Source: a virus (taxonomy: Duplodnaviria; Heunggongvirae; Uroviricota; Caudoviricetes). Taken from it: a DNA stretch of 36,569 bases. The notes below the pieces were generated by a model. The model was not told where the DNA came from, did not search any database, and saw nothing but the letters and a program-made list of their open reading frames with translations. Positions within the stretch are counted from its first letter, which is position 1; every line of letters begins with the position of its first letter. Below, one piece after another: positions 1 to 36,569 of the stretch. Both the position numbers and the translations under genes were made by a program. Location: the IMG/VR virus record IMGVR_UViG_2721755726_000003. One strand, written 5' to 3'.

Positions 1-258
1 ATGCAAACCGTTATTTTTGGTCGTCCGGGTTGCCCTTACTGTGTGCGTGCAAAAGATCTGGCTGAGAAATTGAGCAATGAACGCGATGATTTTCAGTATC
101 AGTATGTAGATATTCGTGCGGAAGGGATCACTAAAGAAGATCTACAACAAAAGGCAGGTAAACCCGTAGAAACCGTGCCGCAGATTTTTGTCGATCAGCA
201 ACATATCGGCGGCTATACCGATTTTGCTGCATGGGTGAAAGAAAATCTGGACGCCTGA
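1..258 (+). CDS. grxA: glutaredoxin 1
   Basis: 85-aa ORF with GCPYC thioredoxin-fold active-site motif; recognised as E. coli GrxA; followed by hairpin terminator. Confidence 0.9.
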   Translation: MQTVIFGRPGCPYCVRAKDLAEKLSNERDDFQYQYVDIRAEGITKEDLQQKAGKPVETVPQIFVDQQHIGGYTDFAAWVKENLDA

Positions 259-267
259 TCGTCTGAC

Positions 268-288
268 AAGCCCTCGCGTTGAGGGCTT
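268..288. terminator. bidirectional hairpin between convergent grxA and ybjM
   Basis: 8-bp GC-rich stem aagccctc/gagggctt with 5-nt loop, T-run downstream on plus strand; overlaps ybjM stop codon. Confidence 0.5.
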
Positions 289-665
289 TACTGATTTTTT
301 CTGTGCTGTGGTTTAAACAAACTACTGATAAATAAGAAACACAGTGCCCCCAGCGCACACCAGAACACCGCGCTTAGTAACCATGCCAGCTCTTGCCAGA
401 ATGAGCGCGTCGGTGAAAAAAACAGCCGCATAATGAGCATCGAACAGGGTGCCGCCAGCATTGCGCCAAACAGAGGTTTCAGGACTTCTCTACGCTGTGA
501 AAAGAAGCTGGCGACTGCTCCAGGAAGAATGAAAAATAGCAAGCCGATTTCAGGATGCCCGGCAGCCCGAAAAGCGCCTTTCATGTGCGTCGCCAGAAAA
601 AGGCACACCACAATGAAGAGGACAAAACAGCAGATTGCCCCCGCCCAACGTTGTTTATGTTTCAC
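288..665 (-). CDS. ybjM: inner membrane protein YbjM
   Basis: 125-aa hydrophobic multi-TM ORF; position between grxA and ybjL matches the E. coli locus. Confidence 0.8.
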   Translation of the reverse strand: MKHKQRWAGAICCFVLFIVVCLFLATHMKGAFRAAGHPEIGLLFFILPGAVASFFSQRREVLKPLFGAMLAAPCSMLIMRLFFSPTRSFWQELAWLLSAVFWCALGALCFLFISSLFKPQHRKNQ

Positions 666-934
666 TCGTTCCTCCTGACACTGCGTCTATCGAACACATT
701 TTTCGCCAGTGTGGCGTTCAGTAAGATAAAGCCGCTTCGCATTCCATGCTAATATAGGCCAACGCAATTCATATAGCCGTTGATACCTAATGTGATTACA
801 CTAGTAAAATATATTGTTACTTTACTATCGTTTAGGTGCGCTGAATGAATCTGCGCCCTGAATTCTGGTAAAAAACATTATCGTAAATTACCATTTCTTT
901 CAACAGCTTACTAGTAAACAAGAAGTTAGCCTCC

Positions 935-2620
935 GTGAATATAAACGTCGCCGAATTGTTAAATGGGAATTACATTCTGTTATTATTTGTGGTCCTCGCG
1001 CTTGGGCTATGTCTCGGAAAGTTACGACTTGGTTCGATCCAACTGGGTAATTCCATTGGCGTTTTAGTCGTATCGCTGTTATTAGGCCAACAACATTTCA
1101 GCATTAACACCGATGCGCTTAATCTTGGCTTTATGCTGTTTATTTTCTGCGTCGGGGTCGAAGCCGGACCGAACTTTTTTTCCATTTTTTTTCGCGATGG
1201 GAAAAATTACCTAATGTTAGCACTGGTGATGGTTGGCAGTGCGCTGGTGATCGCCTTAGGGTTAGGTAAGCTGTTTGGCTGGGATATTGGCCTGACGGCC
1301 GGTATGTTAGCAGGCTCTATGACGTCGACACCGGTTCTGGTCGGTGCTGGCGATACACTGCGTCATTCCGGCATGGAAAGCAGGCAGCTCTCACTGGCAC
1401 TGGATAATCTGAGCCTCGGGTATGCCTTAACCTATTTAATCGGTCTGGTGAGTTTGATTGTTGGTGCGCGTTACTTGCCGAAATTGCAGCATCAGGACTT
1501 ACAGACCAGCGCCCAGCAAATCGCCCGCGAACGTGGCCTGGACACTGATGCCAACCGTAAGGTTTATTTACCGGTGATCCGCGCCTATCGCGTCGGCCCG
1601 GAGCTGGTGGCCTGGACCGACGGCAAAAATCTGCGTGAACTGGGTATTTATCGACAAACCGGCTGCTACATTGAACGTATTCGACGTAACGGGATTCTGG
1701 CAAATCCAGACGGTGATGCCGTGCTACAAATGGGCGATGAAATAGCGTTGGTAGGCTATCCCGACGCCCATGCCCGACTCGATCCCAGCTTCCGTAACGG
1801 TAAAGAAGTTTTCGATCGTGACCTTCTCGACATGCGTATCGTCACTGAAGAAGTGGTCGTTAAAAACCATAACGCTGTAGGTAAACGTCTCGCACAACTG
1901 AAGTTGACCGATCACGGTTGCTTCCTTAACCGCGTCATTCGTAGCCAGATTGAGATGCCGATAGATGACAACGTCGTGCTTAACAAAGGTGACGTTTTAC
2001 AAGTCAGCGGTGATGCCCGTCGCGTAAAAACCATCGCCGATCGCATCGGCTTTATCTCGATTCACAGCCAGGTCACTGACCTGCTGGCATTTTGCGCCTT
2101 CTTTGTTATTGGGCTGATGATCGGGATGATCACCTTCCAGTTCAGCACATTCAGTTTCGGCATGGGGAACGCTGCCGGGTTGTTATTCGCCGGAATTATG
2201 CTGGGCTTTATGCGTGCTAACCACCCGACCTTCGGTTACATTCCGCAAGGTGCATTAAGCATGGTGAAAGAGTTCGGCTTGATGGTGTTTATGGCAGGCG
2301 TTGGTCTGAGCGCCGGTAGCGGTATTAATAACGGCCTGGGCGCGATTGGCGGTCAGATGTTGATTGCCGGATTAATTGTCAGTCTTGTGCCCGTGGTTAT
2401 CTGTTTCTTGTTCGGTGCTTATGTATTGCGAATGAACCGCGCACTGTTGTTCGGCGCAATGATGGGCGCACGCACCTGCGCGCCGGCAATGGAGATCATC
2501 AGTGATACAGCTCGCAGTAACATCCCTGCGCTGGGCTACGCGGGCACCTACGCAATCGCCAACGTCCTGCTGACGCTGGCAGGGACAATCATCGTCATGG
2601 TATGGCCAGGATTAGGATAA
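935..2620 (+). CDS. ybjL: putative AAE-family transporter YbjL
   Basis: 561-aa ORF with GTG start, duplicated membrane domains flanking soluble TrkA-C-like region; recognised as YbjL. Confidence 0.9.
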
Positions 2621-2732
2621 AACTGAAGTTGCCCTGAAAATGAAATTTTTTTGCACAACCGCAGAACTTTTCCGCAGGGCATCAGTCTTAATTAGTGCCA
2701 CTGCTTTTCTTTGATGTCCCCATTTTGTGGAG

Positions 2733-2776
2733 CCCATCAACCCCGCCATTTCGGTTCAAGGTTGATGGGTTTTTTG
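2733..2776 (+). terminator. putative rho-independent terminator downstream of ybjL
   Basis: 10-bp stem cccatcaacc/ggttgatggg followed by TTTTTTG; loop is long (17 nt), so modest confidence. Confidence 0.4.
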
Positions 2777-2855
2777 TTGCCTGAAATTTAAGCTGTTTAA
2801 AATCATGATGTTAGAAACACTGTTTTTTAACGATGGCGACAAAATGGCGGCAGCG

Positions 2856-3074
2856 TCAAAGAGAGAGCGCCACCTGTCCTGATTTCATTGGATGCGGCTG
2901 AACCGGATTTGACTCTTTTGGCGTTGCAATCGAACGAACAAAAGTTTCATGGGTAACAAAAGTATGGCTGCAGTTAATGTTCTGGCACTGGTTGTAACGC
3001 TCTTTGGTCAATGAAGATACCTGAAAACTGCTGCGAGTATGGGCGGCACTTCCACACAGTGGGCAAATCATCAT
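2856..3074 (-). CDS. ogr: Ogr/Delta-family zinc-finger late transcription activator
   Basis: C-x2-C ... C-x4-C motif (ICPLCG...QCQNINCSHTF) typical of P2 Ogr; start taken at internal Met giving 72 aa instead of track start 3107. Confidence 0.85.
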   Translation of the reverse strand: MMICPLCGSAAHTRSSFQVSSLTKERYNQCQNINCSHTFVTHETFVRSIATPKESNPVQPHPMKSGQVALSL

Positions 3075-3164
3075 TTTTCGAGCTCTCCCCATTTTTGCTA
3101 AATTCACAATAATGATACCGCATTATTCCATTTTGCAAACTTAAAAGTTCTCCATTGCGAAGAA

Positions 3165-4265
3165 TCATTCCATTTCGAAATCATCAATCCTCACTTCAAG
3201 CTCCAGACTGGTCGTAAAACCATTATCCGGGCTGACAGTATGTGTCAGAGTCGTAATGGTCCATTCCGCATCATCTATCGGCTGTTTAAAACCACTGACC
3301 TTCACAGGCATTTCCGTGTAGAGATCTGCCCGCCCTTCTGCCAGTTGTAGCGAAAATGACGCAACGCCGCGTTGCAGGCGTTCCCACTGCATTTTCGCCG
3401 CTCGTTCGGCGTTGCTCCGGTTGGCATAAGTGCGATTAAGTACCAGCACGTTTTCATCCGTACCCACCAGGTAATCGCCCTGCTTCGCTTCCGGCTCTTT
3501 CTTCTGCTTCTTAGTTCTGCGCTTACGCTTCACCGTGGTGCTTTCTTTCTTCGCGGGTTCGCGGGTATGCAACCAGCTGGCAATTACGCCCGTGTAGGCT
3601 CCGCGATCTGCCAGGGTAAATCGGTGACTGTCGCCGTCCTTGCGTGTGATAGTGATCACTGGCAGAGGTTTACCAGTGGCGCTTTTGCCCTGCCCCTGCC
3701 GGATGAATAACAGATTGCCATTTTTCACCGACGCGATGGCACCGTACTGTCGCGCCAGCCGCATCAGAAAACTGCCGTCACTCTCATTAGTCTGGTCTAT
3801 ATGCTCCACGGGCTTATCCGACAGGTCTTTACCCAGTGCCATCTTCAGCTTGTGCCGCGCGGCTATTTCCTTCACCACTTCCCCGACGGTGGTCTTATGC
3901 CACGATTTTTCACGGCGGGTATTCAGCGTTTCCCGAAAATCAGCACTTCGCGCCCGGATAGTCAGGCGGTCCGGTGCGCCAGTGTGTTCAATCTCGTCCA
4001 CTGTGAATGCCCCTTTCGGGAAAAGCGGCTGCCCCTTCCAGCCCAGCGCCAGCGTAATAACCGCACCACGGCGCGGCAGCACGATTTTTCCGTCAGCGTC
4101 ATCCAGCTCCAGATCAAGCTGGTCCGCTTCAAAGCCCCGGTTATCCGTCAGCGTCAAACTCATCAGGCGGTTATCCAGCACAGTGGTGATATCCCTGCCC
4201 TCAATACTGATGCTGAATGCGGGAGTTTTGTTGCCTTTGTTAAGCAGTTCAGAGCTGAAATTCAC
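3165..4265 (-). CDS. D: tail protein D
   Basis: 366-aa ORF, P2 gpD-like, synteny between ogr and U; GTG start in track. Confidence 0.8.
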   Translation of the reverse strand: MNFSSELLNKGNKTPAFSISIEGRDITTVLDNRLMSLTLTDNRGFEADQLDLELDDADGKIVLPRRGAVITLALGWKGQPLFPKGAFTVDEIEHTGAPDRLTIRARSADFRETLNTRREKSWHKTTVGEVVKEIAARHKLKMALGKDLSDKPVEHIDQTNESDGSFLMRLARQYGAIASVKNGNLLFIRQGQGKSATGKPLPVITITRKDGDSHRFTLADRGAYTGVIASWLHTREPAKKESTTVKRKRRTKKQKKEPEAKQGDYLVGTDENVLVLNRTYANRSNAERAAKMQWERLQRGVASFSLQLAEGRADLYTEMPVKVSGFKQPIDDAEWTITTLTHTVSPDNGFTTSLELEVRIDDFEME

Positions 4266-4747
4266 GACAGCAGCCCTCCCACCGTTTTACTGATATCGCT
4301 TAAGGCAGACGTTGCCGTGTCCTGCAGATTATTCAGTTGCGCACTGAGATCACCGAACATATCGGACAGGGATTCATCCACTCGTTTGAGCGACAGGGTG
4401 AACTCAATCCGGCGCGGCATACCGTCGCGGAAAAACTCCGTTTTAGTCTGATTCAGTCCCTCAATCACATACATGCCGTAAATCGTGCCGCTGCCTTCAA
4501 TCAGGGGCCATGCTTTCCCCTGTTCTGCCATCTGCTCCAGTGCCAGCAACGACAGCCTGCCGCCTGTTATTTCCGGCATAAGAACACCGGAAAGCGTCAG
4601 CATGTCGTTTTCCGGTCCCAGAAACTGCGTGGACGGACGTCGGTTTACCCGACTGTTTGCCGCATGTCGCCAGCTGCGTTGATACTGCAGTTCCTGATAC
4701 GGCACGGTGCGCAGCATAAACACGTACAATCCCAGCACCATCATCAT
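4262..4747 (-). CDS. U: tail protein U
   Basis: 161-aa ORF, P2 gpU-like; 4-nt overlap with D start. Confidence 0.8.
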   Translation of the reverse strand: MMMVLGLYVFMLRTVPYQELQYQRSWRHAANSRVNRRPSTQFLGPENDMLTLSGVLMPEITGGRLSLLALEQMAEQGKAWPLIEGSGTIYGMYVIEGLNQTKTEFFRDGMPRRIEFTLSLKRVDESLSDMFGDLSAQLNNLQDTATSALSDISKTVGGLLS

Positions 4748-7700
4748 GCGTCGTATCCCCCCTGATCGCTGTAGTTACTCCTGGCTTTTGCCTTCAGCCT
4801 GCGTTCACGTTCATCAAGCTGGCGTGCCACCTCCCGCGCAATATCCTGCGCACTTTGTCCTGGCTGCGTCTGAATGATGATCTGCGTCGGTGCCTCAATC
4901 CGTTGAACGGGCGGCACAGTGGCTGCGCGACTCACAATTGCTTCTCCACCTTTCGCGGGAAGTGCCAAAGGGTGCAACGGTGGAAGCTCTGCTGGCGCGG
5001 CAGCAACGCCCATCATTCCGGCAACAACGGCAGCCAGTGCAGCTGTATTTCTCCGGCTGGTCACATTTGCCGGGCCGTTAACAATTTCCGGCCCGTTTTC
5101 ACCGACGATGCCAAACTGCCCGCGCGGGATATACCCGCCGCTGTCATACATCCCCGCAAAGCCATATCCCCATGACGGAAAACCACCCGATGGCATCATC
5201 ACTTTACCGTCTGCATTCACCGTCGCAGGTTGCTGACGCGTCACGCTTTCCGGCAGTTTTGCCTTTGCGGCCTCTTTACTGACAATGCCGAGCTTCTCCA
5301 GCAACCAGGAAACGCCGGATTTCAGGGAGTCCAGCGGATGCATGACCATATTCAGCCCTTCCGCCAGTGCCTCCCCGAATCGCCGCCCCATTGCCGCTGC
5401 GCTCTGCAGTTCGGCAGAGGTCGACTTAACGGGCGTCAGCAGATCAGTAAACCAGCCCCACAGCGCCTGCACTTTGTCGCCAATCCACTGGAACACGGGC
5501 TTAAGCGGTTCGAACGCTGCACTGATGGGACCTGCCGCCGCTTTGAATCCTTCCACCACGCCACCGAGAAATGCGGTGATGGGTTGCCAGTATTTCCAGA
5601 CAACCAGCGCCACGCCCGCCAGTGCAGTAACCACAAGACCTATCGGACTGAGCAGAGCACCTAACAGACCAGATATGGCATACAGGGCAACGCGCAGCAT
5701 CGCCAGTGGACCAGATGCCAGTACTCGCAGCACCGTGCCTGCGGCGGCCAGTCCACCGCGCAGTACCGCCAGAGGATTCATAAACATCACAGCAACCGCA
5801 CGTAAACCGGATAATCCAGACCGCAAAAGTGCAACCGGCGCACCTGCTACAGTTTTCAGGACATTTCCCGTCAGTGATGCCGTGCGGCGCAAAGACGACA
5901 ACGGCGCAGTAAGTAAACCTGCGGCGTTGCCCGATGAAGCAAGCCCGCGTCGCAGCAGTGCCAGTGGTGCGCCAGCCAGCCAGGACAACGCGCTGCTGGT
6001 TCGAGTTACTGCTGCCGTAACGGAAGATAACGTTTTGATACCCAACACAGAGAATCCCAGACGGATCACTGCCAGCGGCCCCAGCACTGCAGCCAGCGCC
6101 ACCGCTAAGGTGCCGAGGCCGACGGTAACCGCAGCCACAACAGCCGATGCTTTCATCAGTGTGCCTGTCAGTTCCGGGTTAGCTTCCACCCAGCGACGCA
6201 ACGCCCCCGTGACGCTTTTCACCGTGTACAGAATATCCATCAGCGGCTGGCGCAGCGTTTCGCCCAGGCTGCTGAAGGTGTTCTGCGCTCCGGTTTTGAC
6301 CAGCAACCACTGCGCAGAAAGTGAATCCTTGTTAATGTCGGATTCTTTCTGCATGGAGCCGAGCGCATCATTGCCCGCTGTCAGTTTTAACTGACGCTGC
6401 AGTTCCGGCAGGTTGTTTGCCAGTTTCGCCGCGTCATCGCCAAACTCTTTACCAAACAACATAGTCATGGCAGACAGGCGCTTGTCCTGCGGCAGCGCGT
6501 TTACCTTCTCCAGCACGCGCTGGATGGTTCCCATCGCATCCTTCGTCATCTGCTTTTCAATCACTTCAGGATTGAGTTTCAGCAGATTCATCCCTTCAAA
6601 GAAACTCTTGCTTTGCATGGTGGCAATGGACAATTCACGCACCATCGCGTTTGCTGCACTGGCTGCAACCTCTGGCGCAGCGCCCAGTGTCAGGAAGGTG
6701 GAACCCAGCGCCGCCGCTTTACGATAATCCAGACGGTCAGCCACACCGCCCAGACGTTGCATCACATCAATGATGTCTGCCCCTTTCGACATGGCGTTAT
6801 CATCCAGATAGTTCAGCGCATCACCGAGCTGTTCAATATTGCGGGTGGGGATTTTGTAGAGCTGGGCGATTTTCCCCAGACTTTCTGACAGTTCATCCGC
6901 TGGCAGCTCAAAGGCTGTTGCCGCCTTTGCTGCCGTACTGGCGAAGGCCAGCAGGTCACGTTTCTGATCTTCCCAGCTGTCGTCAGGGTTTGCGACGTTC
7001 ATGCGCGCACCACCTTCAACCAGTGCAGCGAGGTCCACCGCACCGTTTTCCATCGGCAACTGTTCGCTGGCAGCCTTGATGGCATCCTGCATTTCATAAA
7101 AACGTGCAGTGCGGTTGCCATTATCGTCACGCAGACCATTGACCTGCTTTGCCACACCTTTCATGGCATCTTCCATGCTGGTATAGCTTTTTACTGCCGC
7201 CATCACTGGCGCACCCATTGCCAGCCCTGCAGCCGTGGTGGTGGCTCCGGCACCTGCAATACGATCACGCACCTCCAGCGAACGGGCATAACTGGCACGC
7301 GCTGCATTCATCCTGCGCTGAGCTTCCCCCAGTCGCTTCAGCCGCGCCTCCTGTTTCGAAAGTTCCTGGTTATAACGTGATGTTTCACGGGCTAAACGGG
7401 CAGTTGCTCCCGCATCGTCTTTCGCAGAAATTCCCGCCCGGTACAGTTCAGCACGCACAAGCGCCGTCTGCTGCTGCAGCTTTTTCTGGCGTTCTTCCAG
7501 GCGCTGAACAGCCAGCCGTTGACGGCCCAGAGCAACAACCTGACGTTGCGAAGGCGGCCCCATCGCTCCCAGTTCCTGACTGAGCAAATTTGCACGCTGG
7601 CGGGCATAGTTCAGCCTGTCGCCTAATTTCTGATTTTCTGCCTGCAGCTTTCGGAAGCTGTCCAGACTGCTCCCGGCCTGATCAAGCTGCTTTATTGCAT

Positions 7701-7821
7701 CGCGGGATTTTTTGACAGCAGCAGCCAGTTCTCTTGAACTGGCCTGCGCAGATCGAAATGGGCGGGTGAGCTTGTCAACCGCATTAAGAATGACCTGCAG
7801 ACGCAGGTTGTTATCACTCAT
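4744..7821 (-). CDS. T: tail tape measure protein
   Basis: 1025-aa ORF with coiled-coil N-terminal half and Gly/Ala/Leu-rich repetitive hydrophobic C-terminal half; position after E/E'. Confidence 0.9.
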   Translation of the reverse strand: MSDNNLRLQVILNAVDKLTRPFRSAQASSRELAAAVKKSRDAIKQLDQAGSSLDSFRKLQAENQKLGDRLNYARQRANLLSQELGAMGPPSQRQVVALGRQRLAVQRLEERQKKLQQQTALVRAELYRAGISAKDDAGATARLARETSRYNQELSKQEARLKRLGEAQRRMNAARASYARSLEVRDRIAGAGATTTAAGLAMGAPVMAAVKSYTSMEDAMKGVAKQVNGLRDDNGNRTARFYEMQDAIKAASEQLPMENGAVDLAALVEGGARMNVANPDDSWEDQKRDLLAFASTAAKAATAFELPADELSESLGKIAQLYKIPTRNIEQLGDALNYLDDNAMSKGADIIDVMQRLGGVADRLDYRKAAALGSTFLTLGAAPEVAASAANAMVRELSIATMQSKSFFEGMNLLKLNPEVIEKQMTKDAMGTIQRVLEKVNALPQDKRLSAMTMLFGKEFGDDAAKLANNLPELQRQLKLTAGNDALGSMQKESDINKDSLSAQWLLVKTGAQNTFSSLGETLRQPLMDILYTVKSVTGALRRWVEANPELTGTLMKASAVVAAVTVGLGTLAVALAAVLGPLAVIRLGFSVLGIKTLSSVTAAVTRTSSALSWLAGAPLALLRRGLASSGNAAGLLTAPLSSLRRTASLTGNVLKTVAGAPVALLRSGLSGLRAVAVMFMNPLAVLRGGLAAAGTVLRVLASGPLAMLRVALYAISGLLGALLSPIGLVVTALAGVALVVWKYWQPITAFLGGVVEGFKAAAGPISAAFEPLKPVFQWIGDKVQALWGWFTDLLTPVKSTSAELQSAAAMGRRFGEALAEGLNMVMHPLDSLKSGVSWLLEKLGIVSKEAAKAKLPESVTRQQPATVNADGKVMMPSGGFPSWGYGFAGMYDSGGYIPRGQFGIVGENGPEIVNGPANVTSRRNTAALAAVVAGMMGVAAAPAELPPLHPLALPAKGGEAIVSRAATVPPVQRIEAPTQIIIQTQPGQSAQDIAREVARQLDERERRLKAKARSNYSDQGGYDA

Positions 7822-7993
7822 CGTTGGCCCCGCTTCTCTGAATCGCTTTATACCGCCATTCCAGCACTTCGGTCAGCGGCATAACGTCAGTAACGGATGG
7901 CGGCCAGTGAAAAATGGTGGCGATATCTGCCACCAGATCGTCAACCGTCAGGCTGTCGGTAAACCGGCAAGCACCGACTTCTTCAACAAAAAA
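7814..7993 (-). CDS. E': E' extension of tail assembly chaperone E+E' made by -1 frameshift (fusion product spans 7814..8250)
   Basis: Slippery heptamer TTTTTTG on coding strand (plus-strand 7987..7993); -1 frame hand-translated as VEEVGACRFTDSLTVDDLVADIATIFHWPPSVTDVMPLTEVLEWRYKAIQRSGANDE, stop TGA at 7814..7816 overlapping T start; about 146 aa total. Confidence 0.7.
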   Translation of the reverse strand, partial: FFVEEVGACRFTDSLTVDDLVADIATIFHWPPSVTDVMPLTEVLEWRYKAIQRSGANDE

Positions 7994-8250
7994 GTGACAA
8001 CCTCAACCGACATGGCAGTGAGATCTGCCGGGTCCATCTCTGCAATTTCCTGTGCAGTCAGTGCCGGACTGGAGATGCGGGGGATCACGGTCATCATCGC
8101 GTTTACATCCATATCCATAATGGCCTGCAGGCGTGTACCGCGCAGCGCACCGGACTGCGGTTTACGCAGCACAATTTCGGTGATTTCTGTTTTACCGCGC
8201 TTGATGGGGGTATCCAGTTGAATGGTCTTTTCAGTCTGCTTATCGCTCAT
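7948..8250 (-). CDS. E: tail assembly chaperone E
   Basis: 100-aa ORF upstream of T, P2 gpE-like; contains slippery TTTTTTG near 3' end. Confidence 0.8.
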   Translation of the reverse strand: MSDKQTEKTIQLDTPIKRGKTEITEIVLRKPQSGALRGTRLQAIMDMDVNAMMTVIPRISSPALTAQEIAEMDPADLTAMSVEVVTFLLKKSVLAGLPTA

Positions 8251-8304
8251 TTTGCTGTCCTGTCAATTGGGTTCTGGCGCGGTATCCCGCGCCGTTCAGA
8301 TATA

Positions 8305-8820
8305 TCAGAGGCCGAGGGCGTTGCGGTGCGCTTCCATCAGGTCCACACCGTCCACAATTTCCACCATGTTGATAAGGTCCACTTCATAGAGCACCTCACC
8401 ATTGATGGTCAGCTTCGCGTAGCTGTTGGTACTGGTCACTTTGGTGGTGTTGCTTTCGCCCGTCTTCCACTCGCCGGAATCCACTTCTTTGTGACGTCCA
8501 CGCACGACAAGCTCCACGGCCTGCACTTCCCCGGTATCGTCACGCTGAATAGAGCCGGTAAAGCGCAGCTGGATGCCATCCACCGTGGCTTTACCCATCT
8601 GTTTAAACAGCAGCAATTCAGTACCACCAATGGAAAATTCTGTATCCAGCGCACTGTCATCAAGCCCCAGATCCACATCCACCGCACCCGGCATTCCGCC
8701 GCCGCGATACTTCTCATATTTGCGGGTAAATTTCGGCAGCGTCAGCGACTCAACGATCCCCTGCCAGTTGTTCCCGTCGTTAAACAGGTTCAGGTGTTTT
8801 AATTTGCGTGGTAAAGCCAT
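8305..8820 (-). CDS. FII: tail tube protein FII
   Basis: 171-aa ORF, P2 gpFII-like, ATG start. Confidence 0.85.
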   Translation of the reverse strand: MALPRKLKHLNLFNDGNNWQGIVESLTLPKFTRKYEKYRGGGMPGAVDVDLGLDDSALDTEFSIGGTELLLFKQMGKATVDGIQLRFTGSIQRDDTGEVQAVELVVRGRHKEVDSGEWKTGESNTTKVTSTNSYAKLTINGEVLYEVDLINMVEIVDGVDLMEAHRNALGL

Positions 8821-8829
8821 GTTGTCCCC

Positions 8830-10002
8830 TTACGCGCTGACCTGGCTGGCGAAATTCACCAGGTACTGATCGGTGATGCGCTGACGCAGCATCAGGTTTT
8901 CAAGTGGCGGCACTGGCGTGTAGTCGTAGTCGATGGTGAGTTTTCCGGCTTTCAGCGTGTCTTTGTCGTTCACCGACTCATCCAGCCAGCAATCACCACC
9001 AATGAGATAGCCCTGACTGACCAGGCTGCGCATTTTGGCGCGGATACCTTCGATAATGTCGCGGGCCAGCGACGGGTTAAGCGGTTTATCCACCGCCCAC
9101 ATGTGTGCTTCTGCCATCGTGTCCATCAGCACCTGCGCCGTGCGGGTGTAGTTTTCGAAGGCAAAGAGCGGGTCATCACTCAGGCAGCGGGAACCCCAGA
9201 AGCGGAAACCGTCTTTACGCACAAGCGTGGTGACGTCGTTCTGGTTCAGCAGACCTGCATCGGTTGCCGGGTCCTGCAGATCCCAGAACACATCTGCAGA
9301 AATTCCGGTGACACCGTTCACGCCCACGTTGGACAGGCTTTTGTGCCATCCGGTCTGCTCGTCAATTTTGGCGCGCAGACCAAGCGCACGGGCGGTGGCA
9401 TATGCCGTTGCTTCGGCATTCAGCACCGTGTCCCAGCCAGTAAAGTCAGGCCAGATCAGCATCCCTTCGCGCTGGCTGAAGTTTTCGCGGTAAGTGATCG
9501 CCTCCTGCACTGTCTTGCAGCCATACGCTGACAGGTAAGCAAATCCACGCAGGCTTTGCGCCACGCTCAGCAACTCAGTAGCTACCGCCTTGGTGTCGTG
9601 GCCTGGCACGCCGAGAATGCGCGGTTTAACGCCGAGCTGTGACTGGGCAGATAACAGGGCTTTCATACCTGTTTTTTTACCTTCAACAGTCACTGCGCCG
9701 ATGATATTGGTCGTGGTTTCGTCTTCCGTTTCACCCTGCGGCACACGCACAACAATGGTCACGGGTTTTGCCTGGTCAGCGATGGCATCCAGCGAACGGG
9801 CCAGAGTACCTGACTCACCCGCTTTACCGCTGGCAGTCAGCACATCAGTGATCAGCACGGGTTTATTAAGAGGAAACATTTTTGCATCGGCATCATCGCC
9901 CGTGCAGACCATACCCACGATGGCGGTGCTCACCGTGGTAATAGATCGGGTGCCTTCGTTGACTTCAACAACGCGCACCCCGTGGTGGTAATCCTGAGCC
10001 AT
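8830..10002 (-). CDS. FI: contractile tail sheath protein FI
   Basis: 390-aa ORF, P2 gpFI-like, AGGAGG Shine-Dalgarno upstream of ATG. Confidence 0.9.
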
Positions 10003-10078
10003 AGTGGCGAACCTCCTGATTGGATTAGGCTTCGCCCTATGTTGAAGTGATTGTGCCTGACAAACAGCTAAGCGCAGT

Positions 10079-10096
10079 TGTGTCGTTATTCACACA
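10079..10096 (-). promoter_or_regulatory. putative Ogr-dependent late promoter element upstream of FI
   Basis: TGT-N12-ACA dyad (tgt gtcgttattcac aca) about 80 bp upstream of FI start codon, as at P2 late promoters. Confidence 0.35.
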
Positions 10097-10144
10097 AAAT
10101 AACGGTATTTGTCTGCTTGCAGGGATAATCAACATAATGCTGAT

Positions 10145-10711
10145 TCAGGGGGATTCATTGATCTTATTTGCCGGAAATTTTCTATAAATGGTAGAAACGC
10201 CTACATCAAAAATCAGTGCAATACGCTGTCTTGATTCTCCGGCCTCGAGTAAACGCCCAATCTGTGCCCACTGTTCGGTGGTCAACTTAGGACGGCGTCC
10301 ACCTACTCTGCCTTTGGCACGAGCTGCAGCCAGCCCTGCCCTGGTACGTTCAACTATCAGTTCGCGTTCCATTTCAGCCAGGGCACCCATGACATGAAAA
10401 AAGAAACGGCCCATTGGGGTACTGGTATCAATACTGTCAGTCAGGCTTCTGAAATTCACACCACGCTGGCGCAACTCTTCTATCAGCGTAACAAGATGCC
10501 GCATACTGCGCCCCAACCTGTCCAGCTTCCAGACAACCAGCGTGTCTCCTGACGATAGTGTCCTGAGTAGTTTTTTCAGCCCCGGTCTGTCGGACTTAGT
10601 GCCACTGATTTTGTCCTCAAAAATCCGCTCACATCCCGCGCAGTTCAGTGCATTACGTTGCAAATCGGTGTTCTGGTCATTTGTTGACACGCGTACATAG
10701 CCAATAAGCAT
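10145..10711 (-). CDS. serine DNA invertase (Hin/Gin/Cin/Pin family)
   Basis: N-terminal MLIGYVRVSTNDQ catalytic-serine motif, resolvase fold and C-terminal HTH; start taken at third codon of track ORF (GGGGGA SD 6 nt upstream). Confidence 0.9.
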   Translation of the reverse strand: MLIGYVRVSTNDQNTDLQRNALNCAGCERIFEDKISGTKSDRPGLKKLLRTLSSGDTLVVWKLDRLGRSMRHLVTLIEELRQRGVNFRSLTDSIDTSTPMGRFFFHVMGALAEMERELIVERTRAGLAAARAKGRVGGRRPKLTTEQWAQIGRLLEAGESRQRIALIFDVGVSTIYRKFPANKINESP

Positions 10712-10778
10712 GATCATCCCCCTGAATAAAAACCGGAGATGATGCCAGTTAGCTGTTACCTCTGCATTTTCTTAAACG

Positions 10779-10804
10779 TTGGTTTGGGAGAAGCGGCAAA
10801 ACGG
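10779..10804. repeat. left inverted repeat and crossover site of invertible tail-fibre segment
   Basis: 26 bp ttggtttgggagaagcggcaaaacgg, perfect reverse complement of 12286..12311; nearby aaacgttggttt resembles gix/hix-type core. Confidence 0.8.
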
Positions 10805-11152
10805 GACGTGGGAACAGGGGAAAATCAGATACCGGATATGGTTTCATTTAGTGGTGTGAGGGATTTTTATGGAAAACAACTTTTGCCAGGAGGGTTGATA
10901 CTCCAGTGGCTGACGATTCCATCAAGTGCAGCAGTCAAAGCTGTAACACTGGATAATGGTAATTATCAGCTGTCAGGCTATAAATGGCCCCAGTCATTTG
11001 GTGTCCTGTTTGCTGTGTTTGCCACAAAAGTTTCTGGCTCGACTAACGAAGCATACGCAATCTCAGTTAATCGTCACTCTACCGATGTAATTGTCACCTG
11101 GAATGCCCGTAAGGCTGATGATGTCCATATTTTAGGAATTGGGAAATTATGA
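10779..11152 (+). CDS. alternative tail fibre C-terminal exon (silent orientation)
   Basis: Plus-strand frame encodes [20 protein letters not shown]..., matching the H crossover motif; no own start needed, would fuse to H after inversion. Confidence 0.7.
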
Positions 11153-11568
11153 AAATGAAATGGTCCCCATCTGTTCAGGGATTTTTCTCTGAAAACAACA
11201 GCGATATTCCCGATGATGCTTTCGATATTGAAGATGCTCTTTATTATGAACTTATGAATGGTCAGAGTACGGGGAAAATTATTATCAATAGCCCGGATAA
11301 CTACCCTGTACTTACTGAATATCCAGCGAAGACACATGAACAGGAAATAGCTGAAGCGGAGGGAATGAAAAATATACTTATTGAACAGGCCAACGATTAT
11401 ATGAACAGTAAACAATGGCCTGGTAAAGCGGCTATTGGCCGGCTGAAAGGTGAGGAACTGGCACAATATAATTTGTGGCTGGATTACCTGGACGCACTGG
11501 AACTGGTCGATACTTCCGGTGCGCCAGATATTGAATGGCCTACACCTCCGGTAACTCAGGCCAGCTAA
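11149..11568 (+). CDS. tail fibre assembly chaperone (alternative set)
   Basis: 139-aa ORF, ATGA overlap with alternative fibre end, C-terminal ...[11 protein letters not shown] motif shared with the minus-strand chaperone. Confidence 0.75.
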
Positions 11569-11935
11569 TCTCAGGAGCCGTCGAAGTGTCGACGGCTTTT
11601 ACTTCTTTTTTGTAGTCTATCCAGGCAGATAGTTTTTCTTTATCTGTACTGCTGATATCACCAAGCATTAATTCCACCCGCCAGTCAGCTGTGACATTAT
11701 CGGCATGAGCAAGTAACTGCATTCGCTGATTTTCAGCACGTGCGACATAATCAATCGCCGGAGATTTCAGTACCGGTAAACCATTTTCATCTGACGTGAT
11801 TAATTTCCCCCCTTCCTGCTGTCCGGCAATTAATTCATTGTATAAGTCTGTACTTATCTCAACAATGTCAGCAGGCATGTCGCTGTTTATACCATCAAAG
11901 AAAAAACCATTAGTCGATTTTGAGAAATAAATCAT
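11540..11935 (-). CDS. G: tail fibre assembly chaperone (expressed orientation)
   Basis: P2 gpG-like ORF directly after H stop; start taken at internal Met (MIYFSK...) rather than track start 11965. Confidence 0.75.
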   Translation of the reverse strand: MIYFSKSTNGFFFDGINSDMPADIVEISTDLYNELIAGQQEGGKLITSDENGLPVLKSPAIDYVARAENQRMQLLAHADNVTADWRVELMLGDISSTDKEKLSAWIDYKKEVKAVDTSTAPEISWPELPEV

Positions 11936-11943
11936 AGATATAC

Positions 11944-13359
11944 CTATACACCGATTGCTACCCAAAAACAGGACCTTTCATATTTGACAATTTCTCCCTG
12001 AGATATACCGCCAACAATTATATAGAACTGTGATTTGCTGATATCAGAACAGTTCGCTATGCCCATTGCAGATATACCAGCCACCGACGTTGTATGTGGC
12101 ACAGCCAACAGCGCAAGTGAACGATTTGGGAATGTTACCGGGTAAGTCACCGTATAGTTTGATGCTCCACTGACAATACCCCACTGAATAATCAGACCTG
12201 AAGGGAGTTTTTGAAAACCCGTTGATGAAAGTGAACTGGCAAACGCCGCCATATCCGGAATTTGGTTTTGCTCATTACCTACATTCCGTTTTGCCGCTTC
12301 TCCCAAACCAAGGTATGTGAGAAGACCAGCTACATCCTTTCCACTCAAATTGGTAAGCGTATTGTCCAGCGGTTGTTTACCTGCCAGCGCATTAAGCATT
12401 GTCGTGGCAAAGTTCGGATCATTCCCCAGTGCCGCCGCCAGTTCGTTCAGTGTATCCAGTGCAGCAGGTGCAGAACCCACCATTCCTGCAATCGCCGATT
12501 TCACAAAAGCCGTAGTGGCAATCTGTGTATTGTTGACCGACTGCGCCGCCGTGGGGGCTGTTGGCGTTCCGGTGAGTGCCGGACTCGACAACGGTGCTTT
12601 TAGTGCCAGCGCATTGTTAATGGTGGTACTGAAATTCGGATCATTGTTAATGGCTGCGGCTATTTCTTTCAGCGTGTCCAGCGTGGCTGGCGCACCATTA
12701 ATAAGGGCCGTCAGTGCCGCCTGTACAAACGCAGTGGTCGCAACCTGCGTGGTATTATTCCCCGCCGCTGGCGTTGGCGCTTTGGGGGTTCCGGTAAATG
12801 TCGGGCTGGCTTTTGGCGCGTACTGTGAATGCGGGTCCGGTGCGGCAAGATGTTTTGCCATCTGATCATCCGCGTACACCTTCAGCTCCAGTGCCTTGTC
12901 ATCCACATACTTGCGGGTTGCCAGCACTACAGCAGGGTCGATTTTCAGGGTGATATTGTCCGTGCTGCTGGTAATCAGCACCATGCGCACGGTCTGAGTG
13001 CGCCCGCTACCTTCAGCCAGTTGCGGCTTATAGCTTTCCGGGCAGTTGCCCACGGCAATCAATGCCCCGGACTCATCAAACAAGCCCACTTCACGTATCC
13101 ACCAACCGCCCTCGTTTTCAGGGATCACCTGTTCGGCAATAATCTGGCTGCTGTTCTGCGGGTCGATATAAAGCATATTCAGCGCAGCCCGGCGTTTCTC
13201 ATTTACCAGTGCCGTCTGCTTTGCGTCCGGCGTTGGCAATACTCCACCGCCATCGCCCACCGCCATATGGGTAATTTTTAGCGGCACACCGAGCGCGGCG
13301 GCGCTGGCAAGTTTCGCCGCGCCAATATCCGTCAGCAGGGTATAAAATTTTGTGCTCAT
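11944..13359 (-). CDS. H: tail fibre protein H
   Basis: 471-aa ORF with conserved P2 gpH N-terminus, tandem about 70-aa repeats, variable C-terminus inside invertible segment. Confidence 0.85.
   Translation of the reverse strand: MSTKFYTLLTDIGAAKLASAAALGVPLKITHMAVGDGGGVLPTPDAKQTALVNEKRRAALNMLYIDPQNSSQIIAEQVIPENEGGWWIREVGLFDESGALIAVGNCPESYKPQLAEGSGRTQTVRMVLITSSTDNITLKIDPAVVLATRKYVDDKALELKVYADDQMAKHLAAPDPHSQYAPKASPTFTGTPKAPTPAAGNNTTQVATTAFVQAALTALINGAPATLDTLKEIAAAINNDPNFSTTINNALALKAPLSSPALTGTPTAPTAAQSVNNTQIATTAFVKSAIAGMVGSAPAALDTLNELAAALGNDPNFATTMLNALAGKQPLDNTLTNLSGKDVAGLLTYLGLGEAAKRNVGNEQNQIPDMAAFASSLSSTGFQKLPSGLIIQWGIVSGASNYTVTYPVTFPNRSLALLAVPHTTSVAGISAMGIANCSDISKSQFYIIVGGISQGEIVKYERSCFWVAIGV
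12286..12311. repeat. right inverted repeat and crossover site of invertible tail-fibre segment
   Basis: Perfect 26-bp inverted copy of 10779..10804; lies inside H coding sequence at the LGLGEAAKR motif. Confidence 0.8.
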
Positions 13360-13961
13360 GGATTCACTCTCATTGTGTCAATAACATGGACCGCCCCGCC
13401 TTCATGCGCGGTGCCACCGGAAATAATCGTTTCGTTGATATACGGATAGATCGTGATTTCTTCGCCAAGATAGCTGGCGGCTCCCACCCAATGCGGGCCG
13501 CTGGTCTGCAGATTGATGGACATGCCGATCATGTGACGGCTACATGGTTTGGCATCGCTTATCAGTCGCTCAAGTTCCAGATAGGTATCTTCAGTGATGC
13601 CCTGGTCCTGCACGCCGATATCCAGGCGAAACGTGCCCGGTGTTTCTCCGGTCTGCCACCACTCAATAATGCGGATCAGGAATCCGAACGGTTCCACCAC
13701 CCGCCGCACGGCACTGGTGGTTCCTTTATGCTGATGAATATAAAAAGCATCCTTCACTACCTGGCGTTTGACGCTTTCTGTCCAGCCCTCGTCCCAGCGA
13801 TCCACAGAGAACGCCCAGGCGAGATAAGGCAGGAAGCTGACCGGACAGGTAGCCGGATTCCACAAGTCACGCAGCGGCACCTGCAAATCAGAAATCCCGC
13901 TACAGGTTTGCGCCAGTCGGCGCTCCAGTGAAGTTGAACCCGGTGGCAGCAGACTATTCAT
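13356..13961 (-). CDS. I: baseplate assembly protein I
   Basis: 201-aa ORF, P2 gpI-like, synteny. Confidence 0.8.
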   Translation of the reverse strand: MNSLLPPGSTSLERRLAQTCSGISDLQVPLRDLWNPATCPVSFLPYLAWAFSVDRWDEGWTESVKRQVVKDAFYIHQHKGTTSAVRRVVEPFGFLIRIIEWWQTGETPGTFRLDIGVQDQGITEDTYLELERLISDAKPCSRHMIGMSINLQTSGPHWVGAASYLGEEITIYPYINETIISGGTAHEGGAVHVIDTMRVNP

Positions 13962-14862
13962 CCGTTCCTCCGTTGGTTACGCTCCACTGCGTACATGATG
14001 CCGCCTGTGTTTTGTTCAGGACCACATCCGCCAGCGGAGAAGCAAGTTCCACACGTTGAACACCCTCAACATGCAGAGCAGCAAAGATGGCGCTACGGCG
14101 AATATCCCGGCCAAGCCTCGTCTGGCTGGCAATGTACTTCTGCAGACTGGCTTTTGCCGCTGCCATTACCGGCTCTGCTTCCGGTCCCGGATAGAGAAAA
14201 ATGGTGGCTTCCACGCGATACGGGATGATTTCTGCGCTGCGAACCGTAAGACGGTCAGCCACCGGGCGGACGTTCTCACTGTTCAGAGCTTTTTCCACCA
14301 CGTCCAGCAGGTCTTTTTCTGCAGTTCCATCGCCTTCGCGGCTAAGGACAGTCAGCACCACCTCTGCAGGTGCCGGGCTGGTTGCACTGGCATCCGCCAC
14401 CCGACCGTCGGCGCTTCGGGCATGAAATTCATAAGCTGCAGTTGGCCCCGCAACAGAAAGCCCTTCAAAGGCTGCAGGCACACGCAGGCGCAAAGCTTCA
14501 TCGCTTTCCATCACAGCTGCAACGGGCGGCACAGCATCATTATCAGCAGGCGTCACCGTCAGGCGTGTCACGTTGTAGTTGGCAGCGAGCTGGTCAAGAT
14601 CGCCGCCCATCGCGTAAGCCACCATCACCGCCTGCGCGGCTTCGTTAATGCGCTGGCGCAGAAGCAACTCACGGTAAGCGTTCTCCTGCAACAATTTAGT
14701 GGCGGGTTCAGATTCCAGTTCCAGCGTGCGGATCACTGCTTCCTGCTCATCTTTCGGATGAAGCGCCACAAATTCTGCCTTGCGTTCGGCAAGCAGCGTC
14801 TCAAAGTCCGGCACATCCACAATCTGCGGTGCAGGCAACTGCGAAAGGTCAATCACTGCCAT
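13954..14862 (-). CDS. J: baseplate assembly protein J
   Basis: P2 gpJ-like; start taken at MAVIDLSQ (track start 14901 gives 13 extra residues). Confidence 0.8.
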   Translation of the reverse strand: MAVIDLSQLPAPQIVDVPDFETLLAERKAEFVALHPKDEQEAVIRTLELESEPATKLLQENAYRELLLRQRINEAAQAVMVAYAMGGDLDQLAANYNVTRLTVTPADNDAVPPVAAVMESDEALRLRVPAAFEGLSVAGPTAAYEFHARSADGRVADASATSPAPAEVVLTVLSREGDGTAEKDLLDVVEKALNSENVRPVADRLTVRSAEIIPYRVEATIFLYPGPEAEPVMAAAKASLQKYIASQTRLGRDIRRSAIFAALHVEGVQRVELASPLADVVLNKTQAASCTQWSVTNGGTDE

Positions 14863-15208
14863 TCTCTGCTCCTGTTGATACGGAAAGGGACACAGGCACA
14901 CCGTTATTCCGCCGCCCGGTCAGCTCCACCACCATTGAACCGTCAAAATTGCTGTTGATGGTGATGGAATCCAGCGTCAACCGTGGCTCCCAGCGACTCA
15001 GCGCCACATACACTGCCGACATGACCTGCAGGCGTAATGCCGGATTTTGTGGCTGATCTATCAGTGCCGACAGCAGGGAACCATATTCCCGGCGGGCAAT
15101 ACGGCTACCCTGCGGTGTCAGCAGAATGTCCCGCACCGACTGGCGCAGATGATCAATATCAGTAATGACTTTGCCGCTGGTATTGTTCATCCCGCTATAA
15201 AGCGTCAT
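14849..15208 (-). CDS. W: baseplate wedge protein W
   Basis: 119-aa ORF, gpW/gp25-like. Confidence 0.8.
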   Translation of the reverse strand: MTLYSGMNNTSGKVITDIDHLRQSVRDILLTPQGSRIARREYGSLLSALIDQPQNPALRLQVMSAVYVALSRWEPRLTLDSITINSNFDGSMVVELTGRRNNGVPVSLSVSTGAENGSD

Positions 15209-15783
15209 ACCGGGCCTCCGGTTGTATCGCCGCCTTTCAGGACGCCAGTATGCTGATGCGCATCAACCACGATCCCGTTAGAACTCATCGCTCCGCCGCC
15301 CTGGGTAACGCCACCATTGATCACCACTTCGCTGTTAATGCGCGTGCGGTCAGCCTCCAGTACAAACTCACTGGTTTTCATGGTGATGTTGTCAGCAGCC
15401 TCAATGACCATTGATTTGATGCCCCTGACATACCAGCGCCCGGTGGCGGGTTCGTATTCAAACCAGCCACCGTCAGGATGTTCTGTCACGCAGGCGTCCG
15501 CCGACGTCGACGGTGGTGCGAACTGATTCGAATAGACAGCGGGCAGCGCAAAGGCGGTTTCCAGATTGCCGCCCAGACTCAGCAGCACCACCTGCTCACC
15601 TTCCGATGGTCGCCACCATGTACGGGCATTCCCGGCACGCAGCGTCAGCCAGCTGATCCAGTTGGTTTCAAGCTCGCCCGTTTTCACCCGGCAAAGCCAG
15701 TTTTCCCTGTCCACTTCGGTGACTACCCCTGTGCGGATCAGGTTGGTGATAAGGCGCATGATTTCGGTTAATTGTGCGTTCAT
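15205..15783 (-). CDS. V: baseplate spike protein V
   Basis: 192-aa ORF, P2 gpV-like, ATGA overlap with W. Confidence 0.8.
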   Translation of the reverse strand: MNAQLTEIMRLITNLIRTGVVTEVDRENWLCRVKTGELETNWISWLTLRAGNARTWWRPSEGEQVVLLSLGGNLETAFALPAVYSNQFAPPSTSADACVTEHPDGGWFEYEPATGRWYVRGIKSMVIEAADNITMKTSEFVLEADRTRINSEVVINGGVTQGGGAMSSNGIVVDAHQHTGVLKGGDTTGGPV

Positions 15784-15829
15784 AGGGAAAGGTTGCCATC
15801 AGGGGAAGAAAGGCGGCAGTGCTGCAACT

Positions 15830-15847
15830 TGTATCAGTGCTGATACA
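15830..15847 (-). promoter_or_regulatory. putative Ogr-dependent late promoter element upstream of V
   Basis: TGT-N12-ACA dyad (tgt atcagtgctgat aca) in S-V intergenic region. Confidence 0.3.
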
Positions 15848-15851
15848 AAGA

Positions 15852-16298
15852 TCACCCCGCCAGCCATTGCAGAATCATGTCGCGGGTCATTGCCTCAACA
15901 TCATCATTTACACCCAGAAGGCGACGCTCTGCGTAACGCACCTCCGGTCCCTTACGACTGACGCGATCTCGCAGGCCGTAATGGTGAACGCGGGCAATGC
16001 GCTGCACCTTGCCTTCAAACTGCACGCTGGCAGAGTCGGTGCTGGCGGCAGTTTTCAGGTATTTTGTGGTGCGCAGCTTTGCAAACATCTGACGTTTGAT
16101 ACGGCCTTTTTTACTGCGTGCTGTTACCCGTCGCGGTTCATAGCTGCTGCCGTCAGGGTTGCGCTGCATCCTGATATTCTGCTGCTGTGTCCGGCGAAGT
16201 TCCTGCGCCAGCTGGCGCATCATGCGGCTTCTCGAGGCTGGTTCCAGATTCGCCAGCAAGGCACTCAGCCAGTCGTCCACCTTCTGCAGTTCAGCCAC
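15852..16298 (-). CDS. S: tail completion protein S
   Basis: 148-aa ORF, P2 gpS-like, GTG start overlapping R stop. Confidence 0.8.
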   Translation of the reverse strand: MAELQKVDDWLSALLANLEPASRSRMMRQLAQELRRTQQQNIRMQRNPDGSSYEPRRVTARSKKGRIKRQMFAKLRTTKYLKTAASTDSASVQFEGKVQRIARVHHYGLRDRVSRKGPEVRYAERRLLGVNDDVEAMTRDMILQWLAG

Positions 16299-16743
16299 GT
16301 TTCACCGTCCACATTTCTTCAGGTGCATCAGGTTCCGCTATAGCTTCAACGCTCGTCACACTGCCGTCAGTGCTGACCAGCACACGTTCCGTCAGTTGCA
16401 GGTTCAGGCTGATATCACAGACATCGTTGCGCAGAATATCCACCTCAAAGGTGAATAGCTTTTCCCGTAACGCCGGGTTATTGATGGCATCGGGCTGGTT
16501 ATCCCTCAGCCACAGCAAAACCGGGGCCATCAGCAGATTCTGGTCGCCGCTGAAATCCTCAATCACCGCGTTCAGTGTGTAACGGTACTCCCACGACATG
16601 GAGCTGGCCCCCGTGGCAACCAGCGAACCGTTATCCACAAACAGATGCAGTTTGTCCGGGTTATTGCGGACATAAGGCACCGCTTTATTGAGGGCGTGGC
16701 GCAGGGATTGTGGTTTGTTCACTGTTTCGCTCCTGACACGCAA
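16291..16743 (-). CDS. R: tail completion protein R
   Basis: P2 gpR-like; track start is TTG at 16743, alternative GTG at 16722; start uncertain. Confidence 0.7.
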   Translation of the reverse strand: MRVRSETVNKPQSLRHALNKAVPYVRNNPDKLHLFVDNGSLVATGASSMSWEYRYTLNAVIEDFSGDQNLLMAPVLLWLRDNQPDAINNPALREKLFTFEVDILRNDVCDISLNLQLTERVLVSTDGSVTSVEAIAEPDAPEEMWTVKRG

Positions 16744-16975
16744 TAATCATGTCCACTTTGTCTGCACAGACCGCCCAGGCGGCCTCCGTTTCATCCAGCA
16801 ACGCGTTCAGATCACCGTTAGTGCGCGGCGTTGCCTGATCCAGCCGACACGGCGTCACTCGCGGACAACCACTGACGGTAAGCCATACCTCCGGTGAGTG
16901 CCGGACGTTTCCGCAGCCGGATAATGTCAGCAGGCAAAGGAGTATCAGCCCAGCGGCGTAAATCCTCGTTCTCAC
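16685..16975 (-). CDS. lysC: o-spanin (Rz1/LysC-like outer-membrane lipoprotein)
   Basis: Signal peptide with lipobox LSGC, Pro-rich mature part; starts inside lysB in another frame and extends past its stop. Confidence 0.7.
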   Translation of the reverse strand: MRTRIYAAGLILLCLLTLSGCGNVRHSPEVWLTVSGCPRVTPCRLDQATPRTNGDLNALLDETEAAWAVCADKVDMIIACQERNSEQTTIPAPRPQ

Positions 16976-17246
16976 GTTTCAGTTCCTCGATCCGGTGTTG
17001 TCGTTGTCTCAGCAGCGTGCTGGTCTGTTCTGCTTCGGCATAGAGCCGCGCCTGCTCCCGGTTATTGGTTTCAGTCAGAATGGACAGGCTGATAAGCTGG
17101 CTATTGCTCTTTGCCAGTGCCTGGCTTTTGCTCTGCAGCTCGTCTGCCTGCGTGCTGATGGTCTGGCTGGCATCAGCCAGCCGCCACGTCTGCCAGCCCA
17201 GCGCCGCCAGTAATAACGTCAGCACAACCAGCAGCAACCGGTTCAT
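16818..17246 (-). CDS. lysB: i-spanin (Rz/LysB-like)
   Basis: N-terminal TM helix followed by coiled-coil Gln/Glu/Arg-rich periplasmic domain. Confidence 0.75.
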   Translation of the reverse strand: MNRLLLVVLTLLLAALGWQTWRLADASQTISTQADELQSKSQALAKSNSQLISLSILTETNNREQARLYAEAEQTSTLLRQRQHRIEELKRENEDLRRWADTPLPADIIRLRKRPALTGGMAYRQWLSASDAVSAGSGNAAH

Positions 17247-17620
17247 GCTGCTACCTGTTGCGCCATCTGATTACGGGTGATCCAGAAGGCAATAACGGTC
17301 AGTAGATAAAAGACCAGGGTAATAGCCCACCCCGTCCAGGCGAGACTTACAACAATCAGCAATCGCATCACCCAACTGGTAAATACGTTTTCTTTTCGGG
17401 TAATTGTCTTCAGCAAAGATGCCCTTAACTCCTGCCAGAGCGGGCCATTCTTAATTAACGCAGCCAGTACTACCGGAATTACCGCCCATGTCAGCAAACA
17501 GGCTACCCAAACGCCGGACGCTGCCAGTACCGGAAAAATCCCCTGCGGATACACCATTGCTGCGATTAACAGCGCCATCCATAACATCAGAAACAGTCCG
17601 CTGATTAATTTCTTTTTCAT
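17243..17620 (-). CDS. lysA: LysA-like membrane protein (putative antiholin/lysis timing)
   Basis: Multi-TM ORF after endolysin; start taken at MKKKLISG (track start 17692 overlaps K). Confidence 0.65.
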   Translation of the reverse strand: MKKKLISGLFLMLWMALLIAAMVYPQGIFPVLAASGVWVACLLTWAVIPVVLAALIKNGPLWQELRASLLKTITRKENVFTSWVMRLLIVVSLAWTGWAITLVFYLLTVIAFWITRNQMAQQVAA

Positions 17621-17621
17621 T

Positions 17622-18134
17622 TCAGTTTGCTCCCTGTAAACACCAGGCCATCTCCCGCGCACGGCGGTTATCCAGCCCCTGATTAAAAACACCTTTCACA
17701 TAAACCCAGCGCGGCAACTGTCGGCATGCATCCGCCCAGCGCCGCTGATTGAGCAATTTCACCAGCGTGGAACTACAGGCATTGCCCGTCCCCACGTTGA
17801 AGGCAAACGACACCGTAGCGTCATACACCTTCTGCGGCGGCTGTTGCTTCACACACCTTTCCAGCGCCCGCTCCACTCGTAGCACGTTGGAGATCAGCCC
17901 TTCAGCTGCCTGTCGTTCCGTAATAATTTTGCCGGGAATGACGCCCGACGTATTACCAATGCCGTCGGTCCAGACACCCGCGCTGCACTGATACGGCTGC
18001 AGACGACAGCCTTCATAATCGGCGATCAGTTTCAGTCCCTCCTCGGAGGTGTGAAGCTGCTGAAACCCCGGCAGCGTGGCAGCAATAGCCAGCACGGCCC
18101 CGACAAGGCAGCGTTTAACGATTGATGGATTCAT
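17622..18134 (-). CDS. K: endolysin, GH24 lysozyme family with N-terminal signal/SAR-like hydrophobic segment
   Basis: T4/P21-lysozyme-like catalytic region EG..L..Y..C..GVWTDGIG; hydrophobic N-terminus CLVGAVLAIAATLPGF. Confidence 0.85.
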   Translation of the reverse strand: MNPSIVKRCLVGAVLAIAATLPGFQQLHTSEEGLKLIADYEGCRLQPYQCSAGVWTDGIGNTSGVIPGKIITERQAAEGLISNVLRVERALERCVKQQPPQKVYDATVSFAFNVGTGNACSSTLVKLLNQRRWADACRQLPRWVYVKGVFNQGLDNRRAREMAWCLQGAN

Positions 18135-18330
18135 AGTCCTCCCGCGAGATCTGCCCGTCGCGCAGAAGCTGGTAGGCTTTGTGTTTGTAGTACCAGTTGA
18201 TAGCCAGCATCAGCACACCGATCATCAGGCCGCCCAGCGTTGAGGCATCCTTGATGGACAAATCGCCCAGCCAGGCCAGCACGACGGCGATGCAATACGT
18301 GATAAAGGCGCTGATTCGCTCAAGCGTCAT
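18115..18330 (-). CDS. Y: holin (two predicted TM helices)
   Basis: 71-aa ORF with two hydrophobic helices and charged C-terminus, immediately upstream of endolysin. Confidence 0.7.
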   Translation of the reverse strand: MTLERISAFITYCIAVVLAWLGDLSIKDASTLGGLMIGVLMLAINWYYKHKAYQLLRDGQISREDYESINR

Positions 18331-18333
18331 AAT

Positions 18334-18537
18334 TCAGTCCCATAGCTGGACGGTCTGCACGGTGGTGGTTGTCGGAATGTCCGGCAGCTCCACCTGCAGC
18401 CCGTGAGGTAAAAAGGGGCCGTATTCGGCAAGCCCCGGATTTGCCTTCAGTACCTGCTCCGTGACACCCTGCGTGCGCCCGTAATGACGCCAGCAAAGTG
18501 CGTCCACCGTGTCATACTGATGCGCACGCACTTTCAT
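18334..18537 (-). CDS. X: tail protein X
   Basis: 67-aa ORF, P2 gpX-like. Confidence 0.75.
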   Translation of the reverse strand: MKVRAHQYDTVDALCWRHYGRTQGVTEQVLKANPGLAEYGPFLPHGLQVELPDIPTTTTVQTVQLWD

Positions 18538-19064
18538 CAGATAAGCTCCACTGTACAGTGCGGCGCATCCTGCACCCGGCTGATGGCCCAGCGGGCGTCA
18601 CGCCATAAATCACCGCTTGCTTCCGCCAGTTCCTCGCCTCGCTTCGCACCGGATGCCGTGGCGTCATAGTCCTGGTAACGTTCGTTGAGCATGGCGCGTG
18701 CCCAGCAGTAAACCGCGTTGAAATAGTGCTGAATGCGCTCGCTTTTGCCGTCCAGTTGTTCCGCCGGGACTTCTGCCAGCGAGGCATACCCCAGCATCTG
18801 CTGGCGTCTGCGAAACTCATACAGCTCTGCGTTGACCTCCGAAATTGCCGACAGGGCAACCTGTTTTAAACGCGGCTGCGTCACCGTGCCGTCAGTGCGC
18901 ATCACACTGCGAAACTCCGACAGGTCCACATCAGGCCAGAACGGCGTATTCCTGATGATTTCCGCCTGTTCCGGTGCCTGTTCTGGCGCAACAAACTTCA
19001 TGCTGCTTTCTCCTGAAATAGAGGGCGGTGGACGGGGTTTTGATGTGGCAGTGCCTTTCGCCAC
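18537..19064 (-). CDS. L: head completion/stabilisation protein L
   Basis: 175-aa ORF in P2 L position; exact start uncertain. Confidence 0.7.
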   Translation of the reverse strand: MAKGTATSKPRPPPSISGESSMKFVAPEQAPEQAEIIRNTPFWPDVDLSEFRSVMRTDGTVTQPRLKQVALSAISEVNAELYEFRRRQQMLGYASLAEVPAEQLDGKSERIQHYFNAVYCWARAMLNERYQDYDATASGAKRGEELAEASGDLWRDARWAISRVQDAPHCTVELI

Positions 19065-19096
19065 CCCGTGCCGCCCGTGCGCGGGGGCACGTTCTG

Positions 19097-19747
19097 TCAG
19101 CGGCTGTCATTGCGCAGTCTGCGCTCCAGCTGCTGTTTGTCTTTTTTCACGCCACAGCGGGGATCGAGCTGTAACGCATGGTTGAGATGATTAAGGGCAG
19201 ACGCCGGATTTCTTTCACTCAGGACAGCGCCAATCGCTTTATGCAGACGCGCCCGTGACTGGTCCGGCATATCCATACCGTCTGTCAGCTCCAGGGTCTG
19301 CAGCAACAGATCGGCATCAAAGCCGGTGGCGGCAAGCATTGCGCTCTGGGCTGCATCTGCCATTTCCTCTGCCAGCACGGTCTGCACGTTGCGGTTACCT
19401 AACGGCATCACCCAGCCATGACGCAGGGCGTGACGCCCGATCTCCAGCGCCCCGGCATAATCTCCGGCATCAATGCGCCACAGCATCACGTACATCAGCA
19501 CGTCATCCTGTTGAGCGCCTCCGGCAGCCAGGACACCCTCCGCCCAGGCGGCGTACTTCGGCAGCAGCTCCACCTTGATTTCCGCTTTTTTGACCGTGGA
19601 CTGAACGCCCTTGAGACGGCGGCGGTCTTCCGCCAGTTGCAGCAGCATCAGGTCATAGCCCGACGCGTGGCGAACGCTGCCGCCCTCGCGGGCGGCCTGT
19701 TCAGCCTGAACGCGCAGGCGATGCTGCCGTGCGGGACTCAGGCTCAT
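19097..19747 (-). CDS. M: terminase endonuclease (small) subunit M
   Basis: 216-aa ORF, P2 gpM-like, synteny after N. Confidence 0.8.
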   Translation of the reverse strand: MSLSPARQHRLRVQAEQAAREGGSVRHASGYDLMLLQLAEDRRRLKGVQSTVKKAEIKVELLPKYAAWAEGVLAAGGAQQDDVLMYVMLWRIDAGDYAGALEIGRHALRHGWVMPLGNRNVQTVLAEEMADAAQSAMLAATGFDADLLLQTLELTDGMDMPDQSRARLHKAIGAVLSERNPASALNHLNHALQLDPRCGVKKDKQQLERRLRNDSR

Positions 19748-19750
19748 GAA

Positions 19751-20809
19751 TTACGCTCCGGTTTCTGCTACTGCGGCGCTGAAGTCGCCAATCTGGATGT
19801 TTTCCACCAGTGCGGCGCAGCGGTAGTCCTCAACCACATAGGCTTCGTTAACGGATTCAAAGTTTTCAATCCGGTCACGTTTCGGGTTGTCGATAACTGA
19901 GCGGCGGCGGGTGTCTTCCTGCCAGTAGATAGACAGGTTATCCAGACGGGTGATCAGCAGTGCATTCGGCGGGAAGAACGGCGCACGCACGGCCTGCAGG
20001 CCACCCATGCGTTTCTGACTGATGATCATATCGGCAGCCAGTTTTTCACTGTTTTCCTGCTCTTTGTTGACCAGCGGGAAATACTTGTCAGACAGCAGTT
20101 CACGACCGCAAATCACCACCAGATCGTCATCGTCCTGGTAGACCACATCGATAAGCTCATTGACGGCATCCATCACCACGGCGTCCAGGTTGGCATATTC
20201 GCCACCTTTCCCGACTTTCACCGCACCCGGTGTGGTTTCACCGCCCGTGGTGGTGCTGCCCATGACGTGATCCGGTGCATCTTCACGGATTTTCTGCAGC
20301 CAGCCTTTGTTCACATCCTGCAGCAGCGGGTTTTCGCTACGGTTGGAGGTTTTCGCACGCTTCACGCCGTTAAAGCCGATCATGATGCGGTCCAGAGCCT
20401 GACGTTTCACGATGGCGTCACGGATGCGCACCTGGAAATCCTGAAACTTCGCCCACAGGTCCAGCTTCGCGTAGGTCAGCACCGTGTCAAAGTTGGTCTG
20501 CTCGCATTTATATTCCACATCGACCATCAGCGTCGGATCGACAGGTTCACGCTCTTTCGCGGTGGTGTCAGTGGTTCCGGCAATGGTGCTGCCAACTCCC
20601 AGCCCCAGCAGCTGACCGGACTGCTCAGTCACTGGCGTGACGTTAATCAGCGTCAGGAAAGCGGCGGACTGCTGGATCTGGTCTTCCAGCGTCTGCTGCA
20701 CAGACGGCTCCACGGTGAACTTGCTGGACAGTTCTTCAACTGCCACACCGTTCAGACGCGCCAGCTGCTGCAGGTAAGCGTTAAAAGCAAAGCGGGTATT
20801 CTTCTTCAT
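19751..20809 (-). CDS. N: major capsid protein N
   Basis: 352-aa ORF, P2 gpN-like. Confidence 0.9.
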   Translation of the reverse strand: MKKNTRFAFNAYLQQLARLNGVAVEELSSKFTVEPSVQQTLEDQIQQSAAFLTLINVTPVTEQSGQLLGLGVGSTIAGTTDTTAKEREPVDPTLMVDVEYKCEQTNFDTVLTYAKLDLWAKFQDFQVRIRDAIVKRQALDRIMIGFNGVKRAKTSNRSENPLLQDVNKGWLQKIREDAPDHVMGSTTTGGETTPGAVKVGKGGEYANLDAVVMDAVNELIDVVYQDDDDLVVICGRELLSDKYFPLVNKEQENSEKLAADMIISQKRMGGLQAVRAPFFPPNALLITRLDNLSIYWQEDTRRRSVIDNPKRDRIENFESVNEAYVVEDYRCAALVENIQIGDFSAAVAETGA

Positions 20810-20825
20810 CGGGTTTTGTGCTCCA

Positions 20826-21659
20826 TCAGCAATTGGTCAGAGTGTCAGCGGGGGCGTTACCGCCTGTTGCACGCTGGCGGTAGTCCTGGCGACTGTCTTC
20901 ATGACTCAGCTTGTCCACCAGTTCGTTAAAGGCGGTTTGCTGTGCCTGCAGGGCAGTCTCCAGCTCAGACAGGCGTTCTTCCTGCTCAGACAGGGATTTT
21001 TCGGTGCGTGCGCTCAGGTTCTGCTGCTCAGTGGCGACCAGCTCCACGGCCTTATGCACATCAGAGAACCGGGCGTCATCGGACTGCTCTTTTTTGGTAA
21101 ACAGCGCCGTGACGCGGGCAAACAGGGACGGTTTGTCGTCCTGGATTTCTTCCAGTTCGATCACTGTTTCCTCTGCAGCGGTAAAGAGATTGGCAGGATT
21201 CTGCTTGCGGTTTGCCAGCGGGTTATGGGCTGCACTGGCGCTGAATGTCAGCATTTCCGTACCCAGACTGGCAGGGTCATCAGTGGCAGCCAGGCCGACC
21301 AGATAGGCTTTGCCCGTATCAGCGAACTTCGGGCTGACTTCCATAGAGGTGAATAATTTCTGGCCTTTTTTCACCAGTTCCACCAGGGACTCCGTTGGCT
21401 CAACGTCGGCATACAGCGCCATCTTGCCTGCCAGCGGACCTTCCGTGATTTCTTCAGCAAACAGCGCCGTCACCTTGCCGTAGCGGTTAAAGGTGCTGTC
21501 CGGCAGATAAGACTTGATGTGCTCAAGGTTAATCAGCGCGGTATACACCGCCGGGTTGTAGCTGGCTGCCATCTGTTCCAGCCATTCACGCTGGATTTCG
21601 CGTCCGTCGGTGGTGGCACCTTCCACCCCGATGCGAAAACGCTTTGCTTTCACTGTCAT
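20826..21659 (-). CDS. O: capsid scaffolding protein O
   Basis: 277-aa ORF, P2 gpO-like, coiled-coil C-terminus. Confidence 0.85.
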   Translation of the reverse strand: MTVKAKRFRIGVEGATTDGREIQREWLEQMAASYNPAVYTALINLEHIKSYLPDSTFNRYGKVTALFAEEITEGPLAGKMALYADVEPTESLVELVKKGQKLFTSMEVSPKFADTGKAYLVGLAATDDPASLGTEMLTFSASAAHNPLANRKQNPANLFTAAEETVIELEEIQDDKPSLFARVTALFTKKEQSDDARFSDVHKAVELVATEQQNLSARTEKSLSEQEERLSELETALQAQQTAFNELVDKLSHEDSRQDYRQRATGGNAPADTLTNC

Positions 21660-21737
21660 GAGCCGTGCTCCGTTAGAAAAAACTTACTGGAGCCTTATGG
21701 TTGCGGTGATGGGGGCAGTGAAACAATGCGCGGTATT

Positions 21738-21755
21738 TGTACCGACAACCACACA
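21738..21755. promoter_or_regulatory. putative Ogr-dependent late promoter element in divergent O/P control region
   Basis: TGT-N12-ACA dyad (tgt accgacaaccac aca) in the 142-bp O-P intergenic region. Confidence 0.35.
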
Positions 21756-21801
21756 AACCGCAGGCGGGGAAAGCCTTCATTCAAGGCTGTAGGTTTGTGC
21801 C

Positions 21802-23568
21802 ATGAACACCACACTGACACCCGCAGATCTCGATCCCCGTCGGCAGGCCATGCTGCTGTACTTTCAGGGATACCGCGTAGCCCGCATTGCTGAAATGCTG
21901 GGCGAGAAAGTTGCAACCGTTCACAGCTGGAAAAAACGCGACAAGTGGGGTGACTATGGGCCGCTGGATCAGATGCAGCTCACCACCGCCGCACGCTACT
22001 GCCAGCTCATTATGAAGGAGCACAAAGAAGGGAAAGATTTCAAAGAGATTGACCTGCTGGCGCGCCAGTCGGAGCGCCATGCGCGGATCGGCAAGTTTAA
22101 CAATGGCGGCAACGAAGCCGACTTAAACCCTAACGTCGCCAACCGCAACAAAGGCCCGCGCCGTCAGCCGGAAAAGAACATTTTCACCGATGAACAGATT
22201 GAGAAGCTGGAAGAAATCTTCCATTCCTCCATGTTCAACTACCAGCGCCACTGGTGGGAAGCCGGAAAAACCAACCGCATCCGCAACCTGCTGAAGTCAC
22301 GCCAGATCGGCGCGACCTTCTATTTTGCCCGTGAAGCCCTGATTGACGCCCTGCTAACCGGGCGTAACCAGATTTTCCTTTCCGCCAGCAAGGCTCAGGC
22401 CCACGTCTTTAAGCAGTACATCATCGACTTCGCCAAAGAAGTGGAGGTGGAGCTGAAAGGCGATCCGATGGTGCTTCCTAACGGGGCCACGCTGTACTTC
22501 CTCGGCACCAATGCCCGCACGGCCCAGAGTTACCACGGCAACCTGTATCTGGATGAATATTTCTGGATACCGAAATTCCAGGAGCTGCGCAAAGTGGCTT
22601 CCGGTATGGCTATTCACAAAAAATGGCGACAAACCTATTTTTCCACGCCATCCAGCCTGACACACAGTGCTTATCCGTTCTGGTCCGGTGCGCTGTTCAA
22701 CCGAGGGCGCAACAAAGCCGATAAGGTGGACATCGACCTGTCCCACAGCAATCTGGCCCCCGGCCTGCTGTGCGCAGACGGGCAGTACCGCCAGATAGTC
22801 ACTGTGGAAGATGCGGTGCGCGGCGGCTGTAACCTGTTCGACCTCGACCAGTTGCGCATGGAGTACAGCCCGGACGAATACCAGAACCTGCTGATGTGTG
22901 AGTTCGTGGACGATCTCGCGTCTGTGTTCCCACTCAGCGAGCTGCAGGCGTGCATGGTGGACAGTTGGGAAGTCTGGACCGACTTTCATGCACTGGCCCT
23001 GCGCCCGTTTGGCTGGCGCGAAGTGTGGATCGGATATGACCCGGCGAAAGGTACGCAGAACGGCGACAGCGCCGGATGCGTGGTGGTGGCGCCGCCAGCC
23101 GTGCCGGGCGGTAAGTTCCGCATTCTTGAGCGTCACCAGTGGCGCGGAATGGACTTCCGCGCCCAGGCTGACGCCATCAAAAAACTGACCGAACAGTACA
23201 ACGTGACCTATATCGGTATCGACTCAACCGGCGTTGGTCACGGGGTTTACGAGAACGTGAAAGCGTTTTTTCCTGCCGTCCGGGAGTTTGTCTACAACCC
23301 CAACGTTAAAAACGCCCTGGTACTCAAGGCCTACGACATTATCAGCCACCGCCGTCTGGAGTTTGACGCCGGACACACCGACATAGCGCAGTCCTTTATG
23401 GCAATCCGTCGCGCCACCACCGCCAGTGGCAACCGCCCGACCTATGAAGCCAGCCGCAGCGAAGAAGCCAGCCACGCCGATCTGGCCTGGGCAACGATGC
23501 ACGCACTGTTTAACGAACCGCTGCAGGGCGAATCCGCCAATACCAGCAATATTGTGGAGATTTTTTGA
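21802..23568 (+). CDS. P: terminase ATPase (large) subunit P
   Basis: 588-aa ORF, P2 gpP-like. Confidence 0.9.
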   Translation: MNTTLTPADLDPRRQAMLLYFQGYRVARIAEMLGEKVATVHSWKKRDKWGDYGPLDQMQLTTAARYCQLIMKEHKEGKDFKEIDLLARQSERHARIGKFNNGGNEADLNPNVANRNKGPRRQPEKNIFTDEQIEKLEEIFHSSMFNYQRHWWEAGKTNRIRNLLKSRQIGATFYFAREALIDALLTGRNQIFLSASKAQAHVFKQYIIDFAKEVEVELKGDPMVLPNGATLYFLGTNARTAQSYHGNLYLDEYFWIPKFQELRKVASGMAIHKKWRQTYFSTPSSLTHSAYPFWSGALFNRGRNKADKVDIDLSHSNLAPGLLCADGQYRQIVTVEDAVRGGCNLFDLDQLRMEYSPDEYQNLLMCEFVDDLASVFPLSELQACMVDSWEVWTDFHALALRPFGWREVWIGYDPAKGTQNGDSAGCVVVAPPAVPGGKFRILERHQWRGMDFRAQADAIKKLTEQYNVTYIGIDSTGVGHGVYENVKAFFPAVREFVYNPNVKNALVLKAYDIISHRRLEFDAGHTDIAQSFMAIRRATTASGNRPTYEASRSEEASHADLAWATMHALFNEPLQGESANTSNIVEIF

Positions 23569-24602
23569 TGGGAAAGAGTAAGAAGAACCGCGCTGCGGCG
23601 ACGAAACAGATCCAGCTTAAAAGTCAAACTACAGCCGAAGCATTCAGCTTCGGCGATCCCGTTCCTGTTCTGGACCGCCGAGAACTGCTGGATTATGTGG
23701 AATGCGTACAGATGGACCGCTGGTATGAGCCGCCCGTCAGCTTTGACGGACTGGCGCGCACCTTCCGCGCTGCCGTTCATCATAGTTCCCCGATTGCAGT
23801 AAAGTGCAACATTCTGACCAGCACCTACATCCCTCACCCGCTGCTCAGCCAGCAGGCTTTTTCGCGTTTTGTGCAGGACTATCTGGTATTTGGTAACGCC
23901 TACCTGGAGAAACGCACGAACCGCTTCGGTGAAGTTATCTCCCTTGAACCTGCCTTGGCAAAATACACCCGACGCGGGTTAGACCTGGATACCTACTGGT
24001 TTGTGCAATACGGTATGACCACGCAGCCATATCAGTTCACGAAAGGCAGCATCTTTCATCTGATGGAACCGGACATCAACCAGGAGATCTACGGCCTGCC
24101 CGGTTATCTTTCTGCTATTCCATCCGCCCTGCTCAACGAGTCTGCCACGCTGTTCCGCCGCAAGTATTACATTAACGGCAGTCATGCAGGCTTCATCATG
24201 TATATGACCGACGCCGCGCAGAACCAGGAAGATGTGAACAACCTCCGCAACGCGATGAAAAGCGCCAAAGGCCCTGGCAACTTCCGCAACCTGTTTATGT
24301 ACTCGCCTAACGGCAAAAAGGACGGGCTTCAGATCATCCCGTTGTCAGAAGTCGCAGCGAAAGATGAATTTCTGAACATCAAGAACGTGAGCCGGGACGA
24401 CATGATGGCTGCACACCGCGTACCGCCTCAGATGATGGGAATTTTGCCGAATAATGTTGGGGGGTTTGGGGATGTGGAGAAGGCAAGTCGGGTATTTGTT
24501 CGTAATGAATTAATACCTTTGCAAAAACGTTTCGAAGAATTAAATTTATGGCTAAAAAATAATATTATTACATTCAAAGAATATCAACTATCCCTAGACT
24601 AA
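23565..24602 (+). CDS. Q: portal protein Q
   Basis: 345-aa ORF, P2 gpQ-like, ATGA overlap with P. Confidence 0.9.
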   Translation: MMGKSKKNRAAATKQIQLKSQTTAEAFSFGDPVPVLDRRELLDYVECVQMDRWYEPPVSFDGLARTFRAAVHHSSPIAVKCNILTSTYIPHPLLSQQAFSRFVQDYLVFGNAYLEKRTNRFGEVISLEPALAKYTRRGLDLDTYWFVQYGMTTQPYQFTKGSIFHLMEPDINQEIYGLPGYLSAIPSALLNESATLFRRKYYINGSHAGFIMYMTDAAQNQEDVNNLRNAMKSAKGPGNFRNLFMYSPNGKKDGLQIIPLSEVAAKDEFLNIKNVSRDDMMAAHRVPPQMMGILPNNVGGFGDVEKASRVFVRNELIPLQKRFEELNLWLKNNIITFKEYQLSLD

Positions 24603-24607
24603 TTAAT

Positions 24608-24628
24608 AACCACCTCTATGAGGTGGTT
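24608..24628. terminator. hairpin between convergent Q and 469-aa gene
   Basis: Perfect 9-bp stem aaccacctc/gaggtggtt with 3-nt loop, AT-rich flanks. Confidence 0.45.
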
Positions 24629-24649
24629 AACAAGAATAAACCTAATTAA

Positions 24650-26059
24650 TTACTCATCTACTCTGATTTTTTGTTTTTTATTATTTTGAGTTAAGACATT
24701 TATGGTAATAGATGTATACGGATGAAAGTCAGGCACTATACTTTTAACCTCTCCATTTTCAAGAAAATGATGTGCTATTGAAGGAAATAAATCAGGATCT
24801 ACAGGATATTTAGCATTAGGATTATGATACATATTTAAACCTTCTGCCCATGTTTCTGTAATATCGCCTTCTTTCACTTCAAAACTAAATGCTGCTGGAT
24901 ATAATGCCTCTGGGTCATGATCATGGCAGTAACCACTCCTAAATAATCTAAGGTCACTTCTTCCAAAACCAGCCAGTTTTCCCATCCGATTAAACTTCGA
25001 TATAGTACCACTATTAGAACTAAGGACGGCCGAAATATTTTCAGACTCATCCAAGAAGAAAAAGCCTGAAGGAATTTCCTTTTTCTCAAATTGATGCGAT
25101 ATAATTTTCTTAGTTGCTAAACTGTAACATCCATCTTCAGATTTAACATGCTCATAGCGAATACCATAAAGATACTGCCAAAGTGCACTATGGGACCAAA
25201 TCATAGAGTTTGGTTCATGAAAATCAGCAATTGCGAAAATTAAAGGATTCCCCTTAACATGTTCTAGATCCCAGTATCGAGTTTTCTTTTTCAGTTTAGA
25301 ATAGAGAGAACTTCCAAATTTAATCGGCATATAATTCTCTATTTTCTCTAGCAATTCTTCCTTACTTTTAGGTTCAGATAGCATTTCAGATGATTGATTA
25401 ATATCATTCCCTGTTGGATTAACCGTTACAGCTTCAATGCAAATAGTATTACCATACTTACGTGCCACATAATCAGGGGCATTAAACTGCCTATCTAGCC
25501 AAAAGTGTTCCTCTCGTAAATATGCGAAAAGATATAACTCCCATAGCCGGGCATCAAAACCTGTTGTCTGAAACTGCTCTATAAAATTCCCGTCGACATC
25601 CTCAAAATGATTCATCATTTCCTTGATTATCCCTGTTGCAGGCGACCAGTTCGCGTATTTACCAAATAATGAAAAATGATGATGAAGTTTATCTGGTGTA
25701 ACTATAGGTGTGAATAAATCCATTGCTTTATAAGTTTCATCACCTTGTGGAAATACTTTTACGTTTAATTTAGTATGCTTCCGCATTAATTTCTTTAGTT
25801 TTGCTCGTGCAGAATTCATTTCTGAAACACTAGTAAATAGGTCAATACATCTATATCTCCCACTTAAGTCTCTTGCTAAAACAATACCGCTATAATCTTC
25901 ATCGATTTGATCCAATAATAGTGCCCCTAGCAGGAACTCTCTCGGACTACAGTACCACTCAAACTCATAGCCTAAAAGTTCAGTATTTGGCATTCTGGTC
26001 CAATCAACAAAAGCATTAAACCTCTCTTTACTCATTTTTTTTATATCAAGAAAAGACAT
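24650..26059 (-). CDS. hypothetical 469-aa protein, AT-rich accessory gene (candidate defence/exclusion cargo)
   Basis: Long uninterrupted ORF, ATG start with GAGGT SD, visibly AT-rich against GC-rich phage core; no family recognised by eye. Confidence 0.75.
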   Translation of the reverse strand: MSFLDIKKMSKERFNAFVDWTRMPNTELLGYEFEWYCSPREFLLGALLLDQIDEDYSGIVLARDLSGRYRCIDLFTSVSEMNSARAKLKKLMRKHTKLNVKVFPQGDETYKAMDLFTPIVTPDKLHHHFSLFGKYANWSPATGIIKEMMNHFEDVDGNFIEQFQTTGFDARLWELYLFAYLREEHFWLDRQFNAPDYVARKYGNTICIEAVTVNPTGNDINQSSEMLSEPKSKEELLEKIENYMPIKFGSSLYSKLKKKTRYWDLEHVKGNPLIFAIADFHEPNSMIWSHSALWQYLYGIRYEHVKSEDGCYSLATKKIISHQFEKKEIPSGFFFLDESENISAVLSSNSGTISKFNRMGKLAGFGRSDLRLFRSGYCHDHDPEALYPAAFSFEVKEGDITETWAEGLNMYHNPNAKYPVDPDLFPSIAHHFLENGEVKSIVPDFHPYTSITINVLTQNNKKQKIRVDE

Positions 26060-26157
26060 CTTTCTACCTCATCACGAAAAAATATTTTTTCCTAAAAAGA
26101 CTTAAGTTAGCTTAATCTATCGATAAAAAAAAGCTAAGTAACGACCAAATACGCGCG

Positions 26158-26176
26158 CTCGTATCCCCGCCACGCC
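26158..26176 (-). other. putative cos (cohesive end) site
   Basis: Minus-strand GGCGTGGCGGGGATACGAG resembles the P2/186 19-nt cohesive end (GGCG-A/T-GGCGGGGA...), oriented toward Q. Confidence 0.4.
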
Positions 26177-26197
26177 TGCCCGCTTTATGCAGTGGTT

Positions 26198-26303
26198 TTC
26201 ATGCACATGCATGACATGAGCAAAAGCCCGCCAGTTCTGGCGGATCTGAGCAAAGACGATCCTCAATCGATCATGCGATTTCATGCAGCATAGTCATGCA
26301 CTG
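26198..26303. repeat. cluster of short CATGCA/CATGCG/CATGAC motifs and a 16-bp palindrome next to putative cos
   Basis: At least six CATGxx hexamers in about 100 bp plus palindrome ccgccagttctggcgg at 26228..26243; possible terminase or regulator binding sites. Confidence 0.3.
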
Positions 26304-26555
26304 TCAAGGAAGTGAAAATCCGTATCTGAATGGCCACTTGAAAAACGGATCATACGGGTTTACAAAGATGAATGTTCGCTGTGAACGGGAAGCGGAAGTT
26401 AACTTTCAGATAACATAATCCATATGCACGAGAACCTCTAAAATAGAATGGGACACCTAAGCGGGGTACTTACAACGATTCTTTCCATATTCACAGTTAA
26501 CACTCTGTTTGGCGTATTTTTATTCAAATAGCAAACACCAATAAAAGGAGTTTCC

Positions 26556-26891
26556 ATGAACAATATTCCCCCTATACCACAGTTAGGAATTTATGTCTCA
26601 AAAATCGATCCCACCCTACGTATCACTGTAACCGATGTTGATATTGTTGATGGTGAGGATGATTCTCCTGATGATGAATTGTTTTATTTAGTCCACTGGA
26701 TCGAGGGGGAAGATGAAAGTGATATGACAGCAATGGGATTTGAGCTAGACCCATTAGAGTGGCAGGCTTTCGTTGAATCTGAGCAATTAGTGTTTGAGCG
26801 TGATCCGTACATGGATTCAATCCCCGAAAATTCAAACTTGGCAAAGATTCGGGATTTTCTCATGAAGACTAAACAGAATGATCATTCGTAA
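26556..26891 (+). CDS. hypothetical small acidic protein (111 aa)
   Basis: ATG with AAGGAG SD; about 26 Asp/Glu against about 7 basic residues by hand count; AT-rich. Confidence 0.65.
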   Translation: MNNIPPIPQLGIYVSKIDPTLRITVTDVDIVDGEDDSPDDELFYLVHWIEGEDESDMTAMGFELDPLEWQAFVESEQLVFERDPYMDSIPENSNLAKIRDFLMKTKQNDHS

Positions 26892-27083
26892 GTGTAAGCA
26901 TCCATCAGGAAAATGGTTTTGTAAGTGAATCATCAACTTTTAGAGAGTCTCAGACACTCCCACTTCTGCTTCTGACACAAAGCGGACGATCACTTATCAA
27001 AATAACCGCCCACCTTACGCCTTATTTCACTCATTGCCCAAACTAGCCCCCATCAGAATGAATCCTCCTGGGGGCAACATTTC

Positions 27084-27317
27084 TTAATGCAGCCAGCTGT
27101 CGTCCTCCCACACCTTCTGCATAATTTTCATCACTTGTTTTCTTTCTTCATCCAGTTGCAGTCCGGTTAGTTCCACACCGTTAGAGCTACCTTTGCGAAT
27201 GCGAATTACCGTTTTGGGATACAGGGGGCGCAGATTGCGGTAAAGCTCGGATTCAAGTGCGTCCAGGGTAGACTGGCTAATCTTCTGCTCTTTATCGATC
27301 ATTATTTCAATGCGCAT
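27084..27317 (-). CDS. DinI-family protein
   Basis: 77-aa product MRIEIMIDKEQKIS...KVWEDDSWL resembles E. coli DinI (MRIEVTI...WESADDWF); start at internal Met with GGTGA SD, track ORF extends to 27389. Confidence 0.7.
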   Translation of the reverse strand: MRIEIMIDKEQKISQSTLDALESELYRNLRPLYPKTVIRIRKGSSNGVELTGLQLDEERKQVMKIMQKVWEDDSWLH

Positions 27318-27327
27318 AAAAGTCACC

Positions 27328-27516
27328 TCAGCTGATGACATCCATTGAGCGGTTGTATTCGTGGCTTCTGATTTTTGCCATGAGTTCATCAGTCAATTCA
27401 GAAACCCACTGCAGAGCCAGCCCCTTCTCTTCATCACTACACTCACTAGCCGCTACAAGCTTAAGAAAAAAATCAATGCGCTGGAGCTTCAAAGACTCCA
27501 AAAAATAGTCCTGCAT
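27328..27516 (-). CDS. hypothetical 62-aa SOS-operon protein (possible N-terminal part of a Tum-like antirepressor)
   Basis: ATG with GGAGG SD immediately downstream of LexA box; stops 11 nt before DinI-like start. Confidence 0.5.
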   Translation of the reverse strand: MQDYFLESLKLQRIDFFLKLVAASECSDEEKGLALQWVSELTDELMAKIRSHEYNRSMDVIS

Positions 27517-27557
27517 CTTTCCTCCTATGACACCAAAACAATACTGTATGCATAACC

Positions 27558-27577
27558 ACTGTTTATATTTACAGTAT
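27558..27577 (-). promoter_or_regulatory. LexA box (SOS operator) with promoter
   Basis: ACTGTTTATATTTACAGTAT matches CTGT-N8-ACAG consensus; TTTACA -35-like hexamer just upstream on the minus strand; degenerate second half-site at 27541..27556. Confidence 0.7.
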
Positions 27578-27668
27578 ATAATAATCTTACTGATGTAAAA
27601 CGTTTTTTTACGTTCATCGGCCTGATATGCCTGGTATTATTAAGAGCACGAATTGTTAACCCGCGTAA

Positions 27669-30089
27669 TTAATACAGGTTCCGCCACTTATCATCTTCCT
27701 TCAGACGCTGGTTCCGATAGAAGATACGCAGGCCTGCTCCTGACGGAATACTGCCGCCGCGAAGGAGCAAATCGACTTCTTTCTCGCTGCCATCAAATCC
27801 CCTGGACTTCAGTTCATAGACGAGCTGCTGTCGCTGATGGTCTGTAATTCGCTGTTTGTAGTCTTTACGCCGTTTCGGTTTCACCTGGCGTAACCTTGCA
27901 GCCAGTTCCCGGCGCTCTTTTTTGCTCATACTGTGCAGGTAATCGTGCAACTCCTTGTCATTCATACGGGTAATATCCGTTCTGGAGTCCCCATCAGCTG
28001 ATTTGTCTTTCCCTTGTTGGTTCAAATTTTCAGCAAGGGGACAGTTATTGCCACGAGTCCAAGGGGCGCAAGCGCCCTGGTCGGCTGCCGCCTCCTGAAC
28101 GTCAACGGCCTTACGAACCATTTTCCACTTCACCGCATGAGTGCAGATCTTGCCCTCTGCAATGGGTGACCAGATGCCATAAATACGAATACCGTGATCG
28201 CCATAGGCGGTTGGCTCTTCGTTGATTTCATAAGCGGTTCTGATGAGGTGATATTTACGGGGAACCAGTACGCCGCCCTGCTTCATGATATAGGTGGCAA
28301 AACAACCAGCATCAGCAGCAGCCAGAATGGCATCAAGGCGCGGGTTATCCAGTACCGGCGCACCTGCTTTTTTGTCACCCTGTTGCCTTGCCGCCTGACC
28401 AGCCAGCAATCGCAGTTCACGGTAAGCCTGACGCCCCGGAATGCCAAAGAAGCGGAATTGCTGAACACGATGCAGAGACGCCCAGGCATTAACGTATTCA
28501 GCGTTATCACGCAGGGATTTACCCGTTTCCTTGCTGATCTCCCCAGCCAGACCACGCCCGTCAATGTTCTTACTGATGTATTTCGCGATGTAGCTTGTTG
28601 GCGTACCTTTGCGCGGGTTTATCAGCTCAGACTTAAAGCGTGGTCCCGTGTTATTGCCCAGCTCCTCGCGGTCTTCACGGATGGCAAACTTACGCAGTAA
28701 TGCAGTGATGGCGCGGCGGTCTTTTTTACGCATGAAACACATGAGATGCCAGTGCACAGTACCGTCATGATGCGGCTCAGCTACCCGCACGCCATACCAG
28801 CGCAACTCGGCTTTATGCATAGCCTTACGAAATGCAGCAAACATGCCGACCAGATAATCGCTACTTTGTCTTACCGTCGCGTTTGTCCAGGTCGGGTTTG
28901 GTCTGCCGTTATTGAGCGTGGAATGGAAACGCGACGGACAGGTGATAGTGTAGAAAACGGCACAGTCACTGCGCATTTCCGCGATAAGCTCCAGACCTTT
29001 AACACAGGCCATCATCTCATTGCGGCGATGCGCCGGGTTGCTGCTGCTGGCGTTTACCACATCTTCCATATCCAGCGTGTCGCCGTCTTCGTTCACCAGT
29101 TCATGAGAACGAAAAAACTCCAGCGACTTACGGCGCTGCTCACGTTTATGCATCACGGCTTCATAGCTGACATAGGGGGATGCTTTTTTGCTGACCAGGC
29201 AGACAGCACGCAACTGCTCTTCCCGCCATTCGCAACGCATCTTCCATAATTTCCGATACCACCAGTCGGCACACAACATACGCGCCAGCGAACCCGGGAT
29301 GAGTTCATAGGGCACTGGTTTGCGGCGGTTTCTTTTCCGACGAAGTTTCTCAAACGCAGGCGGGATAACATCCAGACGCAGGGTTTCCGCTGCCACCTTT
29401 TCCCATGTCTTGCGGATTTCTTCTGGCTTAACGTCATCGGTGGCATACAAATCACCACAAGCGTCCTCAAGACACATGCTCATATGCGCTGCTACCAGGG
29501 TGGACAGGCGTTTCACCTGATCCTGGCTCATTTCAGGCAGGATCAGCAGCCCCTCCAGCCCTTGATGGCTTGCCATAAAACGGAAAGAAACAGATAGCTG
29601 ACTGTCACGTACACAATCCAGTCGCTCCAGACATGGCTTAATCGTCTCACGCAAATAGCGGGAATAAGCCTTTGGCCTGCCCAGGCTGCTGAAGTATTCA
29701 ATACGTTGCATCAGCGGCTTGCTGATATGGGAAGGCTGGGCGTTTACGTCCGCCAGAATGACCATGTCCGGATTAAAACGCTGCTGCTCATGCGCCAGCT
29801 TTGCCCGGCTAATGAGCTTATCCTGCTCCATTTCGCGCTGGACAGGATCACGGGATTCATTAAAGAAATAACGCTCCCAGACCTGCTCACTCAGTGCCTC
29901 GCGGCGCAGTTGCTCCTGCTCGTTATCGGCAGCGTACAGAGTGATCAGGTTTGAAAGTGCAGACTCCGGCGCAACTTCCGCCGGGTCCAGATAAGGGTTA
30001 ATGGCCTTTTTCGAGCCGTTCCATGAAAATGCTGCGGCGGCCTCGTTAAAGCCGCTGCAATTGTTCATATCGTCATGACTCATACACAC
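27669..30089 (-). CDS. A: rolling-circle replication initiation protein A
   Basis: 806-aa ORF, P2 gpA-like, HWH metal-binding motif (VHWHLMCF) and catalytic Tyr-containing YIAKYISK. Confidence 0.9.
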
Positions 30090-30937
30090 ACTCCGTACAC
30101 GGCAGAACTATCCACGCCACGCGAAGGATCAAATCCCAACCAGCAGCTCGGCCCGGAAACAGCAATGATTTCTGTTGCAGATTTACCCTCGCCAGCTGAC
30201 ACGCCGATGCTGCGTTTTGCCTTGATATAGTGGTGAGTAAAATTGCGATACAGCGAACGAATCAGGGATGTGTCATTGTTAGAAACAATGACCGGATGTC
30301 CTTCTGATGACCGATGTTCAAGAATGGATGCCAGGTGATACTGGTCATCTTCAGTGAAACCATCAGTGTGATAGCCGGAAAACGTACCGTCATACGGCGG
30401 ATCGCAATACACCACATCCCCCACCTGCAGCATCGCCAGCGTTTCATCAAAGCTCGCGCAGATAAACGTTGCCCGCTGGGCTTTCTCTGCAAATGCGCGA
30501 ATTTCTTTTTCAGGGAAATACGGATTTTTATAATTACCGTAGGGAATGTTGAAATACCCGCTCTTGTTATAGCGACATAAACCACGGTAACCGTGACGAT
30601 TGAGATACAGGAAATATATCGCCTTCATGAAATCAGTAATTTCAGTTGAGTAATTAAACTCCTGTCTTATGTTGTAATAAGCCAGCTCACTGTTTGCTTC
30701 CTCAAATAAAACTTTGGCACGAGATATAAACGCTTCGCAATCAGCGGCAATCTTTTTATAGAGGTTGATTAAATCAGGATTAATATCCGCAACCAGATAG
30801 CTGGGGTAATCCGTCGCCATCATCACAGCACAAGAACCCGCGAAAGGTTCAACCAGTCGCGGGCCAGCAGGAAGGTATTTTTTCAGTTCGGACATAATGG
30901 CGGTTTTATTACCCGCCCATTTCAGGATGGTGCTCAT
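30080..30937 (-). CDS. dam: DNA adenine methyltransferase (Dam-like)
   Basis: N-terminal LKWAGNK and catalytic DPPY motifs; start taken at [11 protein letters not shown] (track start 30997). Confidence 0.85.
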
Positions 30938-31161
30938 ACAGCACCTCCGTTGTAATGTTTGCCTTTCAGCTCTGCGATTTCCTGGCAGGTAATGCAAAGC
31001 TGCACTCCAGGAATGGCACGGCGGCGTGCTGGCGGAATTGGCGCTTCACACTCAACGCAAAGCACGCGGGACACGCCCGGCGTTTTGGCACGGGCAGCAC
31101 GGATATGGCGTTGGCGTTCTTCTTCAACGCGCTGCTGTACGAGATCCATTGCATCAGCCAT
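30934..31161 (-). CDS. TraR/DksA-family C4 zinc-finger protein
   Basis: CVECEAPIP...CITCQ four-Cys motif in 75-aa basic protein. Confidence 0.7.
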   Translation of the reverse strand: MADAMDLVQQRVEEERQRHIRAARAKTPGVSRVLCVECEAPIPPARRRAIPGVQLCITCQEIAELKGKHYNGGAV

Positions 31162-31400
31162 CAGTGGATCTCCTGCGCTTCGTTCTGGATTGCTTCAGCA
31201 GTCACACGCAGCAGTTCTGCCGCTTCGACGTGGTTTAGCTGGCGGGAGGTGATATGACACGCCAGGCTATCGAGGCGAGCAGCCATTGCTTCAGCCCTTG
31301 CCCGGCGTTCTTCCAGACGAGCCTCTGTCAGTAAAAGATTAAGACCTGCATCATCCGGTCCGGTTTTGGTCGTGAGGGTTTCAATATTACGCATAAGCAA
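31161..31400 (-). CDS. hypothetical early protein
   Basis: 79-aa ORF in early operon, no recognised motif. Confidence 0.5.
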   Translation of the reverse strand: MLMRNIETLTTKTGPDDAGLNLLLTEARLEERRARAEAMAARLDSLACHITSRQLNHVEAAELLRVTAEAIQNEAQEIH

Positions 31401-31461
31401 TTCTCCTGAATTTAGATAAAGGGATGCCCGGCGGGTTTACGCCATTAATTTCATTAGTTGG

Positions 31462-31803
31462 TTAATTCGGCATGGTTAGCCGTCTGGGAAATAAGCTCAC
31501 CACTGCACGAAAATGATTCATTGCTTTAATCAACTCCCGCTTTTCGTCAGTGGTCAGCTCATTAATGCTGATGCTATGACGTTCAGCTGGAATTTTTGCC
31601 ATAAAGAATATGGCAGCCAGTGCCCGTTTATTTTGTTCATTATTGATATCCCGTGGATCACGCATATCTTTAATAAACCGCTCAAGCTCTGACTCAATAT
31701 TCAAACCAAAAACTTTCGCCCTTAACTCCGCAATATGATTAAGTCCATTCAGGCGTTCACCGGGTCTTAATGGAACAGTCGCCGCAGCGCCTTCAATAGC
31801 CAT
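31462..31803 (-). CDS. hypothetical early protein
   Basis: 113-aa ORF in early operon, position comparable to 186 dhr region. Confidence 0.5.
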   Translation of the reverse strand: MAIEGAAATVPLRPGERLNGLNHIAELRAKVFGLNIESELERFIKDMRDPRDINNEQNKRALAAIFFMAKIPAERHSISINELTTDEKRELIKAMNHFRAVVSLFPRRLTMPN

Positions 31804-31967
31804 TTGTTCCCCCGTTTTTTCGTAGATAGTTCTGCCAGCAATTCATCTTGTGAACGGCACGGATGCCAGCGTTTTCCATCCTCACCCATGATCCAGCCGT
31901 GACCGTAGTGCATTGCCGGGCTTTGCTTTACCAGCAGCGATGCAAATGATGGTTCTTTCGTCAGCAT
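31767..31967 (-). CDS. hypothetical small early protein
   Basis: Start taken at internal Met just after cII stop; position comparable to 186 fil; low confidence. Confidence 0.4.
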   Translation of the reverse strand: MLTKEPSFASLLVKQSPAMHYGHGWIMGEDGKRWHPCRSQDELLAELSTKKRGNKWLLKALRRLFH

Positions 31968-31974
31968 AAGCACC

Positions 31975-32484
31975 TCACAGCAAACCGAATGAAGCACCGA
32001 GGCCAGTCACGGTATCAACTGCACTCGCCATCGCAGGATTAGTCTGTAAACGGGCCTGCAATGAAACAGCGGCCAGCGCCATCAGTCGTGTTACAGAGTT
32101 AATGCTGCTGATAGCATCACGACGACCTGCACTGGTTTTTACATCGCCAGATACCGCACCTGCAGCAACACGCCCGATCTCTGCGGTTGCACTCATGACG
32201 TAATGTGGCAGTTTCTCTTTTGCCACCTCATTAATCGGTACGCATGGCAGGCAGTGAATCTGAGCCAGAAAACCATCTACCAGCGTTGAATCTTCAGTCA
32301 GATCGGTAAGCAGCCAGATTTCTGGTGCGGTTAATAAATGAGGTTGAGCCGGGTTCAGCTTGTTCCGCAGAATCTGCACATTCATGCCAGCACGTTCTGC
32401 CAGTTGCACCAGGTTGTGGCGCAGCGCGAATGCACGACAGGCTTCATCAAAATGTGGATGTTTGGAAACTTGGTAATCAAACAT
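31975..32484 (-). CDS. cII: CII-like lysogeny establishment regulator (186 type)
   Basis: 169-aa product starting [19 protein letters not shown], recognised as resembling phage 186 CII; start at internal Met of track ORF. Confidence 0.7.
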
Positions 32485-32516
32485 AGTCGACACCCCTGAT
32501 GTATCCCAAAATGGAA

Positions 32517-32738
32517 CTAGTTGAATACAACATTGCAATCAGTAAGTGCATCAACGGTAAGAGCAGCAAGGTTGATCATTACCTTTTCTCTTTTCTTGTC
32601 TTTCCGAAGGCGATGACGAGGGATGCGACCATCAGCCAGCATATCGTTGATTGTGTCGATAGAAAGACCAGTAAGTTCGCTATAACGCTCAATTGTGACG
32701 TGCGGCGTATTCAGAGTTATTGAAATGTTAGGGGTCAT
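32517..32738 (-). CDS. apl: Apl/Cox-like excisionase and switch regulator
   Basis: 73-aa basic protein first in the early operon, divergent from cI; AGGAG SD; start at internal Met. Confidence 0.6.
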
Positions 32739-32826
32739 GATGCAACATCTCCTATTGGCTTGTGGTGAGCCGGTATTAATCGTGACGAAAACTTCACAAA
32801 ACGGAGAATAGGTTCGCATAAAGAAT
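32739..32826. promoter_or_regulatory. lysis-lysogeny switch region between apl and cI
   Basis: Only 88 bp separate divergent start codons of apl and cI, so promoters and operators must overlap here. Confidence 0.4.
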
Positions 32827-33768
32827 ATGTCAACTAATAAAATCACATTTCGCCATATTGAAGATCATCTGAAAGCCATGGTCATGCAGAATCGAGGAGG
32901 GCAAAAAGTCATTGAGAGAATACTCATGGCCTATGGTTTCAAATCACGCCAAGCATTCTGTAACCACCTTGGTATTTCACAAAGTACAATGGCTAACAGA
33001 TATGCACGCGATACCTTCCCTGCTGATTGGGTTGTTATATGTTCAATGGAAACTGGCGCATCAATCGAATGGTTAGCATTTGGTTTAGATGCTGAAGAAG
33101 GAGTGCCAGTTCCTTCGCCAGAACGGCATGCTGAAAAACAGTCTGCAGATGAATTTTGCAATGAAGTTCACACCCCCACGATAAAGTTCGATAATGAAAA
33201 CCACATGGATTTCACTCGAGGGGGTAAAGCAGCAATAGAGCGAATTGTTAAGGCTTACGGTTACAAAACGCGCCAAGCCTTAGCCGATCACCTTGGTATC
33301 TCAAAAAGCACATTAGCTACACGATACATGCGAGACATTTTTCCGGCAGACTGGATCATCCAATGCTGTTTAGAAACAGGAGTGTCTCTCGAGTGGTTAT
33401 CTTTTGGTAAGGGGCATTCCAATCAAACAAAGCTAAGTGGGTTGCTTACATTAGACTGCTATGATCTACGTGACGGCAAACTTACTGATCAAAGAGAATT
33501 AATCGTTTCGAGCGAAATTTTACCTCAAAATTTAAAACATCCCTATATAGTTAATTCCGCAAATGATTCATATATCATTAGCAAAGAGGAGTATCTTAGC
33601 GATGGTCTATGGTTAGTATCTATTAACGGAGAATTTACTTTTAGAGACATATTTAAACTTCCAAACAATCGCATCCGCGTTGAAAACACAAAATATAGCT
33701 TTGAATGCGATAAAGAAGATTTGGAATTTAATAATAAAGTTAAAGGAATAATTAGAAAAAGGGTTTAA
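32827..33768 (+). CDS. cI: CI immunity repressor with tandemly duplicated N-terminal DNA-binding domain
   Basis: Two about 67-aa repeats (residues 22-88 and 130-196) each resembling the 186 CI N-terminal domain, then a C-terminal domain. Confidence 0.7.
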   Translation: MSTNKITFRHIEDHLKAMVMQNRGGQKVIERILMAYGFKSRQAFCNHLGISQSTMANRYARDTFPADWVVICSMETGASIEWLAFGLDAEEGVPVPSPERHAEKQSADEFCNEVHTPTIKFDNENHMDFTRGGKAAIERIVKAYGYKTRQALADHLGISKSTLATRYMRDIFPADWIIQCCLETGVSLEWLSFGKGHSNQTKLSGLLTLDCYDLRDGKLTDQRELIVSSEILPQNLKHPYIVNSANDSYIISKEEYLSDGLWLVSINGEFTFRDIFKLPNNRIRVENTKYSFECDKEDLEFNNKVKGIIRKRV

Positions 33769-33770
33769 CA

Positions 33771-34820
33771 ATGAGCTTTACGAAAACTATTGAATTTGCA
33801 AACTATACCTTAAATTTTGGAGAGGACAAAGTTCTCTTAGATGCTTTTGATTGCATTGTTTTTCCTTCATTTTTCGCACAAAAATACGTTAGAAAATTTA
33901 AAGATACAGAATATTTCTTTACTGACACAAAAATTATTACGTTAGATACTACAGATTCAGATTTTATTGGTCCTATAGTTCCAACAATTGCATTGTGTGG
34001 CCGCATTATAAAAAAGACCATATTTAAACGAGATCAAATATTTCAAGATGGTCAATTAATTCGAGATCACAGGACGCTAGAAAGTCACCCCAGCTCTATT
34101 TTTATTCTTATGCTTAATGAGCACAGATTAATGCTTTGCAAAGAGGTTTCTGGAGCCCCTACCCTAGAAGAATTTGAAAATACTAGCAAGTATTGCCTTG
34201 CACAGCGATATAATTCTTTTGTGGATTACGAAGTAAAAAAAAATAAAAGAATTAGAAAGAAAAAATCATACATTGATCGACTGTATAAAAAAGATATTTA
34301 TCGTAAACTAGGAGCCCCCAAATTACGGGTTACCCCCTTAACAGACCCAAGATCATTGAGCAATTTTGTTGAACTCTTTTCTGTTGTTAATAGATTATCA
34401 ATTGAGTTATTGCCAACAAATAGTGAAAATATATCTCTTGATGGCTTCTGGAGGAAAATTGAACAAGAAAAAGAAGAACTTAATAGTAGTAAAGCTCAAT
34501 TAGTATACACAAATAAAAATGAAGATGGTTTAAATTCTGAGGCCGTCATTCAAAAAACAACAAGTGCAACCCGAATGGCCAACTCTAAAGTAATTATCAG
34601 TGGTAAAGATGAACACGGAGCAAGGCTATCAGGGAATAATGATAGTTTTACTCTAAAAGCATCAAGGCCACAACTTAGTTCTGATTTGGAAAGAGCTGCT
34701 CAAGAGGCGTATTCTGCATTCACAGAATTAAAGGATGAAGGAAATATTATTATTCCAGAACGTGAAGATTATACTAAAATTTTTTCCAAGTTAACATCAA
34801 TAATTTCTAGGTGGCTATAG
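33771..34820 (+). CDS. hypothetical 349-aa soluble protein, component A of cI-linked accessory cassette
   Basis: ATG 2 nt after cI stop; AT-rich; Lys-rich central segment; no recognised motif. Confidence 0.7.
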   Translation: MSFTKTIEFANYTLNFGEDKVLLDAFDCIVFPSFFAQKYVRKFKDTEYFFTDTKIITLDTTDSDFIGPIVPTIALCGRIIKKTIFKRDQIFQDGQLIRDHRTLESHPSSIFILMLNEHRLMLCKEVSGAPTLEEFENTSKYCLAQRYNSFVDYEVKKNKRIRKKKSYIDRLYKKDIYRKLGAPKLRVTPLTDPRSLSNFVELFSVVNRLSIELLPTNSENISLDGFWRKIEQEKEELNSSKAQLVYTNKNEDGLNSEAVIQKTTSATRMANSKVIISGKDEHGARLSGNNDSFTLKASRPQLSSDLERAAQEAYSAFTELKDEGNIIIPEREDYTKIFSKLTSIISRWL

Positions 34821-34821
34821 T

Positions 34822-35427
34822 ATGAAATATACATTCAACCCAGAAGATCTGACCAAAGAGCGATCTTTGCATGATGTTTACAAATTAACTAAAAAAATAA
34901 AGGTCAATTCATTTGACTTTTATTTCACATTATTGTTAGTGATATTATTATCTATTAATGCTTTTTGTCTATCTTCATCACCAGAGTTAATTTCATCTAT
35001 TAGACAATGGACACCTTTAGTATTCGGATTCACTACAACAACATTAGGTTTTTTAATTACTGGATTTACAATATTTGCAACCATAAATAAACCTGAACTT
35101 TTCCTTTCATTAATGGAGTATAAGCATCCATTATACGGGATAAGTTACTTAAAATATGTTTATGGTGTATTTATGAGAGTATTTATATATTTCATATTTT
35201 GGTCTGTTATCTATCTTTTAGTCCTTCTTTTCGGGCAAGAAAATGGATTGGCTACAAAATTACTCAGAGCCTTAATGTTTTCTCATTGCACTAAAGTTGT
35301 TGGAGTTCAAATACTATATATACTCGTAGGAAGCAGTGCAGTGTTCCTTGTATTAACTTTAAAAACTTTCCTGTTCAATATTTATGCTATGTTAATGCAA
35401 TCTCTACGCTGGGAAGTAGAAAGATAA
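34822..35427 (+). CDS. hypothetical 201-aa membrane protein with four predicted TM helices, component B of cI-linked accessory cassette
   Basis: ATG 1 nt after upstream stop with AGGTGG SD; four hydrophobic stretches of about 20 residues; AT-rich. Confidence 0.7.
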   Translation: MKYTFNPEDLTKERSLHDVYKLTKKIKVNSFDFYFTLLLVILLSINAFCLSSSPELISSIRQWTPLVFGFTTTTLGFLITGFTIFATINKPELFLSLMEYKHPLYGISYLKYVYGVFMRVFIYFIFWSVIYLLVLLFGQENGLATKLLRALMFSHCTKVVGVQILYILVGSSAVFLVLTLKTFLFNIYAMLMQSLRWEVER

Positions 35428-35436
35428 AATTAACCT

Positions 35437-35516
35437 CAATGTATGAATCTTAATTCATATACATTGACACTGGTTATACATACAGTAAAAATGCTCTCCA
35501 CTGGAGGGCATTTTTT
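35437..35516 (+). promoter_or_regulatory. int upstream region with imperfect palindrome, TTGACA hexamer and hairpin plus T-run
   Basis: Imperfect inverted repeat caatgtatgaat...attcatatacattg, perfect TTGACA at 35464..35469, stem-loop gctctccactggagggc followed by TTTTTT directly before int ATG. Confidence 0.3.
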
Positions 35517-36569
35517 ATGGCAGTACGAAAACTCACCACAGGAAAATGGCTATGCGAATGTTACCCCGCGGGACGTAGTGGACGTCGTGTGCGTAAACAA
35601 TTCGCCACCAAAGGTGAAGCTCTGGCTTTTGAGCGTCACACGATGGAAGAAACCGAAGCAAAGCCCTGGCTGGGTGAATCAGTGGATCGTCGAACACTGA
35701 AAGACGTGGTTGAGCTATGGTTCAAACTACATGGTAAATCTCTGACAGCTGGGCAGCATGTCTATGACAAATTGCTGTTGATAGTTGACGCTCTGGGCAA
35801 TCCCCTTGCAACCGATCTCACCTCTAAAATGTTTGCCCACTATCGAGATAAACGCCTGACAGGAGAGATCTACTTCAGCGAAAAATGGAAGAAAGGAGCA
35901 AGCCCGGTCACCATTAACCTGGAGCAAAGCTATCTTAGTAGTGTTTTTAGCGAACTATCCCGCCTGGGCGAATGGTCGTATCCGAACCCACTGGAGAACA
36001 TGCGAAAATTCACCATCGCAGAAAAAGAGATGGCATGGCTTACCCATGAGCAGATTGTTGAATTACTGGCTGATTGCAAACGTCAGGACCCAATTCTGGC
36101 ACTGGTAGTTAAGATATGCTTAAGCACAGGCGCACGCTGGCGAGAAGCCGTAAATCTTACTCGTTCACAGGTGACCAAATACCGAATTACCTTTGTAAGA
36201 ACGAAGGGGAAGAAAAACAGAAGCATCCCTATCAGTAAAGAGCTTTACGAAGAGATCATGGCGCTTGATGGGTTCAATTTCTTCACAGACTGCTATTTTC
36301 AATTTTTATCCGTGATGGAAAAAACGTCTATCGTGCTCCCTCGCGGTCAACTCACACACGTTCTGCGCCATACGTTTGCAGCGCACTTCATGATGTCGGG
36401 TGGAAACATCCTGGCCTTACAAAAAATTCTCGGACATCACGATATAAAAATGACGATGCGTTACGCACATCTGGCACCGGATCATCTGGAAACGGCGCTC
36501 CGTTTCAATCCTCTGGCAACGCTGCCAAGTGGCGACAAAGTGGCGGCAGCGGTTGGCATTACCCCGTAA
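35517..36569 (+). CDS. int: tyrosine integrase (P2/186 family)
   Basis: 350-aa ORF with C-terminal R...H..R...Y catalytic region (HVLRHTFA...MRYAHL); stop codon is last 3 bases of window. Confidence 0.9.
   Translation: MAVRKLTTGKWLCECYPAGRSGRRVRKQFATKGEALAFERHTMEETEAKPWLGESVDRRTLKDVVELWFKLHGKSLTAGQHVYDKLLLIVDALGNPLATDLTSKMFAHYRDKRLTGEIYFSEKWKKGASPVTINLEQSYLSSVFSELSRLGEWSYPNPLENMRKFTIAEKEMAWLTHEQIVELLADCKRQDPILALVVKICLSTGARWREAVNLTRSQVTKYRITFVRTKGKKNRSIPISKELYEEIMALDGFNFFTDCYFQFLSVMEKTSIVLPRGQLTHVLRHTFAAHFMMSGGNILALQKILGHHDIKMTMRYAHLAPDHLETALRFNPLATLPSGDKVAAAVGITP

Follow-up and report, generated by a model that had tools for sequence, protein, structure and literature searches.

The window considered here, meaning the whole stretch of DNA analysed (36,569 nucleotides; IMG/VR record IMGVR_UViG_2721755726_000003, Caudoviricetes), opens with host genes and continues into phage genes. 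The host genes are grxA (1–258), ybjM (288–665, minus strand) and ybjL (935–2620). The phage genes begin with a P2-type ogr, beyond which come gene D and then the tail genes, and the integrase gene (int) lies at the far end, where the last base of the window (36569) is also the last base of the integrase stop codon. This layout, with ybjL ending at 2620, ogr as the start of the phage and the integrase stop at the window end, was already given correctly by the first-pass annotation. The genes and signals that frame the junction are as follows.

935–2620, plus strand: ybjL, aspartate:alanine antiporter, the last host protein-coding gene (open reading frame; RefSeq annotation of matching genomes)
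2664–2690, plus strand: putative sigma-E promoter of rybB (−35 GAACTT at 2664–2669, 16-nt spacer, −10 TCTTA at 2686–2690)
2697–2778, plus strand: rybB small RNA gene, intact (Rfam RF00110; identity to the K-12-type gene)
2731–2777, plus strand: RybB Rho-independent terminator, hairpin 2731–2771 and U-tract 2772–2777 (fold; Rfam structure line)
2856–3074, minus strand: ogr, late-gene activator of 72 aa, the first phage gene (Pfam Ogr_Delta, 5e-22; RefSeq annotation)
35517–36569, plus strand: tyrosine integrase (Pfam Int_N, PF24624, 5e-32; Phage_integrase, PF00589, 7e-22)

The 235 bp between ybjL and ogr are not empty and contain a complete rybB small RNA (sRNA) gene. In an Rfam scan, RF00110 (RybB) matched 2700–2778 over the full model (1–79 of 79) with 105.3 bits against a gathering score of 40 (E = 1.8e-22), and it was the only Rfam match within 2400–3300. 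We take the 5′ end of the gene to be 2697 (GCCACUGC), where GCC precedes the start of the Rfam model. From there to 2778 the gene is 100% identical to the K-12-type gene, and the 158 positions from 2621 to 2778 hold no mismatch. The elements listed upstream, as read from the letters, suggest a sigma-E promoter; that rybB depends on sigma-E is well established (see PMC3632133). The terminator hairpin folds at −25.2 kcal/mol (z = −3.3) and is followed by a run of U. A simple terminator scan of 2550–3150 returned no match; it missed this hairpin because the internal branch exceeds the loop limit of the scan.

In empty sites, the order ybjL – rybB – rcdA (ybjK) is conserved, with rcdA on the strand opposite to rybB; in lysogens, rcdA follows attR. 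Given the RF00110 gene at 2697–2778, it is rybB rather than ybjL that ends the host side. The earlier statement that host genes stop at ybjL was mistaken on this point, as rybB comes after ybjL and is the integration target, and the interval is better labelled as rybB plus attL than as an empty junction.

The junction and the attachment core

The region 2300–3300 of the window was compared by megablast with 5,426 complete E. coli genomes, 5,418 of which matched. In 1,114 of the 5,426 genomes the alignment extends across ogr and D; elsewhere it ends at 2778 or 2790, which is where homology to prophage-free E. coli genomes ends. The junction thus falls before ogr and within 2621–2855, as the first-pass annotation had placed it, and the comparison with empty sites that it proposed shows no host sequence continuing past ogr. 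Phage DNA begins at 2779 or 2791, depending on which end of the homology is used, and this is the prophage boundary. The core is described by two segments.

2765–2778: minimal att core, ATGGGTTTTTTGTT, common to attL, attR, attP and all attB alleles
2779–2790: extended core, GCCTGAAATTTA, phage-derived here; identical to attB allele A (O157, B2), with 3–4 mismatches to alleles B and C (K-12)

The minimal core takes in the U-tract and, ahead of it, the five to seven bases that end the 3′ arm of the stem in the RybB terminator, and identity with allele A hosts spans 26 bp (2765–2790). The joints compare as follows, with slashes marking the segment limits.

attL (window): ...ggttcaaggttg / ATGGGTTTTTTGTT / GCCTGAAATTTA / agctgttt...
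attB allele A (O157, B2): host left flank as in attL / ATGGGTTTTTTGTT / GCCTGAAATTTA / tctactacc...
attB allele B: host left flank as in attL / ATGGGTTTTTTGTT / ATCTAAAATTTA / tctactacc...
attB allele C (K-12 type): host left flank as in attL / ATGGGTTTTTTGTT / ATCTAAAACTTA / tctactacc...
attR: ...cccgtttacataa / ATGGGTTTTTTGTT / host allele (12 bp) / tctactacc...
attP of Klebsiella phage KP12 (int and ogr contiguous): ...cccgtttacataa / ATGGGTTTTTTGTT / GTCTGAAATTTA / tgccgttt...

It is important to note that the attR sequence was taken from relatives, not from the window itself. The best matches, ECE218 and ECE228, are 100% identical to the window only over its final 3.8 kb (32800–36569); outside this stretch ECE218 is mosaic. 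In ECE218 and ECCRA-119, whose int ends are 99.6–100% identical to that of the window, the int stop codon is followed by 74 bp of phage DNA, ATGGGTTTTTTGTT, host DNA and rcdA. The second core copy in these relatives therefore starts 75 bp past the int stop, that is, beyond the window end. With attR as the query, matches to empty sites begin no earlier than the first core base.

These results bear on two further earlier claims. The second att copy was said to lie outside the window, and ATGGGTTTTTTGTT indeed occurs only once in it; the direct repeat predicted for the far end is the core copy found in the relatives. The core repeat was also said to be undefinable, which holds for the window alone; data from outside it define the core as 2765–2778, extending to 2790.

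All three host alleles (A, B and C) were seen at the attR of lysogens. In allele B and C hosts, positions 15–26 carry the phage version in attL and the host version in attR, which would place both strand exchanges within the 14 bp; the crossover probably falls inside 2765–2778. In E. coli 1070/13 (L012, 88–101) the core reads ATGGTTTTTTTGTT, a G-to-T change that alters the att core and takes a G-C pair out of the stem of the RybB terminator.

Arm sites and a model of integration at rybB

Outside the core, the attP of the phage can be assembled from the two ends of the prophage. Its candidate integrase-binding elements are listed below.

2791–2855: phage P′ arm of attP, from the core to the ogr stop (contiguous in KP12; absent from empty sites)
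2834–2855, plus strand: candidate P′ arm-type integrase sites, tandem TGGCGACA-AA-TGGCGGCA with an 11-bp period (22-mer repeat; 186-type consensus)
36530–36551, plus strand: candidate P arm-type integrase sites, TGGCGACAAAGTGGCGGCAGCG, inside the 3′ coding end of int (22-mer repeat)

The 22-bp element, TGGCGACAAA(A/G)TGGCGGCAGCG, is made up of two units in tandem with a period of 11 bp, and occurs in exactly two copies in the window, against 0.00 expected by chance. The copy at 2834–2855 touches the ogr stop codon, and the copy at 36530–36551 lies about 93–114 bp before the core in the reconstructed attP. Reverse-complemented, the AAGTGGCGGCA of the arm pairs corresponds to the arm consensus of the 186 type, tgccGCCActt (PMC3448106), and direct repeats of this type form one tandem pair on each side of the core. 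Their position and consensus suggest that the repeats serve as binding sites for the integrase.

The integrase, whose 3′ end faces the attR outside the window, carries GKWLCECY near its N-terminus, giving W11, E14 and Y16. In the scheme of PMC3448106, Int residues at alignment positions 16/19/21 discriminate the 186 type (W/E/Y) from the P2 type (Y/D/R); the residues here have the same 3+2 spacing and match the 186 type, with a 5-residue offset from the published positions that is deduced from the spacing. The switch genes are annotated as CI, CII and Fil in a near-identical strain, which corresponds to a 186-type switch. The CI repressor (32827–33768, 313 aa) has two Phage_CI_repr helix-turn-helix domains and one Phage_CI_C domain, and its DNA-binding domain is internally duplicated.

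Other binding sites were also sought. The strict IHF consensus WATCAANNNNTTR and its relaxed forms had no match in the reconstructed attP, while YAANNNNTTG-like repeats, ACTTATTGTTTT, occur twice in the P arm beyond the window and resemble IHF half-sites. A search for Apl-type operators, as 7-mers common to attP and the cI-apl switch region, gave scattered matches and no periodic set.

We consider, with a probability of roughly 0.93, that 2621–2855 contains rybB followed by the attL of a prophage of the P2 family, whose integrase and switch are of the 186 type and which is integrated at the 3′ end of rybB. The model draws on observed junction positions, an intact rybB, the repeats and the distribution of the prophage across genomes, and the argument for integration and excision at this site is comparative, built on occupied and empty sites in 5,426 genomes. 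The attP would lie between the convergent 3′ ends of int and ogr; int, attP and ogr are contiguous in phage KP12, and in the window the two halves occupy opposite ends of the prophage. The attP core repeats the sequence in which the RybB terminator ends, namely ATGGG from the 3′ arm of the stem with TTTTTTGTT behind it, and as many as 12 more bases that resemble the host. Acting on arm sites flanking the core, the integrase would carry out strand exchange within 2765–2778, with the cleavage points estimated from the alignments. After integration, rybB retains its complete terminator at attL; the gene is unchanged by integration because attP carries a copy of the terminator-end segment.

At attR, the phage-supplied CCCGTTTACATAA would pair with ATGGG and be followed by the U-run, forming a terminator-like hairpin for int. 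A CCCGTTTACATAA/ATGGG hairpin of −9 kcal/mol does stand directly after int in both attP and attR, and in variants of it a G·U pair is replaced by A-U; this hairpin is probably the int terminator. Past 36569, the model predicts, in order, TAACCACCACTGACC..., CCCGTTTACATAA, ATGGGTTTTTTGTT, the 12 bp of one of the alleles (A, B or C), TCTACTACC and finally rcdA.

Site occupancy, attB alleles and alternative readings

The attB site is uninterrupted in 4,227 of the 5,426 complete E. coli genomes, and attR (phage arm, core and rcdA) is present in 1,122 (about 21%), a count that agrees with the 1,114 genomes having attL, ogr and D. The rybB terminator is thus among the most heavily used prophage sites of E. 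coli, with a prophage in roughly every fifth complete genome. In one scan of species-representative genomes, the junction of phage arm and core was found in 16 species, labelled as Escherichia, Klebsiella, Raoultella, Kluyvera, Citrobacter, Enterobacter, Leclercia, Silvania and Scandinavium, together with two labels at the level of Enterobacteriaceae only; the int–core–rcdA junction occurs in at least nine enterobacterial genera besides that of E. coli. At most of the 16 loci an integrase 85–99% identical lies upstream, and at 12 of them an rcdA homologue lies downstream.

Some GenBank "phage" records that include host flanks are excised prophage regions (ON470620 = L013; KY271398 = L007/L008). 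For example, the vB_EcoM-813R9 record carries rcdA, ybjJ and ybjI, and the 4LV2017 record carries the rybB of K. pneumoniae.

Three attB alleles follow the 14-bp core, GCCTGAAATTTA, ATCTAAAATTTA and ATCTAAAACTTA, which differ by 3–4 substitutions in 12 bp in a region that is otherwise about 98–100% conserved (loci L001, L002, L009–L011, L014–L019). The phage has the GCCTGAAATTTA version, which also occurs in other E. coli lineages and is partly matched in most of the other genera sampled. The host side begins with GCCTG in 14 of the 16 species loci; therefore the ATCTA alleles of E. coli look derived, and the GCCTGAAATTTA allele looks ancestral. It was also considered that the phage-like 12 bp of empty sites might be the footprint of an earlier lysogeny, which was rejected as the default since the host side in most of the other genera sampled likewise begins with GCCTG.

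The alleles raise the question of core length. It is possible, if somewhat less probable than a 14-bp core, that the functional core is the whole 26 bp (2765–2790) and that alleles B and C are tolerated, less efficient secondary sites, comparable to P2 locH versus locI. The identity of attP, attL and attB allele A over 26 bp points in this direction, as do the host side in most other genera, which also starts with GCCTG(AAAT), and the 4LV2017 record, which annotates an att of 19–20 bp. However, strand exchange must still fall to the left of position 15, and allele B or C occurs in about 9 of 13 lysogen rows versus about 27 of 47 empty rows, so that lysogens are no rarer in allele B or C hosts than in allele A hosts. 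These rows form a small sample, uncorrected for phylogeny and spread over the summary tables. In this same small, phylogeny-uncorrected sample, the post-core substitutions are accompanied by no visible drop in lysogeny.

A second alternative is that the prophage is a decayed remnant with a non-functional att site, which we regard as unlikely. Prophages at the rybB site are mosaic, and some relatives carry IS5, as decay might produce; but int, ogr and the arm sites are intact here, the core is perfect, a near-identical attP occurs in phage records, and the closely related ECE218 prophage is annotated with a full P2-type set of structural, lysis and replication genes.

A more speculative idea, to which we give little credence, concerns the clustered substitutions that many E. 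coli carry behind the core (ATCTAAAA[C/T]TTA versus GCCTGAAATTTA): rather than neutral drift, they might be a response of the host to a very common phage. The other half of this idea is that phage DNA, by taking the place of the sequence directly behind the U-tract, might alter the termination or 3′ end of RybB and, with it, the sigma-E envelope-stress response in lysogens.

The weakest reading, that this is a new or unusual P2-like integration site, is very improbable: it differs from P2 locI, from the cyaR site and from the tRNA site of 186, and no tRNA lies in the window, but about 21% of complete E. coli genomes are occupied here and the site has been published both as the rybB ncRNA (in E. 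coli W, B and Crooks) and as the PhiECO1 site. The first-pass annotation was right that no classical P2 (locI, cyaR/locH) or 186 (tRNA-Ile) junction is present, the flanks being ybjL and rcdA, with no tRNA anywhere in the window; its hint of an unusual site did not hold.

The site was described in two papers of 2011 and is ordinary, neither rare nor new. In the genome paper of E. coli W (PMC3032704), three P2-type prophages, Rybb*W, Rybb*B (with retron Ec86) and Rybb*Cr, are listed as inserted at the "rybB ncRNA", and cyaR is another sRNA site of P2-type phages. Nilsson et al. 2011 (PMC3448106) described PhiECO1 of E. coli HS at 916812–948276 and assigned its integration site, together with a 186-type CI, to PhiECO2, PhiECO3 and PhiSEN1, so that prophages of the PhiECO1 site are known from HS, ATCC 8739, CFT073 and Typhi. 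In Table 1 of that paper, PhiSEN1 (S. Typhi CT18) lies at 3515381–3549053, yet it is given the site identity of PhiECO1. In a gap-free alignment (hit H3), HS position 948276 corresponds to window position 2778, the last base of the 14-bp core. The value of the present finding is mainly for annotation, with a boundary at 2779 (or 2791) and a core at 2765–2778 (or to 2790).

Variable regions and comparison with known systems

Several other regions of the prophage vary among relatives. Between cI and int (33771–35427) there are two open reading frames of 349 aa and 201 aa, the latter rich in hydrophobic segments, with a GC content of 0.29–0.33 against 0.42–0.51 around them. Neither had a match in Pfam or PADLOC, although a homologue is labelled DUF4747 in RefSeq. 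The same slot holds an AAA ATPase with IS5, an ATP-dependent nuclease or a "chromosome segregation ATPase" in relatives, or retron Ec86 according to the literature, which gives it the look of a hotspot for variable cargo or defence genes. Beside the portal gene, another variable region (24545–27074) has no alignment with the ECE218 prophage and contains open reading frames of 469 aa (24650–26059, minus strand) and 111 aa, neither with a Pfam match. The tail-fibre/invertase region (10794–12296) likewise has no alignment with the ECE218 prophage, where a recombinase-family gene is annotated at the counterpart position; this fits a switchable or mosaic tail-fibre module.

The closest known systems are prophages of the PhiECO1 type, namely PhiECO1 (HS), PhiECO2 = Rybb*Cr (ATCC 8739), PhiECO3 (CFT073), Rybb*W and Rybb*B, which occupy the same site between ybjL/rybB and rcdA. 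Their ogr and D end is 98–99% identical to that of the window, and they share the 186-type cI/apl/cII switch and integrase. They are mosaic elsewhere, and their cI–int cargo differs: two unannotated open reading frames of low GC here, and a retron, AAA ATPase or nuclease in other strains.

The Klebsiella phages 4LV2017 (Elveevirus) and KP12 are 96–97% identical over the core, the P′ arm, ogr and D. In 4LV2017, the same 14-bp core adjoins the rybB of K. pneumoniae, and the depositors annotated an att of 19–20 bp. These phages differ in their host genus, and the host flank diverges after GCCTG.

More distant parallels are the cyaR phages (Wphi2, P2*B and the ogr-D′ remnant of K-12) and Fels-2/SopEPhi (ssrA), which are also of the P2 family and whose attB likewise lies at the 3′ end of an RNA gene, small or structured. 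According to the literature, they differ in using another RNA gene and another core, and the cyaR phages have a P2-type integrase in place of a 186-type one.

Coliphage 186 likewise has 186-type Int residues and arm consensus, an attP by the 3′ end of int and a switch of the CI/Apl/CII/Fil type, and its target is also the 3′ end of a structured RNA gene that is rebuilt by the core. Unlike in 186, the target here is the terminator of an sRNA, with a core of 14–26 bp. The locus illustrates a general rule, by which phages of the P2/186 family have the 3′ end of a structured RNA gene as their target and restore that gene on integration.

Follow-up and report, generated by a model that had tools for sequence, protein, structure and literature searches.

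Gene E of a P2-like prophage carries a highly probable programmed -1 frameshift site for synthesis of the tail chaperones E and E+E'

Gene E of the P2-like prophage analyzed here very probably contains a programmed -1 ribosomal frameshift site, from which, judging by the sequence, two tail chaperones are predicted to arise: the 100-aa protein E and the 145-aa fusion E+E'. The gene is located in a stretch of viral DNA of 36,569 nucleotides (IMG/VR record IMGVR_UViG_2721755726_000003), which is referred to as the window. A first-pass annotation of this DNA had proposed a -1 frameshift at the heptamer TTTTTTG, producing E+E' ahead of the tape measure gene. Homology of the -1 product, conservation in related phages and gene order all support this proposal, and the site could be assigned to the minus strand, which the annotation had left unspecified. 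The features of the region are as follows.

8258..8261, minus strand: probable Shine-Dalgarno (SD) sequence AGGA of gene E, 7 nt 5' of the ATG, inferred by sequence inspection
7948..8250, minus strand: gene E, zero-frame tail assembly chaperone of 100 aa, with the ATG at 8250..8248 and the stop codon TGA at 7950..7948 (ORF list and Pfam/PHROG matches)
7987..7993, minus strand: slippery heptamer T_TTT_TTG within the E codons ACT-TTT-TTG (residues 86-88), the proposed site of a -1 tandem tRNA slip
7948..7986, minus strand: dual-coding overlap, in which the last 12 E codons and the stop codon (frame 0) coincide with E' codons 1-13 (frame -1), as deduced from the translations
7814..7987, minus strand: E' extension in the -1 frame, 57 sense codons from GTT (G 7987 being read again) to TGA 7816..7814
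join(8250..7987, 7987..7814), minus strand: predicted E+E' coding sequence (CDS), 145 aa
7814..7821, minus strand: ATGAGTGA, which contains the T start codon (7821..7819) and the E' stop codon (7816..7814) and forms an ORF overlap of 8 nt

The 3' end of E reads GTC ACT TTT TTG TTG AAG and thereby places the heptamer in X_XXY_YYZ phase. The ACT TTT TTG that had been noticed near the end of the gene was found as codons 86-88, and T_TTT_TTG at 7993..7987 is the sole in-phase X_XXY_YYZ heptamer within E. Re-pairing after a slip would exchange UUU for UUU in the P site and UUG for UUU in the A site, which is the phase that tandem slippage calls for. The -1 frame is closed until 8005..8003 and open from 8002 to the TGA at 7816..7814. 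A shift after TTG appends 57 codons with the sequence VEEVGACRFTDSLTVDDLVADIATIFHWPPSVTDVMPLTEVLEWRYKAIQRSGANDE to the first 88 residues, resulting in a fusion of 145 aa. The first-pass annotation had given 58 codons for the extension, which is correct only if the stop codon is counted, and about 146 aa for the fusion, which has to be corrected to 145. It had also described the TGA of the extension as overlapping the start codon of T. The two ORFs do share 8 nt, but the TGA itself sits 2 nt past the ATG of T (7821..7819) without touching it. As had been pointed out, the extension is missing from the ORF track; an ORF list with a cut-off of 30 aa contains only a GTG-started 39-aa piece (7933..7814) from the E' region.

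Both parts of the predicted fusion belong to known tail protein families. E matched the Pfam family Phage_TAC_7 (PF10109; E=1e-18, 67.5 bits vs. a cut-off of 25, residues 9-88), which is described as 'tail assembly chaperone proteins E, or 41 or 14', as well as phrog_103 (E=4e-44). The E' extension alone matched the Pfam family Phage_P2_GpE (PF06528; E=4e-19, 68 bits vs. a cut-off of 23) and, in addition, phrog_1756 and phrog_6416. In 419 phage records, a tblastn search with the fusion matched two segments that lie in neighboring frames. NCBIfam held no model matching E or the E+E' fusion, and a sequence search against solved structures gave no match. The genes next to E/E' were identified as follows.

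4744..7821, minus strand: gene T, tail tape measure protein of 1025 aa (TIGR01760 tape_meas_TP901, E=2.4e-92; Pfam PhageMin_Tail)
8305..8820, minus strand: gene FII, tail tube protein of 171 aa, directly upstream of E (Pfam Phage_tube, E=8.8e-60)
8830..10002: sheath gene

The product of gene T is presumably the client of E and E+E'. The gene order sheath, tube, E/E', tape measure T, gpU and gpD equals the order of the P2 FETUD operon, and the element that harbors gene E is a P2-like prophage (Peduoviridae, Wadgaonvirus/Fels-2 type). In P2, a -1 shift at TTTTTTG leads to a 91-aa E and a 142-aa E+E', as stated in a passage of PMC3091744 that cites Christie et al. 2002 and Xu et al. 2004. When the P2 fusion was rebuilt from a P2 record by the shift rule applied to the window, products of 91 aa and 142 aa were obtained, matching the published sizes. 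The window fusion aligned with P2 gpE+E' at 48% identity over 139 residues, gapless across the junction (E=2e-50). The order FII, E/E', T and this alignment bear out the P2-type tail-chaperone arrangement that had been recognized in the first reading of the sequence. Comparison of the extension with P2 E' had been suggested there as a check, a lack of similarity being named as the outcome that would speak against the frameshift. Similarity was clearly present: the 57-residue extensions of the window and of P2 are 54% identical (E=3e-23), in line with the PF06528 match.

To follow the arrangement through the family, E and E' domains were located in 323 loci, comprising the window and 322 related loci from phage records and viral contigs, with HMMs built from our own alignment. 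Relative to E, E' occupies the -1 frame in 321 of the 323 loci. Two loci, both with indels, were considered as candidates for alternative recoding and rejected. The first, L267 (IMGVR_UViG_2839734502_000005, 394-805), has a 1-nt insertion between heptamer and E' that its sibling contig L290, from the same genome, lacks; E' thereby falls into frame 0 and is preceded by a stop codon. In the second, L096, E' seemingly lies in frame 0 and E is disrupted. The two loci probably represent decayed copies or errors of assembly. An in-phase X_XXY_YYZ heptamer within the E/E' overlap was present in all 310 complete loci, and in 303 of these its end coincided exactly with the end of the E-domain HMM match. 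Clustering at 60% identity resolved 18 lineages. Fifteen of them carry TTTTTTN, where N is mostly G and otherwise A, C or T, while the remaining three possess the canonical heptamers CCCTTTC, AAATTTT and GGGAAAG at the equivalent place. TTTTTTG also occupies the equivalent column in P2, Fels-2 and others, so that conservation of the slippery site in relatives, the second check that had been suggested, was confirmed at the same alignment position. Furthermore, the overlap sequence ATGAGTGA was present in 79 of 80 close relatives.

The slip site is kept by selection beyond the requirements of the protein sequence. Among 70 distinct close relatives with 80-97% identity, the third bases of ACT and TTT were invariant (70/70), and the only exchange at TTG was to TTA, in five of the 70. 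Third-position entropy in the same relatives reached 1.36 bits at Thr65 and 1.61 bits at Thr78, and ranged from 1.05 to 1.40 bits at the flanking upstream Val codons. The pattern of variation follows the proposed change of frame. On the 5' side of the site, 75 of 85 polymorphic sites fell on third positions of the E frame. On the 3' side of the E stop codon, polymorphism peaked at the third position of the -1 frame (30 of 42, vs. 8 and 17 at the other two positions), and in the dual-coding overlap between these regions variability was low at all three codon positions. The -1 frame was free of stop codons in all 70 relatives; both other frames contained stops in all 70. The heptamer as such carries less information. 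TTTTTTG occurs 17 times in the window, compared with 11.3 +/- 3.2 copies in shuffled sequences, so the motif alone is not beyond chance; at the rate of the window, about 0.015 in-phase copies are expected in a gene of 100 codons. The site gains its significance from the homologues of its -1 product and from being conserved among relatives, not from the heptamer itself.

The same fusion protein could in principle be encoded by a different route, namely transcriptional slippage, in which RNA polymerase adds an extra U at the T6 run and a fraction of the mRNAs encodes E+E' in one frame. The site is a homopolymer of six T, and of seven in some relatives, among them ST11-VIM1phi8.4 and a Vibrio phage, and insertion of a single U would yield a product identical to that of the -1 frame. 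However, six T are short for efficient polymerase slippage in enterobacteria. The non-homopolymeric CCCTTTC, AAATTTT and GGGAAAG found in three divergent lineages at the equivalent position also favor tandem tRNA slippage over polymerase stuttering. Moreover, the T run is always in X_XXY_YYZ phase, and the P2 event was published as a translational frameshift (PMC3091744). Altogether, transcriptional slippage is a very unlikely origin of E+E'.

A separate small gene for E', with translation of 39 aa from GTG 7933 and no fusion, corresponds to the annotation in RefSeq and several phage records, which contain a 120-nt CDS termed 'GpE family phage tail protein' at this place. The window, P2 and several relatives do indeed have an ATG or GTG there. 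The codon is not conserved as a start, however, since non-start codons replace it in Ralstonia (GCC), ST16-OXA48phi5.4 (GTT), Vibrio (TAC) and Mannheimia (ATT), and inspection of the sequence ahead of GTG 7933 revealed no SD sequence. In addition, similarity to P2 in the -1 frame extends upstream to the heptamer, covering fusion residues 89-106. Missing ribosome binding site, variable codon and upstream similarity together make initiation at GTG 7933 unlikely. As the -1 frame is also open back to the in-phase heptamer in 310 of 310 loci, expression of E' as a gene of its own is hardly credible. Finally, a functionless coincidence of heptamer and open -1 frame, for which only the abundance of TTTTTTG in the window could be cited, is effectively refuted by three results: the -1 product has homologues in Pfam and in P2, variation among relatives is patterned by codon position, and the arrangement is conserved throughout the family.

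Programmed -1 ribosomal frameshifting would proceed in the following way. Most ribosomes would read E to the stop codon at 7948 and produce the 100-aa protein. A minority would slip when the P site holds tRNA-Phe paired with UUU and the A site holds tRNA-Leu paired with UUG; each tRNA would move back by one base, so that the pair re-pairs with UUU UUU. These ribosomes would go on to translate the 57 E' codons and terminate 2 nt inside gene T, releasing the 145-aa E+E'. By homology with P2 and analogy with gpG/gpGT of lambda, the shared E domain is expected to coat or bind the tape measure protein T and the E' domain to recruit the tube protein. A low, fixed shift frequency would set the ratio of E to E+E' that is required for correct tail assembly. 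For the window phage, we infer production, frequency and role of the fusion from P2 (48% identical) and lambda.

An RNA stimulator is apparently not needed for the slip. Stimulatory elements are common but not obligatory at -1 frameshift sites, and none was supported here among downstream structures, SD-like sequences and Rfam families; Rfam gave no match in the E/E' stretch. A candidate hairpin (GUCGGU..ACCGAC) 8 nt past the heptamer was rejected, as its stability did not stand out from shuffled sequences (z = -0.62 and -1.03). Variants of this hairpin in relatives break pairs, and neither compensation nor covariation was detected. Upstream of the heptamer, at a distance of 6 nt, the sequence GAGGU displayed anti-SD pairing above that of other windows of the same gene across the 18 lineages (median percentile 0.11, Wilcoxon p = 9e-4). 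As an SD-like stimulator it was likewise discarded, since the effect was gone after synonymous resampling with fixed amino acids (median percentile 0.42, p = 0.25; 0.65 in this lineage). GAGGU is explained by the Glu-Val codons and hence has no support as a separate signal. The lack of supported stimulators agrees with a report in which structures downstream of the site are described as absent in P2 and in the Burkholderia phages KS5, KS14 and KL3 (PMC3091744).

A terminator-like element was observed inside E' on the minus strand (7935..7915; 7910-7935 with the U run). It consists of UGGUGGC-AGAUAUC-GCCACCA followed by UUUUU and forms a perfect 7-bp stem with a 7-nt loop that starts 13 nt after the E stop codon (-12.2 kcal/mol, z = -3.85). 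In the 70 close relatives the arms are invariant, but the U run varies (ATT/ATC). P2 and most lineages lack the hairpin, and its candidacy as a family-wide signal was dropped after synonymous resampling (median percentile 0.47 over 17 lineages, p = 0.80; 0.08 here). There is only a slim chance that the hairpin and U run serve as a weak transcription attenuator or as a translational barrier melted only by frameshifted ribosomes. If so, expression of T-U-D in this lineage would be tied to the frequency of frameshifting.

Several other regions of the window were characterized along with the tail operon. The region 10145-13359 contains an invertible tail-fibre segment resembling the Mu G or P1 C host-range switch; the segment carries an alternative fibre C-terminus and two Caudo_TAP fibre-assembly genes in opposite orientation. 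A 469-aa protein encoded on the minus strand at 24650-26059 matched the anti-phage defence protein PD-T7-1 (PADLOC, E=1.3e-196) and contained no Pfam domain; its gene sits between the capsid/packaging genes and the replication gene gpA of the prophage. Two adjacent ORFs of 349 and 201 aa (33771-35427, plus strand) lie between a CI-type repressor and the integrase. Neither gave a Pfam or PADLOC match, and PHROG yielded only a weak match of unknown function for the first; a role as cargo or in defence is possible. Positions 1-2778, at the left end of the window, are bacterial chromosome. As tail gene D begins about 400 nt beyond the sRNA gene rybB, the prophage appears to be integrated at or beside rybB. 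The corresponding features are listed below.

288..665, minus strand: ybjM
935..2620, plus strand: YbjL-like permease
2700..2778: sRNA gene rybB (Rfam, 105 bits)
10717..10145, minus strand: serine invertase (Resolvase and HTH_7) beside the inverted repeats
10767-10841 and 12249-12323: inverted repeats of 75 nt, 79% complementary
10739..11152, plus strand: alternative fibre C-terminus inside the invertible segment
13359..11944, minus strand: fibre gene
32827..33768: CI-type repressor
35517..36569: integrase, running past the end of the window

The 437-nt stretch that comprises E/E' is widespread. It was present in 995 of 5426 complete E. coli genomes, i.e. in about one in five, and at an identity of at least 99% in 452 records. 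In all eight genome records listed, RefSeq names a separate 'phage tail assembly protein' and a 'GpE family phage tail protein' CDS and no fusion (for example NZ_CP025881.1, 2444365-2444801). The frameshift arrangement is real but ordinary, already described and a textbook feature of P2-like phages. For two decades the mechanism has been known from P2 and lambda. No new biological question arises from its presence here. The main gain is a correction of the annotation, in which the two separate ORFs given in RefSeq and most phage records are replaced by the 100-aa E and a likely 145-aa E+E' fusion. The corrected annotation is useful for proteomics searches and for the engineering of P2-like phages or tailocins: if the T run were removed by a synonymous 'clean-up', tail assembly would probably be abolished.

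The closest well-studied counterpart is P2. In P2 and in the window, TTTTTTG occupies one alignment column at the end of the E domain (motif x-F-L), the shift has the -1 direction, E/E' is located between the tube gene FII and the tape measure gene T, and the E' extension has 57 residues. In both, the E' stop codon region overlaps the T start by 8 nt, the overlap being ATGAGTGA in the window and ATGAGTAA in P2. The two differ in sequence (48% identity) and in length: E comprises 100 aa here and 91 aa in P2, the zero-frame tail continues for 12 codons past the site instead of three, and the fusion, which is deduced here from the nucleotide sequence, has 145 instead of 142 aa.

Fels-2 (STM2699 / STM2697.1), a Salmonella phage of the Peduoviridae, is even closer to the window, with a protein that is 87% identical and with the same heptamer and lengths (100 and 145 aa). 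The Fels-2 record already states that gpE+E' arises by translational slippage. Escherichia phage 500465-1 and Klebsiella phage KP12 share 99.8% DNA identity with the window over the region. In the former (gp38/gp39), likewise a member of the Peduoviridae, the only annotation of E' is a 39-aa 'tail protein' of its own, and no frameshift product is given. Burkholderia phages Mana and Musica, on the other hand, carry a joined CDS annotated as 'tape measure chaperone frameshift product'.

The -1 frameshift in E. coli dnaX takes place at A_AAA_AAG, with an SD-like element upstream and a hairpin downstream. It shares with E/E' the tandem -1 slippage on an X_XXY_YYZ heptamer and the enterobacterial host. 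It differs in its stimulators, which are without support at the E/E' site.

In lambda, as in the P2-type system, the gene for the two chaperone forms is situated between the major tail gene and the tape measure gene. The lambda system differs from the P2-type system by its slippery site, G_GGA_AAG, and by a non-contractile tail. The G/GT mechanism of lambda has been described together with its ratio of 30:1 (PMC5009743). According to the same source, the tape measure protein is bound by the short form and the shared domain, and the tail tube subunit by the extension; the ratio is important for assembly. By analogy, E and E+E' may be functional counterparts of lambda gpG and gpGT.

Follow-up and report, generated by a model that had tools for sequence, protein, structure and literature searches.

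The window analysed here, the whole stretch of 36,569 nucleotides in virus record IMGVR_UViG_2721755726_000003, is a P2-like prophage of E. coli (Peduoviridae, Cartapus-like). The prophage looks complete: it extends from ogr to the integrase and has the full set of P2 late genes. In the G–FI slot, which fun(Z) occupies in P2, lies a DNA invertase gene, as the original prediction had stated. Beside it, the tail-fibre gene H extends into a segment where ORFs and Pfam domains agree with the two convergent cassettes that had been proposed, each composed of a tail-fibre tip and an assembly chaperone. The features of the locus are the following.

10145–10711, minus strand: DNA invertase gene; the 188-aa protein begins MLIGYVRVS, and the ORF goes on to an upstream ATG at 10717
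10622–10693, minus strand: candidate recombinational (Fis) enhancer at +19..+90 of the invertase CDS, homologous to the annotated P1 cin enhancer
10767–10792, plus strand: invertase-proximal 26-bp site, pix/gix/cix-like, TTTTCTTAAACG TT GGTTTGGGAGAA, with the crossover dinucleotide at 10779–10780
10779–10804: left arm of the perfect inverted repeat, TTGGTTTGGGAGAAGCGGCAAAACGG, encoding (L)GLGEAAKR
10781–12309: invertible segment; the crossover dinucleotides enclose 1529 bp
10781–11152, plus strand: alternative tip Hv', 123 codons, unjoined to H in the present orientation
11149–11568, plus strand: Tfa', chaperone of the alternative tip (Pfam Caudo_TAP)
11573–11600, plus strand: terminator-like hairpin and T-run directly past the Tfa' stop (consensus scan only)
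11540–11935, minus strand: Tfa (P2 gpG analogue), 131 aa, the chaperone expressed in the present orientation; the ORF reaches a TTG at 11965
11944–13359, minus strand: tail-fibre gene H, 471 aa, with a Phage_tail_fib N-terminal domain and Gp53-like_C
11944–12309, minus strand: variable tip Hv, currently joined to H
12286–12311: right arm of the perfect inverted repeat, CCGTTTTGCCGCTTCTCCCAAACCAA
12298–12323, plus strand: H-proximal 26-bp site, TTCTCCCAAACC AA GGTATGTGAGAA, with the crossover dinucleotide at 12310–12311
12310–13359, minus strand: constant part of H, codons 1–350

The invertase carries the two expected Pfam domains, Resolvase (PF00239, E 2e-53, residues 5–137) and HTH_7 (PF02796, E 1.5e-15, residues 140–183), and matches the Mu Gin structures 3UJ3 and 4M6F over residues 1–184 (E 9e-93). 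Its identity reaches 84.8% with e14 PinE, 77.4% with P1 Cin and 75.7% with Mu Gin, the characterised invertases being 75–82% identical among themselves. The assignment to the Gin/Hin family of serine invertases therefore holds at the level of the subfamily (76–85% identity to Gin, Cin and PinE, with DRLGR kept), while the nearest characterised relative is e14 Pin and not Gin or Hin. In the alignment with 3UJ3 and 4M6F, the catalytic Ser9, whose mutation would have spoken against a working enzyme, is intact, the conserved Arg and Asp residues (R7, D64, R65, R68) are kept, and the motifs YVRVSTNDQ and KLDRLGRS are identical to those of Gin. His106 and Met114 are as in wild-type Gin, 3UJ3 having Val at position 114. 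In Hin, K47, K/R48 and K/R51 of helix B together with Q151, R154 and L155 of the first helix of the DNA-binding domain are reported to be conserved only in Fis/enhancer-dependent invertases (PMC3798978); their equivalents are preserved here as K46, K47 and R50 (LKKLLR) and as the Q, R and L of QIGRLL, aligned to QISRLL of Hin. In RefSeq, the homologues are given the start that makes a gene of 567 nt. A promoter scan between the recombination site and the start codon returned nothing convincing for the invertase gene.

The inverted repeats are exact. TTGGTTTGGGAGAAGCGGCAAAACGG and CCGTTTTGCCGCTTCTCCCAAACCAA are perfect reverse complements of 26 nucleotides at the positions originally predicted, far beyond what chance would provide (about 1.5e-7 such pairs expected in a window of this size), and both copies encode G-L-G-E-A-A-K-R in the tail-fibre frame, again as predicted. 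Inward of the perfect repeats a weaker complementarity brings the match to 79% over 75 nt (10767–10841 against 12249–12323). As the sites of a switch, the repeats needed a correction: they do contain sites of the gix/cix/pix type, but the actual sites lie 12 bp further out, at 10767–10792 and 12298–12323. These are imperfect palindromes in inverted orientation, with a TT core when read from the outside to the inside, and they align half-site by half-site with Mu gix, with P1 cix and its annotated crossover, and with the e14 sites. Written as outside half, core and inside half, P1 cix reads ...CTAAACC TT GGTTTAAGAGAA and Mu gix reads TTATCCAAAACC TC GGTTTACAGGAA; the invertase-side site differs from the pinE-side site of e14 by a single nucleotide. 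By this alignment the crossover point falls where the perfect repeat ends on its outer side, at the central TT/AA dinucleotide, and the P1 record annotates its crossover at the equivalent dinucleotide. On the H side the dinucleotide corresponds to positions 2–3 of Leu350 of H. Numerous E. coli matches to the segment stop at window positions 12311–12323.

A search for a third recombination site in and near the fibre region, with up to two mismatches allowed, gave only two copies of GGTTTGGGAGAA, and matches elsewhere in the window stay at chance level (6 found, 2.9 expected). With two sites only, the arrangement is that of a binary switch and not that of a shufflon or other system with at least three sites and more than two arrangements, such as R64 Rci, p15B Min or the three-repeat locus of EPEC.

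The Pfam domains of H are well supported (Phage_tail_fib N-terminal, E 4e-65; Gp53-like_C, E 6e-14), and inversion of the segment in silico preserves its reading frame. Hv' fuses in frame to H codons 1–350 and gives a protein of 473 aa in place of 471 aa, as expected if inversion swaps the fibre tip. In strain N17 and in Cartapus the tail fibre is annotated in this form (473 aa, 1422 nt). The promoter-distal ORF annotated at 10739–11152 on the plus strand starts outside the segment, and its start at 10739 is probably spurious. Hv and Hv' are alike over their first 44 aa (61%) and completely divergent beyond. Hv' matches phrog_2557 (E 1.5e-34). In the PDB, the gp53-like fibre 4MTM was weakly matched by Hv (E 1e-4), and nothing significant turned up for Hv', so that no receptor can be inferred. 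The chaperones both belong to Caudo_TAP (E 2e-23 for Tfa, 3e-22 for Tfa') and share 33% identity; the RefSeq homologue of Tfa is annotated at 396 nt. In tblastn searches against the cassettes of Mu (S/S'), P1 (S/S') and K-12 e14 (StfP/StfE), neither tip had a match at E<1e-3, and the chaperones alone are related. The hairpin behind Tfa' consists, as far as a consensus scan can tell, of a 12-bp stem, 6 of its pairs being GC, and a T-rich tail after it.

The first part of the invertase gene may also contain a recombinational enhancer. The P1 cin enhancer is annotated at record positions 31678–31749, which is cin +19..+90, and the candidate at 10622–10693 occupies the same position. Over this stretch, identity is 56/72 with P1, 52/72 with Mu and 63/72 with e14, values confounded by coding constraint. 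Conservation at synonymous sites, counted as codons identical in all four genes, is 5/19 in the enhancer stretch and 10/93 in the rest of the gene, a mild excess in the expected direction but in small numbers. Two candidate 15-bp Fis cores (G-N13-C) fall at 10676–10690 and 10627–10641, 49 bp apart from start to start, the second being GC-rich at its centre, and the exact placement of both is uncertain; the Fis sites of Hin are spaced 48 bp. G-N13-C 15-mers at CDS +22 and +71 are common to gin and pinE, that at +22 being absent in P1. By analogy with the known enhancers, this stretch would act as a Fis-dependent enhancer.

Both orientations of the segment occur in nature. Among complete E. coli genomes with the full-length segment, 5 carry the present orientation and 13 the flipped one, each assembly giving one consensus orientation, which disposes of the idea that a single orientation is ever observed. 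The closest comparison is offered by N24 and N17, two near-clonal cerebrospinal-fluid isolates that carry the same prophage: over 26,101 bp they differ by 2 SNPs and by an exact inversion between the repeats, and are otherwise identical. Their breakpoints can be placed only to somewhere within the perfect repeat. Cartapus from strain LF82 matches window positions 10776–12323 in inverted orientation at 99.4%. Phage 500465-1, otherwise 99% identical, has other cassettes in exactly the interval that the repeats enclose. In other E. coli strains (FORC_042), the module of invertase and segment is joined precisely at the H-side crossover site to baseplate and fibre genes that are not P2-like but resemble those of e14 and Mu.

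Taken together, we consider that this P2-like (Peduoviridae, Cartapus-like) prophage has, with a probability of about 0.9, a functional binary switch that works by DNA inversion of the Gin/Cin/Pin type. The occurrence of both orientations in complete genomes and the exact inversion between N24 and N17 indicate indirectly that the invertase inverts the flanked segment. Following the models established for Hin, Gin and Cin, dimers of the 188-aa invertase would bind the two inverted 26-bp sites, and a synapse would form between both sites and an enhancer, bound by Fis, within the initial ~90 bp of the invertase gene. Staggered 2-bp cuts at the central TT/AA, rotation of one subunit pair by 180 degrees and religation would then leave the 1529-bp segment inverted. 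The crossover lies within codon 350 of H. The constant N-terminal part of 350 aa is retained by the late operon and would therefore be joined to one of two unrelated tips of ~120 aa, behind each of which comes an assembly chaperone belonging to it. The late promoter would read only the cassette adjoining the constant part. Either state would yield an entire fibre (471 or 473 aa), and a lysogen population would therefore release two virion types, presumably recognising different receptors. The host-range phase variation originally proposed would thus stand as an alternation of two fibres, as in Mu and P1, but not as an on/off switch, since both states are "on". For Cartapus, the nearest named phage, no indicator host was known (PMC9928086).

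It could be argued that the prophage holds a frozen relic, inversion having ceased and the orientations found in databases being old, vertically inherited alternatives. The single consensus orientation of each complete assembly would fit such a view. We regard it as improbable, for the opposite orientations of N24 and N17, separated by 2 SNPs in 26.1 kb, imply a very recent inversion, and the invertase has kept all its catalytic and Fis-contact residues, next to perfect repeats and two cassettes with intact ORFs. Even less credible is homologous recombination by RecA across the inverted repeats of 26 bp (75 nt if the imperfect part is counted), with the adjacent invertase irrelevant. The N24/N17 breakpoints are compatible with it, as they lie somewhere within the perfect repeat and sequence alone cannot tell the mechanism. 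However, 26 bp of identity is about the lower limit for RecA-mediated exchange. Moreover, the repeat has its edge exactly at the core dinucleotide of sites in which both half-sites match gix, cix and pix, 12 bp beyond the repeat included, and at a distance of 68 bp there is a conserved cognate invertase together with an enhancer homologue.

The switch might also serve mainly the host, inversion yielding a fibre protein that blocks the adsorption of other phages. A precedent exists in K-12, where a Pin-family invertase (PinQ) flipping the e14 P segment was reported to inhibit T2 adsorption through the chimeric StfE2 (PMC12529663). The sites described here are almost identical to those of e14, which makes cross-action between the elements plausible. 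Yet the prophage looks complete with all P2 late genes, so that H, in the late operon, should be silent in lysogens; the sequence bears no sign of lysogenic expression, and the tips show no relation to K-12 StfE and StfP. We regard a chiefly host-serving role as improbable. Somewhat less remote, though still doubtful, and compatible with the functional switch, is a further role for the pix-type sites as portable junctions, at which an invertase acting in trans would recombine co-resident prophages and swap receptor-binding cassettes. The junction in FORC_042 and the cassette replacement in 500465-1 suggest that such in-trans exchange is possible. If it does take place, chromosome rearrangement or effects on superinfection could follow (compare the report on PinQ/StfE2 in PMC12529663).

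The switch at this locus belongs to an already documented kind, found in Mu, P1, e14, Fels-2 and the P2-like prophages of EPEC, and nothing in it is novel; mechanisms of this class have been familiar ever since Mu G, P1 C and e14 P, and P2-like prophages have likewise been shown to use them. Its value lies first in annotation. The ORF 10739–11152, called "hypothetical" or "gp53-like", is the alternative tail-fibre tip and no separate gene, and assemblies of strains with such a prophage may differ or be heterogeneous at the tip locus for a trivial reason. The description should also be useful for host-range work on Cartapus-like phages in ExPEC and AIEC, although it opens no new question.

Among known systems, the P segment of e14 in K-12 with its invertase Pin is the closest. 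Its invertase is the most similar of those characterised (84.8%), the inner half-sites are identical (GGTTTGGGAGAA), both systems have a TT core, and the invertase-side sites are 1 nt apart. The order of the constant fibre part, tip and Tfa, Tfa' and tip', and a co-directional invertase is shared as well, and the enhancer stretches are identical at 63/72 positions. The differences concern the element itself, defective in the case of e14 and a complete P2-like myovirus prophage here, the constant part, which is P2 gpH-like here, and the tips, unrelated to StfP and StfE by tblastn (E<1e-3), while the chaperones are 32–49% identical.

The likeness to the G segment of Mu and the C segment of P1 put forward in the original prediction is borne out by both in-frame fusions, the convergent tip and chaperone cassettes and the crossover inside the fibre gene. 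With Gin and Cin the locus shares 26-bp sites with a central 2-bp crossover, cassettes of the S/U type, an invertase 76–77% identical and, at a position equivalent to that of the enhancer in the 5' coding region of the Mu and P1 invertase genes, a candidate enhancer. As in Mu, the invertase lies downstream of the fibre gene and is co-directional with it, at ~68 bp from site to start here and 67 bp in Mu; in P1, by contrast, cin is transcribed towards the segment. The segment has at most half their length (1.5 kb, against 3.0 kb in Mu and 4.2 kb in P1), its tips are of ~120 aa and of the Gp53-like_C type instead of long Sv tips, and its core is TT, as in cix and pix, where gix has TC.

Loci of other P2-like prophages (Fels-2 fin, EPEC E2348/69, Cartapus) agree in phage type and in position between G and FI, and are set apart only by the present orientation and a sequence divergence of a few percent. 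The very same segment, 99.4% identical and turned the other way, occurs in Cartapus of E. coli LF82, next to a gene annotated "DNA-invertase, Mu Gin homolog". In EPEC cultures, reproducible inversion at the population level was found in P2-like prophages by sequencing and PCR (PMC4272514); one EPEC locus is a three-site, shufflon-like system, unlike the two sites present here. In Salmonella, PMC7953296 describes a fin-adjacent tail-fibre inversion of Fels-2 between LT2 and LT7. The flagellar phase variation system Hin/hix of Salmonella shares the invertase subfamily, the Fis-contact residues (PMC3798978) and the expected mechanism, through a Fis/enhancer invertasome. Hin, however, flips a promoter and turns fljBA on or off, whereas the prophage switch described here would flip a coding junction, with both states productive.

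The gene layout put forward in the original prediction, with a recombinase, a tail fibre, two chaperones and a second fibre tip, was borne out by open reading frames and protein domains. The features of the locus are as follows, Tfa and Tfa' being the chaperones of the current and alternative tips.

Features of the tail-fibre locus
10145-10717, minus strand: serine recombinase with Resolvase and HTH_7 domains
10739-11152, plus strand: ORF whose product resembles a fibre C-terminus
11149-11568, plus strand: Caudo_TAP chaperone (Tfa')
11540-11965, minus strand: Caudo_TAP chaperone (Tfa)
11573-11600, plus strand: strong terminator-like hairpin (12-bp stem and T-run) after the Tfa' stop
11944-13359, minus strand: P2 gpH-like tail fibre (H) with Phage_tail_fib N-terminal and Gp53-like_C C-terminal domains

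When 10779-12311 is reverse-complemented in silico, codons 1-350 of H fuse to the alternative tip, giving an uninterrupted product of 473 aa directly followed by Tfa'; the current orientation gives 471 aa and then Tfa. The two tips are 61% identical over their first 44 residues with no detectable similarity beyond, and the chaperones share 33% identity. The 'hypothetical protein' ORF opens with the ATG at 10739, which is not within the invertible segment and is probably an ORF-calling artefact. On the strand opposite the currently expressed tfa, the hairpin sits within the 3' end of that gene and would terminate the late operon upon inversion of the segment; no counterpart was predicted downstream of that tfa.

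The perfect 26-bp repeats noticed earlier are present, 10779-10804 being TTGGTTTGGGAGAAGCGGCAAAACGG and 12286-12311 its exact reverse complement, and the chance expectation for such a pair in a window of this size is about 1.5e-7. In a repeat search they form the core of a 75-nt inverted repeat, 79% complementary, at 10767-10841 and 12249-12323. Both junctions were laid out as outside half-site, core and inside half-site for comparison with the sites of Mu Gin (gix), P1 Cin (cix) and e14.

Recombination sites of the window and of known systems
Window, invertase side (10767-10792): outside TTTTCTTAAACG, core TT, inside GGTTTGGGAGAA
Window, H side (12323-12298, complement): outside TTCTCACATACC, core TT, inside GGTTTGGGAGAA
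Mu gix: outside TTATCCAAAACC, core TC, inside GGTTTACAGGAA
P1 cix, S side: outside TTATCCAATACC, core TT, inside GGTTTAAGAGAA
P1 cix, cin side: outside CAATCCTAAACC, core TT, inside GGTTTAAGAGAA
e14 site, pinE side: outside TTTTCATAAACG, core TT, inside GGTTTGGGAGAA

Together with the crossover annotated in the P1 record at the equivalent central dinucleotide, this alignment indicates that the perfect repeat comprises the crossover dinucleotide, the inner half-site and 12 more bp of common coding sequence. The functional 26-bp sites reach 12 bp beyond the perfect repeat, where the two copies agree at only 7 of 12 positions; that a site extends outside the perfect repeat is also usual for gix, cix and hix, the Hin site. 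The crossover TT occupies positions 2-3 of H Leu350. No third recombination site was found in or near the locus, which is therefore a two-state system.

The recombinase itself aligns over residues 1-184 with the Mu Gin crystal-structure sequences 3UJ3 and 4M6F (E 9e-93); its stretches YVRVSTNDQ, with the catalytic Ser9, and KLDRLGRS match them exactly. Aligned globally, it shares 84.8% identity with e14 PinE, 77.4% with P1 Cin and 75.7% with Gin; identities among the known members range over 75-82%. Certain residues are uniquely conserved among Fis/enhancer-dependent invertases (PMC3798978), and all of them are present here: the helix-B basic positions (Hin 47, 48, 51) are K, K and R, and positions Q151, R154 and L155 of helix 1 of the DBD are Q, R and L, QIGRLL aligning with Hin QISRLL. 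The ATG at 10711 is a more likely start than that at 10717, because it has the better GGGGG ribosome-binding-site spacing and RefSeq homologues start there.

The P1 record places the Cin enhancer at cin +19..+90, and the corresponding codons of the window's invertase (10622-10693) are identical at 56/72 positions to P1, 52/72 to Mu and 63/72 to e14. G-N13-C 15-mers at CDS +22 and +71 are common to this gene, gin and pinE. Such similarity proves little, because the stretch also codes for the region in which the protein is best conserved; at amino-acid-identical positions, four-way codon conservation is mildly higher inside it (5/19) than outside (10/93). By homology, 10622-10693 is the probable enhancer, about 120 bp from the nearer site, and the layout matches those of Mu and e14.

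Among the grounds on which the original prediction would be refuted was the observation of a single orientation only; this did not hold, both being present in E. coli. When 5,426 complete E. coli genomes were queried with window 10500-12600, the as-is form was found full-length at 98.4% identity or above in five (MS20657, N24, FDAARGOS_1372, G3 and LD91-1), and the form flipped in silico full-length in 13 records, including N17, N64, LF82 (two assemblies), MS 57-2 and GPEC709. The cerebrospinal-fluid isolates N24 and N17 have consecutive assembly accessions, and in both the prophage occupies the same place in the chromosome. Apart from two SNPs, the only difference between their loci across 26,101 bp is exact reverse-complementation of what lies between the repeats, which argues for a recent and precise inversion.

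Phage 500465-1 is 99.3-99.6% identical to the window up to 10801 and from 12297 on, and its tip and chaperone cassettes, unrelated to the window's, are replaced precisely between the 26-bp repeats. In Cartapus, the phage of E. coli strain LF82, the segment is inverted and 99.4% identical, with flanks at 95.7-96.5%. The flanks, though not the cassettes, are also present at about 96% in related Klebsiella prophages (KP12, Kp48xx series). E. coli FORC_042 (NZ_CP025318.1 1220224-1236037) has the window's invertase and segment (99.3%). Near position 8816 of its locus, exactly where the H-side crossover site lies, the segment meets an e14/Mu-like baseplate module that contains YmfQ, gp47/J, gp46, V, a DNA circularization protein and an additional tape measure; P2-like FI-D tail genes are retained on the other side. 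The arrangement is chimeric, and the recombination site is its breakpoint. By these comparisons the repeats mark where an exchangeable receptor-binding module begins and ends, consistent with known tail-fibre mosaicism.

Window 1-24526 is 97.7% identical to the N24 locus, where grxA-ybjM-ybjL precede a P2-like prophage ordered ogr, D, U, T, E, FII, FI, invertase, cassettes, H, I, J, W, V and on to the portal. The invertase was rightly placed where P2 has Z/fun, because fun(Z) occupies the G-FI interval in P2. The nearest named phage is Cartapus (Peduoviridae, Elveevirus), which has been described as a relative of P2 that resembles Fels-2 (PMC9928086). The RybB sRNA gene (2700-2778, plus strand; Rfam RF00110, 105 bits) directly adjoins the ogr end; the prophage insertion lies downstream of ybjL and at rybB or next to it, and the other attachment site lies past the window end.

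Other genes of the window were also observed. A 469-aa protein (24650-26059, minus strand), which lacks any Pfam domain, is matched by PD-T7-1, an anti-phage defence model of PADLOC (E 1e-196). Its gene sits between the portal gene and the DinI/gpA genes, in the cargo slot that holds old and tin in P2, and the N24 prophage departs from the window just before it, the alignment ending at 24526. An unusually long CI-type repressor ORF (32827-33768, plus strand, 313 aa) has two separate Phage_CI_repr HTH matches and a Phage_CI_C domain, reflecting either a mis-called start or a duplicated N-terminal domain. Between it and the integrase, adjacent plus-strand ORFs of 349 and 201 aa (33771-34820 and 34822-35427) gave no Pfam or PADLOC match and only a weak one to a PHROG of unknown function; their possible roles are prophage cargo or lysogenic conversion.

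Overall, the original observation is confirmed and its interpretation supported, with small mechanistic corrections. According to a recent report (PMC12529663), a Pin-family invertase can make an adsorption-blocking fibre protein from e14; such a role is conceivable as an additional function, but nothing here supports it for the window's intact prophage. By every feature tested, the system belongs with the inversion systems of the Gin/Cin/Pin/Hin type, and databases already list the Cartapus homologue as 'DNA-invertase, Mu Gin homolog'. This is a known feature, and its arrangement in P2-like prophages has likewise been described: two such prophages of EPEC E2348/69 show reproducible population-level inversion (PMC4272514), and the tail-fibre segment adjoining fin inverts in Fels-2 (PMC7953296). 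Among characterised systems, the e14 P segment with Pin is the nearest to it.

Follow-up and report, generated by a model that had tools for sequence, protein, structure and literature searches.

DUF8087, a small acidic protein encoded beside the cos site of a P2-like prophage, as a relic of a lysogeny operon

Introduction

What is the role of a strongly acidic protein of 111 residues encoded beside the cos site of a P2-like prophage? The question is raised by an open reading frame (ORF) in a 36,569-nt stretch of viral DNA (IMG/VR record IMGVR_UViG_2721755726_000003), referred to here at its full length as the window, which is a P2/186/Fels-2-like prophage. The original prediction, made from the letters of the DNA alone, was that this ORF encodes a DNA mimic or anti-defence factor, or else an unrelated moron. 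Among the proteins to which such a reading appeals, T7 Ocr, ArdA, ArdB/KlcA, T4 Arn, AcrIIA4 and AcrF2 are all small, strongly acidic and non-enzymatic, and are carried as single-gene cargo independent of their neighbours.

The ORF lies in the same gpA-gpQ variable region as the cos-proximal morons of P2-like phages, namely P2 old and tin, retrons and PD-T7-1 (PMC9122126). Table S5A of Rousset et al. lists the protein as 'hypothetical' in P2 loci, beside RVT_1, AAA_15/21 and others (PMC9122126), and it is on this basis that the protein is regarded as already catalogued and never characterized. The family also has a name; what is added here is its origin, the anatomy of the cassette that carries it, its independence from the neighbouring defence slot and a fold assignment.

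Results

Assignment of the ORF to the DUF8087 family

The ORF and its ribosome-binding site are positioned as follows.

26556-26891, plus strand: DUF8087 gene (ORF translation, phrog_17127 match, dN/dS and AlphaFold2 model)
26545-26550, plus strand: Shine-Dalgarno sequence AAGGAG, ending 5 nt 5' of the ATG (read off the sequence)

Translation of the ORF gave a 111-amino-acid protein containing 15 Asp, 11 Glu, 4 Lys, 3 Arg and 2 His, with a net charge of -19, a pI of 4.05 and a mass of 12.8 kDa. The hand count in the original prediction, of about 15 Asp and 11 Glu against about 7 basic residues, was exact, and the strong AAGGAG Shine-Dalgarno it described was found 5 nt before the ATG. The G+C content of the ORF is 40%, compared with 51% across the window.

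The product matched the phrog_17127 profile from end to end (residues 1-111 of 111, E 6.6e-70), and 32 of 32 diverse family members also matched this profile. Among 5.8 billion proteins searched, homologues formed 61 clusters with identities of 50-99%; all were from Enterobacterales and each carried the precomputed label PF26332, a model named DUF8087. An identical protein in RefSeq, WP_001059830.1, is now titled 'DUF8087 domain-containing protein'. The full-length profile match, the 61 PF26332 clusters, the RefSeq name and a dN/dS of ~0.2 (see below) together show that the ORF is a genuine gene and no chance reading frame. An overlapping ORF on the minus strand was ruled out as a true gene, since the substitutions fit the plus-strand frame. 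On these sequence comparisons the product is assigned as a full-length member of the orphan family DUF8087 (PF26332), or phrog_17127; the window protein does not differ from the family as these two resources define it, and neither of them gives a function.

Other searches returned little. The product had no Pfam match at E<=1 in a copy of Pfam that lacked the PF26332 model, no NCBIfam match and no PADLOC-DB 2.0 family at E<=1, in a scan that did match the neighbouring gene to PD-T7-1. When the 32 diverse members were compared with Pfam one by one, only scattered single matches were returned, with no family common to them at E<=5. The original prediction had named homology to a known non-defence family as the result that would count against it; none was found in Pfam, NCBIfam or the 32-member scan, and so on this point the prediction stands. 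A literature search for PF26332, DUF8087 and WP_001059831 found nothing.

Conserved acidity in the wider family

When 1.8 billion representative proteins were searched exhaustively with a profile, only 35 matched, and a second, word-indexed search gave 88. The distant members are 68-132 amino acids long, are 30-45% identical and span residues 1-80. Across the family alignments P8, G11, Y13 and W69 are conserved and an insert rich in Asp and Glu varies in length; the window protein has both these core residues and the acidic composition. All of the 105 members examined had a pI below 5 (maximum 4.99), with Asp and Glu making up ~23% of residues, and the acidity was retained down to 30% identity. 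The acidity that had drawn attention to this single ORF is, then, a conserved trait of the whole family.

Predicted structure and comparison with known mimics

The protein was modelled with AlphaFold2 in two runs, one using 35 sequences (pLDDT 74) and the other using 70 sequences (pLDDT 83.7, pTM 0.69), and both runs agreed. The modelled secondary structure is as follows.

Residues 11-15: strand
Residues 22-31: strand
Residues 43-50: strand
Residues 61-64: strand
Residues 66-76: helix
Residues 78-82: strand
Residues 84-87: helix
Residues 94-108: helix

DUF8087 is accordingly predicted to be an SH3-like beta-barrel of ~80 residues with polyacidic loops, soluble (cytoplasmic) and non-enzymatic, with an extra C-terminal helix in the Enterobacterales members. 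The nearest folds were EF-P domain I, the N-terminal domain of CarD and the Tudor domains of UvrD/PcrA, which are SH3-like small barrels that serve as binding modules. The small beta-barrels of DUF1653 (PDB 3be3) and FeoA were also among the closest known systems, and the Pfam model of DUF1653 was not matched by the protein. The fold matches included neither a catalytic fold nor a known DNA mimic, a search of a viral structure library added nothing, and a profile run against PDB sequences matched once, by chance (E 0.21).

The original prediction had proposed structure prediction as a check for the charge distribution of a DNA mimic. The model delivered a barrel with acidic loops, and it resembled no known DNA mimic. 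Comparison with Ocr, ArdA and ArdB/KlcA gave no family-HMM match, no PDB sequence match and no shared fold. The DNA-mimic or anti-defence reading therefore gains from the family-wide acidity and from the accessory nature of the gene (see below), and loses on likeness to established mimics in either sequence or fold.

A precedent for the combination of fold and charge is CarS of Myxococcus xanthus, a non-enzymatic antirepressor of SH3 topology that mimics operator DNA and sequesters a DNA-recognition helix (PMC2926617). Both CarS and, in its model, DUF8087 are small, highly acidic SH3-like barrels, with a pI of 4.1 for CarS1 (PMC2926617) and 4.05 for the window protein. The CarS barrel is five-stranded and SH3-like, and the folds nearest to the DUF8087 model are SH3- or Tudor-like. 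Homology between DUF8087 and CarS was not found.

Genomic setting around cos

The features of the window that bear on the position of the gene are listed here.

23565-24602, plus strand: portal gene Q
24603-26151: portal-side variable slot, holding PD-T7-1 in the window
24650-26059, minus strand: PD-T7-1 defence gene, 469 aa (PADLOC PDLC04073, E 1.4e-196)
26152-26302, no strand: conserved cos block of 151 bp (by sequence), parting the DUF8087 slot from the portal-side defence slot
26158-26176, minus strand: putative 19-nt cohesive end GGCGTGGCGGGGATACGAG (found by eye)
26303-27073, no strand: gpA-side variable slot of 771 bp (by backbone comparison), holding the DUF8087 cassette
27084-27389, minus strand: DinI-like gene (PF06183, E 1e-22)
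27328-27516, minus strand: 62-aa ORF (from the ORF list)
27559-27574: LexA box CTGTTTATATTTACAG, preceding the 62-aa ORF and the DinI-like gene
27669-30089, minus strand: replication gene A
35517-36569: integrase of the window

The predicted position next to cos was borne out by the cos block, by the putative cohesive end within it and by the linear record end of the Salmonella phage SEN8, which maps to 26177; the record ends of phages Midge and Cartapus map to 26168 and 26209. The sequence GGCGTGGCGGGGATACGAG resembles the cohesive end of phage 186. A search with the exact P2 cohesive end, allowing 3 mismatches, gave no match, the site being closer to the 186 type. Of 5426 complete E. coli genomes, 1302 contain the 151-bp cos block.

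The DUF8087 gene lies ~380 bp from cos and is transcribed away from it, convergently with the SOS-controlled DinI-like operon. The LexA box, the 62-aa ORF and the DinI-like gene, with the operon on the minus strand, also confirm that the gene lies between an SOS operon and cos. SOS regulation of DUF8087 itself was rejected, because the only LexA box serves the DinI operon on the opposite strand. Terminator-like sites were confined to the cos block and the DinI operon, and an Rfam scan of positions 24000-28000 detected no RNA element near the ORF.

Compared with vB_EcoM-813R9 and Fels-2, the window loses similarity at 26302 and regains it at 27074-27086. In vB_EcoM-813R9 this gpA-side slot is no more than 68 bp long, and in Fels-2 it is occupied by the unrelated gene STM2726. 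The alternative offered from the outset, an unrelated moron, thus agrees with the data to the extent that the gene is an independently acquired accessory cassette. The acidic ORF and PD-T7-1 lie on opposite sides of cos, and the 'cos-proximal hotspot' described for P2-like phages resolves into two slots that flank cos.

Distribution and independence from neighbouring defence systems

The ORF is carried by 213 of the 5426 complete E. coli genomes (~4%), and WP_001059831.1, an identical protein, occupies the same slot in several other strains. The portal-side cassettes that accompany it include the following.

E. coli S10: retron Ec67
BL21: retron St85-family reverse transcriptase and effector
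EPEC E2348/69: DprA-like
E9: SIR2 and AAA ATPase

Among 32 P2-like loci with ORFs at least 96% identical, the portal-side (Q-cos) slot fell into 21 unrelated sequence classes, and the block formed by cos, a 253-bp spacer, the ORF and dinI was invariant. Most E. coli copies of the cos-to-dinI block share at least 99% identity; the BL21 prophage that carries the ORF is defective. DUF8087 has no fixed partner among the neighbouring defence systems, and it was ruled out as a component of PD-T7-1, given that cos intervenes and 21 different cassettes adjoin the same ORF. The known cos-proximal morons are defence cassettes that are swapped on the portal side; DUF8087, unlike them, sits on the gpA side of cos in a slot of its own and, unlike the PD-T7-1 gene, is without a PADLOC match. 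The portal-side slot swaps its defence systems fast, and the gpA-side slot stays fixed, holding DUF8087.

Searching 50,697 phage records by tblastn found no DUF8087, and of 72,556 plasmids a single record carried it, itself a P2-like element. The family is confined to mobile elements: P2-like prophages, a lambdoid prophage, integrase-bounded islands and small elements with an integrase and a gpA-type replicon. For the distant members, two gene contexts could be read. A Nitrosospira homologue lies near an integrase and adjoins a gene for a TIR-NLR protein. Metagenomic contigs showed the order integrase, DUF8087, SRA-HNH and then HamA with a DEAD-box helicase (Hachiman-like), and in the metagenomic gpA-type elements DUF8087 starts 40 nt after the integrase. 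In both contexts the host is a small integrative element that encodes an HTH_17 protein and a gpA-type replication protein besides its integrase, and the distant members have no Flk_N-like neighbour of the kind described below. What the DUF8087 contexts have in common is a mobile element that integrates, in many cases with the gene next to the integrase, and no single defence system.

Origin of the cassette

Intact relatives of the locus were found in P2-like prophages of Klebsiella aerogenes, Enterobacter kobei, Scandinavium and Buttiauxella. Here an HTH repressor, an Flk_N-like protein, DUF8087 and an integrase are encoded in this order, tightly packed on one strand; neighbouring genes overlap or are 10-25 nt apart, and the integrase start overlaps the DUF8087 stop. 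The Flk_N-like protein has 211-247 aa and a C-terminal membrane anchor, and the DUF8087 homologues are 57-77% identical. The gene arrangement identifies the lysogeny operon of P2-like prophages as the original home of DUF8087. In the window, the slot between repressor and integrase holds two unrelated unknown ORFs.

A second class of homologues, which includes the window, shows 84-100% protein identity and forms a unit of ~560 bp, corresponding to ~26373-26935 of the window. The parts of this cassette that flank the DUF8087 gene are as follows.

26373-26555, plus strand: relic of the 3' end of an Flk_N-like gene, 82-96% identical in seven other genera
26448-26531, plus strand: hydrophobic mini-ORF of 27 codons, MGHLSGVLTTILSIFTVNTLFGVFLFK, inside the upstream relic
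26878-26935, plus strand: relic of the 5' end of a P2-type integrase gene, MIIRKCKHPSGKWFCK followed by a stop codon, overlapping the last DUF8087 codons (tblastn and DNA alignment)

At 82-96% DNA identity the cassette was seen in Raoultella, Morganella, Serratia, Symbiopectobacterium, Lonsdalea, Proteus and E. coli ECONIH1, and an Edwardsiella homologue (85% identical) has the same integrase relic. Counting all copies, the cassette spans at least eight genera and occurs in lambdoid prophages, in integrative islands and in P2-like cos-proximal slots.

The ~180 bp of conserved sequence 5' of the ORF ends in a hydrophobic tail, LSGVLTTILSIFTVNTLFGVFLFK and a stop codon (26448-26531), and aligns at the DNA level with the 3' end of intact Flk_N-like genes from the Scandinavium and Enterobacter prophages. 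The 27-codon ORF was rejected as a functional toxin, since Morganella lacks its start codon and its sequence aligns with the tail of the longer gene. Downstream, MIIRKCKHPSGKWFCK with its stop codon occupies 26878-26928 in the window, where ~10 codons are recognizable (KHPSGKWFCK, tblastn E 0.09). All copies keep a decayed integrase relic, and longer ones of 45-55 codons lie 3' of the ORF in loci L003, L011, L021 and L023-L026 (tblastn, E 1e-8 to 7e-18), and stop codons break the relic in L003 and L026, whose hosts are Raoultella and Proteus. In the P2-like loci L063-L065 the same slot houses a longer form of the cassette, in which DUF8087 is accompanied by an integrase relic of 71 codons and by genes for a membrane protein of 127 aa and a GNAT acetyltransferase.

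These data show that a single ancestral fragment, comprising the Flk_N 3' end, DUF8087 and the integrase 5' end, left the operon and spread as the ~560-bp cassette, and that the lineage of the window then trimmed the longer cassette to DUF8087 alone. The DUF8087 gene of the window thus lies in a relic cassette from the repressor-integrase operon of another prophage, in which the ORF was kept intact.

Selection on the ORF and signals for its expression

Comparison of eight cassettes from eight genera gave a mean dN of 0.043 and a mean dS of 0.21, and hence a dN/dS of ~0.2. The reading frame was unbroken in 8 of 8, and the one change of length was a deletion of 9 nt, in frame, within the acidic loop. 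In several copies stops or frameshifts interrupt the integrase relic of 150 nt next to it. These alignments show a DUF8087 frame kept under purifying selection amid the decay of the gene fragments on both sides, and the low dN/dS together with a frame that is never broken shows that the ORF is maintained for its own sake, without its former neighbours.

The upstream relic, at 82-96% identity, has changed less than expected from synonymous divergence (dS 0.05-0.40). This is consistent with retention of a promoter or a UTR/leader, and the relic presumably now carries the promoter and 5' UTR of the gene. The Shine-Dalgarno sequence is kept as AAAGGA or AAGGAG in the cassettes of other genera. A consensus sigma-70 scan upstream of the ORF detected no promoter.

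Discussion

The best guess for the function of DUF8087 is a non-enzymatic polyanionic binder or inhibitor, and an anti-defence role is a plausible hypothesis. The preferred reading, held tentatively and by analogy, is that DUF8087 is a polyanionic decoy or inhibitor that benefits the element carrying it. Expressed from a promoter retained in the Flk_N relic, the protein would act alone and stoichiometrically as a decoy, binding and neutralizing a basic nucleic-acid-binding protein, in the way that the SH3-fold CarS mimics operator DNA and Ocr, ArdA and many anti-CRISPRs mimic DNA. The likeliest class of target would be a host or rival-element factor that acts on incoming or resident foreign DNA, for instance a nuclease-type defence or a xenogeneic silencer; such a target would make the activity anti-defence in a broad sense, and the benefit would fall to the mobile element that carries DUF8087. 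It could be that DUF8087 is a new family of SH3-fold polyanionic nucleic-acid mimics that neutralize a DNA-binding defence or silencing protein of the host or of a rival, but this is rather doubtful.

Several observations favour a decoy. Most small acidic single-gene cargo of mobile elements consists of inhibitors, Ocr, ArdA, Arn and many anti-CRISPRs among them, and DUF8087 is likewise small, acidic, non-enzymatic and carried on mobile elements. The gene is real and conserved, its acidity extends through the family and it is confined to mobile elements. Function as a stand-alone protein is suggested by an ORF intact in 8 of 8 genera with the partner gene truncated, the integrase relic interrupted by stops and the longer cassette trimmed, and by the presence of the same ORF alongside PD-T7-1, retron Ec67, a St85-family retron, DprA-like and SIR2 with AAA genes. 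CarS, with its SH3 topology and pI of 4.1, provides the precedent for such a DNA mimic (PMC2926617).

Other observations count against it. In the intact operon DUF8087 is co-transcribed with the immunity repressor and the integrase, so expression would be expected in the lysogen and not in early infection, and early anti-defence genes are usually not found in a repressor-integrase operon. DUF8087 thus differs from the Ocr, ArdA and Acr group in an ancestral position within a lysogeny operon instead of an early or leading region, and also in being absent from sequenced phage isolates and, effectively, from plasmids; broad anti-defence genes often occur in phages and plasmids alike. In the intact loci it is always paired with a membrane protein, which suggests a two-component system. 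AntiDefenseFinder-type searches have found almost no anti-defence genes in P2-like prophages (PMC13586616). The consensus scan gave no promoter. Weightiest among these points are the ancestral position in a lysogeny operon and the lack of similarity to known mimics.

Position in a lysogen-expressed operon is classic for prophage exclusion or defence morons, and it is possible, though on balance unlikely, that DUF8087 is an exclusion or defence component expressed in the lysogen, which once formed a two-gene module with the Flk_N-like tail-anchored membrane protein. Its place in the repressor operon would be analogous to that of lambda rexAB, and the cassette form would still hinder superinfecting phages, for example by titrating one of their DNA-binding proteins. 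Every intact locus has the repressor, Flk_N-like, DUF8087 and integrase genes on one strand, and the slot between repressor and integrase is itself a cargo slot, as its two unrelated ORFs in the window illustrate. Copies of the cassette adjoin defence-type genes in almost every context; the neighbours of cassette and family copies include helicase-PLD (Mokosh-II-like architecture), LmuB_C/MC3/CTD7, DUF4365-TPR, a PD-T7-1 homologue, TIR-NLR, HamA with a DEAD-box helicase (Hachiman-like) and SRA-HNH. Most tested unknown genes of P4 hotspots have also proved to be defensive (PMC13586616). These neighbours differ at nearly every locus, however, which indicates an association with hotspots and not with a specific system. 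Nor does DUF8087 have a PADLOC match or an enzymatic or sensor domain, and a soluble acidic protein of 111 aa would be atypical as a stand-alone effector. The distant members, moreover, have no Flk_N-like neighbour, and in all cassettes the membrane partner is truncated with the ORF still under selection.

Less probable again is a regulator of the element's life cycle, in which DUF8087 would be an acidic partner of its own integrase (of its basic arm-binding N-terminal domain, for instance) or of the immunity repressor, tuning integration, excision or the choice between lysis and lysogeny, and could act in trans on related integrases. The integrase is the only neighbour that recurs across distant lineages, with its start overlapped in Enterobacterales, its gene 40 nt before DUF8087 in the metagenomic elements and close by in Nitrosospira, and every host element encodes one, the window included (35517-36569). 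CarS, too, shows that an SH3-like acidic protein can sequester the recognition helix of a repressor. Note, however, that the cognate integrase is destroyed in the cassette and the ORF conserved, that cassettes reside in elements with unrelated integrases of P4, lambdoid and P2 types, that an antirepressor sharing a transcript with its own repressor is hard to rationalize, and that known directionality factors are basic DNA binders of the opposite charge. The main argument against both the exclusion component and the life-cycle regulator is this loss, in the cassette, of partner gene and integrase with preservation of the ORF.

A functionless hitch-hiking relic, conserved in the window only through a young cos-DinI backbone, is very improbable: the cos-to-dinI block is so nearly identical in most E. 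coli copies that there has been little time for decay within the species, both flanks of the ORF are gene fragments, no promoter was detected by the consensus scan and the BL21 prophage is defective, but across genera dN/dS is ~0.2 with no stop or frameshift in 8 of 8 copies and only the in-frame 9-nt deletion, the neighbouring integrase relic of 150 nt has collected stops or frameshifts in several copies, the Shine-Dalgarno and upstream region are conserved, and the ORF survived the deletion of the rest of the longer cassette.

The evidence assembled here does not demonstrate an unusual mechanism, and a gene without a phenotype would be an ordinary moron. The identical protein is present in BL21 and in EPEC E2348/69 and is easy to test; an activity against defence systems, nucleoid proteins or integrases, if it has one, could therefore interfere with everyday phage and cloning experiments. 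If the protein is a mimic, its activity would explain both the salvage of the gene from a decaying lysogeny operon and its spread as a one-gene cassette, and the prophages and islands of Enterobacterales would be concerned, including those of BL21(DE3) and EPEC E2348/69. An inhibitor of the mimic type would add a new fold to the small acidic anti-defence proteins, and would be evidence that genes of this sort can survive after being salvaged, as fragments, from lysogeny operons.

Two slots around cos

Between the portal gene and cos is a slot, filled in the window by a defence gene with a G+C content of 35%:

24650-26059, minus strand, PD-T7-1 defence protein, 469 aa (PADLOC PDLC04073, E 1.4e-196)

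Across 32 related prophages, 21 different contents were seen in this portal-cos slot; therefore, the 'cos-proximal hotspot' of the literature is two slots, one on each side of cos. A weak Rfam match to IS009 (25227-25388, minus strand; E 0.018; 23 bits, gathering score 117) fell inside the PD-T7-1 coding region and was almost certainly a chance match.

A second, independent locus carrying the PD-T7-1 and DUF8087 families together was located in Proteus hauseri (L026). Here, a 453-aa PD-T7-1 homologue (L026 9265-10626), detected by tblastx with segments of 36-44% identity to the window protein, lies downstream of the DUF8087 cassette and on the same strand. Given the traffic through the hotspot, this co-occurrence may be due to chance.

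The P2-like prophage of E. coli BL21 (L019 7114-8559) carries the same acidic DUF8087 gene as the window, together with a retron St85-family system. This prophage is a defective one in which the genes for the replication endonuclease and CII are truncated pseudogenes. The retron is still intact there, as are the DinI-like gene and the acidic ORF.

Sequences flanking the acidic gene

Just 5' of the acidic gene is a short hydrophobic reading frame:

26448-26531, plus strand, hydrophobic mini-ORF of 27 codons, MGHLSGVLTTILSIFTVNTLFGVFLFK

The mini-ORF is kept in the cassettes of other genera, the Morganella copy being without an ATG. It aligns to the membrane-anchor end of the Flk_N-like genes, and this alignment suggests that it is probably a relic rather than a toxin-like peptide.

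In five loci the cassette is followed by a conserved 127-aa protein with a membrane helix at its N terminus, for which Pfam and PADLOC gave no match:

L021, L025 and L026, 8538-8921 in each, 127-aa protein
L036, 6529-6912, 127-aa protein
L063, 6538-6921, 127-aa protein

A spacer containing TATAAT stands 5' of this gene. In Lonsdalea and Edwardsiella, the gene is followed by a convergent DUF4365-TPR gene (646 aa), which shows 94% identity across two different mobile elements.

Beside the acidic gene in the window lie the following:

27084-27389, minus strand, DinI-like gene, annotated in Fels-2 as TumB-like
27328-27516, minus strand, 62-aa ORF, phrog_698
27559-27574, perfect LexA box, CTGT-N8-ACAG

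The LexA box stands ahead of the 62-aa ORF and the DinI-like gene, and the arrangement resembles an SOS induction module of the 186 tum type. Between this module and the acidic gene, inspection by eye showed an inverted repeat, GCCCCCA...TGGGGGC (27046-27075); the terminator scan made no call at the repeat.

Tail-fibre and repressor-integrase regions

A serine resolvase/invertase gene (PF00239 and HTH_7) has as neighbours a 137-aa ORF and a gene for tail-fibre assembly (Caudo_TAP). The coordinates given for this locus are:

10145-10717, minus strand
11149-11568, plus strand

The locus is probably an invertible host-range switch for tail fibres, of the Cin/Gin type.

Two further ORFs, neither matched in Pfam or PADLOC, were placed between the repressor and integrase genes:

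32827-33768, CI repressor gene
33771-34820, plus strand, 349-aa ORF
34822-35427, plus strand, 201-aa ORF
35517 onward, integrase

In Klebsiella and Enterobacter prophages, this same slot is occupied by Flk_N and DUF8087. A short motif at the C terminus of the HTH repressor, …GQGNRxAGRDYNENKK, recurs at the N terminus of the next, Flk_N-like protein, …NRxxGRDFxExN…, which gives the look of a duplicated junction (L005 6722-7990; L027 6857-7970; L034 4923-5976). The 349-aa and 201-aa ORF pair of the window may represent lysogen-expressed cargo or a candidate defence module.

Follow-up and report, generated by a model that had tools for sequence, protein, structure and literature searches.

A probable LexA-repressed two-cistron tumA-tumB SOS operon in a Fels-2-type P2-like prophage

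The stretch of viral DNA analysed here, referred to as the window, is 36,569 nt long and carries a compact locus of two small genes directly downstream of its P2 A-type replication gene A (806 aa, 30089..27669, minus strand). The operon formed by these genes, tumA and tumB, lies on the same strand as gene A, as do its LexA box and promoter elements. tumA is the first gene of its own operon after gene A, an arrangement shared with Fels-2, 186 and PSP3. The tumA-like gene, which encodes a presumed antirepressor of 62 aa, occupies 27328..27516 on the minus strand (27516..27328 in reading direction) and matches PHROG 698 over its full length. It is preceded by a Shine-Dalgarno sequence, GGAGGA (27520..27525, minus), that is kept as GGAGG(A/G) in relatives. 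tumB encodes a DinI-like protein of 77 aa at 27084..27317 (minus; 27317..27084 in reading direction).

The junction between the two genes is tightly packed. The Shine-Dalgarno sequence of tumB, GAGGTGA (27323..27329, minus), overlaps the tumA stop codon TGA (27330..27328), and relatives carry AGGGGA or AAGGGA at this position despite their differing stop codons and spacing. An initial annotation of this DNA had described a 62-aa ORF followed, in a different frame, by a 77-aa DinI-like ORF, which is correct, with tumB in the +1 frame relative to tumA. It had also counted 11 nt between the first stop and the second start, where the actual gap is 10 nt (GGTGACTTTT), and had located an A5 run (caaaaatc) near 27340..27350 that is in fact found at 27371-27378. 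No single ORF spans both modules: a TGA stop, the 10-nt gap and the +1 frame change intervene. An extended call for the DinI ORF, of 101 aa (27389..27084), was considered and set aside as an over-extension, its additional N-terminal part being absent or different in relatives. Scanning the junction for terminators and hairpins returned a weak hairpin alone, over the tumA stop and the tumB Shine-Dalgarno (27339..27322). A regulatory or coupling role for this hairpin was dropped, as its z of -1.5 is not significant and it is not conserved in relatives. A search against Rfam gave no RNA family within or near the locus.

TumB matches the Pfam DinI profile (PF06183) at 6.6e-23, scoring 81.3 bits against a cut-off of 24.2 and covering profile positions 1-63 of 63, and PHROG 189, "RecA filament binding protein DinI", at 1.5e-29 (profile positions 71-148). 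It is 78% identical to PSP3 TumB and 41% identical to residues 71-145 of 186 Tum (E 3e-24). The latter protein, described in the initial annotation as an antirepressor of roughly 140 aa with a DinI-like C-terminal half, is indeed 146 aa long and has this organization. Identification of TumB as the host DinI was rejected, its score against the NCBIfam equivalog NF007893 being 42.7 bits against a cut-off of 111. Judged by these profiles, TumB is a phage DinI-like paralogue and not chromosomal dinI. Its family membership, together with the remark "modulates SOS induction" in the 186 record, suggests that it binds RecA filaments and modulates the SOS response.

The assignment of TumA relies on more distant relationships. 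The database holds 484 homologues of tumA, 55-109 aa long among the matches listed. NCBIfam has no model for TumA, and Pfam returned just a sub-threshold chance match. The AlphaFold2 model is a two-helix hairpin (helices 2-23 and 28-61, pLDDT 88) with a conserved Cys in the turn; a Foldseek search of this model against the PDB retrieved generic helical hairpins only, none with E <= 0.001. BLASTP gave no alignment between TumA and 186 Tum, and tblastn of TumA against phages reached neither 186 nor PSP3. Comparing TumA with the family of the 186 N-terminal half by hhalign produced a gap-free alignment of residues 3-43 to 3-43 in which the invariant Cys26 is aligned, at E 1.7e-4 with a probability of only 50%. 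An iterative HMM built from the window TumA alone (Z = 1.8e9) scored 186 Tum at 28.6 bits in iteration 2, before any 186-type sequence had joined the profile, and at E 6.9e-8 in iteration 3. The Fels-2-type and 186-type TumA proteins are linked through intermediate sequences. PSP3 TumA (60 aa) shows no detectable similarity to the window TumA, and the iterative profile also fails to reach it. Taken at the level of profiles, TumA and the N-terminal (antirepressor) half of 186 Tum are remote homologues, and this relationship, combined with synteny, supports its presumed role as an antirepressor.

Upstream of tumA, the near-consensus LexA box reported in the initial annotation (ACTGTTTATATTTACAGTAT) is present in the sequence. 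This box 1 spans 27557-27576 (minus, TACTGTAAATATAAACAGTG; plus-strand 20-mer CACTGTTTATATTTACAGTA) and has 3 mismatches to the consensus TACTGTATATATATACAGTA, mismatch counts against the consensus being the measure by which LexA boxes were graded. No other match with <=3 mismatches occurs in the 36.6 kb of the window, and 100 shuffles did not yield any. Among the loci examined, 186 and PSP3 included, a LexA box was found 20-48 nt 5' of the tumA or tum start in nine out of nine. Describing the operator as a single box was nevertheless incomplete: an overlapping LexA-like box, box 2, lies at 27542-27561 (minus, CAGTGGTTATGCATACAGTA) and had been missed. It has 6 mismatches to the consensus, with GTG replacing the canonical CTG, shares 5 nt with box 1 and is offset from it by +15 nt, which is the layout of a colicin-type double SOS box. 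By sequence arrangement (an overlap of about 5 nt and an offset of 15 nt), the operator belongs to this double overlapping type. Box 2 occurs in all five Fels-2-type loci, with 4-6 mismatches in the relatives; in the operator comparison it was not found in 186, PSP3 or the ESSI2-type phages.

A putative -35 hexamer, TTTACA (27594..27599, minus), can be read from the sequence; 17 nt separate it from a downstream TACTGT that forms the left arm of LexA box 1 and that we take as the -10 element. The proposed -10 matches TATAAT at 3 of 6 positions, and a generic sigma-70 scan called no promoter at the tum locus. The arrangement TTTACA-17 nt-TACTGT is kept in all five Fels-2-type loci. This conservation and the resemblance of the layout to that of 186 p95 support the position proposed for the tum promoter, which the LexA operator would overlap. 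Overall, the box, the profile matches and the remote homology to Tum agree on an operon that is fronted by a LexA box and contains a DinI-like gene and a Tum-type antirepressor gene, as had been suggested from the sequence at the outset.

The operon probably ends directly after the tumB stop, where a G+C-rich hairpin is found at 27046..27075 (minus; -19.2 kcal/mol, z -2.2). Hairpins with unrelated stems (z -2.7 to -6.2) occur at the matching place in MLG42, SopEPhi, Klebsiella phi4.1 and PSP3, and there is no clear U-tract after the one in the window. It is a putative operon terminator, and would be the positional counterpart of 186 t95a. With Fels-2 and Klebsiella phages, similarity reaches no further than the tumB stop codon (for Fels-2, to ~27086); matches to E. 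coli phages extend ~12 nt past it, to about 27074. Beyond this point lies variable cargo, in the window an ORF of 111 aa in convergent orientation and a defence gene, PD-T7-1 (padloc, 1.4e-196). At the corresponding position E. coli W has GmrSD, 186 has orf97 and Fels-2 an orf97-like gene.

The locus is widespread. Over its 700-bp region, Salmonella phage Fels-2 shows 96.6% identity, and for many P2-like phages of Klebsiella, E. coli and Salmonella the figure is 93-98%; megablast detected the region in 1124 of 5426 complete E. coli genomes. E. coli W carries the same pair of genes, of 189 nt and 234 nt, with 10 nt between them. To compare more diverged versions, the locus was taken from Fels-2, SopEPhi, Yersinia phage MLG42, Klebsiella phage ST437-OXA245phi4.1 and PSP3. 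In this order, the intercistronic gap measures 10, 11, 12, 11 and 3 nt, tumB is offset from the tumA frame by 1, 2, 0, 2 and 0, and the tumA stop codon is TGA, TAA, TAG, TAA and TAG. In every relative extracted, tumB has its own purine-rich Shine-Dalgarno sequence and an ATG start. dN/dS values were 0.06-0.12 for tumA and 0.00-0.10 for tumB (dS about 0.1-1.6), and 0.03-0.12 for the two ORFs at dS ~1. Such low ratios indicate that both ORFs are real coding sequences under purifying selection. On this comparative evidence, tumA and tumB are two separate, intact cistrons and not a fused Tum of the 186 type.

We next asked how common each architecture is in the family as a whole. An alignment of Fels-2-type and 186-type sequences, collinear and gap-free, was used for an exhaustive profile search against 1.84 billion cluster representatives, which returned 152 proteins at E <= 0.001. 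The survey of architectures covers the 150 of these proteins that were listed, each a representative at 50% identity. Among them, 121 are <=80 aa long and another 20 measure 81-110 aa; the longer representatives that were examined have extra N-terminal residues before the TumA match, consistent with over-extended start calls. Fusions of TumA to DinI were limited, among the 150, to P0255 (146 aa, complete), P0242 and the truncated P0158. All three are of the 186 type, and no fused Fels-2-type protein was present among the listed representatives. Many homologues of the 186-type N-terminal half are themselves stand-alone proteins of 63-78 aa with the source name "Tum protein", and a search with the 186 N-half returned no full-length 146-aa protein among its best 120 matches. 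The ratio of fused to split forms is taken from the exhaustive search of representatives and not from this best-120 list. In ESSI2-type phages, a tumA-like gene stands behind a LexA box without a DinI gene. Across the proteins surveyed, tumA is thus normally a gene of its own, either paired with tumB or alone, and the fusion seen in 186 is exceptional. The single 146-aa Tum of 186 is very probably an uncommon fused form of both modules, and not the ancestral intact form.

The window also encodes the partner that an antirepressor of this kind would require. A 186-family CI repressor of 313 aa with tandem HTH domains is found at 32827..33768 on the plus strand (Phage_CI_repr, 2.5e-57, in two stretches; Phage_CI_C, 1.3e-19). 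CII (CP76) and a Dam-type methylase, after which comes gene A, are also encoded. A 73-aa ORF lies where Fels-2 and 186 annotate Apl. By its two domains, this CI is a cognate 186-family repressor within the same element. Its identity is 98.7% to the CI of Klebsiella phage 4LV2017, 35% to that of 186 and, overall, only 37% to that of Fels-2. The Fels-2 and 186 repressors lack its extra N-terminal HTH domain. TumA, on the other hand, is ~98% identical in phages whose CI proteins are only 38-52% identical overall. The two parts of CI differ in this respect: phages with a Fels-2-type TumA share 57-78% identity in the HTH domain, compared with 36% for 186, whereas in the C-terminal domain the identity is 22-29% for all phages compared. 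In these few sequences, the type of TumA therefore appears to track the HTH domain of CI rather than its C-terminal domain, a pattern that would fit TumA acting on the DNA-binding domain.

The sequence features, their conservation, the purifying selection on both ORFs, the homologies and the family-wide split architecture are direct results of the analysis. Our interpretation, to which we assign a probability of about 0.85, is that the locus is a genuine two-cistron, LexA-repressed tumA-tumB SOS operon of a Fels-2-type P2-like (Peduoviridae) prophage that operates as follows. In an undamaged cell, LexA would sit on the double overlapping operator, covering the -10 region, and keep the operon off. 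DNA damage would activate RecA and lead to LexA self-cleavage, upon which the promoter would fire. TumA and TumB would then be translated independently, each from its own Shine-Dalgarno sequence, and the placement of the tumB Shine-Dalgarno over the tumA stop suggests that their translation may be coupled. The 62-aa TumA hairpin would bind the 186-family CI, its predicted target, probably at the HTH domain, and block operator binding, so that the lytic promoter would be derepressed without CI cleavage. TumB would bind RecA filaments and tune the strength or duration of the SOS signal. The presence of a 186-type CI, CII and an ORF at the Apl position makes 186-style SOS induction by antirepression the best mechanism for this element, and it is reasonable to expect the prophage to be SOS-inducible in this manner.

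One explanation considered initially was that the two ORFs are the halves of a 140-aa 186-type tum gene, recently frameshifted or pseudogenised, or else split by an indel arising in sequencing or assembly, such as one at the A5 run. The sizes are suggestive, as 62 and 77 aa together come close to the 146 aa of 186 Tum and the modules follow in the same order; moreover, with no stop in the DinI frame as far upstream as 27389, the two frames could in principle be joined by altering one base near the A5 run (27372-27376). A sequencing error is nonetheless excluded by the occurrence of the identical split in Fels-2, in E. coli W and in hundreds of independent assemblies. The homologues in Fels-2, SopEPhi, MLG42, Klebsiella phages, E. 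coli W and PSP3 encode two proteins, and the diverged relatives vary in gap, frame and stop codon but always retain two ORFs with their own Shine-Dalgarno and ATG, which refutes a recent frameshift. Strong purifying selection on each ORF in its own frame, the lack of conservation of the upstream extension of the DinI frame and the survey of 150 representatives, free of Fels-2-type fusions, argue in the same direction, and we regard a broken tum as highly improbable. Two separate proteins with the same spacing in the homologues had been named as the observation that would speak against a frameshift. Two proteins are consistently encoded, but the spacing is not constant (3, 10, 11 or 12 nt). This variation, with frame offsets of 0, 1 and 2, indicates that selection maintains the stop, Shine-Dalgarno and restart, and is stronger evidence than constant spacing would be. 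The genuine two-cistron arrangement, listed at the outset as one of the alternatives, was the right one. A fused TumA-TumB antirepressor might still be made in addition to the two separate products, by programmed frameshifting or readthrough. The A5 run lies inside tumA, 24 open codons precede the tumB ATG in the downstream frame, and 186 shows that a fused protein is functional. Yet the shift required would be +1 in the window and Fels-2 and 2 in SopEPhi and Klebsiella phi4.1, while MLG42 and PSP3 have both genes in the same frame, separated by a stop. As no single shift works across the family, programmed frameshifting is disfavoured. GCA AAA ATC does not fit the canonical heptamer pattern X XXY YYZ, and the sole nearby hairpin is the weak, unconserved one described above; neither the frame relation, a slippery heptamer nor a stimulatory structure is conserved among the homologues. 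The chance that such a product contributes is, in our estimate, very slight.

A different concern is that the operon is LexA-regulated but that TumA fails on the tandem-HTH CI of the window, in which case the element would not be SOS-inducible and tumA-tumB would act solely in trans, on other prophages, or as a modulator of the SOS response. The near constancy of TumA against the divergence of CI implies that the antirepressor and the immunity region have been reassorted, so that a mismatch is conceivable, and with 37% identity to Fels-2 CI and an extra HTH domain, the sensitivity of the window CI to TumA is not guaranteed. There are also precedents: trans-acting antirepressors are documented in Salmonella (PMC3121763), and in the P2-like prophage BTP5 tum is expressed, yet infectious phage was undetected even with mitomycin C (PMC7067206). 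Against this, the HTH domain through which the window CI aligns with Fels-2 CI has 57% identity to it, compared with 36% for 186, and this TumA and this CI occur together again (98.4% and 98.7% identity) in the Klebsiella phage 4LV2017 group, whose members are deposited as phage genomes. Selection on tumA within the lineage is, in addition, strongly purifying. We therefore consider a TumA that does not act on its own CI unlikely, and retain the reading of a functional two-cistron operon that induces its own prophage.

The two-gene form of Fels-2- and PSP3-type prophages is known and ordinary. Lemire 2011 (PMC3121763) describes tum of Fels-2 and PSP3, citing Bunny 2002, as split in two by a stop codon, states that 186 Tum binds CI and prevents operator binding, and reports for PSP3, from a personal communication, that the upstream gene is an antirepressor and the downstream gene a DinI homologue. 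The title of Bunny et al. 2002, as given there, names the Fels-2 prophage as the cause of a lethal lexA-null phenotype. Fels-2 is the closest of the described systems. Its genes STM2728 (hypothetical) and STM2726.1 ("DinI family protein, similar to TumB of PsP3") follow gene A with the same 10-nt gap and an equal frame offset; TumA is 96.8% identical to that of the window, and the amino acids of TumB are identical (Nd = 0). Box 1 of its operator is identical to that of the window and box 2 differs at 3 positions. Fels-2 is distinguished by the orf97-like gene downstream, in place of the 111-aa ORF and PD-T7-1. PSP3 likewise has a two-cistron operon with a LexA box after gene A, annotated in its RefSeq record as separate genes tumA ("similar to 5' end 186 tum; UV induction of prophage") and tumB, but with a 3-nt gap, both genes in the same frame and a single LexA box.

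Phage 186 shares with the window a LexA-repressed promoter (p95) whose annotated -10 is the first six bases of the LexA site, the location after gene A and a 186-family CI. It differs in having the modules fused in one 146-aa ORF, a single LexA box and orf97 next in the operon. Its record notes several internal tum starts, including a GTG with AAGGAGG that would give the DinI-like C-terminal part alone. More distant is the likeness to the dinI-gfoA/gftA operons of Gifsy-1/2/3, which, as described in PMC3121763, have a LexA box, a DinI homologue and a small antirepressor directed against a non-cleavable repressor. In those lambdoid phages dinI comes first, and the antirepressor and repressor families are unrelated to those discussed here (same source).

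To our knowledge, two features have apparently remained undescribed for this group, namely the colicin-type double LexA operator at a Fels-2-type tum promoter and the near-invariant TumA accompanied by divergent CI proteins. The operator resembles those of colicin N and E8, with 20-bp boxes offset by 15 nt and the near-identical sequence TATACTGTA..A.CAGTGGTTAT...TACAGT. Nearly every base of its 36-bp double box matches when aligned with the promoter regions of colicin N and of a Klebsiella bacteriocin gene on small Col plasmids, and a match to the double box was found in >1100 plasmids. In the window this operator controls a prophage antirepressor, not a bacteriocin, and its position relative to the -10 is probably different. 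Colicin-type double SOS boxes are reported to bind two LexA dimers and to prevent untimely expression of a cell-lethal product (PMC2994835, PMC4482635). By analogy, repression of the tum promoter may be tight, with firing reserved for strong SOS signals. More tentatively, the double operator might set a higher or later SOS threshold, and TumA might be a broad-specificity antirepressor of a conserved DNA-binding domain, capable of cross-inducing co-resident P2-like prophages of different immunity; we put this forward as a possibility that is rather less likely to hold than to fail.

The predicted consequence of the operon is that a widespread P2-like prophage of E. coli and Klebsiella is SOS-inducible by antirepression, which would bear on antibiotic-triggered prophage induction and on the mobilisation of defence cargo such as PD-T7-1. 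The family survey reverses the intuitive polarity, in that the well-studied fused Tum of 186 is the exception and the two-gene form the rule. To specialists in P2 and 186 the remainder is textbook-level, and the double operator and the relation of TumA to the CI HTH domain are small additions. The analysis also settles the annotation: the small ORFs are intact and are to be named tumA and tumB, not a tum pseudogene. The E. coli records among the matches listed currently annotate the pair as "hypothetical protein" and "DinI-like family protein".

The tum operon of the window comprises tumA, encoding a presumed antirepressor, and tumB, encoding a DinI-like protein, and its operator carries two overlapping predicted LexA boxes (27542-27561 and 27557-27576). 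This double box was found in every Fels-2-type locus that we examined, and was absent from the compared loci of 186, PSP3, and the ESSI2-type phages. In both sequence and arrangement, the tum operator is nearly identical to the double SOS boxes found in colicin and bacteriocin promoters of Col plasmids. In the ESSI2-type phages (loci L003 and L004), a tumA-like gene with 41-49% identity lies behind a single LexA box and no DinI-like gene is present, indicating that the antirepressor module exists without TumB.

Downstream of tumB, we identified a variable cargo slot. In the window, it holds a PD-T7-1 anti-phage defense gene (24650-26059, minus strand; PADLOC E-value 1.4e-196) and a convergent 111-aa ORF (26556-26891, plus strand) that matches PHROG 17127, a family with no assigned function. 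The equivalent slot is occupied by a GmrSD-domain endonuclease in E. coli W, and by orf97 in Fels-2 and 186. Directly 3' of the tumB stop codon lies a hairpin (27046-27075), whose position is maintained in the tum loci of other relatives (L005-L008), while its stem sequence differs entirely from phage to phage. In the relatives, what comes after the hairpin is not a U-tract but a conserved GGTTGAACAACGAG..AGGCGAGGC motif. Candidate roles for this hairpin include a terminator, a stabilizer of the RNA 3' end, and a recombination boundary of the cargo slot.

The CI repressor, the inferred target of TumA, is a 313-aa protein (32827-33768, plus strand) in which the HTH domain of the Phage_CI_repr family is duplicated in tandem. 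The two copies, at residues 22-86 and 130-194, align clearly with each other and precede the usual C-terminal domain, whereas the CI proteins of Fels-2, Cartapus, and 186 each have one HTH. The duplication is shared with the CI proteins of Klebsiella phages 4LV2017 (98.7% identical to that of the window) and ST437-OXA245phi4.2 (52-53% identical).

Two inserted genes set cI and int apart in this element, both on the plus strand: a 349-aa ORF (33771-34820) with only a weak match to PHROG 10040, and a 201-aa ORF (34822-35427) resembling a membrane protein. Neither matched Pfam, PADLOC, or NCBIfam, and they may represent an uncharacterized cargo or defense pair. Since they separate int from cI, int may have gained its own SOS-controlled promoter, as its upstream sequence suggests: a second good LexA-like box of the window, CACTGGTTATACATACAGTA (35468-35487; four mismatches, CTG-N10-CAG intact), lies approximately 30 nt 5' of the integrase start (35517). 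Across this region, identity to the Klebsiella phage 4LV2017 group is 99.2%, too high to gauge conservation of the box.

Finally, the window contains an RybB sRNA gene (2700-2778, plus strand; Rfam, 105 bits), a probable marker of the prophage's host flank or of the side on which its attachment site lies.

Follow-up and report, generated by a model that had tools for sequence, protein, structure and literature searches.

The CI repressor of coliphage 186 governs a switch that ranks among the best understood outside phage lambda. In repressors of this type, seven dimers assemble into a wheel that can wrap DNA or loop it, and the arrangement serves as a model of how both occur cooperatively. They are relieved during SOS induction by the Tum antirepressor rather than through RecA-mediated self-cleavage. 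The usual 186-type chain has a single HTH DNA-binding domain, a short linker to the C-terminal domain (CTD) and a total length of about 190–210 aa. In a 2011 survey of 18 CI proteins, the only departures noted were longer linkers or C-terminal domains (PMC3448106). The modularity of such repressors has a precedent in an engineered hybrid that joins the lambda N-terminal domain (NTD) to the 186 CTD and is functional (PMC8053113; PDB 7JVT). Two HTH domains in one chain have been described in an XRE protein of the Clostridioides difficile phage phiCDKH01 (PMC11172241), which resembles the protein reported here in placing two HTH units in one lysogeny regulator, but belongs to a different HTH family and has no wheel domain.

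Here we describe a 313-aa CI with two HTH domains, encoded on a stretch of 36,569 nucleotides from a Caudoviricetes virus (IMG/VR record IMGVR_UViG_2721755726_000003; hereafter, the window), together with its predicted operators and the evidence for its mosaic origin. Among the papers searched, nothing relevant was found on tandem-HTH CI proteins of the 186 type or on the tandem-CI phage 4LV2017; the architecture, although common, is undescribed in that literature. Features of the locus are summarised in Table 1.

Table 1. Features of the tandem cI locus and related elements in the window.
Feature	Coordinates	Strand	Description
Grafted block	32786..33202		pR, operators, leader, HTH-1 and linker; missing from the otherwise collinear single-cI prophage L056
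cI	32827..33768	+	ORF with ATG start; 313-aa tandem-HTH immunity repressor (HTH, linker, HTH, wheel domain)
Leader MSTNKITFRHIEDHLKAMVMQ	32827..32889	+	20–21 aa; common to the 207/208-aa CI class; codons overlap pR −35 and operator c
HTH-1	32890..33090	+	aa 22–88; L-class type (Pfam; AlphaFold2 helices 25–85); recognition helix SQSTMANRYAR
Inter-HTH linker	33091..33204	+	aa 89–126; disordered, fast-evolving
HTH-2	33205..33417	+	aa 127–197; the HTH native to a complete 187/196-type CI; recognition helix SKSTLATRYMR
C-terminal oligomerisation domain	33442..33765	+	aa 206–313; 186 CI wheel-domain fold, PF16452
pR-like early lytic promoter	32805..32833	-	−35 TTGACA (32833–32828, over the cI ATG), 17-nt spacer, −10 TATTCT (32810–32805)
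Predicted CI operator a TCACAAAACG	32794..32803	+	−33 from ATG, over the pR start region; exact word
Predicted CI operator b TCGCATAAAG	32814..32823	+	−13 from ATG, in the pR spacer; two mismatches to the word
Predicted CI operator c TCACATTTCG	32843..32852	+	+16, within leader codons; exact word
Element ATCCCAAAATGGAAC	32503..32517	+	apl–cII spacer (186 FR position); candidate distal CI site
Element GCAAAATGGAAT	3125..3136	-	~50 nt upstream of B/Ogr-like late-activator gene (186 pB position); candidate distal CI site
apl/cox-like gene	32517..32738	-	73 aa; first in the pR operon; AGGAG Shine-Dalgarno; position of 186 apl
cII	31975..32484	-	169 aa; PF06892 Phage_CP76, E 3e-42
DinI-domain ORF	27084..27389	-	Candidate Tum-like antirepressor, located where the early region ends; PF06183 DinI, E 1.2e-22

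A CI repressor with two HTH domains

As a first-pass annotation made from the bare sequence had proposed, the cI product is a CI repressor; it controls immunity in a 186-type switch, and the prophage is P2/186-like (Peduoviridae). The reading frame and its translation are exactly those which that annotation gave. Pfam matched PF07022 (Phage_CI_repr) twice, with an E-value of 2.5e-57 for the whole protein, and PF16452 (Phage_CI_C) once (aa 213–305, E 1.3e-19); the protein belongs to PHROG 4 (transcriptional repressor, E 9e-74), is labelled 'phage repressor protein CI' in RefSeq and aligns through HTH-2 and the CTD (aa 136–309) to residues 10–185 of 186 CI (2FJR, E 1.8e-28), which carries the same two Pfam domains. 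The CTD also matches the 186 CTD (2FKD) in sequence (E 3.7e-12) and fold (Foldseek TM 0.92, rmsd 1.5 Å). From this homology and fold we infer the oligomeric state: the CTD would dimerise and assemble a 186-like wheel.

Relative to 186 CI, the window protein has a further HTH at its N-terminus, preceded by a leader of its own, plus a disordered linker of ~40 aa, and the two-HTH chain falls outside the usual 186-type form. The annotation had set its 313 aa against roughly 190 aa for 186 CI, a comparison that holds because 186 CI has 192 aa. It had also read the N-terminal portion as two tandem DNA-binding domains, which the two PF07022 matches bear out: when the N-terminal 110 aa were searched against the rest of the protein using BLASTP, aa 23–86 aligned with aa 131–194 without gaps at 41/64 identities (64%, E 3e-33). 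AlphaFold2 (single chain) folded both repeats as five-helix HTH units (helices 25–85 and 133–193, pLDDT mostly 83–91), in keeping with the HTH fold expected of them, and left aa 89–127 disordered (pLDDT <50). Across 48 tandem proteins, the intervening linker is 39–55 aa long and rich in S, N, E and P.

Selection differs sharply among these segments, with dN/dS values—approximate, because dS is near saturation—of 0.008–0.10 for HTH-1, 0.09–0.18 for HTH-2 and 0.72 for the linker. Both HTH domains are thus under strong purifying selection and the linker is nearly neutral. HTH-1 is the most constrained segment of all, retaining 65 of 67 residues, including every recognition-helix residue, at saturated dS. 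Recognition-helix residues are invariant across 45 tandem proteins, and the surface residues of the HTH-2 recognition helix (S159, K160, S161, T162, R166, Y167 and R169) are invariant or nearly so in the same set.

An assembly or annotation artefact, in which a repeat was collapsed or duplicated, would have nothing in its favour beyond the mere presence of the repeat. The two HTH-coding segments share only ~63% nucleotide identity, both are under purifying selection and the same gene recurs independently, with CI at 98–100% identity encoded in 10 complete E. coli chromosomes and 13 Klebsiella phage records. More diverged proteins with the same architecture make up 47 of the 120 best-scoring 90%-identity clusters. 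This evidence already refutes an artefact, including the assembly duplication that the first-pass annotation had listed for checking. For this clade, the junction segment was found in 58 of 5,426 complete E. coli genomes (~1%; at least 80% coverage, 70–100% identity).

Proteins with 4–10 HTH stretches that came out of an exhaustive search were XRE or resolvase-type HTH arrays, outside the CI family. In current annotation, every form of CI is named just 'CI' and some gene calls are truncated or over-extended.

Mosaic origin of the cI gene

The two HTH domains derive from different CI lineages, in a departure from 186 CI that is visible in the DNA itself. When the window was compared with prophage L056 using blastn, alignments covered only 31803–32785 and 33203–36241, with homology restarting at 33203 (L056 position 2499), two bases 5′ of the ATG that matches the L056 start codon. 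The integrase and the gene pair downstream of cI are the same in L056 as in the window, and HTH-2 plus the CTD are collinear with a complete 187-aa CI, start codon included; the N-terminus of HTH-2 reads MDFTRGGK, compared with MDFNSGGK in the single-domain protein P0038. By contrast, the segment absent from L056 finds its counterpart elsewhere: window positions 32793–33075 share 76% DNA identity with L054, a prophage encoding a 208-aa CI.

Protein comparisons point the same way. HTH-1 has a mean identity of 71% to the HTH of the 207/208-aa single-domain class (L207, or L-class) against 56% to HTH-2, and its nearest single-domain HTH was L207 in 99% of bootstraps. For HTH-2, identity is 79% to the 196-aa class, to which Klebsiella phage KP12 belongs, and 67% to the 187-aa class, although its nearest single-domain relative was S-type in only 68% of bootstraps. 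The CTDs of L207 proteins form a clade without the L-type tandems, and the window CTD is nearest to that of P0038. Members of the 207/208-aa class, which belongs to enterobacterial P2-like prophages and includes P0054 from Salmonella diarizonae and P0078 from Klebsiella, share with the window the leader (found in all L-class singles and all L-type tandems), an HTH-1 that is ~85% identical to the P0054 N-terminus, the recognition helix, the −10 and −35 boxes of pR and three operator words at identical offsets. In these proteins, however, the HTH is joined directly to their own, phylogenetically separate CTD, whereas in the window it is followed by a second HTH and a 187-type CTD.

Traces of an earlier gene start appear to survive at the junction. 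An operator word of the 196-aa class, located at +17 in single genes, is preserved in five tandem loci at a distance of exactly 22 nt 5′ of HTH-2 and looks like a fossil of the old gene start. Comparison of leader motifs identifies the C-terminal end of the window linker, KFDNENH, as what is left, in diverged form, of the 196-class leader, with the resemblance confined to the last ~15 codons. The linker DNA was also considered as the former 5′ UTR of an L056-type gene and rejected, with a local alignment score equal to the shuffle mean.

We consider it somewhat better than even (probability about 0.55) that cI is a chimera in which an L-class cassette was grafted onto a complete cI, with HTH-1 working pR and HTH-2 probably still binding DNA. 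On this view, the recipient was a cI of the 187/196 type that was already complete; recombination would have fused to its 5′ end, with the reading frame kept, a self-contained specificity cassette of the 207/208-aa lineage made up of pR, its three operator words (TCACA-N3-CG), the 20-aa leader and the HTH that matches them. The old N-terminus of the recipient would have become the end of the disordered linker. The engineered lambda–186 hybrid resembles the proposed graft, as a foreign HTH on a 186-type scaffold works there with foreign specificity (7JVT; PMC8053113); it differs in that its native NTD was replaced, whereas the window CI keeps its own and so carries two HTHs per chain.

The first-pass annotation had described the two domains as paralogous repeats. 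They are clearly homologous, at 64% identity, but their derivation from different CI classes and the discrete block do not fit duplication in place. Under that alternative, an HTH would have duplicated and diverged within the gene, and the 207-aa and 187/196-aa single-domain classes would have arisen later by losing HTH-2 and HTH-1, respectively. Besides homology, a near-universal motif ahead of HTH-2 in the tandems is compatible with one ancient event, and the architecture is old, with divergent tandem lineages at 33–49% identity. We nonetheless judge duplication improbable, because single-domain CI is the general state in the family (including 186, Xenorhabdus, Yersinia and others), the 207-aa-class CTDs form their own clade rather than nesting among tandem CTDs, the DNA block is sharply delimited from an entire single cI that includes its start codon, and the 196-class +17 word persists ahead of HTH-2. 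A stacked two-gene state also counts against it: in enteropathogenic E. coli (EPEC) E2348/69, a single-domain cI sits directly upstream of a tandem cI, so that one lysogenic operon holds three HTH types.

Met127 (33205) lines up with the codon that opens the single-domain cI of L056, which might suggest that the gene yields two isoforms, a conventional 187-aa CI being made from this internal start beside the 313-aa form, all the more as a 22-bp near-palindrome (33194–33215) is centred on the codon. We regard this as highly improbable and reject the internal start: Met127 lacks a Shine-Dalgarno sequence (GATAATGAAAACCAC-ATG, against GGAGG in L056) and is replaced by Val (GTT) in L067 and Ile (ATT) in L069 and missing from other tandem lineages. 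The near-palindrome, unique in the window and shared with L057, was also considered as an FL-like operator within the gene and likewise rejected, since its loss in L067 and L069 shows that the site is not conserved.

Predicted operators and the roles of the two domains

The switch is laid out as in 186, with a cI–int operon facing an apl–cII–fil early operon and pR overlapping the cI start (ORFs, Pfam). In a promoter scan, the pR sequence matched at 10/12 positions; it occupies the same position relative to cI as annotated 186 pR and is conserved in L054, L057, L059 and L060. Coding and regulatory sequence are interwoven here: the start of cI (ATG-TCA-AC) overlaps the TTGACA of pR, and the leader codons I-T-F-R-H spell an operator word.

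That word, TCACAWWWCG, has only two exact copies in the 36.6-kb window, one on each side of pR. Operator b is the weakest of the three predicted sites because it is degenerate in the window, although its position holds an exact word in L054, L059 and L063; operator c does not vary among the diverged tandem loci that adjoin pR, and E2348/69 has lost it. Words at −33, −13 and +16 accompany every locus with an L-type first HTH beside pR (12/12) and none of ~50 others. In 186-type switches, three CI operators span pR and further, distal sites lie at FL, FR and pB. The positions of the L-type words match those of the annotated 186 pR operators, which adjoin the cI ATG, but the sites themselves are direct repeats rather than dyads, unexpected for dimeric HTH pairs, and no 186-type FL/FR palindrome (ATTCAC-N5-GTGAAT) occurs within three mismatches near the switch. 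No words of the 187-aa class (GCTCCAAAAG) or the 196-aa class (CCCAAATGRGA) were found in the window, including pR.

Because the operator word tracks the L-type first HTH, pR control is most likely exerted through the grafted HTH-1. The type of operator and that of the first HTH strictly go together, and from this we infer binding of HTH-1 at the pR words—DNA-binding assignments throughout this study having this character—so that the outer HTH-1 would bind the three words over pR, repress the lytic operon and set the phage's own immunity type. The assignment is correlative: operators and HTH-1 lie in one recombination block and co-inheritance alone could therefore yield the correlation.

Engineered single-chain 434 repressors use two HTHs to bind the two halves of one operator, and the first-pass annotation had envisaged a comparable single-chain repressor with altered operator geometry. 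That idea is not supported, because the operator layout is the same as in single-domain relatives: the words and the offsets −33, −13 and +16 are those of the 207/208-aa repressors. Neither are the two HTHs a rigid pair, being separated by a disordered linker of 39–55 aa, and the search for paired half-sites serving two HTHs found none in the pR region. The disordered tether and the unchanged layout thus argue against the binding mode of the 434 designs.

The roles might instead be reversed, with the rim-held HTH-2 as the working operator binder and the tethered HTH-1 as an accessory, for instance one that decoys or senses a Tum-like antirepressor or anchors the protein to DNA non-specifically. 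Such a division would suit a long disordered tether, the presence of a DinI-domain, Tum-like gene, the collinearity of HTH-2 and CTD with a full 186-type CI and the invariance of the HTH-2 recognition helix across tandems. It seems unlikely to us, given that pR operator type tracks the class of HTH-1 and not that of HTH-2 at every locus examined, that purifying selection is strongest on HTH-1 and that the window pR carries no 187- or 196-class operator.

With HTH-1 as the preferred pR binder, what HTH-2 recognises is a separate matter. Its intact, selected recognition helix suggests that it probably still binds DNA, and its candidate targets—speculatively—are distal FR-like and pB-like sites of the phage or operators of superinfecting phages of the parental class, which would widen immunity. 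The motif CAAAATGGAA occurs just twice in the window (0.19 expected), in the two candidate distal CI sites listed in Table 1. The ATCCCAAAATGGAAC element at the apl/cII junction is kept in all CI classes and the ogr-upstream element is conserved in phages of every CI class examined, so neither can be tied to HTH-2 and both were rejected as HTH-2-specific operators, the ATCCCAAAATGGAAC element being assignable to neither of the two HTHs; no operator specific to the class of HTH-2 was found in the window.

This last result, together with an internal element near the junction that is not conserved and an operator layout identical to that of single-domain L-class phages, would also fit an HTH-2 without specific DNA binding, retained as a structural module for folding, dimer geometry or wheel assembly in a single-specificity repressor with a long neck. 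We find this doubtful: a purely structural role would not need near-invariant recognition-helix surface residues, and in the lambda–186 hybrid the CTD of 186 functions although its native NTD is gone. In E2348/69, moreover, the tandem cI has been retained intact with a degenerate leader word, no adjoining pR and no adjacent operators.

Immunity and neighbouring genes

The first-pass annotation had suggested that immunity specificity could be altered, and an effect on it is plausible. On a tentative view, modules are stacked to enlarge or switch immunity, HTH-1 serving the phage's own pR and HTH-2 addressing superinfecting phages of a second class, distal sites or both. If so, HTH-2 would be displayed 14 times per wheel, cassettes of operator plus HTH would move between phages as units and the E2348/69 prophage, with its single cI and operator-less tandem cI, would be a living example. 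The tandem variant may offer a clue to how phages change or broaden immunity. As a natural and common form with double the number of HTHs per wheel, it bears on how operator choice is split between rim-fixed and tethered domains. It also raises the questions of whether one repressor can hold two immunity specificities and whether a new immunity type can emerge from a single cassette transfer instead of through slow co-evolution of protein and site. Such prophages are frequent in clinical isolates of E. coli, Klebsiella and Salmonella, and the breadth of immunity shapes the entry of temperate phages and their defence cargo into a strain.

The two genes between cI and int had no match in PADLOC or Pfam. 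As in 186, the window encodes a Tum-like candidate, the DinI-domain ORF, which RefSeq labels 'DinI-like family protein'; the apl/cox-like gene is labelled MerR family or hypothetical.

Architecture and distribution of the tandem repressor

The open reading frame at 32827–33768 (+) starts with ATG and encodes a protein of 313 aa, exactly as quoted in the first-pass annotation. It falls in PHROGs family phrog_4 (transcriptional repressor) and carries two PF07022 (Phage_CI_repr) domains according to Pfam (E 2.5e-57 for the protein), together with one PF16452 (Phage_CI_C) domain at residues 213–305 (E 1.3e-19). The two helix-turn-helix copies, HTH-1 and HTH-2, align without gaps (residues 23–86 versus 131–194; 41/64 identities, E 3e-33). 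The doubled N-terminal domain claimed earlier was thus confirmed, as was the greater length than phage 186 CI, which has 192 aa. Residues 10–185 of the 186 CI crystal-structure sequence (2FJR) are collinear with residues 136–309, that is, with HTH-2 and the C-terminal domain (CTD; E 1.8e-28), so residues 1 to ~126 have been added at the N-terminus. An AlphaFold2 model based on 45 tandem homologues (mean pLDDT 76) folds both HTHs (helices 25–85 and 133–193) and a beta-rich CTD with confidence, in support of the HTH fold predicted for each repeat, and leaves residues 89–127 disordered; its low pTM (0.37) fits HTHs and CTD that would lack a fixed relative position. The modelled CTD matches the 186 wheel domain (2FKD) with a TM score of 0.92 and rmsd of 1.5 Å. 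Apart from the single-HTH architecture, the protein belongs to the 186 CI family in all respects that were tested.

An assembly duplication can be ruled out: the tandem cI is real, old and no artefact, because its HTH copies share only ~63% of DNA positions and the gene recurs across many genomes, in E. coli as in Klebsiella phages. Ten complete E. coli chromosomes carry it at 98–100% identity, and 13 Klebsiella phage records, phage 4LV2017 among them, encode the protein at 98–99% identity. When homologues are clustered at 90% identity, the 120 top-scoring clusters comprise 47 of HTH-HTH-CTD proteins (291–330 aa), 70 of single-domain proteins and three of truncated HTH-HTH fragments; our alignment took in 45 tandem clusters, which represent some 1,800 sequences from Escherichia, Salmonella, Klebsiella, Enterobacter, Citrobacter, Kosakonia and Edwardsiella. 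Of 5,426 complete E. coli genomes, 58 contain the junction segment of the window's clade. An exhaustive one-HTH-domain search of 1.84 billion representatives returned further two-HTH proteins at only 33–49% identity, and the two distant matches scanned (P0179 and P0222) are both HTH-HTH-CTD; the tandem arrangement is therefore ancient. Databases name every tandem CI just 'phage repressor protein CI', literature searches found no paper describing a tandem-HTH duplication in a 186-type CI, and a 2011 survey covering 18 CI proteins from P2-like phages (PMC3448106) goes no further than to mention longer linkers or C-terminal domains. The architecture is frequent in databases, yet uncharacterised.

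Database annotation of these genes is irregular: at the edge of record L070 (MK416009, 1–774) a tandem cI has been given an internal start (257 aa), the single cI annotation P0037 is over-extended into the upstream region, and P0042, P0062 and P0098, HTH-HTH proteins without a CTD, may be pseudogenes or fragments. Metagenomic proteins P0186, P0188 and P0246 hold 4–6 tandem XRE-type HTH repeats of families different from CI, each repeat ending in ICREF..EWLR.GTGEMF, a motif that recalls the final helices of the HTH in CI; P0206, of a different family, has ten resolvase-type HTH repeats.

Origin of the two modules

The copies had been described as paralogous repeats. The double HTH stands, but not its duplication in place: protein sequence, DNA block boundaries and phylogeny agree in pointing to two CI lineages joined by a cassette graft. 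Residues 1–88 nearly reproduce the leader plus HTH found in the 207/208-aa single-domain class (e.g. P0054), and residues 127–313 start MDFTRGGK, to be compared with MDFNSGGK at the N-terminus of the complete 187-aa CI P0038 (61% identity overall). Homology to L056, the Kluyvera prophage locus encoding P0038, covers 31803–32785, breaks off, and resumes at 33203, two bases before the ATG aligned to the L056 start codon, from where it takes in the two shared downstream genes as well as the integrase; the left part of the block absent from L056 (32793–33075) is 76% identical to L054, the Salmonella prophage locus encoding P0054. In leader-type tandems, HTH-1 has a mean identity of 71% to 207-class HTHs versus 56% to HTH-2, and 99% of bootstrap samples place a 207-class HTH closest to it among the single-domain HTHs. 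For HTH-2, identity is 79% with the 196-aa class and 67% with the 187/189 class; CTDs from the 207-aa class make up a separate clade, and tandem CTDs are intermixed with those of the 187 and 196 classes.

Immediately before HTH-2, almost all tandems, irrespective of HTH-1 type, have the leader motif of the 196 class, K-x-P-N/I-E-I-x-I-N-P-N-Q-GGK, and in five tandem loci the 196-class operator word (+17 in single genes) lies exactly 22 nt upstream of HTH-2, the footprint of a former gene start now inside the linker. The rest of the linker (39–55 aa) is hypervariable and S/N/E/P-rich. At 33194–33215, a 22-bp near-palindrome (ATGAAAACCAC/ATGGATTTCAC) has the internal ATG (codon 127) at its centre. 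It has no second copy in the window; L057, a Salmonella tandem locus, shares it, but clade members further removed do not, so that neither the near-palindrome nor Met127 counts as conserved.

The stacked cI genes in the switch region of EPEC strain E. coli E2348/69 (Table) are an intermediate, and show that repressor modules do come to be stacked one upstream of another in these phages. No pR or adjacent operators precede its tandem cI, where TTAAAATTTAGCC and K-L-K-F-S-H are what decay has left of the +16 operator word and of the leader codons I-T-F-R-H. Since these otherwise invariant codons decayed precisely where pR is absent, the constraint on them is at the DNA (operator) level.

Table. 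Features of the window, the E2348/69 locus and operator words (offsets from the cI ATG)
Feature	Position	Strand	Remarks
561-aa host membrane-transporter-like gene	935–2620	+	left boundary; adjoins B/Ogr-like gene
Related copy of CAAAATGGAA	near 3088–3102	−	
CAAAATGGAA copy 2	3125–3136	−	~50 nt upstream of B/Ogr-like late activator; position of 186 pB
469-aa ORF	24650–26059	−	no Pfam match; between DinI-domain ORF and portal gene
DinI-domain ORF	27084–27389	−	101 aa as ORF; Tum-like candidate antirepressor; early-region end
cII	31975–32484	−	PF06892
CAAAATGGAA copy 1	32503–32517	+	apl-cII spacer; position of 186 FR
apl/cox-like gene	32517–32738	−	
Sigma-70 promoter (pR-like)	−10 at 32810–32805	−	−35 TTGACA overlaps cI ATG
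Integrase	35517–36569	+	right boundary of prophage
L068, E. coli O127:H6 E2348/69	NZ_LT827011.1 854094–857338	rc	two consecutive cI genes, one lysogenic operon
First E2348/69 cI	L068 668–1237		complete 189-aa single-domain CI with own promoter/operator region
Second E2348/69 cI	L068 1288–2211		307-aa tandem cI of window's clade, 50 bp downstream of first
207/208-class word TCACAWWWCG	−33, −13, +16		
196-class word CCCAAATGRGA	−42, +17		
L056 words, GCTCCAAAAG-type	around pR		

Operators, selection and the possible role of HTH-2

The window's pR-like promoter occupies the same position as pR in phage 186, whose record annotates FL and FR as distal CI sites and three more that run from the start codon of cI across pR; 186 CI binds pR as three dimers, and FL or FR are further sites that its wheel can contact (bioRxiv 10.1101/2021.10.29.466366; PMC8053113). 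Around pR, the repeated word differs from one single-domain CI class to the next. Across the 36.6 kb, the exact 207-class word occurs only at 32794 and 32843, with a degenerate middle copy at 32814; as 17/100 shuffles also reach two words, fixed placement rather than count carries the weight. Among ~65 loci, the word stands at the canonical offsets in 12/12 with an L-type (207/208-class) first HTH abutting pR and in 0/~50 others. The pR operator type therefore tracks HTH-1, not HTH-2, and operators, promoter, leader and HTH-1 are inherited as one unit; this correlation suggests that HTH-1 would be the pR-binding domain. The altered operator geometry proposed in the first-pass annotation was not found, the geometry being that of single-domain relatives, and an involvement of immunity specificity, also proposed there, is plausible.

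Between the window and L057, HTH-1 keeps 65/67 residues alongside 29 synonymous differences (dN/dS ~0.008), with dN/dS ~0.09 for HTH-2 and ~0.72 for the linker; five more within-clade pairs, the E2348/69 copy included, give 0.01–0.10 for HTH-1 and 0.09–0.18 for HTH-2, with dS near saturation and pairwise values that cannot isolate the branch following operator loss. Recognition-helix residues of both HTHs are invariant or nearly so in the 45-protein alignment. Neither domain is a decaying remnant. The leader (32827–32889) does double duty, ATG-TCA-AC overlapping the pR −35 and the I-T-F-R-H codons forming the operator word; outside these codons it evolves fast (dN/dS ~1.6, on few sites).

HTH-2 may have a structural role, but we rank DNA binding as more likely, given the conservation of its surface recognition residues and the intact, operator-less tandem cI retained by E2348/69. 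If HTH-2 binds DNA, it may do so at distal sites, or it may repress heteroimmune superinfecting phages (dual immunity). The window contains no 187-class or 196-class operator words and no 186-type FL/FR palindromes. CAAAATGGAA occurs exactly twice in it (expected 0.19), and phages of all CI classes keep it at the two positions; it may be a distal CI site common to the whole family, a candidate that this very conservation keeps from being assigned to HTH-2. Its sequence is similar to both class-specific pR words, with TCNCAAA(A)YGGRA as the common theme.

Prophage setting and cargo

The window appears to hold a complete P2/186-like prophage, with fil and the replication genes on the same side of cI as the apl/cox-like gene and cII, and two uncharacterised genes, then the integrase, on the other. 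Pfam and PADLOC gave no matches for these two genes; one product is 349 aa long and labelled DUF4747 by RefSeq, the other is a membrane protein of 201 aa. Cargo in this cI-int slot differs per relative (window 33771–35427; L057 3453–5223; L064 3116–5110; L066–L069 downstream of cI), with GmrSD and HEPN, an AAA ATPase, a KAP NTPase or an ATP-dependent nuclease in relatives, so that it looks like a variable, defence-like hotspot. The 469-aa ORF may mark another cargo position. In E. coli TUM2820, rcdA-ybjJ come after the integrase.
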